Source of the DNA: a bacterium | Lineage (GTDB): Bacteria > JALSQH01 | Length of the DNA stretch: 37,796 nt | Assembly (NCBI GenBank): GCA_026985515.1 | Contig: JALSQH010000128.1 | Location: 1-37,796 of the forward strand | Direction of reading: 5' to 3' | Part shown: positions 1 through 37,796 of the stretch, in pieces | Layout: each line of letters opens with the position of its first letter | Numbering within the stretch: the stretch's first letter is position 1 | Position numbers and translations under genes: made by a program | Notes under the pieces: generated by a model | Database searches by the model: none | Told to the model about the DNA's origin: nothing | What the model saw: the letters and a program-made list of their open reading frames with translations, nothing else

Positions 1-697
1 CATGTCCCGCCACACCTCCACAGATGAAGGCGTGTTCATCATGAACCTCTCCTCTCACAGGACCCCGGTAGCCCAGTATCTCGGTAGGGGGTATATATTT
101 TCCATCTGGAGGATTAAATATCATACCATCCAGATCAAACCTTTCTTTCCATCCCATCCACGCACTTTCCAGGGTTGCACTGTAAACTTTCTCCACCACC
201 TTTCCAAGAAGTATATACCCGAAATCGCTGTAAGATGAACGGCTTCCGGGTTGGTATTCCATCCTTTCATCAAGAATCATCCTCACCAGTCTGTTGCATT
301 TACTTTTATCCCCCTTTTCAAGTCTTCCTCCTTTATTGATGAAATTCAGGAAATAGAACCTGTAGGATGGAAGGCCTGATGAGTGGTTGAGTAACTGTAA
401 AACTGTCGTGTTTTCCCAGAGGGTTTCCCTCGAATCTTCGACTATCTCTCCCAGTGTGGTGGAAAGAGACAGTTTTTTCTCAAGAATTGGCTGAAAAATA
501 AGGGAAGCTGTAACAAGTGGCTTTGTAAGGGAAGCCACATCAAAGAGAGTCTCGGGTGTTACTGAAATTAACTTTTCGTCAGAAACTGTGGCGAAAAAAA
601 CCTCATCCCCCCATATCACCGAAGCAGCAGCCACAGAAAAAACATTTTCCTCCCTGCCCTTAAGAAGTAAGTCCTTAATAAATGGAGAAAATTTCAT
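1..697 (-). CDS. Serine hydrolase of the beta-lactamase/PBP fold (partial: N-terminal 232 aa; 3' end beyond the left window edge)
   Basis: Absent from the supplied ORF track because its stop lies outside the window. Hand translation of the minus strand from ATG (695-697) stays open down to position 2, with no tta/cta/tca triplets in that frame. Product: MKFSPFIKDLLLKGREENVFSVAAASVIWGDEVFF...TLFDVASLTKPLVTA...QPGSRSSYSDFGYILLGKVVE...GGVAGH. It carries an SxxK nucleophile motif (SLTK) followed by a Y-S-D (YxN-type) motif, as in class C beta-lactamase-like esterases/PBPs. Its ATG overlaps the TAA of the upstream gene (TAATG). Confidence 0.7.
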   Translation of the reverse strand, partial: MKFSPFIKDLLLKGREENVFSVAAASVIWGDEVFFATVSDEKLISVTPETLFDVASLTKPLVTASLIFQPILEKKLSLSTTLGEIVEDSRETLWENTTVLQLLNHSSGLPSYRFYFLNFINKGGRLEKGDKSKCNRLVRMILDERMEYQPGSRSSYSDFGYILLGKVVEKVYSATLESAWMGWKERFDLDGMIFNPPDGKYIPPTEILGYRGPVRGEVHDEHAFICGGVAGH

Positions 698-1710
698 TAC
701 TCAAAAATTCCAGGAATTGTTGTGCCACAGAATATACACCTTCCTCCCCTGATATTCATCTCAGTTATTCTGTAACCTACTCTTCCAATAACAATCTTGC
801 CACAACCGGGACAGAAGGTATTTTCTCCCACATCACCCCACAGGTTCCCTGAGTAAACAAACTTCAATCCCTCTTCAAGACCAATCTCCCTGGCTCTCCT
901 GATCTTTTCAGGAGGAGTAGGAGGAACATCAAGCATTTTAAAAGCGGGATAAAATGCGCTGAGATGCCAGGGGATATCGGGTGAAATACTCCTGATGAAT
1001 CTTGCTATATCTCTGAGTTCCTCTTCACTGTCATTAACTCCGGGTATTATGAGGGTTGTTACCTCCACCCACTTGCCTGCTTCAAAGAGTGTTTTTATTG
1101 TATTTAACACAGGTTGTAATCTTCCAGAGGCTATCCTTCTGTATGTTTCATCTCTGAAACTCTTGAGATCAACATTTGCTCCATCCAGATATGGAAGAAT
1201 TTCCCTGAGGGGTTGGGGATTGATATATCCATTGGTTATGAAGAAGTTCAAAAGCCCTTTTTCATGAGCCAGTTTGGCAGTATCATAGGCAAGTTCATAA
1301 AATATGGCGGGCTCCGTGTAGGTATATGCTATGCTCCTGCACCCATACCGGAGTGCACTTTCAACAATCATTTCAGGGGTAACATAATCTCCCGTAACTT
1401 TCCCCTTATTCAGGATGGGATACTGAGAAATTGAGTAATTCTGACAATTTTTACATCTCAAATTGCAACCTACTGTTGCTATGGAAAAAATCGTGGTACC
1501 TGGAAGGACATGAAAAATAGGCTTCTTTTCAATGGGATCAATATTTGCTGCAACAATTCTGTCATACACAAGAGTGTAGAGTGTCTCTCCCCTGTTCACT
1601 CTAACCCCGCATACTCCCATTTTTCCATCTCTAATCACACAGTTATGAGGACATAAAGTACATCTTACCCTGTTGTTATCAAGCTTTTCCCAGAATCTTG
1701 CGACCTTCAT
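697..1710 (-). CDS. Radical SAM enzyme, AmmeMemoRadiSam-type (AmrS-like, PflA-activase related)
   Basis: 337 aa. N-terminal Cys-rich motif CTLCPHNCVIRDGKMGVCGVR. Canonical CxxxCxxC radical SAM cluster motif (GCNLRCKNCQNYSISQ). C-terminal CPGCG...CIFCG zinc-ribbon-like pair. This layout is what I recall for the AmmeMemoRadiSam radical SAM family. Its start overlaps the upstream stop (TGATG at 1708-1712). Confidence 0.75.
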   Translation of the reverse strand: MKVARFWEKLDNNRVRCTLCPHNCVIRDGKMGVCGVRVNRGETLYTLVYDRIVAANIDPIEKKPIFHVLPGTTIFSIATVGCNLRCKNCQNYSISQYPILNKGKVTGDYVTPEMIVESALRYGCRSIAYTYTEPAIFYELAYDTAKLAHEKGLLNFFITNGYINPQPLREILPYLDGANVDLKSFRDETYRRIASGRLQPVLNTIKTLFEAGKWVEVTTLIIPGVNDSEEELRDIARFIRSISPDIPWHLSAFYPAFKMLDVPPTPPEKIRRAREIGLEEGLKFVYSGNLWGDVGENTFCPGCGKIVIGRVGYRITEMNIRGGRCIFCGTTIPGIFE

Positions 1711-2945
1711 CAGTGCGTCTTGTAGAAATTAACGATTATTCTGTCTTTCTCTCTGTCAAACTCATAGTAGGGGAGAGAAGGAGTGGTTGGATAGATGGTA
1801 ATTGCCAGTGTTCCCTCCTCCCTCGTAATTACCACACTCCTGACAAGAGAAGAATTTATGAAATACTGATCCTGACCTGTTTCATTATAGGCGTTGGGAA
1901 CATAAATATTGAGAGAATCTTCCAGAGGAGATGGGATGAATTTTCTGTAGGGTCTATTAAAAATGAATTCGAGATGGGTAAAATTGCTTCCCGTTGTGTA
2001 TACAAAGTCTCTCAACCCCGCAGGTCTCACCACTACTCTTTTTTTGTGTTTTTTCTTCTTCGGCTTAGGAGGTGGAGGTTGAGGTTTTGGAGCAGGCTTG
2101 GGAGCAGGCTGTGGCTTTGGCACCACCGGTTTAACTTCCACAACCACTTTCTGCGGTTGCGGCGGGGGAGGTGGAGATTTTTCCACCACTTCCTTCTTCA
2201 TAAAATACTCCTTCCCACCCATGCCAAAAAACCAGAAAGCTCCAGCGGCAAGCAGTATTACTACAATCAGTACCCAGATCCACCCCCTTGACCCTCTCAA
2301 TTTCTTGAGATCCTCTTCAAGAAGAACGTTCTGGGGAGGTACCTGCTGATACGCCGGAGGAACCTGAGGAGCTCCTGAAGAAACATTTACGGAAATCTGA
2401 GCAGTTGGTGGCTGTTGCTGAGGGGGGACAGATTGCTGAGATGGAGGTTGATAAGGTGGCGGAGTTTGAGCCTGGTATGATGGTGGTGGTGTATAGCCCT
2501 GAGAAGGTGACTGCTGGGCAGGAGGTTGGGGAGATGGAGTGGGTGGTGCGGACTGCGGTTGAGATGCTGAGGGTGACGCATAATCTGAAGTAATTTCTTT
2601 CTCAGCAGTAGAGGAAGCAGTGGAAGGTGGGGGAGTAGCAGAAACTGGAGGAGGAACAATTCCGCCTGCATTCTCGAGGATTTCCATACTTTCAGGAGTC
2701 AGAACAATATTTCTCACAAGGAAGCCTTTCCTGCCGGTGGAATCAACCTCGTCATCCACCCAGCTAACTTCACCTATCCCGGAGATTTCTATGTTTTCCT
2801 CCGGAAACTGAAAAACTATATTCACTTCATCCCCTTCAGAAACATCCCTCGATGTCTTCAGATAAATTCCGCTCTTCTGAATTTTTTCCTTAAAATCGGT
2901 TACGAATGCCTGAAAATTTTTCCTTTTAACAACAAATTTGAGCAA
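1710..2945 (-). CDS. Bitopic membrane protein: N-terminal PilZ-like domain, Pro/Gln-rich linker, one TM helix, Lys/Pro-rich linker, C-terminal AMIN-like domain
   Basis: 411 aa. TTG start preceded by AAGGAGG (2952-2958). N-terminus (SGIYLKTSRDVSEGDEVNIVFQFPEENIEISGIGEVSWV) resembles the degenerate PilZ / TIGR02266-type fold. TM helix GWIWVLIVVILLAAGAFWFFGMGG. TonB-like PKPQPAPKPAPKPQPPPPKPKKKK tract. The last ~105 aa show the alternating beta pattern of AMIN domains. Domain calls are by eye only. Confidence 0.6.
   Translation of the reverse strand: MLKFVVKRKNFQAFVTDFKEKIQKSGIYLKTSRDVSEGDEVNIVFQFPEENIEISGIGEVSWVDDEVDSTGRKGFLVRNIVLTPESMEILENAGGIVPPPVSATPPPSTASSTAEKEITSDYASPSASQPQSAPPTPSPQPPAQQSPSQGYTPPPSYQAQTPPPYQPPSQQSVPPQQQPPTAQISVNVSSGAPQVPPAYQQVPPQNVLLEEDLKKLRGSRGWIWVLIVVILLAAGAFWFFGMGGKEYFMKKEVVEKSPPPPPQPQKVVVEVKPVVPKPQPAPKPAPKPQPPPPKPKKKKHKKRVVVRPAGLRDFVYTTGSNFTHLEFIFNRPYRKFIPSPLEDSLNIYVPNAYNETGQDQYFINSSLVRSVVITREEGTLAITIYPTTPSLPYYEFDREKDRIIVNFYKTH
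2037..2657 (-). repeat. Low-complexity coding tracts (Pro/Gln/Ser-rich ~2328-2657; Lys/Pro-rich ~2037-2177) with short imperfect tandem units
   Basis: Encodes PPPVSATPPPSTASS...QPPSQQSVPPQQQPPTAQ and PPPPPQPQK...PKPQPAPKPAPKPQPPPPKPKKKK. At DNA level there are adjacent near-identical 12-mers (ggagcaggcttg/ggagcaggctgt around 2090-2113). These tracts explain the spurious antisense and alternate-frame ORFs listed for this region. Confidence 0.6.
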
Positions 2946-2983
2946 GTGACTTCCTCCTTAAAATCCAATTTTACATTCTACAT

Positions 2984-3011
2984 TTTATATATTTTATGAC
3001 AGTTATGTCAA
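2984..3011 (-). promoter_or_regulatory. Sigma70-like promoter for the PilZ-like/radical SAM/hydrolase operon (TTGACA-16-TATAAA)
   Basis: Minus strand reads TTGACA (3011-3006), a 16-nt spacer, then TATAAA (2989-2984). This lies ~40 nt upstream of the TTG start and just upstream of its AAGGAGG SD. The -35 element overlaps the murJ stop codon. Confidence 0.5.
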
Positions 3012-4594
3012 TCTTTTTGTTTAACCAGACCCAGCCTTTTACCAGCACCTTTTAACAGCGAAACTGCTTCTTCCACTTTAAGAACAATGGTTGCCGAAAA
3101 ATATACCAGAAAAACAACAGAGGAAGCAAAGGTCAGCCATAATAAACGGAGCAGAAGGGAGGAGTGGAGAGGGTATGCCCAGAAATAACGGAAAAGAAGG
3201 AGGGTAAAAATTCCCAGAGCTGATGCAACGAAGAGTTTAAAAAAAATTGTTCTGAAATTTTTAAAACCTAAAAGCTTATGTCGTCTGGAAGCCATTATCC
3301 AGAGGAAGGTGAAATTGCCCATCGATGCCACAGCAATTGATAGAGCAAGACCACGATAAGAGATATATCTCATCAAAACAATACCGAGAACAAAATTTAG
3401 CGTAAGTGAAACCAGGCCAGACTTGAGTGGAACATAGGGCTCCTTTCTCGAATAGAAGTATGGAGCAAGGACTCTCACAGATGCCGCAGACCAGAGACCC
3501 ACAGCGTACAACCTTAGAACAGAACCTGTTGCCCTCACTTCTTCCAGCGTAAAGGCACCCCTTCTGTAAAGAATATCAACAATCTGATCAGCGAGGAAAA
3601 GATAAAGGATCATGACAGGTATCACCAGAAGAAAGTTAAGTCTCATGGAAAAGGAAAGCAATTCAGCAGCCCTGTCATGTTCTGAAGATGCACTCTGCAT
3701 GGAAAGGGAAGGAAGAGCTGCCGTTGAAATGGCAAAGGAGAAAACCCCTATGGGTAGCTGCATCAGTCTGTCACCATAGTAAAGGTAGGATACACTGCCC
3801 CTCTGAAGAAAAGAGGCAAGCTGAGTTGATACAAGAGTGTTTAGCTGATAAACCATCAGTCCCATTGCAGCAGGGAGGAGCAACTTCCCCACCTCTCTCA
3901 TGTATGGATCGCGAATGTCAAAGTGAGGATAAACTTTCAATCCCGTTCGGGGAAAGCATACGACCTGAAGAAGGAGTTGCAAAAAACCACCCACAAGTAC
4001 ACCATATGCCAGAGAAACAATGGGAGGCAGACCAAACTGGTACCTCCCCAGAAAATAACCAAACCCGGCTATTGAAATGTTAAGCAGAGCCTGTGAGATT
4101 GCAGGGGCAAAAAAGTAGCCATAGGTATTCAGAACACCACCTAAGAGCACAACCATACTTATTAACCAGATATAGGGGAAAACCATCCTTGTCAGCAGAA
4201 TGGTCAGATTATAGGTGGAAGGTTCCTTTGAAAAACCAAAGGCAAACAGCTTCACCACAATATCGGGGAAAAATTCCACAAAACCAATGATAAAGAACAG
4301 AGCGAGGGAAAATGTAACAAGGACATTACCGATGAATCTTTCCACATTTTCTCTGCTGCTGCGTGTCTTAACCTCAGAGAGAACAGGAATGAAGGCAACA
4401 TTCATTCCACCTTCGGCAAAGAGCTGCCTGAGGGTATAGGGTATCCTGAAAGCCACAAAAAAAGCATCAGTGGCGCTGCCTGCTCCAAAGACACCTGCAA
4501 TAACCATCTCCCGGATCAAACCTGTTATACGACTTACAAGAACTGATATACCTACGATCCCTGCATTTCTGGCTACCCGACTCCTGTCACCCAA
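3008..4594 (-). CDS. murJ: Lipid II flippase MurJ (MviN)
   Basis: 528 aa polytopic membrane protein. The N-terminus ARNAGIVGISVLVSRITGLIREMVIAGVFGAGSATDAFFVAFRIPYTLRQLFAEGGMNVAFIPVLSE matches the conserved MurJ/MviN signature. Confidence 0.9.
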   Translation of the reverse strand: MGDRSRVARNAGIVGISVLVSRITGLIREMVIAGVFGAGSATDAFFVAFRIPYTLRQLFAEGGMNVAFIPVLSEVKTRSSRENVERFIGNVLVTFSLALFFIIGFVEFFPDIVVKLFAFGFSKEPSTYNLTILLTRMVFPYIWLISMVVLLGGVLNTYGYFFAPAISQALLNISIAGFGYFLGRYQFGLPPIVSLAYGVLVGGFLQLLLQVVCFPRTGLKVYPHFDIRDPYMREVGKLLLPAAMGLMVYQLNTLVSTQLASFLQRGSVSYLYYGDRLMQLPIGVFSFAISTAALPSLSMQSASSEHDRAAELLSFSMRLNFLLVIPVMILYLFLADQIVDILYRRGAFTLEEVRATGSVLRLYAVGLWSAASVRVLAPYFYSRKEPYVPLKSGLVSLTLNFVLGIVLMRYISYRGLALSIAVASMGNFTFLWIMASRRHKLLGFKNFRTIFFKLFVASALGIFTLLLFRYFWAYPLHSSLLLRLLWLTFASSVVFLVYFSATIVLKVEEAVSLLKGAGKRLGLVKQKD

Positions 4595-4603
4595 GCGTTC
4601 CTC

Positions 4604-5392
4604 CTACCTGAGAAGGAGTGTTAGAAGAGAAAGGATGAGACAATATATTCCAAACCACTTCAATGATCTGCTCCTGATCACCCTCAGGAGTATCTTTATT
4701 GAAAAAACTCCAACCACAAAAGCCACCAATCCGGCAACAACATACTCCAGTAACATTGAGTGGCTGATCTCCTCAACATGCCTCAATTCAAGTAGACCTG
4801 CTCCTCCAACAGCAGGAAGAGAAAGAAGAAAGGAAAATGTTGCAGCCACGGATCCTTTCAACCCCAGGAAAATTCCAGAGGCAATGGTAGAGCCAGATCT
4901 TGAAATCCCGGGCACCAGGGCAAGTGCCTGGAATGTACCTATTATAAGCGCGTCCAGATAGGTTATATCCTTCATCTCTTTCTTTTCTCTTCTAAAAAAG
5001 TCACTCAGAATCAATATTACCCCTGTAAACAACCATCCAGGAAAAAGGCTTGAGGTTGAGTTAAATAGAGCCTCAATCTGATCTTTCCATCCCAGGCCCA
5101 CAATTGCAGCAGGCACAGATCCTGTCATAATCAGCCAGATCACCCTGAAATAGGGATCTTTTCTATCCCATTTGAAGAAGACCCTTATGAGCCTCACCAC
5201 ATCCTTCCAGAAAGCCACAATCACAGCCAGCAGCGTTCCAAGGTGAAGGATGCCATCGAAGAGTGCTCCTGGCTGGAAAAACCCCCTGTAAAAACTCTGA
5301 ATGAGAACAAGATGTCCTGAACTTGAAACAGGGAGGAATTCTGTCAAGCCCTGTATAACTGCAAGAAAGATTAAAAATCCGAATCTCCCCAC
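4604..5392 (-). CDS. uppP: Undecaprenyl-diphosphate phosphatase
   Basis: 262 aa membrane protein with the hallmark GLTEFLPVSSSGHL motif and PGISRSG motif. GTG start; overlaps the upstream gene by 22 nt. Confidence 0.92.
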   Translation of the reverse strand: MGRFGFLIFLAVIQGLTEFLPVSSSGHLVLIQSFYRGFFQPGALFDGILHLGTLLAVIVAFWKDVVRLIRVFFKWDRKDPYFRVIWLIMTGSVPAAIVGLGWKDQIEALFNSTSSLFPGWLFTGVILILSDFFRREKKEMKDITYLDALIIGTFQALALVPGISRSGSTIASGIFLGLKGSVAATFSFLLSLPAVGGAGLLELRHVEEISHSMLLEYVVAGLVAFVVGVFSIKILLRVIRSRSLKWFGIYCLILSLLTLLLR

Positions 5393-5808
5393 AGGTACTT
5401 ACCTACCTTTTTCTTTTGATCTATCAGGTGTTCAATTTTTTCCTTGATCATCTCAGCATCAACTCCGTAACCGGAAAGCCTTGTAACAAGATAAATCATA
5501 TCATCATAAAAACCAAGTGCCGCGTCATAGATATCAAGATTGAGCTCCAGGAGTTTCTCGAGAAGTTCAATATAATCTTCTTTACTTTCCATCTTCTGAT
5601 CACTGATCTCTCCCACCGGCGTAACAATGGATATTACGGGTTCACCTGCAAATTCAGGATACTCATCTGCAATAATATGAATACCATCCTGCCCATACTG
5701 AAAATACCAGCTTGTCCTCTCCAGATCCTCAATATCAAGGGCTTCATCTGGATTAATGCCCACCATCTCAAAAAAGTCATATATTGCTTCCATCATTCTT
5801 GATTCCAT
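5371..5808 (-). CDS. Hypothetical small acidic cytoplasmic protein (possibly YbjN / secretion-chaperone-like fold)
   Basis: 145 aa, very acidic, with no signal peptide or TM helix. Embedded between mutS2 and uppP with a 9-nt gap upstream and a 22-nt overlap downstream. The fold assignment is a weak impression only. Confidence 0.55.
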   Translation of the reverse strand: MESRMMEAIYDFFEMVGINPDEALDIEDLERTSWYFQYGQDGIHIIADEYPEFAGEPVISIVTPVGEISDQKMESKEDYIELLEKLLELNLDIYDAALGFYDDMIYLVTRLSGYGVDAEMIKEKIEHLIDQKKKVGKYLWGDSDF

Positions 5809-5817
5809 AACAACCTC

Positions 5818-8139
5818 CTAAATTTCTATAACTGTTACTCCATCTCCGCCCTCCTCCAGTTCACCGGGCCTCCACTTCTCAACCAGCTGATGATCCTTGA
5901 GGTATTCCCTTATTCTCTTTTTCAACACCCCGGTGCCATGTCCATGTATGACAATGAGTTTACCTGAAAAGTTTTTTAAAACAAGTTCATTTAACTTTTT
6001 TTCAATCTCTGCAATTGCTTCCTCAGAAATCATTCCCCTCACATCCACTCTCTCATACCCTGCCTGCTTCAGGGAATACTCTTTTCTGTAATTCTCCTCC
6101 TCCCTTGATTCCCCCACTTTCCTGAACATCTGCGGTTTACCCACAAATTCCTTTCCCCTGTAAACAATCTTCACCCTCTTTTCATCAACCTCAACCACCT
6201 TTCCAACAACACCAAGTCCTCTGTACTCAGCAAGATCACCGATGTTCAACTTTTCACCGCTCTGAGGTCCACTGTCCAGTAAATTTTTCATTTCCACCCT
6301 GACTCTGTTGCCTGCTTTAGTTAAAACCACAGGCCTTTTTTCCTTCTGAAATTCTGAGAGAGCCTTCTTCACCTCACTTTCAAGTTCCCTGAGCCGGGTA
6401 GCCACCTTCTCCTTCTCCTTTCTCCACCTATCCTCAAGCTCTTCCTCCTTTCTTTTTAAACTCTCCCTCAATTTTCTCCCCTCTTCCTCCAGAATCTTCT
6501 CTTTCTGGAGGATCTCCTCAAGCTTCTTTTCCATCTCTTTTTCCTTTTTCACCAGAGAAAGGAAAAGTTTTCCCTCCTCACTTCCCAGATCATTTTTGAA
6601 TCTTTCAGCTTCCTCAATCACTTCCCTGCTTACTCCCAGGAACTTTGCTATTTGCAGAGGAAAACTCATCCCTGTGGAGCCATACACAATCCGGTAGAGA
6701 GGTTTAAATTTCTGGAAATCAAAATCCATCTTCGCTATTTCAAATCTCTCATCCAGCAGAGGCAACATTTTCAAGTATGTGTAGTGGGTTGTAACAGCAA
6801 TCAAAACACCTTTATCAACAAATTTTGTGAGAAAACTCATGGCCAGAAAGGAACCCTCTTCCTGATCTGTTCCCATCATAATTTCATCAATCAGCACCAG
6901 GTCCCCCTTTCCTGCATCTCTGTAAAATCTGTCACATGTTATGAGATGAGAAGAAAAGGTGGAGGCATCCTCTCCGATGCTCTGATAATCTCCGATCTCA
7001 GCCATTACTTTTTCCGGTACATAAGTCCTGGCGCTTTCAGATGGTATAAAAATGCCCCGTTTTATCATCAGATGAAAAAGACCTATCATTTTAAGGAAAA
7101 CAGTCTTTCCTCCGGCATTTGGACCCGTAATAATAAGTGCTGGTTTTCTAAAATCCATGAAAATTGAATTGGGAACCACAGAAACTCTTTTCTTCAGGAG
7201 AAGAGGATGTCTGCCATCTACGATTGATATTTCCATTTTATCTGTTATCTCCGGCTTAATTCCTCCAGTTTCCCTTACTATTTGACTTTTTGCGTTCAGA
7301 AGATCGAGCCTTCCGATAAGATCATACAACTCCCGAAGAAGTGAAATATGAGATTTAAGAAGGGAGTAGAATTCACTGAGTATTCTTCTCTTCTCCCTTT
7401 CTATGTCATCGTGAAGAGTTTGAATTCTGTTGTTAAGATTGAAAAGAAGATCAGGTTCAAAGTAGGCAGTATTTCCCGTTGAGGAAAGTCCATGAACTAT
7501 TCCCCTTACTTTCCCCATAAAATTCCTTTTCAGTGGTAAAACATATCTTCCGTCCCTCAGTGTGAAGTATCTATCCTGGAGCATCTGCTTCCACTCCCTG
7601 TCATTGAGGATACTCTGCAGTGTGGCCCTTACACTTTCTCCAGCCTTCTTCAACTCCCCATACAACCTGATCAGCTCGGGAGAAGCATTATCCCTGATTT
7701 CTCCTGATGGATCAAAAATTTTATCAAATTTTACCGTAAGAGAAACATCATAATCACAGAACCCTTTAAATACTTCAAGATGGGGGTATTTTGAAAAATC
7801 AATCCCGCTGAAAAAATTCTTCATTTCCCGCAGGAGAAAGAGAAAGCTTCTCAGTGAAACAAAATCCTCCTTCTGCAATTCTCCATTTTTCTCAATAAGG
7901 GAGAGGATCCTGGAAAGTTCATCCATGTAATAGAGAGGCGGTGAAGAACGTTCCTCAACAAGTTTAAGATACTCATCAAGCGTATCAAGAGCCTGTATAA
8001 CACTCTCCTTATCAGAGAGAAATTCCTCCTTTTCCAGCGCCCTTATCCCTGCCTCGGTGTAGAGAAAACTCCTCAGCCATTCTTCAAATTCATACCAGTC
8101 AAGGGAGCGCAGAGTATGTTCTACCAGATTAACTTCCAT
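5818..8139 (-). CDS. mutS2: Endonuclease MutS2 (MutS-family ATPase with C-terminal Smr domain)
   Basis: 773 aa. Walker A ITGPNAGGKTVFLK, DEIMMGTD Walker B-like motif, a Lys/Glu-rich coiled-coil, and a C-terminal Smr motif LIVIHGHGTGVLKKRIREYLK. Confidence 0.92.
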   Translation of the reverse strand: MEVNLVEHTLRSLDWYEFEEWLRSFLYTEAGIRALEKEEFLSDKESVIQALDTLDEYLKLVEERSSPPLYYMDELSRILSLIEKNGELQKEDFVSLRSFLFLLREMKNFFSGIDFSKYPHLEVFKGFCDYDVSLTVKFDKIFDPSGEIRDNASPELIRLYGELKKAGESVRATLQSILNDREWKQMLQDRYFTLRDGRYVLPLKRNFMGKVRGIVHGLSSTGNTAYFEPDLLFNLNNRIQTLHDDIEREKRRILSEFYSLLKSHISLLRELYDLIGRLDLLNAKSQIVRETGGIKPEITDKMEISIVDGRHPLLLKKRVSVVPNSIFMDFRKPALIITGPNAGGKTVFLKMIGLFHLMIKRGIFIPSESARTYVPEKVMAEIGDYQSIGEDASTFSSHLITCDRFYRDAGKGDLVLIDEIMMGTDQEEGSFLAMSFLTKFVDKGVLIAVTTHYTYLKMLPLLDERFEIAKMDFDFQKFKPLYRIVYGSTGMSFPLQIAKFLGVSREVIEEAERFKNDLGSEEGKLFLSLVKKEKEMEKKLEEILQKEKILEEEGRKLRESLKRKEEELEDRWRKEKEKVATRLRELESEVKKALSEFQKEKRPVVLTKAGNRVRVEMKNLLDSGPQSGEKLNIGDLAEYRGLGVVGKVVEVDEKRVKIVYRGKEFVGKPQMFRKVGESREEENYRKEYSLKQAGYERVDVRGMISEEAIAEIEKKLNELVLKNFSGKLIVIHGHGTGVLKKRIREYLKDHQLVEKWRPGELEEGGDGVTVIEI

Positions 8140-8286
8140 ACTTTTTATATTAGCACTTTAAGATTGTGAGTTCTATGGGGTTCCCTCTCAAAATAATCTT
8201 AATCCGATATCAAACACCTTGCATTTTCAAAATTTTTGTGCTTTACTTAATAAGTGAGTATTCACTAACTAAAAAGGAGGTTGAAG

Positions 8287-9204
8287 ATGCCACTGGAAAG
8301 ATTTGATTACGATTACCTGTATGGAAGGAAAAGTGACAAAGTTATTATCAGTGTGGCCATAACAGGTGCCCTTGCAAACAGGTACCAGAATCCGGGGATC
8401 CCATATACACCGGAGGAAATGGCAGAGGAGACATACAGAGCCTACAATGCAGGAGCATCTATAGTTCATATTCACGCCAGAGAAAGGGATGGGACCCCTT
8501 CGATAAGACCTGAAATGTTCAAGGAAATAACAGAGGCAATCAAGGCAAAATGCGATATAATCATCAACTACTCCACAGGAGCAGTGGGTATACCAAGAGA
8601 AATGAGAATAGAACACATCAGACAGCTGAAACCAGACATAGGTGCCCTCAACATGGGGTCAATGAACTACTCAAAGTACAGTACAAAGAGGAAAGATTTC
8701 GTTTTTAAATTTGTTTTTGAAAACACCATGGATGACATAATGTACTTTATCAATGTTATGAATGAAGTGGGGACAAAACCGGAACTTGAATGTTTTGATG
8801 CGGGACATATTGCCAATTCTTACCCACTTCTTGATATGGGACTTCTGAAACCTCCTGTCCATTACAGCATAATCCTGGGTGTACTTGGAGGAGCTCCACC
8901 CACACCAAGGATGCTTCAAACCATGGTGGATATTTTACCACCGGGGTCACACTGGCAGGTAATTGGAATAGGACCGGTCCAGTGGCGGCTGGTAGCAGCA
9001 GCTCTCGCAATGGGTGGAGATATCAGGGTGGGACTTGAGGACAACTTCTATCTTGGAAATGGTGAAATGGCTACCAGTAATGGACCACTGGTGGAACAGG
9101 CTGTGAGAATGGCAAGGGATGTGGGGAGAGAACCTGCCACAGTGGAAGAGGCAAGGGAAATTATTGGCTTGAAGACAAAGGAGGAAAAGGGGGATGGCCA
9201 GTAA
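8287..9204 (+). CDS. BKACE-family enzyme (3-keto-5-aminohexanoate cleavage enzyme-like, DUF849)
   Basis: The track lists a TTG start at 8281. The ATG at 8287 sits 6 nt after AAGGAGG (8274-8280) and is the likelier start. KVIISVAITGALANR...PYTPEEMAEETYRAYNAGASIVHIHARERDGTPS...GLEDN are typical BKACE TIM-barrel signatures. Confidence 0.82.
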   Translation: MPLERFDYDYLYGRKSDKVIISVAITGALANRYQNPGIPYTPEEMAEETYRAYNAGASIVHIHARERDGTPSIRPEMFKEITEAIKAKCDIIINYSTGAVGIPREMRIEHIRQLKPDIGALNMGSMNYSKYSTKRKDFVFKFVFENTMDDIMYFINVMNEVGTKPELECFDAGHIANSYPLLDMGLLKPPVHYSIILGVLGGAPPTPRMLQTMVDILPPGSHWQVIGIGPVQWRLVAAALAMGGDIRVGLEDNFYLGNGEMATSNGPLVEQAVRMARDVGREPATVEEAREIIGLKTKEEKGDGQ

Positions 9205-10339
9205 TTTTTTCACAGAAGATGAGAAGAAAATTCAGGAAAAATACAGAAAGCTTGCAGAAGAACTGATTCTACCCAGAGAGAAAGAGATAGACGAAAAGGA
9301 TAGAATCCCCCCCGATTTAATTAAACAGCTTACCGGTGACCCCTTCTATCTTCCCTCCCTCTCTGTACCTCAAAAATATGGTGGCCTTGAACTCAGTAAT
9401 GTAAAGGTAGGAATAATTGCTGAAGAGATAGGCTATGCATGCCCGACACTCATACCCTTTCTGGAAATTGCCCAGCTCTATTCCCATGTTATAAAACTTG
9501 GGGGAAGCGAAGAACAGAAGAAAAAATTCCTGGGTGCACTTGCTCAAGGTAAAATAGGCGCCTACGCACTCACAGATGAAGGTCCCGGATCAGATCCTGC
9601 AAGAATGAAAACCATCGCCGTTAAAAGAGGCACCAGATACTACCTTACGGGGAAAAAGAGAATCATAACTTATGCTGATCTTGCTGATCTCATAGCGGTT
9701 TTCGCAAGCGAAGATCCAGAAGCAGGCGCAAAGGGGATAAGTGCTTTTATCATAGAGAAGAAAGGTATTAAAGGAATTAAATTTGAGAGGAGAATTGATA
9801 CCTTTGGACTGAGGGGACACAGAGCCTTTGACATCGTCCTCAAAGAGGTGGAGGTGCCTGAAGAAAACAGAATTGGTAAAAGCGGAGAGGGACTGAAACT
9901 TGCTCTCAAGGTTCTCAACATAACCAGAATAAGTCTTGCATGGGGGTTCATAGGGCTGGCAAGAAGGGCGCTGGAAGAAACAATAAAGTGGGTTAAGGAG
10001 AGAGAAGTTGCTGGAAAGAAATTAAAAGAATTCAGCAACATAAGCTTTGCAATAGCTGAAATAGCAACACAGATTGATGCTGCGAGACTGCTTGCGTACA
10101 GAGCTTCATCCATGGCTGATAGAGGTATGGAGCATAGAAAAGAAACATCAATGGCAAAGTGGTATGCAGGGGAAATAATGCTAAAGGCTGTGGATCTTGC
10201 AAACAGAGTATATGCAGGTTACGGAGCCGACCCACTCTATCCTGTGGAGAAATTCCTGCGTGATGCCTACACGTGGCATCCCGCTCAGGGAACAAACGAG
10301 GTTCAAAAGTTCATAATAGCAAGGGAGCTCTTAAAATAG
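9194..10339 (+). CDS. Acyl-CoA dehydrogenase family protein
   Basis: 381 aa. ACAD layout with GAYALTDEGPGSDPARMKT (the ALTEPxxGSD-type motif), a middle beta-domain and a C-terminal helical domain ending in GTNEVQKFIIAREL. Overlaps the BKACE gene by 11 nt. Confidence 0.88.
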   Translation: MASNFFTEDEKKIQEKYRKLAEELILPREKEIDEKDRIPPDLIKQLTGDPFYLPSLSVPQKYGGLELSNVKVGIIAEEIGYACPTLIPFLEIAQLYSHVIKLGGSEEQKKKFLGALAQGKIGAYALTDEGPGSDPARMKTIAVKRGTRYYLTGKKRIITYADLADLIAVFASEDPEAGAKGISAFIIEKKGIKGIKFERRIDTFGLRGHRAFDIVLKEVEVPEENRIGKSGEGLKLALKVLNITRISLAWGFIGLARRALEETIKWVKEREVAGKKLKEFSNISFAIAEIATQIDAARLLAYRASSMADRGMEHRKETSMAKWYAGEIMLKAVDLANRVYAGYGADPLYPVEKFLRDAYTWHPAQGTNEVQKFIIARELLK

Positions 10340-10346
10340 AGCTCCC
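10323..10346. terminator. Hairpin between convergent genes (possible bidirectional terminator)
   Basis: GGGAGCTC (10323-10330), 8-nt loop, GAGCTCCC (10339-10346): a perfect 8-bp stem. The acd TAG stop (10337-10339) sits in the loop/stem. Flanking T-tracts are weak (GATTCTTT on plus). Confidence 0.4.
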
Positions 10347-10356
10347 GATTCTTTAA

Positions 10357-10920
10357 TCAGAGTTCACCCTCAATATCAAAAACTATGTAACCATCAAAGG
10401 AAACATCGTCACAGGGTGCTCTTCCATCAACTTCCGTGGTTACCTTGAACTTATCACCATTCAGAAATTTAACAATGTTAGCACCTGAACCTTTCACAGT
10501 TATCTCAGTTGCATTATCCGGGACCGGATCGAGCTCTCCGATAAGTACCTTTTTATCGCTGTCACCAGTGAGAGGTTCAGCATAGACTTTTATGGAGTTG
10601 AGAAAATTAAAATTGTCAATATCGCTGTCACCACTTTTAGCCGTATCGGTAATTTTAAGAACAAGTTTATCCATTGTGACCTTTGTTATGACCTTCGGCG
10701 CTTTCTTTTTATACTCCTGCGAATTTTCAATATTTATGCTTAGAGGCTTGAGCAGGTTGTTTATCGCAGGAACATTTGTCAGCTGGTCACAATTAGGTAT
10801 TCCAACACCCTGGACCGTTTGTTCAGAAATATCCTGTGTCACTGTAAATGAAATTGTTGCACCACAGGACCCAATCAGTACTGCGAAAAATGCTGTAACA
10901 ACCGGTAAAAATTTCTTCAT
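10357..10920 (-). CDS. Hypothetical lipoprotein
   Basis: 187 aa. Signal peptide MKKFLPVVTAFFAVLIGSC with a lipobox-like IGSC. GGAGG SD upstream. No recognisable catalytic motif. Confidence 0.7.
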   Translation of the reverse strand: MKKFLPVVTAFFAVLIGSCGATISFTVTQDISEQTVQGVGIPNCDQLTNVPAINNLLKPLSINIENSQEYKKKAPKVITKVTMDKLVLKITDTAKSGDSDIDNFNFLNSIKVYAEPLTGDSDKKVLIGELDPVPDNATEITVKGSGANIVKFLNGDKFKVTTEVDGRAPCDDVSFDGYIVFDIEGEL

Positions 10921-10962
10921 CTTCTACCTCCCTTCTGCAGGTTAATTATACTGATAGAGCAG

Positions 10963-10992
10963 TTGAAATCAAAAAGGTAATTTGAATAATAT
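10963..10992 (+). promoter_or_regulatory. Putative promoter of tRNA-Ser (TTGAAA-18-TAATAT)
   Basis: TTGAAA at 10963-10968 and TAATAT at 10987-10992. The tRNA 5' end lies 9 nt downstream of the -10 element. Confidence 0.4.
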
Positions 10993-11000
10993 ATATGAGC

Positions 11001-11094
<94 letters not shown>

Positions 11095-11115
11095 TTATTT
11101 TTTGGTGGGGATTCA

Positions 11116-12414
11116 GTGAAGAGAATTGTCATTCTTCTTTTCCTCTTTCCATCCATTACCAGTGCCTCACAGTTAACATTTCTTGATTTACCTTACAATT
11201 TTGATACCAGATTTAATCAATTTTCCATGCATCAAACTCTTAATGTAACCACCGCCTTTTCCACAACTCTGCACAGAATCACCACACAAGGGATCTTAAG
11301 ATTTGAACTTCCCGCAAAAATTAAGGCTGTATTATGGGCATTTGCCCTCACCGGTGAAGATTATTTTTTATTTTACCTGCCCGGTGGATATGGATGGCTA
11401 CATGAAGAGTGGCACAGGGCAATACTTTCCATGAGGGGCGTAAACAGTTATGATGAAATCTACTCATTTCCGCTTTTTAAAAAATTTGTCTCCGTTGACC
11501 ATATCAGAGATGAAGACCTCATAAATCTGAAGAAAAAATTTCCTCATGATCTTGTCAGAGCAGAAGAGGCAGGAGTAGAAGCTCAGTTCTTTTTCACCGA
11601 AGAGATCAGAAAAAACTGCTTCTTCAAGAGATCCAGGTGCCTCGAAGAAATTCCGCAGTTACTTTCAAACATTTTGAATTCTTCGTTCTACATACTGTTT
11701 TCCTCAACAGAAGAGGCTTCAAGGGATACAACAGAAATGGAAAAATCAGAAGGTACCATTATCTCAGAGAGAGACGCCTTTGGTCTTGACTTCACAGCAT
11801 GGGTGTATGACCTTTTCAGAGAAAATCTTCCATACTCAATGAGGGGGGTACACCCTTCAGGGGCAGGAATAAAAAGATACGTCTCCCCTTCTCAACTGGA
11901 TGAGAAAGAACTCAATTACCTGAAACTTCAGGGATACTTAACCTGGTTAAATCTGCTATCACCTCAAATTTTCGGTTTTGCACCCTCAGATTACTGGAAT
12001 TTCTACTTCACACACTATCTCACACCATGGGGATTCTCTGCAGGTGTTTCACTTCTCATCAGGGGAAAGAAATGGGGATACTTCCTGGCAGGGAAAATAA
12101 ACTCATCATTGCATCTGAACTTACCCGAACTTGATGCAGAAATCTGGCTGAAAAATAGCTGGAATTCTCTTCTGAAGATCAGAATAAGTCTCTGGATCCA
12201 GCCTCTTAAACAGGACTTTTACTCTAAAAAAGGCAGTCCGGGTGGATTGCTGGAAATCTACCTCAATTTTCCACTGGATAAAAGTACAACTCTTTTCATT
12301 AATCCATTTGTTAAAAGTGAAGGATGGGTTCCAGGAAATGAGTATCTCGATGCTGTCAGTGGGATAAGGATTGGTACATCATTCAGACTCAATCTTCTCA
12401 AGGATACTCTTTAA
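11116..12414 (+). CDS. Hypothetical secreted / outer-membrane protein with an HExxH motif
   Basis: 432 aa. GTG start and signal peptide MKRIVILLFLFPSITSASQ. HEEWH (in GWLHEEWHRAIL) near residue 95. The C-terminal third has an alternating amphipathic pattern suggestive of beta-strands. Its 3' end overlaps convergent hslO by 36 nt. Confidence 0.65.
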   Translation: MKRIVILLFLFPSITSASQLTFLDLPYNFDTRFNQFSMHQTLNVTTAFSTTLHRITTQGILRFELPAKIKAVLWAFALTGEDYFLFYLPGGYGWLHEEWHRAILSMRGVNSYDEIYSFPLFKKFVSVDHIRDEDLINLKKKFPHDLVRAEEAGVEAQFFFTEEIRKNCFFKRSRCLEEIPQLLSNILNSSFYILFSSTEEASRDTTEMEKSEGTIISERDAFGLDFTAWVYDLFRENLPYSMRGVHPSGAGIKRYVSPSQLDEKELNYLKLQGYLTWLNLLSPQIFGFAPSDYWNFYFTHYLTPWGFSAGVSLLIRGKKWGYFLAGKINSSLHLNLPELDAEIWLKNSWNSLLKIRISLWIQPLKQDFYSKKGSPGGLLEIYLNFPLDKSTTLFINPFVKSEGWVPGNEYLDAVSGIRIGTSFRLNLLKDTL

Positions 12415-13254
12415 TTCCTCAGGGGTAAAAATATACTTCTTCAAACAGAATTTGCATGTTACTTCAATGGGTTCATTCTTTTCAATGGACTTTTTAATTT
12501 CCTCAGGTCCAAGTGCCACAACCGCTTCCTCCGATTTTTCCTTACTGCACCAGCACCGGAAAAAGATTTCCCTCTCTAAAAGAATTTCGACTTCATCAAA
12601 ATCGAGTAATTTCTTTGTTAAATCCTCTATTTTCTCCCCTCTGTTAAGATGGGGAGTTACTCCGCCCATCTTCTTCACATTTTCTTCCAGCTTAACAATC
12701 TCCTCATCCGTTGCATCAGGCATTGCCTCAATCAAAATTCCACCTGCTGACCTGACACTGTTGTCCGGGTTGATGTGGACGCCAACCGCAACAACGGCAG
12801 GGATCTGGAGAGAATAAGCATAATAATACGCAAGATCATCACCTATCTCTCCCGTCTGAAGAGGGACTGAAGTGACATAGGGCTCCTTCAATCCATAATC
12901 AAAGATTATATCCAGGACTCCATTTTTACCTATTGCACCGCCAACATCCAGTTTACCCTCCTTTGGAGGAAGATGCACATCCGGTTTTGCAGGATAACCC
13001 CTTATCCAGCCATCATACCTGGCTTCTGCTGTGACGCTTCCAAGAGGTCCGTCTCCTTTAACCTGGAGTATAACTTTCCCCTCCTTGATATCGGCTGAAA
13101 GGAGAGCGGCACCTATAAGCACCCGTCCAAATGCAGCTGTGGTGGTGGGAAGGGTGTTGTGGATTTTTCTCCCCTCCTCCACAAGATCTCTACCTTCAAC
13201 ACAGGCAAACTTAAAATGCCCATTCTTTGTGATGCCCCTGATAAGATAACTCAT
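12379..13254 (-). CDS. hslO: Redox-regulated chaperone Hsp33
   Basis: 291 aa with the C-terminal zinc/redox switch CWCS...CKFC and the conserved Hsp33 core. Its ATG overlaps the greA TAA (TAATG). Confidence 0.92.
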   Translation of the reverse strand: MSYLIRGITKNGHFKFACVEGRDLVEEGRKIHNTLPTTTAAFGRVLIGAALLSADIKEGKVILQVKGDGPLGSVTAEARYDGWIRGYPAKPDVHLPPKEGKLDVGGAIGKNGVLDIIFDYGLKEPYVTSVPLQTGEIGDDLAYYYAYSLQIPAVVAVGVHINPDNSVRSAGGILIEAMPDATDEEIVKLEENVKKMGGVTPHLNRGEKIEDLTKKLLDFDEVEILLEREIFFRCWCSKEKSEEAVVALGPEEIKKSIEKNEPIEVTCKFCLKKYIFTPEELKSILEKIESE

Positions 13255-13730
13255 TATTTGTACTCTACCTTTACTATTTCAAATTCCTTGATACCCTGAG
13301 AGGTTCTCACCTCCACCCAGTCACCGGCACTGTGACCGATGAGAGCCTGTGCTATTGGAGATGTATAAGGAATTTCGCCTTTTTCCAGATCATAAATATA
13401 CTCTCCAACAATTTTGTATACCTTTTCTTCCCCCGTATCTCCATCCACAACTGTCACAGTTGCTCCAAAGGAAACCTTATCAGACTTCACTTTCTGGGGT
13501 TCGATTATTTCTGCATTCGCAAGTTTGCTTTCCAGTTCTCTTATCCTTGCCTCAAGTAATCCCTGTTCCTCTTTTGCTGCATCATACTCTGCATTCTCAG
13601 ACAGGTCACCATGAGCCCGTGCCTCAGCAATTGCATCAATAACCCTTTTTCTCTCTGTGGTTTTCAGACGATTAAGTTCATTCTTGAGCATTTCATATTC
13701 TTCCTTTGTCATGGGGAACTTCATGGCCAC
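13254..13730 (-). CDS. greA: Transcription elongation factor GreA
   Basis: 158 aa. N-terminal coiled-coil with AIAEARAHGDLSENAEYDAAKEEQ and a C-terminal FKBP-like domain with the SPIAQALIG motif. Confidence 0.93.
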   Translation of the reverse strand: MAMKFPMTKEEYEMLKNELNRLKTTERKRVIDAIAEARAHGDLSENAEYDAAKEEQGLLEARIRELESKLANAEIIEPQKVKSDKVSFGATVTVVDGDTGEEKVYKIVGEYIYDLEKGEIPYTSPIAQALIGHSAGDWVEVRTSQGIKEFEIVKVEYK

Positions 13731-13752
13731 TCCTTTTCGGGATTTTTAGTAT

Positions 13753-13780
13753 ATTATAATCACAGGGAATTTTATGTCAA
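13753..13780 (-). promoter_or_regulatory. Consensus sigma70-like promoter upstream of greA (TTGACA-16-TATAAT)
   Basis: Minus strand: TTGACA (13780-13775), 16-nt spacer, TATAAT (13758-13753). AAAGGAG SD follows, then the greA ATG at 13730. It starts 5 nt after the carB stop. Confidence 0.6.
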
Positions 13781-13784
13781 AGCC

Positions 13785-16700
13785 TCAGGAAATCTCTCTC
13801 TCCCTGTAGTATTCCTGAATTGCTTTTACATTGGGAGATTTTTTCTTCATTTCATCAATTGCAATTGCCGCAGCATAGGCAGCGGAAATTGTAGTGAAAT
13901 AGGGTACCTGATAAACTATTGCACTTCTCCTGATGGAAAAGGAATCCCTGATAGACTGTTTTCCACTTGTGGTGTTTATAATCATTGCAATTTCCCTGTT
14001 CTTGATGTAATCAACTATGTTGGGTCTGCCCTCTATCACCTTTAAAGCCATTTCATTATCCACACCGTGTTTTTTCAGATACTCCGATGTTCCTCTTGTG
14101 GCAACAATTTTATACCCATTTTTTTGAAGGATTTTTGCAATGGGAACAACTGCCGGTTTATCTTCATCTTTCACACTTATGAAAACCTTGCCTTCCCGAG
14201 GTAATGTGTTGCTGGCACCCTCCTCCGCTTTTGCAAAGGCCAGGGGAAAGGAGTAATCTATACCCATAACCTCTCCAGTCGACTTCATCTCTGGACCAAG
14301 AATGGTGTCAACACTGGGGAACTTGGCAAAGGGGAAAACAGATTCTTTCACACCAAAATAGGGAAGTTTTCTCCTAACATTTATCATGTAACCATAATCA
14401 GGGGTAACTCCATAATCCTTTAAAGCATCAACAAGAGTTTTACCAACCATTATCTTTGCCGCTATCTTTGCCAGTGGAACCCCTGTAACTTTTGATACAA
14501 AGGGAACAGTCCGTGAAGCTCTGGGATTCACCTCAAGCACATACAGATCATCCTTTATGGCATACTGAACATTCATCAAACCCTTCACTTTTAGTTCAAT
14601 AGCCAGTTTTTTTGTGGCCTCTGCGATTTTTTCAAGCATTTCCTCAGTCAGTGAGTATGGCGGCAGGACTGCCGCTGAGTCTCCTGAGTGAATTCCGGCC
14701 TCCTCAATGTGTTGCATTATTCCACCTATGTAAACATCTCTGCTGTCTGAAAGAGCATCAACATCTATTTCCACTGCATCCTTCAAAAATTTGTCTATCA
14801 GAATGGGATGATCCGGTGAAACTTCAACTGCTTCCTCCATATACTTCTTCAACTCTATTTCATCGTAAACAATTTCCATGGATCTTCCACCAAGCACATA
14901 GGATGGCCTTACAAGGACAGGGAATCCAATCTCCTTTGCAACTTCAACTGCCTCCTCAACGGACCTTGCAATCCCATTTTGCGGCTGTTTCAGGCCAAGT
15001 CTCTTGAGAAGCTGCTGAAATCTCTCCCTGTCTTCAGCTATATCAATGGAATCGGGGGATGTTCCTACTATCTTTACACCTTCTTTCTCAAGGGGTACCG
15101 AAAGCTTAAGAGGAGTCTGTCCACCAAACTGCACAATCACTCCATCGGGATTCTCCTCTTTCACAATGGCAAGAACATCCTCCTTGGTCAGAGGCTCAAA
15201 GTACAACCTGTCGGCAGTATCATAATCGGTGCTCACCGTCTCAGGGTTGCAGTTAACCATTATTGTTTCATAACCTTCCTCTTTGAGGGCAAACACACCA
15301 TGGACACAACAGTAGTCAAACTCTATTCCCTGACCTATTCTATTGGGACCTCCTCCCAGGATTATAATCTTTTTCCTGTCCGTAACTCCTGCCTCATCCT
15401 CTTCGTCATAGGACGAGTAGAGATAGGGTGTGTAAGCCTCAAACTCTGCGGCACAGGTATCAACTCTCTTGTAGACATTTCTCAAATTAATTTTTTCTCT
15501 GAAATTCCTGATTTTATCCTCATCAGTATCAAGCAGATATGCAAGTCTCCTGTCGGAAAATCCCATCTTTTTTGCCTGAATCAGATACTCCCTAACAACC
15601 TCCGGCTCCTCCCTTTTCCAGCCATCAAAGTTGATAAATTTTTCTTTTTTCTCAATCAGATCCCTCTCAAATTCAATTATTTCCTTTATGTTGTTGAGAA
15701 ACCAGGGATCAATATGGGTGTACCTGTAAATTTCGTCCGTTGAGAATCCCACCCTGTAGGCGTCTCCAATATACCACAGTCTCTTACTGTTGGGGATTTT
15801 TAATTTTTCAATTATCTCCTCTCTTATTCGGGTATCACCTGCAGCTCTCTCAATAGATTTTAAACTTGCTGCAATTCCAACCATCGATTCAAAGCCATAC
15901 TTGTCAATTTCAAGAGATCTGATTGCTTTCTGAAGAGCTTCTTTAAAGGTTCTGCCAATTGCCATCACCTCACCCACAGACTTCATCTGAGTGGTAAGGA
16001 AGTCCCTGGTCTGGGGGAATTTTTCAAATGTGAAGCGGGGAATTTTAACCACCACATAATCCATGGTGGGTTCAAAACTTGCCGGGGTGTATCTGGTTAT
16101 GTCGTTGGGAATCTCATCAAGGGTGTAGCCCACAGCAAGTTTCGTGGCTATCTTGGCGATGGGGAAACCTGTGGCCTTTGAGGCGAGAGCGGATGATCTT
16201 GAAACCCTGGGATTCATCTCAATTACCACCATTCTGCCATCATCGGGATTTATGGCAAACTGGATATTTGATCCGCCCGTGTCAACCCCAATTTCTCTGA
16301 TTATTTTAATGGCTGCATCTCTCATTATCTGGTACTCTTTATCCGTAAGGGTCTGCGCTGGAGCCACTGTTATGCTATCCCCGGTGTGAACTCCCATAGC
16401 ATCAAAATTCTCAATGGAACAGATAATTACCACATTGTCATTCTTATCCCTCATCACCTCCAGTTCAAATTCCTTCCATCCCAGAACAGATTCCTCAATC
16501 AGAATTTCACTTATGGGGGATGCATCAAGTCCCCACTTCACATACTCTTCATACTCCTCCATGTTGTAAGCCACATTGCCACCATGTCCCCCCAGAGTAA
16601 AGGCGGGTCTTATTATGGCGGGGAATCCCACATACTTGATAACTTCCATCGCCTCGTCAAATGACCTTGCAAGACCACTCCTTGGTACCTGAAGACCAAT

Positions 16701-17114
16701 TTTCTCCATCGATTTTTTAAACAGTTCCCTATCCTCAGCCTTCTTTATGGATTCCACATTGGCTCCAATGAGTTCAACACCATACTTCTCCAGGATCCCC
16801 ATTTCATGCAGAGCCACAGCGGTATTCAGCGCAGTCTGACCTCCCAGGGTGGGAAGAATAGCATCGGGCCTCTCCCTCTCTACAATTCTGGCAACTGTTT
16901 CGGGAGTTATTGGCTCAATATAGGTTTTATCTGCAAATTCGGGATCCGTCATGATTGTGGCAGGGTTGCTGTTCACCAGAACCACTTCGTAGCCCTCTTC
17001 TTTCAAAGCCTTGCATGCCTGCGTTCCCGAATAATCGAATTCACACGCCTGACCAATCACAATGGGGCCTGAGCCTATGATCAGAATCTTTTTTAAATCT
17101 TTTCTCCTTGGCAT
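13785..17114 (-). CDS. carB: Carbamoyl-phosphate synthase large subunit
   Basis: 1109 aa. Duplicated ATP-grasp halves ([24 protein letters not shown] and [23 protein letters not shown]) and a C-terminal MGS-like allosteric domain. Confidence 0.97.
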
Positions 17115-17123
17115 AACCCATCC

Positions 17124-18059
17124 TCACATTTCATAAAAGTAAAGTTCCTGAATATATCCATTCTCAAGTCCATACTTTTCAAGCAGTTTAACTGCCTCTT
17201 CATACTCTCTGCGGGTAATCCTTCTGTTTACCACAGGATCATCAAATGCTCTGTAAGCCGGGAAGTATTGACTCATGAGGCTGATGTACACATCTCTTCC
17301 CACTTCCTCAGCTATAAATTTGAATACCTTTTCAGTGCCGGCAACTCCCTCCGGCAGAACAAGGTGCCTGATGAGAACACCTCTGTAAGCTATCCCCCTT
17401 TCATCAAGTTTCAATCCCCCCACCTGCCTGTACATCTCCTTTATGGCAGGTCTCACCACATCCCAGTAGTTGGGAGCAGCAGACAATTTTCTCGCCCAGT
17501 AGTTGTCAGAATACTTTATGTCAGGCATGTAAATATCAACAATTCCTTCGAGATACCTCAGTGTCTCCACAGATTCATACCCGCTGGTGTTGTATGCCAG
17601 GGGGATTCTCAAACCCATTTTTTTTGCAATGTATGTGGCTTTGATGATCTGAGGGACAAAATGAGTTGGAGTTACAAGATTGATGTTGTGTGCTCCTCTT
17701 TCCTGAAGTTCTAACATTCTCTCTGCAAGTTCCTCTTCAGTTATGTAATTTCCGTTGAGTAACTGACTAATGGGGTAATTCTGGCAGAATTTACACCTCA
17801 GGGGACAACCTGAGAAAAAAATTGTACCGGATCCCCGATACCCTGATATGGGTGGCTCCTCACCAAAATGCAGATTTGCACTGGCTATTTTGAGTTTAAC
17901 TCCCATGCGGCATAATCCTTTATTTGTAACATACCTGTTTATTCCACAATTTCTTGGACAGATGTTACACTTTTCCATTCTCCTGTAAAGGACTTCTATT
18001 CTTCTCTCAAACTCCTCATCAGGTAGAAAAAGATATCCTGGTTTCCTCTCCTCCCTCAT
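17124..18059 (-). CDS. Radical SAM protein, PflX-like (COG1313-type, pyruvate formate-lyase activase related)
   Basis: 311 aa. N-terminal CNICPRNCGINR...GLC motif, CPLRCKFCQNYPISQ radical SAM cluster, GAHNINLVTPTHFVPQI and RHLVLP blocks that I associate with PflX-type proteins. Its ATG overlaps the carA TGA (ATGA at 18056-18059). Its stop lies 9 nt before the carB ATG. Confidence 0.78.
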   Translation of the reverse strand: MREERKPGYLFLPDEEFERRIEVLYRRMEKCNICPRNCGINRYVTNKGLCRMGVKLKIASANLHFGEEPPISGYRGSGTIFFSGCPLRCKFCQNYPISQLLNGNYITEEELAERMLELQERGAHNINLVTPTHFVPQIIKATYIAKKMGLRIPLAYNTSGYESVETLRYLEGIVDIYMPDIKYSDNYWARKLSAAPNYWDVVRPAIKEMYRQVGGLKLDERGIAYRGVLIRHLVLPEGVAGTEKVFKFIAEEVGRDVYISLMSQYFPAYRAFDDPVVNRRITRREYEEAVKLLEKYGLENGYIQELYFYEM

Positions 18060-19195
18060 CCCTTCCTGAATCTTTCCATAAGTTGTACAAACTCTCTAAA
18101 AAGATAGGCTGAATCGTGTGGTCCAGGTGAAGCCTCAGGATGGTACTGAACAGAGAGAATAAATCTGGTATCGTCTCTGATTCCCTCAAGTGTTTTATCG
18201 TTGAGATTGATGTGACTTTTCCTCACACTATCTGGAAGAGTTTCAGTATCAACAGCAAAGCCGTGATTCTGGGCAGTTATTTCAACCTTTCCAGTTTCCA
18301 GATCCATAACCGGCTGATTTGCACCCCTGTGTCCAAACTTCAGCTTGAAGGTTTTTGCTCCAAGGGCTCTGCTCAACAGCTGATGTCCCAGACAGATTCC
18401 AAAAATTGGAACAACCCCGATAAAGTGAGAAATATTTTCCACAATATAATCAAGTGCTGCAGGATCACCAGGACCGTTGGAAAGAAAAATACCATCGGGC
18501 TTCATATCAAGTACTTCCCTGTACGGAGTTGTGGATGGAACCACAAGAACCCTGGCTCCGGCACTCTTTAGTAATCTCAGGATGTTCCTCTTTATACCAA
18601 AATCATATGCAACCACAAAATACTCACCATCTCTTTCAGAGTACTTCCTGTATCCCTTTCCCGGCTCCCACACACCTTCACTCCACCAGTAGGGCTTATC
18701 CGTGGTAACATCCTTAACGAGATCCTGACCACTCATTGGAGGAATCTCTTTTGCCCTCTTTTTCAGCCTATCCACATCCAGATCTGTGGTGGAAATCAAC
18801 CCGGGCATTGCTCCTTCATTTCTTATGTGTCGGGTCAATTTCCTCGTGTCTATTCCCTCAATTGCCACAATTTTGTGCTCCCTGAGCCATTCTCCAAGGG
18901 ATTTTTCTGCCCTGAAGTTGCTGTAATTCTCAAAATATTCCTTGACTATGAAGCCAGCCACCTGAGGATGGTCTGACTCCATGTCCTCACTGTTCACACC
19001 ATAATTTCCAATCTGGGAATAAGTCATTGTTACTATCTGACCCCTGTAGGAGGGATCAGTCAGAATCTCCTGGTAACCGGTGATACTCGTGTTAAAGACA
19101 ACCTCACCCTCTGTATCACCATCATAACCGAAGGAATACCCTTCAAAAACCGTACCATCAGAAAGAACAAGGAGTGCCTTTTTCTTTTTCTTCAT
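18056..19195 (-). CDS. carA: Carbamoyl-phosphate synthase small (glutaminase) subunit
   Basis: 379 aa. Class I glutamine amidotransferase with GICLGHQLL catalytic Cys and a QYHPE-type His/Glu motif. ATGA overlap with pyrC. Confidence 0.95.
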   Translation of the reverse strand: MKKKKKALLVLSDGTVFEGYSFGYDGDTEGEVVFNTSITGYQEILTDPSYRGQIVTMTYSQIGNYGVNSEDMESDHPQVAGFIVKEYFENYSNFRAEKSLGEWLREHKIVAIEGIDTRKLTRHIRNEGAMPGLISTTDLDVDRLKKRAKEIPPMSGQDLVKDVTTDKPYWWSEGVWEPGKGYRKYSERDGEYFVVAYDFGIKRNILRLLKSAGARVLVVPSTTPYREVLDMKPDGIFLSNGPGDPAALDYIVENISHFIGVVPIFGICLGHQLLSRALGAKTFKLKFGHRGANQPVMDLETGKVEITAQNHGFAVDTETLPDSVRKSHINLNDKTLEGIRDDTRFILSVQYHPEASPGPHDSAYLFREFVQLMERFRKG

Positions 19196-20460
19196 AAAAC
19201 CCTGTCCCTGACAATTATGAATTTTTTCTTCCCTTCAAGTTCCCAGCCAATAAAGGGGGAATTTTTACTCTTTGAGAGAATCATGCTCTCTTCAAAAATG
19301 TACTTTTCAAGGGAAAAAACAGTTATGTAGGCAGGTTGACCCTCTGCAATAACTCCTCCATCAAGGCCGAGTATTTTTGCAGGATTTGTGGATAACTTCC
19401 TGAATATCTCCGGCAGAGTGAGAATATTATCCCTCCACAACCTGATAGAAAGGGGAAGAAGCGTTTGAAGACCAATAATACCAAAGGGAGCCTTATCAAA
19501 CTCCACCTCTTTCTCACTTCTTGCATGGGGTGCATGGTCTGTTACTATTGCATCTATGGTACCATCAGCGAGGCCCTCATAGAGAGCCTCAACATCTTCT
19601 TTCGTTCTGAGAGGAGGATTCATCTTGAAATTTGTGTTATATCCGGCTCTGTAGAGATCCTCCTCAGTAAGAGTGAGATGATGAATGGCGACCTCTGCAG
19701 TAACAGGGAATCCCCTCTTTTTTGCCCATCTTATTATCTCAACACTCCCCTTTGTGCTGACATGACATATATGGAGATGGCTTTCAGTGTATCCAGCAAG
19801 GAGAACATCCCTTGCAATCATAACTTCCTCGGCAGTAGAAGGGATTCCGGGCAACCCCATCAGGGTGGATATCCTTCCCTCATTTATCACACCACCTGCA
19901 GAGAGGTTTCTGTCCTCCTCATGTGCTATTATGGGCTTTCCAAAAAGAGAGGCATACTCAAGAGCTCTTCTCATAACTTCAGCATTCTCAACAGGTAATC
20001 CATCATCTGAGAAGCCCACAGCTCCTGCTTCAGCAAGCAGACCCATCTCGGTAAGTGTTTCACCCCTCTGACCTTTAGTAATTGCGGCAACAGGATACAG
20101 CTCTGCAAGTTTCAGGCTCTCTGCTTTGTTAATCATATACTCTGTTACGGAAGGGTCACCATTAACCGGCTTCGTATTTGGCATTGCCGCCACCCTGGTC
20201 ACCCCTCCTGCCACAGCTGCCCTCAATCCACTCTCAATGTCTTCCTTATATTCGTAACCTGGATCTCTCAGATGGACATGCATATCAAAAATGCCAGGAG
20301 CAACATAGGCACCCTCAGCATCAATTACATGCCAGGAAGAATCTGGATGTTCATCAGAAATTCTCCTGATCACACCTTCCTCAATGAAAATATTTGCCCT
20401 CAACAACCTGTCCTTCTCCACATCAATTATGACTCCATTTACCACAGCAATCCGGGTCAT
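19192..20460 (-). CDS. pyrC: Dihydroorotase
   Basis: 422 aa amidohydrolase. DMHVHLRDPG metal-binding motif, a HICHVS block, and VTDHAPH near the C-terminus. Confidence 0.93.
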   Translation of the reverse strand: MTRIAVVNGVIIDVEKDRLLRANIFIEEGVIRRISDEHPDSSWHVIDAEGAYVAPGIFDMHVHLRDPGYEYKEDIESGLRAAVAGGVTRVAAMPNTKPVNGDPSVTEYMINKAESLKLAELYPVAAITKGQRGETLTEMGLLAEAGAVGFSDDGLPVENAEVMRRALEYASLFGKPIIAHEEDRNLSAGGVINEGRISTLMGLPGIPSTAEEVMIARDVLLAGYTESHLHICHVSTKGSVEIIRWAKKRGFPVTAEVAIHHLTLTEEDLYRAGYNTNFKMNPPLRTKEDVEALYEGLADGTIDAIVTDHAPHARSEKEVEFDKAPFGIIGLQTLLPLSIRLWRDNILTLPEIFRKLSTNPAKILGLDGGVIAEGQPAYITVFSLEKYIFEESMILSKSKNSPFIGWELEGKKKFIIVRDRVL

Positions 20461-20481
20461 TCTTAATCTCCATTCAGGTTT

Positions 20482-21363
20482 TTATAACCCATAATAATTT
20501 AAAACCCTAGGAAAAAGATTTAGAAGCTTATAATTGAACACCCAATCCATTTCATACATACTCCTCAATAGTGGATCTTTCATTTTTTTCCACGCAGGAC
20601 CATCGGTAACCCATACAAAAACAATACCATGTTGCTTGGCAACCCTATCCATCTCTAAATAACTTTCAGCAATCGAAATAGGTTTACTACCAGTAACATT
20701 ATAAAAATTGCATTCGATAACAAACCGGGGATAATCTTTAAAATAAATAACTATGTCATGGACTTTCCCTCTCCCTTTACCAATGATAGGATACAGAGAA
20801 AATTGTGGATCATGTTTCACAATTCTTAATTTACTTCCAACCATCTTGCTCAACTTATTCAGACACATTTCTTCAAAAATATTTCCGCTACGGGATTTTC
20901 GGGTGTTTGTATCAATACCTACTTCGACGCCTAAAAGATAATCATGCAAGTCCTTAATTTTATCAAACAAATCTAATATACCAGTTTCCTTACAAAAAAA
21001 TGTAATTTTTTCAATATCGTTGGGGCTAATTTTCTTCTCATCGAACTCAAAAGTAACAAATTCTTCCAACGAAGGATCAAAAATATCAATTATTCCATTT
21101 TTGGCTCTTTCTGCTATTAAAAGAGGAATCACTTTAACAACTTTTGGATATTGCTTCAATAAAAAAAACAAGTGTTTCTCTCTATCTTTTATTCGCACAA
21201 GCGAATTTAAAATCGCTAACTCCGTCGCATAATTTGCTACTTTATTTGCCACTTTATCCCAATCCACAAAGTATTCAAAAGTCTTATTTGTTACAAGAAG
21301 CTTATTAAAAAAATCTTCTACATAAGAATTAAGTGTAGGATAACCAATTTTATCAAATAACAT
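20482..21363 (-). CDS. Type II restriction endonuclease, DpnII/MboI family (predicted GATC)
   Basis: 293 aa. Blocks YPKVVKVIPLLIAER, GVEVGIDTNTRKSRSGNIFEE, VIECNFYNVTGSKPISIAESY and VWVTDGPAW correspond to the conserved blocks of R.DpnII as I remember it. AT-rich relative to its neighbours. Its start overlaps the methyltransferase gene by 11 nt. Confidence 0.75.
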   Translation of the reverse strand: MLFDKIGYPTLNSYVEDFFNKLLVTNKTFEYFVDWDKVANKVANYATELAILNSLVRIKDREKHLFFLLKQYPKVVKVIPLLIAERAKNGIIDIFDPSLEEFVTFEFDEKKISPNDIEKITFFCKETGILDLFDKIKDLHDYLLGVEVGIDTNTRKSRSGNIFEEMCLNKLSKMVGSKLRIVKHDPQFSLYPIIGKGRGKVHDIVIYFKDYPRFVIECNFYNVTGSKPISIAESYLEMDRVAKQHGIVFVWVTDGPAWKKMKDPLLRSMYEMDWVFNYKLLNLFPRVLNYYGL

Positions 21364-22294
21364 TATTCTCCCACCATTTTACACTAAACTTGTATTTTCT
21401 AAAATCCTTATCATCAATAGGCTTTCGGAAAACAAAAATATGTTCATGTGAAATTAAATAAAAATCATACTTTCTACCTCTCCATTTTTCTCTTGTTGCT
21501 TTCATATTCCACTGGAGCTTTATTATGTCTTCTTGAAGAATAAACCCGACATCCAAGAAAACTTGTAATACCCGAAATGCGATAGGTACATAATGCTTAA
21601 ATTTTCTGGTATCTCCAATTAAAATGGCACATATTTTCCCAGGCTTTAAAACCCTAAAAGACTCTTGTGCAACATCCTTCATTCCCTTTAAGTAATCATT
21701 GAAAGACAAATAGGAAAGATCACCAATCATATTTTTTTTCTTTGAATAAGTAATTATGTTCGCATAGGGAGGATGAGTGAGAATTAGGTCTATACTTTCA
21801 TTTTTTATTTTATCCAGCTTTCTCGCATCACCCCAAAAAGTTTTAATAATAGGTTCCTTATACTCAGGGAGAAGAGGATTGTAATAAAAATCAAGCCTGT
21901 TCCTTGCAAGCATCACAGCTTCATAGTTAACATCAACTCCTATGGCATTCCTTTCAAGCAACTTTGCTTCCACTAGTGTAGTTCCACTCCCCATCATTTG
22001 ATCCAATACCCAGTCACCCTTATTAGAATATTTAAGCATTAAATTTCTAGGTATATAGGGGGACCAATTACCTCTATAATTACCTTTATGAGTTGCCCAA
22101 CTACCTCTATCCGGGAAACTCCACACAGTGGTATTTTCTAGCTTATAGTCAGATGGTGGAGAAAAGGTTTTTATATTCCAGTTCTTCTCCAATTTTATTT
22201 TTACTCCTCCAATAGTTACAAACTCGTTTTTCATAAGAAATTTCTTGTAATCTTCTTCCGTTATCTCTATCATTTCTCTTACATTTTTTTCCAT
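21353..22294 (-). CDS. DNA methyltransferase (N6-adenine/N4-cytosine class), presumed cognate of the DpnII-like nuclease
   Basis: 313 aa. SAM-binding motif I VLDQMMGSGTT, then ~60 aa later the catalytic motif IV as DLILTHPPYANI. AAGGAG SD lies 16 nt after the pyrB stop. Target specificity (GATC) is inferred only from the partner nuclease. Confidence 0.72.
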   Translation of the reverse strand: MEKNVREMIEITEEDYKKFLMKNEFVTIGGVKIKLEKNWNIKTFSPPSDYKLENTTVWSFPDRGSWATHKGNYRGNWSPYIPRNLMLKYSNKGDWVLDQMMGSGTTLVEAKLLERNAIGVDVNYEAVMLARNRLDFYYNPLLPEYKEPIIKTFWGDARKLDKIKNESIDLILTHPPYANIITYSKKKNMIGDLSYLSFNDYLKGMKDVAQESFRVLKPGKICAILIGDTRKFKHYVPIAFRVLQVFLDVGFILQEDIIKLQWNMKATREKWRGRKYDFYLISHEHIFVFRKPIDDKDFRKYKFSVKWWENNVI

Positions 22295-22310
22295 ACGAAC
22301 TCCTTTATAG

Positions 22311-23237
22311 TTAACTGCCCTCTCCGCTCAGCAGAGTGTAGAGTATTGCCATCCTGATGGCAACTCCATTGGTGACCTGATTGAAAATCACCGACCTATT
22401 ACCGTAAACCACCTCAGGGGTAAGTTCCACCCCCTGATTTACCGGTCCGGGATGCATAATAATCGCGTCTTCTTTCAAAAGGGAGAGTTTCCAGTGAGAA
22501 AGCCCATAAAATTTTGAATATTCCCTTATGGAGGGAATCAGCAAAGCCGATTGCCGTTCCCTCTGAATTCTCAGCATCATAACAACATCTGCATCCTTAA
22601 CCGCCTCTTCAAGAGTTCTGGCAATCTTCACCCTGTAAGGGGATGGGTCGTAAAACATCACAGTTCTGGGGCCAAAAAGGGTTATCTCTGTATCAAATTT
22701 TGAAAGTCCAATTATGTCAGACCTCGCCACACGGCTGTGAGAAATATCACCCATAATTGTTATTTTCAATCCATCAAGTCCACCTTTGTAATTCCTTATG
22801 GTGTAGAGATCAAGGAGTCCCTGCGTTGGATGCTCATTTATTCCATCACCTGCATTTACCACCGGAACTTCCACCCTTTCTGCAACGAAATGTGGTGCAC
22901 CACTGCTTGAGTGCCGCATAACAATCAGATCCGGACCCATGGCAAGAATGTTTTTAACAGTATCAAGCAATGTTTCACCTTTGGAAATACTGCTTCCACT
23001 GGATGAAAAATTTATTACATCGGCACCAAGATATTTTCCGGCAAGTTCAAAGCTCGTTCTGGTTCTGGTGCTTGGTTCAAAAAAGAGATTGGCAATAACC
23101 TTCCCCCTCAGGGTCGGAACCTTTTTAACAGGCCTCTCAATAATCTTTTTCATCTCGTCAGCAAGATTGAAAAGCTCCTCTATATCCTCCCTTGAAAGAG
23201 GAGAAAGGGAAATGAGATCCTTGGTGGGAATACCCAT
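22311..23237 (-). CDS. pyrB: Aspartate carbamoyltransferase catalytic subunit
   Basis: 308 aa. STRTR carbamoyl-phosphate motif (FFEPSTRTRTSFE), HPTQ motif (NEHPTQGLLD) and HPGP motif (IIMHPGPVNQG). Confidence 0.95.
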   Translation of the reverse strand: MGIPTKDLISLSPLSREDIEELFNLADEMKKIIERPVKKVPTLRGKVIANLFFEPSTRTRTSFELAGKYLGADVINFSSSGSSISKGETLLDTVKNILAMGPDLIVMRHSSSGAPHFVAERVEVPVVNAGDGINEHPTQGLLDLYTIRNYKGGLDGLKITIMGDISHSRVARSDIIGLSKFDTEITLFGPRTVMFYDPSPYRVKIARTLEEAVKDADVVMMLRIQRERQSALLIPSIREYSKFYGLSHWKLSLLKEDAIIMHPGPVNQGVELTPEVVYGNRSVIFNQVTNGVAIRMAILYTLLSGEGS

Positions 23238-23794
23238 TATTTTTTCCTCCAGATAACTACTCTATCCCTTCCGTCCACCTCTTCCAGCTCAACAAGCACC
23301 GCATCCTCCCTCTTCGTTTCAATAACAACTCCTGTATAATCAGGTTGAATGGGCAACTCTCTGTGACCACGATCAACAAGTACTGCCAGTTCAACTCTGG
23401 AAGGTCTCCCATAATCAAATACCACATCAAGGGCAGCCCTTGCAGTTCTACCGGTAAAAATCACATCATCAACAATTATCACCTCTTCCCCCGTTACATC
23501 TGTTACGGGGATCTTGCTCTCCTTCACCTCCGGCCAGTGATGACGATGGGAAAGATCATCCCTGTAAAAAGTTATGTCAATGGTCCCGATGAGTATATCG
23601 GGGGGAGAAGAGAAACGCTTTTTTATTCTTTCAGCAATATAAATTCCCCGGGTTCTCACACCAAGAAGCAAAATTCTCTTTGAATTCCTGTGGCGGGAAA
23701 GAATTTCACGGGAAATATTTTCAATGAATCTTGCGATATCAGAAGATGTGTATATAACTTCTTCCTCGTACCCTTCCGGTAACCTTGACTCCAT
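23237..23794 (-). CDS. pyrR: Bifunctional pyrimidine operon regulator / uracil phosphoribosyltransferase PyrR
   Basis: The track ORF (to 23956) carries a 54-aa N-terminal extension that overlaps the upstream cytochrome gene. The internal ATG at 23792-23794 is preceded by GGAGG at 6 nt. It gives a 185-aa protein colinear with PyrR (LLLGVRTRGIYIAERI, IDITFYRDDL, VIIVDDVIFTGRTARAA, LAVLVDRGHRELPIQPDY). Its TAA overlaps the pyrB ATG. Confidence 0.9.
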   Translation of the reverse strand: MESRLPEGYEEEVIYTSSDIARFIENISREILSRHRNSKRILLLGVRTRGIYIAERIKKRFSSPPDILIGTIDITFYRDDLSHRHHWPEVKESKIPVTDVTGEEVIIVDDVIFTGRTARAALDVVFDYGRPSRVELAVLVDRGHRELPIQPDYTGVVIETKREDAVLVELEEVDGRDRVVIWRKK

Positions 23795-23809
23795 CTCTTG
23801 CCTCCATAC

Positions 23810-23838
23810 AGAATACCACAAGGGAAAGGTGATGTCAA
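23810..23838 (-). promoter_or_regulatory. Putative pyr operon promoter (TTGACA-17-TATTCT with upstream TG)
   Basis: Minus strand: TTGACA (23838-23833), 17-nt spacer ending in TGG, TATTCT (23815-23810). The GGAGG SD and pyrR ATG follow within ~20 nt, which implies a very short leader. Confidence 0.45.
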
Positions 23839-23864
23839 AAAGAGGGAAACTACCTGTTCTCCTC
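23837..23864 (-). terminator. Rho-independent-type terminator straddling the stop codon of the distal multihaem cytochrome gene
   Basis: RNA: GAGGAGAAC (23864-23856), loop AGGUA, GUUUCCCUC (23850-23842), then UUUUU (23841-23837). This is a 9-bp stem with one A.C mismatch. The TAG stop lies at the loop/stem boundary. Confidence 0.45.
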
Positions 23865-25622
23865 CAGTTTATAAACTTTCCATCGCCAGTATTTGTAGCT
23901 TTTGTCGGGATAGAGCAGGATTCTTTTCTCCTTTTTCCCCAATCCCCTCTCTCCATCTTTGTAAAATCCCTTTAACTCAAAGAGGGGATAGAGATCCCAG
24001 GAGGTCAGGCCACCATTTACTCTGTACCTTCTCACACCCATTCCGGCGGTTTTGGGATTCTGGTGACACGATTCACAGCTTCTTCCCCGTAGAGTTACTG
24101 TGTGTGGAGAGTAAACTGCGAAGTAATTTGAAAGCATTTTGCCCGTTACCATGTCTCCATATGAAATGTAAAACTGAAATTCGGGTCTTGCGGGATAGAA
24201 TTTTCCCTTTCTCTCATCGTAACCCAGAGGGGGGTTTTCCCATCTTCTCATCATATATCCATTAAACCAGACGCCGGGGAGTTTTCTCCCTGTGATCCAG
24301 TCAACTCCCATCGTTGCTGGTGGAGGGAAATTGAAACCTTTATCACGCATGTAGAGGAAGAAAAACTGTTTCAACACCCATGGATCTCCCTGAACAAAAT
24401 AATCCTTCCAGTACTCCCAGTCCGGGACGTCCTCCCTGACAAGGTTCCAGCCATAATCCTGCTCCCCCCAGGCAGAGTGACAGGCAACGCAGGAGAGTTT
24501 CTCGTGCCCGGGAATTCTGTGGTAGAGGAGTTTTCTGCTGTACAGTTTCAGAGGGAAAATCTTTCCGGTGACATGAGACTTGAAGAAGTATTTACCCCCC
24601 CTTTTGAACATCCCTCTGTGCCAGAATTCTCCCCCTCCGTGACAGCTCATGCATGATACTTTTACAGCTTCCCTCTTCCATTTCACAGATCTCCCATTCC
24701 CCATGATCTCATTCCTGGTGTGGCAATCGGTACAGTGGAGACCTTTATGAAAATGAATATCGGGAACAAGGTGCAGGTAATCCATTCCATAGATTCCCTC
24801 AATACTTTTCTGATGGGCAAGATCAGCTCTGTATCTCAAATGATAATCACGCGGGTAGAGACCCGAATACTCTCCACCAACAAAATGTCCATGGTGACAG
24901 TGCATGCAGGTGGCAGATGGGATTCTATCTGAAAACTGATGGTAAAGTGGATATCCCCTTTTCCCCTTTAAACTTTTATCCCCTCCCCTGTAAACACCAT
25001 CATTTGCGTAGATAATATGACACGCAGAACATCCCTTTCCCCTCATGAATCCATCAACATCTGGAGGTTTTGAGGAGATATGGCAGATAGCACACTTTCC
25101 CCTGATAAGGGAAATAGCAAGGGCGGTCATATCTTCAGGGTAACTCTCCGGTTCTGGAAGTTTTCTGAAATGTGGAGAGGGGAGGGCAGAATAATTCTCC
25201 CTTTTCCCCGTCAATTGATAGAGAGTTGAATTTATAACCCCTGCAAAGGTGTAGTGGGGAGAAGTTCTCAGATTTTCTATATCCCTCTGATGGCAAACTG
25301 CACATCTTTTCCAGTTATCTGGAGCACCCGGATCAGGAATCAGGTTTCTGTGAGCTTCTTTAAAATTAGATGATTCTGGGTTGCCCCCGTGACACTTAAC
25401 ACAGGAAAAATTATGGTTTTTATCAATTACTTCTATGCCTCTGTGACACTTCACACAATTACCATATTTCTTAACATCGTATTTAACGGCAGGATTCTTT
25501 ACAATTTTAAAATGCTCCATTCCCAGCTCTCTATACCTCCCCAGATGAAAGAGTGGTACAAAATCATATCCAAGGAGAAGCAAAGCAGAGAATCCAGCTA
25601 TGAAAATGATAATTTTCTTCAT
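23850..25622 (-). CDS. Membrane-anchored multihaem c-type cytochrome, 10 CxxCH motifs (MHC-B)
   Basis: Ten CxxCH motifs: CVKCH x2, CAVCH, CAICH, CSACH, CMHCH, CTDCH, CMSCH, CVACH, CESCH. N-terminal hydrophobic helix MKKIIIFIAGFSALLLLGY. I prefer the ATG at 25620-25622 (MKKIII...) over the track start at 25640, because it forms an ATGA overlap with the upstream stop and follows GGGAGG. Paralogous to the upstream cytochrome. Confidence 0.85.
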   Translation of the reverse strand: MKKIIIFIAGFSALLLLGYDFVPLFHLGRYRELGMEHFKIVKNPAVKYDVKKYGNCVKCHRGIEVIDKNHNFSCVKCHGGNPESSNFKEAHRNLIPDPGAPDNWKRCAVCHQRDIENLRTSPHYTFAGVINSTLYQLTGKRENYSALPSPHFRKLPEPESYPEDMTALAISLIRGKCAICHISSKPPDVDGFMRGKGCSACHIIYANDGVYRGGDKSLKGKRGYPLYHQFSDRIPSATCMHCHHGHFVGGEYSGLYPRDYHLRYRADLAHQKSIEGIYGMDYLHLVPDIHFHKGLHCTDCHTRNEIMGNGRSVKWKREAVKVSCMSCHGGGEFWHRGMFKRGGKYFFKSHVTGKIFPLKLYSRKLLYHRIPGHEKLSCVACHSAWGEQDYGWNLVREDVPDWEYWKDYFVQGDPWVLKQFFFLYMRDKGFNFPPPATMGVDWITGRKLPGVWFNGYMMRRWENPPLGYDERKGKFYPARPEFQFYISYGDMVTGKMLSNYFAVYSPHTVTLRGRSCESCHQNPKTAGMGVRRYRVNGGLTSWDLYPLFELKGFYKDGERGLGKKEKRILLYPDKSYKYWRWKVYKLEENR

Positions 25623-27430
25623 TTTCCTCCCGCGGGACATCTATCGGGATGTGTCTTGAAATAACGGTAACTTTTTTCAAAATCTCTGTAAATTGGATCG
25701 GTGTAGCTATTGTGGCAGATAACACATTCCCCTGCTCTTTTTATCCTCATCAGTTCCCGTCTGTTAAAGGGTCTTGCACCAGTTCTTGAGAACTTTTGAA
25801 GTGGTTCTCCATCCCCCGACTCAACCCTGTAAAGGGCATACCTGTAACCCCATCTCACAGGTATCTGAATATCCTTCTCCCCATTGCCAAGACCCAGCCT
25901 GTATGGATTAAGGTGGCATTGAGCACATGTTGGTACTTCCCTTCTGGTGGTGTGGGGATCAAAAGCAGCCATACCCAGATGTCGATTCAACTGATGGAAA
26001 ACACCATCAGTGGTTTTGAGTGAAAACATAACCTGACATCCGGGAGTCAGAGGTCTTACCTTTCCATCTGCTCCCACGCCCAGGGGAGGTGTTTCAAATC
26101 TGTAAAAATCTGCCTTTTCACTCCACCTGCCCGGTGTCTTTTTCATGGTTAGCTTGTCATACTGACTCTTGCCAAGATCAAGCTTATCATGGCAACCGTA
26201 ACACTGGGGAGCCCATGCCGCATGGCAGGCACTGCAGGCAAGTTTCTCATGCCCCCTAAAAGTGTGATAAGGTGTGCCGGTAATGATCTTGATCTGCATC
26301 ATTTTTCCATCTTTTTTTCTGAAGTAGATCCACTTCCCGTTCCTGTACTGAAGATTGTAAATCTCCGTTCCTCTCTTTGTTACTGCCACATAATCACCTG
26401 TTCTCAAGGGCACTTTTCCATTTTCTCTGGCAAGTTTAATAGCCATTGAATCAGAGGTGACCTTTTTCTTATCAGGTGGTTTTTCGCCGCTTCCGTGACA
26501 ATCCTGACAGCTTATGTCGATCTGCTCCTCCATGTGGTAGTGCAACATTCCGTCTCCCATTGTACCCCTGAATGTGTGACAGTCGATGCATGTGAGACCC
26601 TTCTCAAAATGGATGTCAGGCAGAAGCCTCTGCCAGCCACGCTTTGAGGAGAGAAGGTCAGATCTCTGCAAACCATGAAAATAGGGGGTTCTGTAGTTGT
26701 CATCTTCATAAATTCCCTGATAAGAGAGGGCTGTCCTGGCACTTCTGTTGTGGCAGAGTTGACACCGTTTAACGGGAATCTTTGTTGTAAAAGATGGATG
26801 CCCCTTTTTTGCCTCATAGTGACAATCCATACATCCCCCACCCCTTTTGCCAATCTCGCCTCTGAAGTCCCCCTTTCTCTTATTTATATGGCATGTGGCG
26901 CAGAATTTACGGAACTGCCTTTCGGGATAATTTTTATTTCCAACTTTTCTGCACCATCTCACACCATCAGAGATGCTGTCAATTCCAATACAGCTACTGG
27001 GGGAAGAAGTAACACCCCACTGATACAGCAGACCTGAGATTATTCCGGTATTTGTTTCCATAATTGACCTCTTTACCTCCCTCACCCTCTCCGCATGACA
27101 GCCGCTTCTCCCGCAACTCTTCTCTGCATACTCAAGCCTTGCAGGATTCTCAACCACACCTGTGTGTGCTATTTTTTTATTTAAACTTTCCCCTATGCCT
27201 CCATGACAGATGGTGCAGCCAAAATTTTTAACGGGATGGGACTTATCAACATCAACATTCCTGTGACAGGTTACACAGTATTCCTTCTCTCCGTTGAGGT
27301 TAACAACATAGATGGGTTTCTCTGAAAATCTTCTCCACTCCTCCCTTTCTCTGAAAATATATACCGAAACAAACAGAGCAACGATGAAGATCAGTGAATA
27401 TATCCACTTTTTCAAATTGTCAATCTCCAT
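25619..27430 (-). CDS. Membrane-anchored multihaem c-type cytochrome, 11 CxxCH + 1 CxxxxCH motifs (MHC-A)
   Basis: 603 aa. Motifs CVTCH, CTICH, CGRSGCH (27095-27115), CATCH, CMDCH, CQLCH, CIDCH, CQDCH, CSACH, CYGCH, CAQCH, CVICH. N-terminal TM helix WIYSLIFIVALFVSVYIF. GAGGA SD upstream. Overlaps the cytochrome b gene by 19 nt. Confidence 0.85.
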   Translation of the reverse strand: MEIDNLKKWIYSLIFIVALFVSVYIFREREEWRRFSEKPIYVVNLNGEKEYCVTCHRNVDVDKSHPVKNFGCTICHGGIGESLNKKIAHTGVVENPARLEYAEKSCGRSGCHAERVREVKRSIMETNTGIISGLLYQWGVTSSPSSCIGIDSISDGVRWCRKVGNKNYPERQFRKFCATCHINKRKGDFRGEIGKRGGGCMDCHYEAKKGHPSFTTKIPVKRCQLCHNRSARTALSYQGIYEDDNYRTPYFHGLQRSDLLSSKRGWQRLLPDIHFEKGLTCIDCHTFRGTMGDGMLHYHMEEQIDISCQDCHGSGEKPPDKKKVTSDSMAIKLARENGKVPLRTGDYVAVTKRGTEIYNLQYRNGKWIYFRKKDGKMMQIKIITGTPYHTFRGHEKLACSACHAAWAPQCYGCHDKLDLGKSQYDKLTMKKTPGRWSEKADFYRFETPPLGVGADGKVRPLTPGCQVMFSLKTTDGVFHQLNRHLGMAAFDPHTTRREVPTCAQCHLNPYRLGLGNGEKDIQIPVRWGYRYALYRVESGDGEPLQKFSRTGARPFNRRELMRIKRAGECVICHNSYTDPIYRDFEKSYRYFKTHPDRCPAGGK

Positions 27431-28284
27431 CCAGGTCCTCTGAAAAAGTAAGCCTCAATGGTGAGAAGTGCATAAGTTAGAATGAGGAAAATCAGAACAA
27501 TCCGGAGAATATTCTTTCCCCTCTCCCCTGCAAAGGGAAAGATGAGCCAGAGAAGGAAGAAAACCAGCGGAATAACAATCCCGCCCCAGAAGGGGGGAAG
27601 CAGATAAACAAGTTCCTGAATACCAAGAAAAAACCAGGGGCCTTTTATGGGATCAATCTTCAGCGTGTGGGAAAGGGGTGGTGCCAGGCCGGGATAGATG
27701 GTGAAAAGGACAGGCAAAATATTTGCGATGACAAATTTCTCAACCGTTACATACCTCTGCCATCTGATATGACTGTAGATGAATATGAGGAGGAATATGG
27801 GGAGAATTATAACATGAAAAAAATAGAAGGTCACCGGGGCTTTTGAGTTGAAAAGAAAATCTGAAAGAAAACCCCCTATAACGGGGATCTTACCCGCAAT
27901 CTGAGAAGCGATCCTGCCCGCAAAAAATCCCTCAATGTCAAACCTCAAAACATATCCGCTGAAACCCTCAAAGACAATGATGTAGAACAAAAGCAGGCCA
28001 ACAAACCAGTATTCCAGTGAAACTTCTACCTCATACTTCTTCAAAAAATACTTCCAGGCGTGAAGAGCGAGGAAAACGAGGGAGAGATTTGACGAGTAGT
28101 AGTGAAGGCTTCTGAGCAGATATCCATAGGCATAAATGGAGTGGATAGCCACAACTGATTTATATGGTTTGCTTAAATCATAATTGAAAAGAAGGGCAAT
28201 TCCAGTTACAAAGGAGAGAATCAGAGTGGAGAGTGCAAGCTCACCCCAGGTGGGGGGATTCATATCCTTAAACTTTATAACCAC
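27412..28284 (-). CDS. Cytochrome b (b6-like dihaem core fused to a subunit IV-like C-terminal segment)
   Basis: 290 aa polytopic protein. His61/His75 (RSLHYYSSNLSLVFLALH, spacing 14) and His157/His172 (FHVIILPIFLLIFIYSH, spacing 15) reproduce the b6-type bis-His ligand pattern. FSGYVLRFD aligns to the GYxLPW block. GPWFFLGIQE aligns to the PEWY Qo motif region. The start is uncertain: GTG at 28284 or ATG at 28263, and neither has a good SD. Confidence 0.8.
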   Translation of the reverse strand: MVIKFKDMNPPTWGELALSTLILSFVTGIALLFNYDLSKPYKSVVAIHSIYAYGYLLRSLHYYSSNLSLVFLALHAWKYFLKKYEVEVSLEYWFVGLLLFYIIVFEGFSGYVLRFDIEGFFAGRIASQIAGKIPVIGGFLSDFLFNSKAPVTFYFFHVIILPIFLLIFIYSHIRWQRYVTVEKFVIANILPVLFTIYPGLAPPLSHTLKIDPIKGPWFFLGIQELVYLLPPFWGGIVIPLVFFLLWLIFPFAGERGKNILRIVLIFLILTYALLTIEAYFFRGPGWRLTI

Positions 28285-28335
28285 AATTTTATGTTACTGA
28301 AAGGAAGAAGGTAAGGCAAGGGGACGCTACATTTT

Positions 28336-28779
28336 TCAATCCACCTTCACCCTCTGGGAAAATGGAGCAGGTCTGTCTGGGAAAATGATCAATTTATCAC
28401 CTGATTTTTTAATCAACAGCGCCTCAAGATGTCTCTTAGCAGGGCCGTGGACAACATCACCCTCCAGATCAAACTCGCTCCCGTGACATGGACAGTGAAA
28501 AAGTTTTCCGTTCCAGATGGGTTTGCAGCCCAGATGGGTGCATTTAGCCTTCAACGCAAATAATCCCTCTTCATCTCTGATGAGAAAAACCTTTCCCAGA
28601 TCCTTTACCTCTCCCATTTTCAAATGAGAATCGGATAAGTCATAAATGACCCGCTTGCTTTTAACCCGACCACTTTCAGCAAACTTTCCGGTTATATAAG
28701 CAGCAACTGCACCAAGAAAGGTAAATGGGTGAAACAGTTTTTTTAAAAACCTTCTCCTCTGTTCGCTGAAGTTCATCAC
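28336..28779 (-). CDS. Rieske [2Fe-2S] iron-sulfur protein with Tat signal
   Basis: 147 aa. Twin-arginine motif QRRRFLKK followed by a hydrophobic helix. Cluster-binding boxes CTHLGC and CPCHGS. The GTG (28777-28779) or the adjacent ATG (28774-28776) overlaps the hisD TGA (TGATG). Confidence 0.88.
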
Positions 28780-30071
28780 TTTAAATCTTTTTTCAGTTGA
28801 TTCAGTCTCACCCTCACTGCATTAGCATGGGCAGGTAAGCCCTCCTTTTCAGCAAGAGCTATTACCTTATCCCCATACTTTTTCAGCCACTCACCATCAA
28901 CCGCAATAATACTGCTTCTCTTGAGAAAATCCTCAACACCAAGAGGGGAAAAGAAGCGGGCGGTACCACCCGTTGGTAAGGTATGATCAGGACCTGCAAG
29001 ATAATCTCCCACAGGTTCCGAGGAGTAATCTCCAATGAAGATCGCACCTGCATTTTTGATTCTTTCCATTGCCCTTTCAACCCTGACCCCAATTAATTCA
29101 AGATGCTCAGGAGCAAACTGATTTACAAAATCAAACATCTCCTCCTCGTCACGAAAAACAAGGATTCCTCCTCGCTGCGAAGATTTCTCAATAATATTTC
29201 TCCTGGGATTCTTCAAAACCATTCTCTCAAATTGGTCTTTTACCTTTCCGGCAAGATTCTCAGAAAGCGTTACAATCACAGGATATGCCATCTCATCATG
29301 TTCTGCCTGGGACATCAGATCAGCTGCTATCCACTCAGGATTCCCGTCAAGGGCAACAACTAAAATTTCACTTGGACCCGCTATCATATCTATATCCACA
29401 ACTCCATATACCATCTTTTTCGCAGTTGCCACATAAATATTTCCCGGTCCCACAATCTTATCAACTCGAGGAATACTCTCAGTTCCATATGCAAGAGCAA
29501 AAATCGCCTGAGCTCCTCCAATCCTGAAGATTCTGTCCACCCCTGCGATATCGGCAGCAACAAGAACAGAGGGATCATACTCGCCATGGGGAAATGGAGT
29601 GACCATGATGATTTCCTTCACTCCAGCCACCTTTGCCGGTACAGCATTCATCAAGACTGTGGAAGGGTAGGATGCCTTTCCACCGGGCACATAAATTCCC
29701 ACCTTCTCCAGAGGGGTTATCCTCTCTCCCATCAAAGATCCTCCCTCTTCCATAAACCAGCTTTCCGGGAGCCTTTTACTCTGGTACCTTCTTATTCTTT
29801 CAGCAGCAACTTTAAGTGCATCAATAACCTCATCTGAAACAGCATCCCACGCTTTCCTTCTCTCCTCCTTAGTGACTTCAAATCCTGAGTCTGAAAGATC
29901 CATTCCATCCCATCTTTTCGTATACTCCACAAGGGCTGAATCACCATCCTTTCTTATGCTTTCCCTAATTTCTCTTACTTTTTCCTCAATCTCTGTAATA
30001 TCAAAGAATCTATCGAGGAGGGCTTTCCTCTTTTCTTCAAATTGTTCCGAGCCTGAAACATAAACTTCCAT
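28776..30071 (-). CDS. hisD: Histidinol dehydrogenase
   Basis: 431 aa. Typical HisD blocks ([27 protein letters not shown]) and an N-terminal region colinear with HisD. Confidence 0.95.
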
Positions 30072-30072
30072 A

Positions 30073-30699
30073 CTAATCCTCCAGGACTGATCTCAATCTT
30101 CTCACGACTTCTGCAATTAACTCATTTCTAACATAAAACAAATTCCTGTTTGCCACCAGATAACTCGAGATATAAGGTTCTATTATCTCAACTTCTTCAA
30201 GACCATTCTCACGCAGAGTTCTCCCTGTGGAAACAAGATCAACAATGGCATCAGCCAGACCTGCAACAGGTGCCAGTTCCATTGATCCATACAGTTTGAT
30301 GATCTCCACCTGCTTCCCCCTCCCGGCAAAATAATTTTTGGTGATATTGGGGTACTTTGTGGCAATTCTCAAGATTCTTTCACGGTCAATTCTTCTGCCA
30401 GAAATAGTTGCAACAGATATGCGACACACTCCAATTTTCAGATCAAGAAGCTCAAACAGATTAAAATCATTTTCAAGAAGAGTGTCTTTACCCACAACAC
30501 CCAGATCCGCGGCCCCATATTTTACAAAAACGGGAACATCTGCTGCCCTGATTATCATGAATCTGAACTTATCCTGATCAAAAATAAGCTGTCTGCCTGG
30601 ATTTTTCAGCGGAGTTACAGGAATACCAGCCTTCTCAAAGAGAGGAACTGCCTCTTCTAAAATTCTTCCCTTTGCAAAAGCAATTGTTAACTTTTCCAT
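30073..30699 (-). CDS. hisG: ATP phosphoribosyltransferase, short form
   Basis: 208 aa. LTIAFAKGRILEE N-terminus, the DLVSTGRTLRENGL PRPP-binding block, and no C-terminal regulatory domain. Confidence 0.93.
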   Translation of the reverse strand: MEKLTIAFAKGRILEEAVPLFEKAGIPVTPLKNPGRQLIFDQDKFRFMIIRAADVPVFVKYGAADLGVVGKDTLLENDFNLFELLDLKIGVCRISVATISGRRIDRERILRIATKYPNITKNYFAGRGKQVEIIKLYGSMELAPVAGLADAIVDLVSTGRTLRENGLEEVEIIEPYISSYLVANRNLFYVRNELIAEVVRRLRSVLED

Positions 30700-30702
30700 T
30701 CA

Positions 30703-31956
30703 TCACTCCTTTATTCTTTCAACATGTGCTCCAAGGGCATTTAATTTGTATTCCATCCTCTCATACCCTCTGTCAAGATGGTAGATCCTTGAAATTTTTG
30801 TGACACCTTCGGCAACGAGTCCCGCAAGTACCAGTGAGGCACTCGCCCTGAGATCAGAAGCCATAACGGGTGCACCCTTTAATTTTTCCACCCCTTCAAC
30901 TACTGCTGTCCTGTCCTCAACCTTTATTCTGGCTCCCATTCTGTTCAGCTCATTCACATGCATGAACCTGTTTTCAAAAATGGTCTCAACAATAACACTT
31001 GTACCCCTTGCAAGGGTCAGCATACTCATTATTTGAGCCTGAACATCAGTGGGAAACCCTGGGTATGGCCTTGTTTTAACCTGGACTGGCTTCGGTCTCT
31101 TTCCACCATACACAACCACTCTTTTCTCTTCAACTTTAAAATCTATTCCCGCTTCTGCAACTTTTTTCAGAACTGCGTCTATGTGCTCAGGAATCAAATC
31201 ATCAACAATTACCTCTCCACCACTCATCGCCCCTGCGATAAAGTAGGTGGCAGCCTCAATCCTGTCAGGAATAACTCTGTAGGACCCACCGTGCAATTTT
31301 TTCACTCCCTGGATCCTGATGAGGGGGGTTCCGGCTCCTTCAATTTTAGCTCCAAGTGAATTGAGGAAACTGGCAAGATCAGTTATTTCAGGCTCCATGG
31401 CAGCATTTTCAATGATTGTTTCACCCTCTGCAAGTACTGCTGCCATCATAACATTTTCAGTTCCTCCCACCGTGGGTAGATCAAAAACGACCCTTGCTCC
31501 ACGCAACTTATCAACATTTGCTACAATATAGCCTTCTTCAATATCAATTTTCACTCCCATTGCTTCAAAACCCTTCAAATGCTGATCAATGGGCCTCGCC
31601 CCTATGGCGCATCCACCCGGGAATGAGACTCTTGCAGAGTGATACTTTCCTATCAATGCACCCAGAACGAGAACTGAAGCCCTCATGGTTTTAACGAGAT
31701 CATAGGGGGCGACTGTCTGAACTTCTCCCCCCTGCTTTATGAGAAGTTTTCCATCTTCGTAACTGATTTCCTTGGAAATGTTGGATAGAAGTTTAAGCAT
31801 AGTTTTAACATCGGAAAGATCAGGAACATTCTCAAGATAAACATCATCTTCGGTCAGAATAGTGGCAGCAAGGATGGGAAGAGAAGCATTTTTTGAGCCG
31901 CTGATTTTTACCACACCCTCTAATTTTCTTCCACCTTCGATTAAAAAAGCATCCAA
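30703..31956 (-). CDS. murA: UDP-N-acetylglucosamine 1-carboxyvinyltransferase
   Basis: 417 aa. TTG start with GGGAG SD. KISGSKNASLPILAA N-terminal signature, active-site loop GGCAIGARPIDQHL, and C-terminal IYHLDRGYE. Confidence 0.95.
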   Translation of the reverse strand: MDAFLIEGGRKLEGVVKISGSKNASLPILAATILTEDDVYLENVPDLSDVKTMLKLLSNISKEISYEDGKLLIKQGGEVQTVAPYDLVKTMRASVLVLGALIGKYHSARVSFPGGCAIGARPIDQHLKGFEAMGVKIDIEEGYIVANVDKLRGARVVFDLPTVGGTENVMMAAVLAEGETIIENAAMEPEITDLASFLNSLGAKIEGAGTPLIRIQGVKKLHGGSYRVIPDRIEAATYFIAGAMSGGEVIVDDLIPEHIDAVLKKVAEAGIDFKVEEKRVVVYGGKRPKPVQVKTRPYPGFPTDVQAQIMSMLTLARGTSVIVETIFENRFMHVNELNRMGARIKVEDRTAVVEGVEKLKGAPVMASDLRASASLVLAGLVAEGVTKISRIYHLDRGYERMEYKLNALGAHVERIKE

Positions 31957-31994
31957 CTTTTATCTCCCGTGTGAATATTTTACATCAACATCTT

Positions 31995-32855
31995 CTATTT
32001 CTCCACCAGTGCAACTCTGGGGAGTCCCGAAAGATCATCAAAAAACTGCGTATTTCTCCACCCTTCTTTTTCAGCAAGGTCATGCACATATATTTTCTGC
32101 TTTCTTGTCCCTATTTCCAGGACAAGATACCCTCTCTCCCTGAGATACCTTTTTCCATCTTCAAGGATTCTCCTGTAAAAGTAGTTTCCACCCTCGGGCG
32201 CTATGAGTGCAATTTCTGGCTCATACTTTAATTCAGGCTGGAGATTTCTGAATTCATCTCTGGATATATAAGGGGGATTGAAGATTATGATGTCAAAAAA
32301 ATTTTCCCTGCATGCCCCGCAGAGGTTTGAGATTTTGAACTCGACATTCTTTACCCCGTGTTTCTCTGCATTCTCCCTTGCAACTCTGAGAATATTTTCT
32401 TTTACATCTGTTGCCCTGAATTCAACTTCTGGAAACTCCAGAGCAAGAGTGATTACCACAGCACCACTGCCTGTACCCAGTTCAAGAACCCGTGGAGGAG
32501 TTCCAGCCTCAATATAATTTTTGATCAAATCCTTTGCAACATCCACCAGAGTCTCAGTCTCAGGCCTCGGGATAAGAACATCACGAGTAACAATAAAATC
32601 GTGTCCATAAAATTCTCTGTGACCAGTTATGTATGCAACAGGTTCTCTTCTACCTCTTCTTCTAACTAACTCTCTGTAACTGTTAACCTCCTCTTCGCTA
32701 AGAGGTCTGTCAAAATTGAGATAAAGTTCTACACGACTCATTCCAAGAAGATGGGCAAGCAGTACTTCTGCATCAAGTCGGGGAGTTTCAATTCCTTTCT
32801 TTGAGAAATATTCTTCCGTCACCTTGAGAATGGAGATAACATTCCACTTTTCCAT
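31995..32855 (-). CDS. prmC: Release-factor glutamine N5-methyltransferase
   Basis: 286 aa. SAM motif VLELGTGSGAV and catalytic IIFNPPYI (NPPY). Directly abuts the prfA stop. Confidence 0.9.
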   Translation of the reverse strand: MEKWNVISILKVTEEYFSKKGIETPRLDAEVLLAHLLGMSRVELYLNFDRPLSEEEVNSYRELVRRRGRREPVAYITGHREFYGHDFIVTRDVLIPRPETETLVDVAKDLIKNYIEAGTPPRVLELGTGSGAVVITLALEFPEVEFRATDVKENILRVARENAEKHGVKNVEFKISNLCGACRENFFDIIIFNPPYISRDEFRNLQPELKYEPEIALIAPEGGNYFYRRILEDGKRYLRERGYLVLEIGTRKQKIYVHDLAEKEGWRNTQFFDDLSGLPRVALVEK

Positions 32856-33926
32856 TCAGGTTTCCAGATTGGCAAGGGCCTCTGCCTGAAAATGGGTTAT
32901 GAGAGCATCAATGATTTCATCAAGGTCTCCATCAAGGATGGAATCAAGCTTGTAGAGCGTTAAACCAATCCTGTGATCTGTTACCCTGTTCTGGGGAAAA
33001 TTGTAGGTTCTGATTTTGTCACTTCTGTCACCACTCTTTACCTGCTGTCTCCTCTCCTCACCAATCTTTTCCTCCTGTTCCAGCCTTGCTCTCTCCATCA
33101 GGCGGGCCCTGAGAATCTTCATTGCCTTTATTTTATTCTGTAACTGAGACCTCTCATCCTGACAGGAAACAACTATACCTGTGGGCTTATGGGTGATTCT
33201 AACTGCTGATTCAGTCTTATTTACATGCTGTCCACCATGACCTGACGCACGGAAAGTTTCAATTATAAGATCATCTGGATTTATCTGGACATCAACTTCT
33301 TCAGCCTCAGGAAGCACAGCAACACTCACCGCAGAGGTGTGAATCCTCCCCTGAGATTCGGTCACAGGTACCCTCTGGACCCTGTGCACCCCACCCTCAT
33401 ACTTGAGCCTTGAATAGGCTCCCTTTCCGGAAATCAACATGATCACTTCCTTGAAACCACCCAGCCCCGTTCTGTTGGAACTGAGAATCTCCACATTCCA
33501 TCCCTTCCTCTCAGCATACCTGGAATACATTCTGAATAGATCCGCTGCGAAAAGAGCTGCCTCTTCTCCACCAGTACCACTTCTTATCTCCATTATAACA
33601 TTTCTCTCGTCATTTTTATCCCTTGGCAGAAGAAGTAATTTTATTTCTCTCTCAAGTTTCTCCCTCTCTTCCTCAAGTGACTCAAGTTCCTCCCGTGCAA
33701 GATCCTTTAATTCTGGATCACTTTCCTCCCTCAGAAGTTCCTTTGCAGATTCAATTTTAGACAGAGTTTCACTGTATCGATCATAGAGGTTGACAATCTC
33801 CTCTAACTGGGATTTCTCCTGAGAGATTTTAACAAATTCTTCCCGATTATTGATTATGGATGGGTCGGAGAGTTTATCAACTAACTCCAGATAGCGTTTT
33901 TTTACCTCTTCTAATTTTTGAAGCAT
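32856..33926 (-). CDS. prfA: Peptide chain release factor 1
   Basis: 356 aa. GGQ motif ([19 protein letters not shown]) and the RF1-specific PVT-type tripeptide context ([15 protein letters not shown]). Confidence 0.96.
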
Positions 33927-33946
33927 GGAAGCCCATGGAAGAGTAA

Positions 33947-34150
33947 CTAATCTTTAATACCATACTTTTTCTTGAATTTTTCAACTCTACCAGCTGAGTC
34001 TACAATTTTCTGCTTACCAGTGTAGAATGGATGACATGCAGAACAAACAGCCACATGAATATCACCAACGGTGGTTCTTGTTTCTATAACATTTCCACAG
34101 GCACATATAATCTTTGCAGGTTTGTACTCTGGATGAATTCCTTTTTTCAC
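33947..34150 (-). CDS. rpmE: 50S ribosomal protein L31 (Zn-ribbon type)
   Basis: The track ORF (to 34231) is over-extended. A GTG at 34148-34150 is preceded by GAGGAGG at 6 nt. It gives (M)[47 protein letters not shown]..., the canonical L31 N-terminus with a CxC...CxxC zinc site. Confidence 0.9.
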
Positions 34151-34184
34151 AGTAAACCTCCTCTTCAGCAACTGTCGTATTAAT

Positions 34185-34212
34185 ATTCTATGAAAATAAC
34201 CCTTTTTGTCAA
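34185..34212 (-). promoter_or_regulatory. Sigma70-like promoter upstream of rpmE (TTGACA-16-TAGAAT)
   Basis: Minus strand: TTGACA (34212-34207), 16-nt spacer, TAGAAT (34190-34185). It lies ~35 nt upstream of the rpmE GTG. Confidence 0.55.
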
Positions 34213-34249
34213 AAGGATCTTTCAGATTCAAAAATACGCAATTGCGATT

Positions 34250-34276
34250 AAAAAGCCAGATCCATCAAGGACCTGG
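34250..34276 (-). terminator. Rho-independent terminator after the small lipoprotein gene
   Basis: RNA: CCAGGUCC (34276-34269), loop UUGAU, GGAUCUGG (34263-34256), then C-UUUUU-AA. This is an 8-bp stem with one G.U pair, starting 13 nt after the stop codon at 34290-34292. Confidence 0.55.
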
Positions 34277-34289
34277 CGATTCCACAACC

Positions 34290-34673
34290 TTACCTGTATA
34301 CAAACTCAGCCGATACAGAGTTCCCATCTGCAAGGCTTACCTGTACTGTATATGTTACCCCTGATTCCAGAGAATTTGCTGAAAACTGTTCATTAACTCC
34401 ATCTGGAACTTCCCCATAGGTCACAGGAGGTGTAAACTTCTTTCCCAGATAATCTCCCGTGCCGATCTGCCACATAACATCGTAGTTCTCATCCATCACC
34501 ACCAGATTGGCAGCCTCTCCGCCGCTCCAGGAAATTTCGGGGGAATCAAGTTCACCTGTGAGAGTTATATCATCACCTGTTATTTTCGTCCACTTACCCT
34601 CTTCTTTTACGGGCCCACAGGCAGCAGAAACCCACATTAAACCAGCAACAATAAAAAATGCAAGTTTCTTCAT
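34290..34673 (-). CDS. Hypothetical small secreted protein / probable lipoprotein
   Basis: 127 aa. Signal peptide MKKLAFFIVAGLMWVSAAC (Cys after an AA motif). GGAGG SD upstream. Starts 33 nt downstream of the giant Fn3 protein gene. No recognisable enzymatic motif. Confidence 0.7.
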   Translation of the reverse strand: MKKLAFFIVAGLMWVSAACGPVKEEGKWTKITGDDITLTGELDSPEISWSGGEAANLVVMDENYDVMWQIGTGDYLGKKFTPPVTYGEVPDGVNEQFSANSLESGVTYTVQVSLADGNSVSAEFVYR

Positions 34674-34706
34674 AAAACCTCCTGCAAATAGTATTTCTCT
34701 ACCTCC

Positions 34707-37700
34707 TTACGGAGTGGCAAATATTGTCAATTTGTAGGCAGTACCCATATTTCTCAAAGAGGGAAAGGATGGGTATCCAATGACATAGGCTCCGGCATCA
34801 TTATCATACACAAGAGAATCAAGTCTTACTAAACCATCACTGGCAAGGGCATTGTAGGCTACAGGCTGATCAAAAACCCAGCATCCCAGGTCTGGCATAA
34901 AAACTCCCATCTCAAGAGTTGCAGGTTCGCCGATATAAAAGACAAGATTACCATCCTCAGTTATCTGGGGAGGGGTCTCATCCACAGGATCTGAAACAGG
35001 ATCAAAGCATGGAGTAAGTTGAGAAGTACTACCGAGAGGAGCAGAATAGATACTTTTATCTTTAAAATATGTCACCTGTAACTGACCATTAACCATAGAG
35101 AATCTGCTTCCCCCTATATCACCGGAATCTACTCGTTTATAGCCTTTACCCACTGTGAATATATCAAGCTCAAAACTGGTACCTGCATCCCTTGTAAAGA
35201 GGATGTATGTATCATTATCCACTCTCACTATGTTCAGCCAATCAGATACAATATCTCCACCACTATAAATAGTACTACAGGTAAAATTAAAACTATTATC
35301 ATTACCCTCACAGTAGTGGAGATCGCTGGAATCATCCACATACGCTATAAAGAAATCTGTTACACCTGGTATAGATTCATCCGGTTTCATGAAAAGAGCT
35401 GCATTTATAACATTCACCTGACTGGTCTCAATATTCTCACCTGTGCTGTTGCCAGGAGCGAAAATATTAAAATAGTGATTCTGAGTTTCTCCAATGAAGT
35501 AGACCTTACCGTTTCTCGCCTCAGTATCAAAAACCACCACACTGTCACTACCTGTGGGGGTCGGGGTCACATTCTCATCATCAATCTGGGAAAGTACACC
35601 TTTATAGTTTCCACTGTCATCATAGCCGGTGGAGAGAAAATACCACTTATCACTCTGTTTAAAGAAATCAAATCTCTCTGTTGCCAAAGGTATCTGTAGC
35701 CAGTGATAATCTGCATCGGAAGATATGGGTGTTATGTTGAAAGTTGCAGAGGAATCATTGGCATTTCCATAATAAAGATCAAGTTCCCCATTCCATGCTG
35801 TCAGATAAAGCTTACCAGAATTATCGATTAAACCTGAAATCTGTCTTCTTCCCGGACATGGGAAATCCAGGGCTTTTGAAGCTGGATACTGATCTATTGT
35901 AACAGTAACTGGATTGGAAAAGGGTGAATAGATCTCATCTATCTCCCCAGCACTGCAATTATCGGAGAGATTTGTGTAGGTTAAGATAACAGGATTATTA
36001 TGTGAATCAAATGTAATATCGCTTTCATTGAGAAGGAGACCATCAAAGCTATATTCTGGACCAAATGAAACAACATTGCTGCTGGTATCATCCCCTCTGA
36101 ACTCAACAAGGTAGCCCCTTGTATCAGGTGGATTGGAAGTATCACCTGTGACCTTCTTATAATATATGTAAGTGTTGCCATCTCCAGCCACTCCAAAGCC
36201 TGTCATTCCCACATCACCACTATCAACAAGAGTGGAAGTCCATCCCTGTCCAGAATCATATGCCCAGTAAACCTCACCCTCATTACTGTCAAGATCGCCA
36301 AAGTAGAGAAGCACCTCGGCCCTTTCATGCGCAGAATTCCATTTAGCTTTCAAATCAATTATATGAAGTGAGGAATTGATCTGAAGCAACTGCTCATCAG
36401 ACCCTACTCTACCACTGCTATCCACAACTATCCTGTTTAAATAGAAATGCCCTGAAGAATCGAGAGAAGTGTAGAATATTTCAATACCTCTCCCATCATA
36501 ACAACTTCCCACAGCACGGAGAAGGATCTCGTTACTGTCGGGGTCAAATCTCTTTACCACAGCTGAGGCAGATCCTCCCGGTGACCATTTCACAAAATTT
36601 ATACCAGGATTCAGGTAGAGAGAAGGATACACCACGAAAATATTTGTTCCATCAGTTGTGACGGAAAATTCTGATACTGGATCATTAACTATATTGTATG
36701 AAGTTGAAGGATCATTCAGGTCAACAGCAAAAATTCCTCCTCTGCCCTGATATGAAGTGTAAAATGCAAAATAACCACCTGATGTTGAGACAAGTTTATT
36801 CTGATATCCTGAAATTCCCATACCTGCTTCACTTTCAAGAGTTAAACCTGCTTTCACAATCATTGCTGAAGCATAATTTGGAACTTCATCGTGACTATAA
36901 ATAGCATAATAGGTTACCACATCCCTTTCTGCCTGTGTGTCCCTTATGTGAAGCCAGTTACTGTTGGGAATCTGGTCGGGAGTTCCACTGACAACTCTGC
37001 CATCATCGTAGGATGAAGGTGGTGAACCCACTTTGGCAACTACTCTATATCCTGAAATATCATCAGTATTTGATGGTATTTTCCACACTATCTGATTTCC
37101 GGTTAAAGTCGGTACCCCTCTTGCCTCCACCACAGGGGCAGGAGGTACACTATCATGCGGGGTACCCTTAACTGTGGCACCACTGGAATAATTGGGCACC
37201 TCATCATAGGTGAAAAAGGTGTAACAGTATTCTTCATCATCAGTGAGACCCGTATCTTCAAAGTAAGCTGTTCCTTTTGTAAAATCACCAACCAGCGTTC
37301 CATTTGAATCATTAACCGATGCGGGACAGTAACTGTTATCCCCCCGCAAAACCTTAACTCCCTCATAATCAGAATCTGACGGTTCACTCCAGGAGATTTT
37401 AAGTGCATTTCCTTCTGGCACTACAGTAACATTCAGTCCGTACACTTCCCCGGGCGCCCGTGAATCGGAAGGAGTTGCACAGACAGTCTGTGATCCTGAT
37501 GAATAGTTTGGGACTTCGTCAAATGCAAAGATCCTGTAGCAATATGTTTCACCATCAGTCAGACCATCATCCTCAAACTCAGTGGTGTATGGATACACTG
37601 TGCCTAAATCCACCGCATTGGGATCATTAACTCCACCGGGGAGGTAATTATTATCGCCTCGCAATATTTTTACTCCTGCCAGATCAGTATCGGAAGGTTT

Positions 37701-37796
37701 GGTCCACACCAGTTTCAGAGCATTCCCCTCTGGTAATACATCTATGTGAAAATTGCTCACATTACCGGGAGGTACACTGTCTTGAGGTACTCCTAC
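34707..37796 (-). CDS. Giant surface protein: tandem Fn3-like modules followed by a ~700-aa beta-rich (propeller-like) region (partial; 5' end beyond the right window edge)
   Basis: The track start at 37760 is an in-frame GTG. The frame stays open to 37796 (VGVPQDSVPPGN-VSNFHIDVLPEGNALKLVW). That extra peptide matches the inter-repeat linker GTPHDSVPPAPV, so at least one more module lies upstream. Repeats contain the W-x-x-P-x-D-x-D-x-x-G-(V/Y)-K/R-(V/I)-x-R and Y-C-Y-x-x-F-x-x-D-E-V-P-N-Y-S-S pattern. Confidence 0.8.
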   Translation of the reverse strand, partial: VGVPQDSVPPGNVSNFHIDVLPEGNALKLVWTKPSDTDLAGVKILRGDNNYLPGGVNDPNAVDLGTVYPYTTEFEDDGLTDGETYCYRIFAFDEVPNYSSGSQTVCATPSDSRAPGEVYGLNVTVVPEGNALKISWSEPSDSDYEGVKVLRGDNSYCPASVNDSNGTLVGDFTKGTAYFEDTGLTDDEEYCYTFFTYDEVPNYSSGATVKGTPHDSVPPAPVVEARGVPTLTGNQIVWKIPSNTDDISGYRVVAKVGSPPSSYDDGRVVSGTPDQIPNSNWLHIRDTQAERDVVTYYAIYSHDEVPNYASAMIVKAGLTLESEAGMGISGYQNKLVSTSGGYFAFYTSYQGRGGIFAVDLNDPSTSYNIVNDPVSEFSVTTDGTNIFVVYPSLYLNPGINFVKWSPGGSASAVVKRFDPDSNEILLRAVGSCYDGRGIEIFYTSLDSSGHFYLNRIVVDSSGRVGSDEQLLQINSSLHIIDLKAKWNSAHERAEVLLYFGDLDSNEGEVYWAYDSGQGWTSTLVDSGDVGMTGFGVAGDGNTYIYYKKVTGDTSNPPDTRGYLVEFRGDDTSSNVVSFGPEYSFDGLLLNESDITFDSHNNPVILTYTNLSDNCSAGEIDEIYSPFSNPVTVTIDQYPASKALDFPCPGRRQISGLIDNSGKLYLTAWNGELDLYYGNANDSSATFNITPISSDADYHWLQIPLATERFDFFKQSDKWYFLSTGYDDSGNYKGVLSQIDDENVTPTPTGSDSVVVFDTEARNGKVYFIGETQNHYFNIFAPGNSTGENIETSQVNVINAALFMKPDESIPGVTDFFIAYVDDSSDLHYCEGNDNSFNFTCSTIYSGGDIVSDWLNIVRVDNDTYILFTRDAGTSFELDIFTVGKGYKRVDSGDIGGSRFSMVNGQLQVTYFKDKSIYSAPLGSTSQLTPCFDPVSDPVDETPPQITEDGNLVFYIGEPATLEMGVFMPDLGCWVFDQPVAYNALASDGLVRLDSLVYDNDAGAYVIGYPSFPSLRNMGTAYKLTIFATP
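36846..37796 (-). repeat. Diverged tandem coding repeats of ~315 nt (105 aa Fn3-like modules), 3 copies plus the end of a fourth
   Basis: PEGNALKLVW at residue 10 and PEGNALKISW at residue 115 (track numbering) give a 105-aa period. A third, more diverged copy is TLTGNQIVWKIP...YYAIYSHDEVPNYAS. Spot alignment of copies 1 and 2 at DNA level gave roughly 70-75 percent identity over a short hand-aligned stretch. Confidence 0.6.

Follow-up and report, generated by a model that had tools for sequence, protein, structure and literature searches.

Organisation of the locus

Four co-directional genes on the minus strand of the window (the whole 37,796-nt stretch of DNA that was analysed) encode a Rieske/b6-like cytochrome b core together with two large multihaem cytochromes. 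They specify a 147-residue, ExtO-like Rieske [2Fe-2S] subunit (28336..28779; Pfam Rieske, E = 1.2e-12); a 290-residue cytochrome b in which b6-like (ExtP-like) and subunit-IV-like (ExtQ-like) parts are fused (27412..28284; Pfam Cytochrome_B, 1.6e-20); MHC-A, a 603-residue, 12-haem ExtM-like cytochrome with an N-terminal anchor (25619..27430; NCBIfam ExtM, 3.5e-104); and MHC-B, a 596-residue, 10-haem paralogue of MHC-A (23850..25640) recognised by its motif count and its alignment to MHC-A. An earlier sequence-only reading had described this module as a Rieske/b core with multihaem cytochromes in place of c1/f. Open reading frames, Pfam matches and motif counts bear this out, and each frame lies exactly where that reading had placed it.

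The cytochrome b and MHC-A genes overlap by 19 nt, again as described. The 51-nt gap proposed between the Rieske and cytochrome b genes holds for the 290-residue frame, but widens to 72 nt if cytochrome b begins at M8, a candidate start found in the nearest relative and in one gene call. Similarly, the ATGA overlap reported between MHC-A and MHC-B is obtained only when MHC-B starts at M7 (a 590-residue gene call); its longest reading frame overlaps MHC-A by 22 nt. The Rieske gene also has a possible alternative start one codon downstream (146 residues), whose ATG shares 1 nt with the hisD stop (GTGATG).

No c1/f-type subunit is encoded in the window. A scan of its reading frames for CxxCH motifs found no further c-type cytochrome, in agreement with the claim that a mono- or dihaem c1, f or c subunit is missing; the sole other CxxCH frame on the same strand is ribosomal protein L31. 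Porin and outer-membrane cytochrome genes are absent from the 37.8-kb window and from the 10 kb past its left edge, the right edge being the contig end. The neighbours of the module are housekeeping genes only: no sulfur, selenium or metal-respiration genes, and no extHIJKL or extS, lie near it in the window, which also lacks nap, nrf and hao genes.

The Rieske and cytochrome b subunits

The Rieske protein carries the predicted twin-arginine motif RRRFLK (residues 8-13; minus strand, 28741..28758), followed by a hydrophobic anchor, and the cluster boxes CTHLGC (residues 80-85) and CPCHGS (residues 96-101; minus strand, 28477..28542 for the two). Of 13 Rieske proteins in the family, 11 carry an RR motif. 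Residues E-F follow CPCHGS, giving the 'S-F' redox signature that all family members share and that, by the rule of PMC4122944, predicts a mid-to-high potential. The closest PDB relative is Kuenenia Kustd1480 (9rk3), in which the identical CPCHGS-x-F signature goes with a potential measured at +335 mV.

Cytochrome b has approximately seven hydrophobic segments, comprising a b6-like four-helix part fused to a subunit-IV-like three-helix part. Residues 14-173 match NCBIfam ExtP (3.4e-26) and residues 185-288 match ExtQ (2.3e-4). The length of 290 residues given previously stands for the full frame (283 from M8), as do the axial histidine spacings of 14 (H61/H75) and 15 (H157/H172). Absence of these histidines on proper alignment had been named as grounds for rejecting the assignment; all four are present, aligning with H86, H100, H187 and H202 of solved cytochrome b6 (1vf5_A), and conservation across the family supports the assignment as well. 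The protein contains no cysteine and would therefore lack a haem ci site, which we take from the b6 sequence to be the CLGG cysteine. At the Qo site PEWY is replaced by GPWF (residues 215-218; minus strand, 27631..27642), a motif devoid of an acidic residue.

Two multihaem cytochromes and a conserved Cys/UGA position

The proposed complement of 12 + 10 haem motifs was confirmed. MHC-A has 11 CxxCH motifs and one CxxxxCH (CGRSGCH, residues 106-112; minus strand, 27095..27115), while MHC-B has 10 CxxCH; residue shuffles of each cytochrome yield on average 0.03-0.05 CxxCH (maximum 2). All 12 motifs of MHC-A, the CxxxxCH included, are kept in 72/72 homologues, and those of MHC-B are conserved in its relatives. 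Hydrophobicity of both N-termini supports the single helix assigned to each protein. The two are colinear paralogues, as had been suggested (29% identity over 537 columns, E = 9e-47); MHC-B has no counterparts of the MHC-A haem motifs at residues 410 and 569. Among NCBIfam models it matches ExtM best, in the N-terminal half (1.4e-55), while ExtN (9e-29) is below cut-off. MHC-B is the equivalent of ExtN by position only. In the nearest relative (L083) MHC-B is absent and MHC-A co-occurs with the Rieske/cytochrome b pair. No solved structure resembling either cytochrome was found, and model confidence was moderate for MHC-A (pLDDT 71) and poor for MHC-B (pLDDT 57). An MHC-A profile gave weak local matches to NrfH/NrfA (E ~0.02-0.05), confined to haem motifs.

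MHC-A also contains an invariant P-G-C-Q motif, the cysteine of which is missing from MHC-B. This residue, Cys465 (codon at 26036..26038, minus strand), is cysteine in 72/72 homologues and could be redox-active or serve as a haem ligand. In five GTDB species the same position is an in-frame TGA. The read-through product of these genes retains all 12 haem motifs, and substitutions by codon position (73:26:141 downstream of the TGA versus 64:26:116 upstream) keep their third-position bias, a coding-type pattern. A hairpin following the UGA shows no gain in stability over shuffled sequences (z = -0.33), and the five sequences are too alike for covariation within it to be informative. We infer that the in-frame UGA is probably decoded as selenocysteine. 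This alternation of Cys465 and UGA suggests that MHC-A is catalytic, and more than a mere wire, and the substitution in five species points to chalcogen redox chemistry.

Relationship to Geobacter Cbc6/ExtMNOPQ and distribution of the module

The sequence-only reading did not recognise the 12 + 10-haem pair as a family, but the same set was described in Geobacter in 2010, comprising the 12-haem GSU2935, the 10-haem GSU2934, the Rieske protein GSU2933 and cytochrome b GSU2932 (PMC2825233). The cluster GSU2935–2932 has been named ExtMNOPQ (PMC5877670), the complex being alternatively known as Cbc6 or CbcMNOPQR, and NCBIfam models exist that match the window proteins. That the pair is uncharacterised does hold: for none of the Cbc3-6 complexes, a 2026 review states, is the physiological role known. 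A profile search, which had been recommended as a check, recovered Rieske, Cytochrome_B, ExtM, ExtP and ExtQ, but every NCBIfam score fell below its equivalog cut-off (349 versus 800 bits for ExtM, matched over profile positions 14-586 of 599; 92 versus 290 and 21 versus 150 bits for the others). The window module is a divergent member of a named, widespread and uncharacterised complex type.

ExtM-like genes occur in the genomes of at least 593 species. The recommended synteny survey found the window gene order again in Calditrichota, Campylobacterota and one deltaproteobacterial MAG, with nine complete loci and one with an interrupted cytochrome b call. Within 8 kb of eight of these ten loci lie genes for a PhsA/PsrA-like enzyme (533 bits to PhsA), an FeS subunit, an NrfD anchor, rhodanese and/or YeeE-type proteins, and most same-order relatives adjoin sulfur-metabolism rather than metal-reduction genes. 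The module in this order is common in taxa named from sulfur-metabolising groups (Hippea, Desulfurella, Sulfurospirillum and Nitratifractor). Cable bacteria and Desulfocapsa have the ExtM-like gene as an orphan: neither a Rieske nor a cytochrome b gene adjoins it. The sulfur link of the module derives only from relatives in other phyla and not from genes of the window.

In Geobacter, the ext cluster also encodes the rhodanese-like ExtH and the polysulfide-reducing selenoprotein MccSep (ExtKL) (PMC5877670), with mccsep immediately upstream of GSU2935. Proteomic and transcript data from Geobacter tie ExtN, ExtQ and GSU2934 to Fe(III) oxide and Pd(II) reduction.

Proposed function

Building on the gene content, cofactor-binding residues, homology, synteny and Cys/UGA substitution established above, we consider, on balance, that the module probably encodes a cytoplasmic-membrane quinol:multihaem-cytochrome oxidoreductase, a divergent Cbc6/ExtMNOPQ with a fused cytochrome b, for which a periplasmic chalcogen compound or its reductase is the probable electron sink. 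In the complex that these subunits may form, quinol, presumably menaquinol, would be oxidised at the Glu-less GPWF Qo site. The first electron would pass to the cluster of the Tat-exported, membrane-anchored Rieske protein and thence through the haems of MHC-A, itself membrane-anchored and standing in place of cytochrome c1/f, to the 10-haem MHC-B. The second would cross haems bL and bH to a Qi site without haem ci, in a Q cycle that would build proton-motive force. We take MHC-A as the core partner, and the likely Rieske acceptor, because its gene overlaps that of cytochrome b, because it accompanies Rieske and cytochrome b where MHC-B is absent, and because the gene order recurs.

The electron endpoint would be the periplasm. 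There, Cys465 would probably help to reduce a moderate-to-high-potential chalcogen compound, or pass electrons to such a reductase, with selenite/tellurite, tetrathionate and other sulfur species as candidate acceptors. This chalcogen link is drawn from the ExtH and MccSep neighbours in Geobacter, the sulfur genes at same-order loci and the Cys465/TGA alternation. Set against standard potentials, the S-F signature of the Rieske protein and the potential of Kustd1480 make polysulfide unlikely as a direct acceptor and favour acceptors of higher potential.

The sequence-only reading had instead proposed a conduit to metals or minerals, or its reverse, neither of them favoured by the comparative evidence (no porins, sulfur-gene neighbours and Cys465/UGA). 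As the inner-membrane entry to extracellular electron transfer, the module would send quinol electrons along 22 haems toward conduits in the outer membrane, through which they would reach Fe(III)/Mn(IV) minerals or electrodes. The Geobacter homologues sit in an ext cluster with the porin-like ExtI, GSU2934 is up-regulated in Pd(II) and Fe(III) oxide reduction, Cbc6 is listed within the extracellular electron-transfer network as one of its putative quinol:cytochrome c oxidoreductases, and a mid-to-high-potential Rieske protein is thermodynamically compatible with Fe(III)/Mn(IV). Indeed, the Geobacter ExtN/ExtQ/GSU2934 data suit a metal role equally well, which counts against our explanation. 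We nevertheless regard this route as unlikely, given the lack of porin, outer-membrane or other cytochrome genes in the window and of porin or outer-membrane cytochrome genes in the 10 kb to its left, the Psr/Phs-like, rhodanese and YeeE genes beside same-order modules in sulfur-group taxa, and a family-conserved Cys/Sec residue that would be unexpected in a pure wire.

Run in reverse, the complex would draw on a donor in the periplasm (reduced sulfur compounds, Fe(II) or another cell) and pass its electrons through the cytochromes and Rieske protein into the quinone pool, by a reverse Q cycle driven by proton-motive force. GPWF has proline at the position of the PEWY glutamate, and Kao and Hunte (PMC4122944) put such cytochromes b in APWY/GPWY clades with mid-to-high-potential Rieske proteins, proposing reverse running for the APWY type, although by their account no member of these clades is characterised. 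Glu-less Qo motifs as a mark of reverse-running complexes, as proposed there, also count against the forward direction that we prefer. ExtM-like genes are found widely among sulfur oxidisers and disproportionators, yet those of cable bacteria and Desulfocapsa are the orphans described above, and the setting in a housekeeping operon suggests an enzyme of the main respiratory line. On general bioenergetic grounds, low-potential sulfur donors can reduce quinone directly and need no uphill Rieske route, and reverse operation appears quite improbable. Much the least credible is a role in nitrogen-oxide respiration, with the complex feeding Nap or an octahaem nitrite/hydroxylamine reductase. Epsilonproteobacterial Qcr provides a precedent, the Caldithrix abyssi genome paper proposes a nap-linked Rieske/cytochrome b donating to multihaem NapM or epsilon-Hao, and the closest solved Rieske protein comes from an anammox complex with multihaem cytochromes. 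However, the MHC-A matches to NrfA/NrfH that might favour it are at chance level, the window has none of the relevant genes, and the genes that border ExtM-like modules in Caldithrix MAGs are psr-like, rhodanese and yeeE rather than nap.

Comparison with known systems

Several characterised or described systems share features with the proposed quinol:multihaem-cytochrome oxidoreductase. MccSep (ExtKL), the Geobacter polysulfide reductase, belongs to a multihaem family with Sec-type and Cys-type members, analogous to the Cys/UGA alternation of the ExtM family; it is a soluble, tetrameric, five-haem protein with no detectable relation to MHC-A, and its gene is absent from the window. The anammox complexes Kustd1480-1485 and Kuste4569-4574 of Kuenenia pair a b6-like cytochrome b with a subunit-IV-like protein, as in the window, and likewise replace cytochrome f with multihaem proteins, in their case membrane-anchored hexa-/octahaem cytochromes. 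These are unrelated in sequence to the window cytochromes, and the putative NAD(P) oxidoreductase subunit and HAO-like octahaem protein of Kuenenia have no counterpart in the window.

Among solved structures, the cytochrome b nearest to that of the window is b6 (E = 6e-18), from the cytochrome b6f complex (PetB/PetD/PetC/PetA), and the histidine spacing of 14/15 is the same; the window Rieske protein matches b6f-type Rieske models, and the 4+3 helix organisation is common to both. The window module differs in lacking cytochrome f and the haem-ci cysteine, in having GPWF rather than PEWY, and in the fusion of b6 with subunit IV, and two multihaem cytochromes stand in it instead. The GPWF Qo motif and an S-F, mid-plus Rieske protein are shared with the 'GPWY/GPWF clade' (Kao and Hunte 2014, PMC4122944), among whose members are those of delta-Proteobacteria, Ignavibacteria and Nitrospinae, as well as one of the two cytochromes b of Caldithrix. 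From its motif alone, the window cytochrome b would belong there; the scheme classifies cytochrome b only, and ExtM/ExtN-type partners lie outside its scope.

Finally, compared with Geobacter Cbc6 (CbcMNOPQR, or ExtM-N-O-P-Q(-S), GSU2935-GSU2930), the window has the order O-P/Q-M-N rather than M-N-O-P-Q, a fusion of cytochrome b with subunit IV, and no CLGG cysteine, which loci with the Geobacter gene order retain. Its MHC-B is closer to the N-terminal half of ExtM than to ExtN, and its context is housekeeping, without extHIJKL, extS or porin genes, whereas the Geobacter module lies within the ext cluster. Both nonetheless combine a 12-haem and a 10-haem cytochrome with a Rieske protein and a b6-type cytochrome b with its subunit-IV-like part, MHC-A aligning end-to-end with the ExtM model and the window cytochrome b with ExtP followed by ExtQ.

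Module composition and identity

The four-gene module belongs, as a divergent member, to a complex type that is known but uncharacterised; it does not amount to a new kind of system. Its consecutive minus-strand ORFs (23850-28779), confirmed in the window translation, encode a Rieske protein, a cytochrome b and two multihaem cytochromes, MHC-A and MHC-B. MHC-A (603 aa, 11 CxxCH motifs plus one CxxxxCH) matches the NCBIfam ExtM model over its full length (3.5e-104, 349 bits, profile positions 14-586 of 599, all 12 motifs), against an equivalog cut-off of 800 bits. The cytochrome b is matched by ExtP over residues 14-173 and by the subunit-IV-like ExtQ over residues 185-288, its C-terminal ~100 residues. 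MHC-B (596 aa, 10 CxxCH motifs) reaches 189 bits with ExtM, in that model's N-terminal half, and 100 bits with ExtN, whose cut-off is 200. It has 10 haems and lies directly after the ExtM-like gene, in the same position as ExtN. The ExtN match, ~100 bits over ~120 residues only, did not establish strict orthology; the second cytochromes of loci with a Geobacter-like gene order score the same on this model.

The ExtM, ExtN, ExtP and ExtQ models derive from a Geobacter sulfurreducens cluster, GSU2935-2930. In 2010, Butler et al. reported it as a conserved ‘bc complex’ cluster with 12-haem GSU2935, 10-haem GSU2934, Rieske GSU2933 and cytochrome b GSU2932, and regarded the part played by its multiple cytochromes as novel (PMC2825233). 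The names ExtM, N, O, P, Q and S were given by Jahan et al. in 2018 (PMC5877670), the cluster appears as Cbc6/CbcMNOPQR in the Bond laboratory listing, and according to a 2026 review the roles of Cbc3-6 remain unknown (PMC13591261). The sequence-only reading had not recognised the 12+10-haem pair as a characterised family. The NCBIfam matches and the Geobacter papers together establish the pair on a Rieske/b core as a named and recurrent arrangement, though one that has never been characterised. The observation itself was borne out, and its interpretation is supported in part.

A further NCBIfam model, NF040968 (‘FeS_ExtO’, 416 positions), matches multihaem cytochromes with nearly the scores and coordinates of the ExtN model, both in the window (23850-27430) and at L023, L027 and L008, three loci with ExtM-like relatives. 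It matched neither the window Rieske protein nor that of L023. ExtO as published is a Rieske protein of 14 kDa, so this model looks mislabelled.

The Rieske protein (147 aa, with RRRFLK; Pfam Rieske 1.2e-12) carries both cluster boxes, CxHxGC and CxCH, as CTHLGC and CPCHGS, disulfide cysteines included, and its PDB matches are b6f and bc1 Rieske proteins. The cytochrome b (290 aa; Pfam Cytochrome_B 1.6e-20) has about seven hydrophobic segments, and the solved proteins closest to it are cytochromes b6 (E 6e-18); its subunit-IV-like tail alone gave no match in the PDB. The b6-type His spacing of 14 and 15 was borne out. On proper alignment all four axial histidines are present, with H61, H75, H157 and H172 aligned to the haem ligands H86, H100, H187 and H202 of b6 1vf5_A, the two pairs on helices B and D that ligate haems bL and bH, and they are kept in every family member possessing a b6-like part.

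MHC-A and MHC-B are colinear paralogues (29% identity, E 9e-47), and CxxCH is expected by chance at ~0.04 motifs per shuffled MHC sequence. The 12 haem motifs of MHC-A are all kept in 72 of 72 homologues. Those of MHC-B are kept in relatives taken from fetched loci (a word-indexed search gave only 16), with the first two of the ten missing from short Campylobacterota forms. Single-chain structure models reached a pLDDT of 71 for MHC-A and 57 for MHC-B; a Foldseek search of these models against the PDB gave no match with E < 1, and PDB profile and sequence searches gave matches at haem-motif level only.

A same-strand CxxCH ORF scan found no mono- or dihaem c1, f or c subunit encoded in the window, as had been proposed, and the operon position of the c1/f-type subunit is taken by the two multihaem cytochromes. 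No further c-type cytochromes are encoded in the window; apart from MHC-A and MHC-B, CxxCH occurs on that strand only in the ORF of ribosomal protein L31 (33947-34231, upstream of prfA), whose CSACH would be miscounted as haem-binding by a motif scan alone. Two of the gene junctions proposed earlier depend on start choice. The ATGA overlap of MHC-A and MHC-B holds if MHC-B starts at Met7 and becomes 22 nt for the longest ORF. The 51-nt gap between the Rieske and cytochrome b genes holds for the 290-aa start and becomes 72 nt if the cytochrome b starts at Met8, as it may and as its nearest relative does.

Genomic context

The module lies within a long co-directional string of housekeeping genes, with prfA, prmC, murA, hisG and hisD upstream and pyrR, pyrB, pyrC, carA and carB downstream. 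The hisD stop and the Rieske gene start overlap within GTGATG, and no strong terminator was found between these two genes. Genes for porins, outer-membrane cytochromes or sulfur or selenium functions were not found near the module in the window. The 10 kb past the left window edge contain housekeeping genes only, and the contig ends 463 bp beyond the right edge. A low-GC island (20482-22294; 0.36 versus about 0.43-0.45) lying between pyrB and the dihydroorotase gene contains two ORFs, one of 313 aa with an HPPY methyltransferase-like motif and a partner of 293 aa; this looks like a restriction-modification insertion splitting the pyrimidine gene string. At the contig end, a 1017-aa ORF (34707-37760) has only a faint fibronectin-III match, and its exact product has no gene call in the public collection.

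Distribution and gene arrangements

A word-indexed search returned 1,981 MHC-A relatives, and 50%-identity representatives, searched exhaustively with HMMER, gave 232 clusters at E ≤ 1e-30, rising to 1,167 at E ≤ 1e-3. With one genome taken per GTDB species, ExtM-like genes are found in at least 593 species' genomes from several phyla (593 of 600 matched sites confirmed). Taxa with MHC-A relatives include Calditrichota, Campylobacterota, WOR-3 and numerous Desulfobacterota, cable bacteria being one example; among the matches listed from GTDB genomes, WOR-3 MAGs supply the nearest ExtM-like proteins (44%). For CarB, relatives stand at 87%, 76% and 71% identity, while matches with taxon names level off at 68% (Desulfuromonadales), which leaves the lineage of the window unplaced.

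Gene arrangements were tabulated in the 80 best MHC-A loci. The window's order, Rieske-cytochrome b-A-B, recurs in nine of these, plus one with an interrupted cytochrome b call, from Caldithrix, Sulfurospirillum, Hippea, Campylobacteraceae and one deltaproteobacterial MAG. The Geobacter-like order, A-B-x-Rieske-cytochrome b with a split cytochrome b, occurs in three to four loci, A-B without an adjacent core in 17, and A alone, often next to housekeeping genes, in 40. The nearest relative of the module (L083:4272-7370, from the same ENA study; MHC-A 56% and cytochrome b 52% identical) has the order Rieske-cytochrome b-A without MHC-B, implying that the second cytochrome is dispensable or recently acquired in that lineage.

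Six loci from Syntrophaceae and Desulfomonilales MAGs (L019, L038, L042, L052, L054 and L077) present a third, unexplained arrangement. Here a stand-alone ExtQ-like protein of three helices, containing a KAPWIF motif, precedes a longer ExtM-like cytochrome (700-785 aa), with a formylglycine-generating-enzyme (FGE-sulfatase) domain protein encoded upstream and no adjacent b6-like or Rieske gene.

Sulfur-gene neighbours and a Cys/UGA site

Eight of the ten loci with the window's gene order have sulfur-related genes within 8 kb, encoding a Tat-exported PhsA/PsrA-like molybdoenzyme (533 bits to PhsA), its FeS subunit, an NrfD anchor, rhodaneses and YeeE/YedE-type membrane proteins. In Geobacter, the rhodanese-like ExtH belongs to the same ext cluster as extM (PMC5877670), and directly upstream of extM lies the gene for ExtKL/MccSep, which has been shown to reduce polysulfide in the periplasm and to be required for respiration of S0. 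We considered whether the module substitutes for the PsrC anchor of the adjacent Psr/Phs-like enzyme, and rejected this because those loci encode NrfD-type anchors of their own (neighbour proteins c35, 2.4e-45, and c24, 3.2e-20). A search of the Desulfurella proteomics literature returned nothing on the module genes.

In Campylobacterota and Calditrichota, proteins with a terminal cysteine are encoded directly upstream of the Rieske or ExtM-like gene. These include membrane-anchored proteins of ~120 aa ending ...GC and without a Pfam match (c25 at L008, L010, L018 and L021; c29 at L026, L036 and L039), as well as several neighbouring rhodanese-like proteins ending ...EGC (e.g. L013:5705-6376). 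These ends may be sulfur-carrier tails.

Beyond the haem motifs, conservation in the ExtM family is limited to six His, two Met and one lone Cys, Cys465 in P-G-C-Q (codon at 26036-26038, minus strand), which has no equivalent in MHC-B. In the genomes of five different species, the codon aligned to 26036-26038 is a single in-frame TGA (P-G-C/U-Q), in the ExtM-like genes L059:5223-7142, L062:2218-4119, L069:4687-6516, L078:1848-3776 and L079:5861-7672. All 12 haem motifs, both downstream ones included, persist in the read-through product, and substitutions by codon position show third-position bias after the TGA (73:26:141) as they do before it (64:26:116). Such a Cys/Sec alternation is classically seen at redox-active residues, and the five genes probably encode selenocysteine-type ExtM cytochromes. 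A hairpin predicted 8 nt past the UGA was no better than those of shuffled sequences as a SECIS candidate (z = -0.33), and covariation cannot test it. We found no earlier report of Sec-type ExtM cytochromes in the searchable literature, and the bacterial selenoprotein surveys searched do not mention cytochromes.

Proposed function

The module is most likely a Q-cycle quinol oxidase. Its Rieske cluster would pass electrons to membrane-anchored MHC-A, which by gene coupling and co-occurrence would take the c1/f position, and MHC-A would pass them to its paralogue MHC-B for periplasmic delivery. Cys465 probably participates in chalcogen redox chemistry. The reduction potential of polysulfide is about -260 mV. 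A Rieske centre at +150 to +335 mV cannot drive this reduction, so higher-potential acceptors are more plausible direct substrates than S0; candidates would be selenite/tellurite, tetrathionate, Fe(III) and nitrite.

A bolder and rather improbable reading is that the ExtM-like subunit is not a c1/f substitute but itself catalytic, giving a new kind of respiratory enzyme, a Rieske/cytochrome b complex with its own terminal reductase, in which a haem-adjacent Cys (Sec in some lineages) would reduce a chalcogen compound, for example tetrathionate, selenite or a sulfane-sulfur carrier. Quinol oxidation, generation of a Q-cycle proton-motive force and substrate reduction would then be combined in one complex. 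If true, a high-potential Rieske protein working with a Glu-less Qo site would set the energetics of the complex apart from those of every bc complex studied so far. The metal conduit put forward by the sequence-only reading has some support from Geobacter expression data (PMC5877670 and other literature). The complex might also run in reverse, as has been proposed for Glu-less Qo sites (PMC4122944), or serve nitrogen-oxide respiration, proposed in the literature for the Caldithrix Rieske/cytochrome b. The Cys/UGA alternation and the sulfur-gene neighbours of many relatives make the function of the family accessible to testing.

Significance and comparison with known systems

Few cytochrome clusters are conserved throughout the Geobacter genomes; this complex type is one of them, and was proposed in 2010 to be the missing quinol-oxidising site in Geobacter respiration. 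It is not confined to that genus, and occurs in a second, compact and widespread gene arrangement, exemplified by the window. The main added value of our analysis is comparative, namely this second arrangement, the recurrent sulfur-gene link and the Cys/UGA site; the window itself adds a divergent member in a housekeeping context.

Anammox complexes carry an NAD(P) oxidoreductase subunit and an HAO-like octahaem cytochrome, neither of which is found among the window's four genes or their neighbours. The closest solved Rieske protein is Kustd1480 of Kuenenia, which shares the ‘S-F’ signature found in all family Rieske proteins and titrates at +335 mV. The bc1/b6f Qo motif of the helix-E/F region, P-E/D-W-Y, is replaced in the window by GPWF, without the acidic residue; the family as a whole has (G/A)PW(F/Y/I) here, and no member carries Glu or Asp. 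GPWF is a recognised natural variant rather than a loss of the site, and Kao and Hunte predicted mid-to-high potentials for the Rieske proteins paired with an uncharacterised GPWY/GPWF clade (PMC4122944). The clade combines a GPW(Y/F) motif with an S-F or S-Y Rieske signature, and the window fits it by motifs alone, GPWF together with CPCHG-S-E-F (S-F).

The differences from Geobacter concern both the neighbourhood and the module. Geobacter links its cluster to extHIJKL (encoding a rhodanese, a porin and a selenoprotein cytochrome) and extS, whereas the window has housekeeping neighbours instead. The split cytochromes b of Geobacter-order loci keep F-C-L-G-G, whose N-terminal cysteine is the covalent attachment site of haem ci in b6. 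This CLGG cysteine is absent from the fused cytochromes b, and that of the window contains no Cys at all. ExtP and ExtQ are encoded by separate genes in Geobacter and correspond to one fused 290-aa cytochrome b/subunit IV in the window, and the order M-N-O-P-Q of the Geobacter cluster becomes Rieske-b-M-N.
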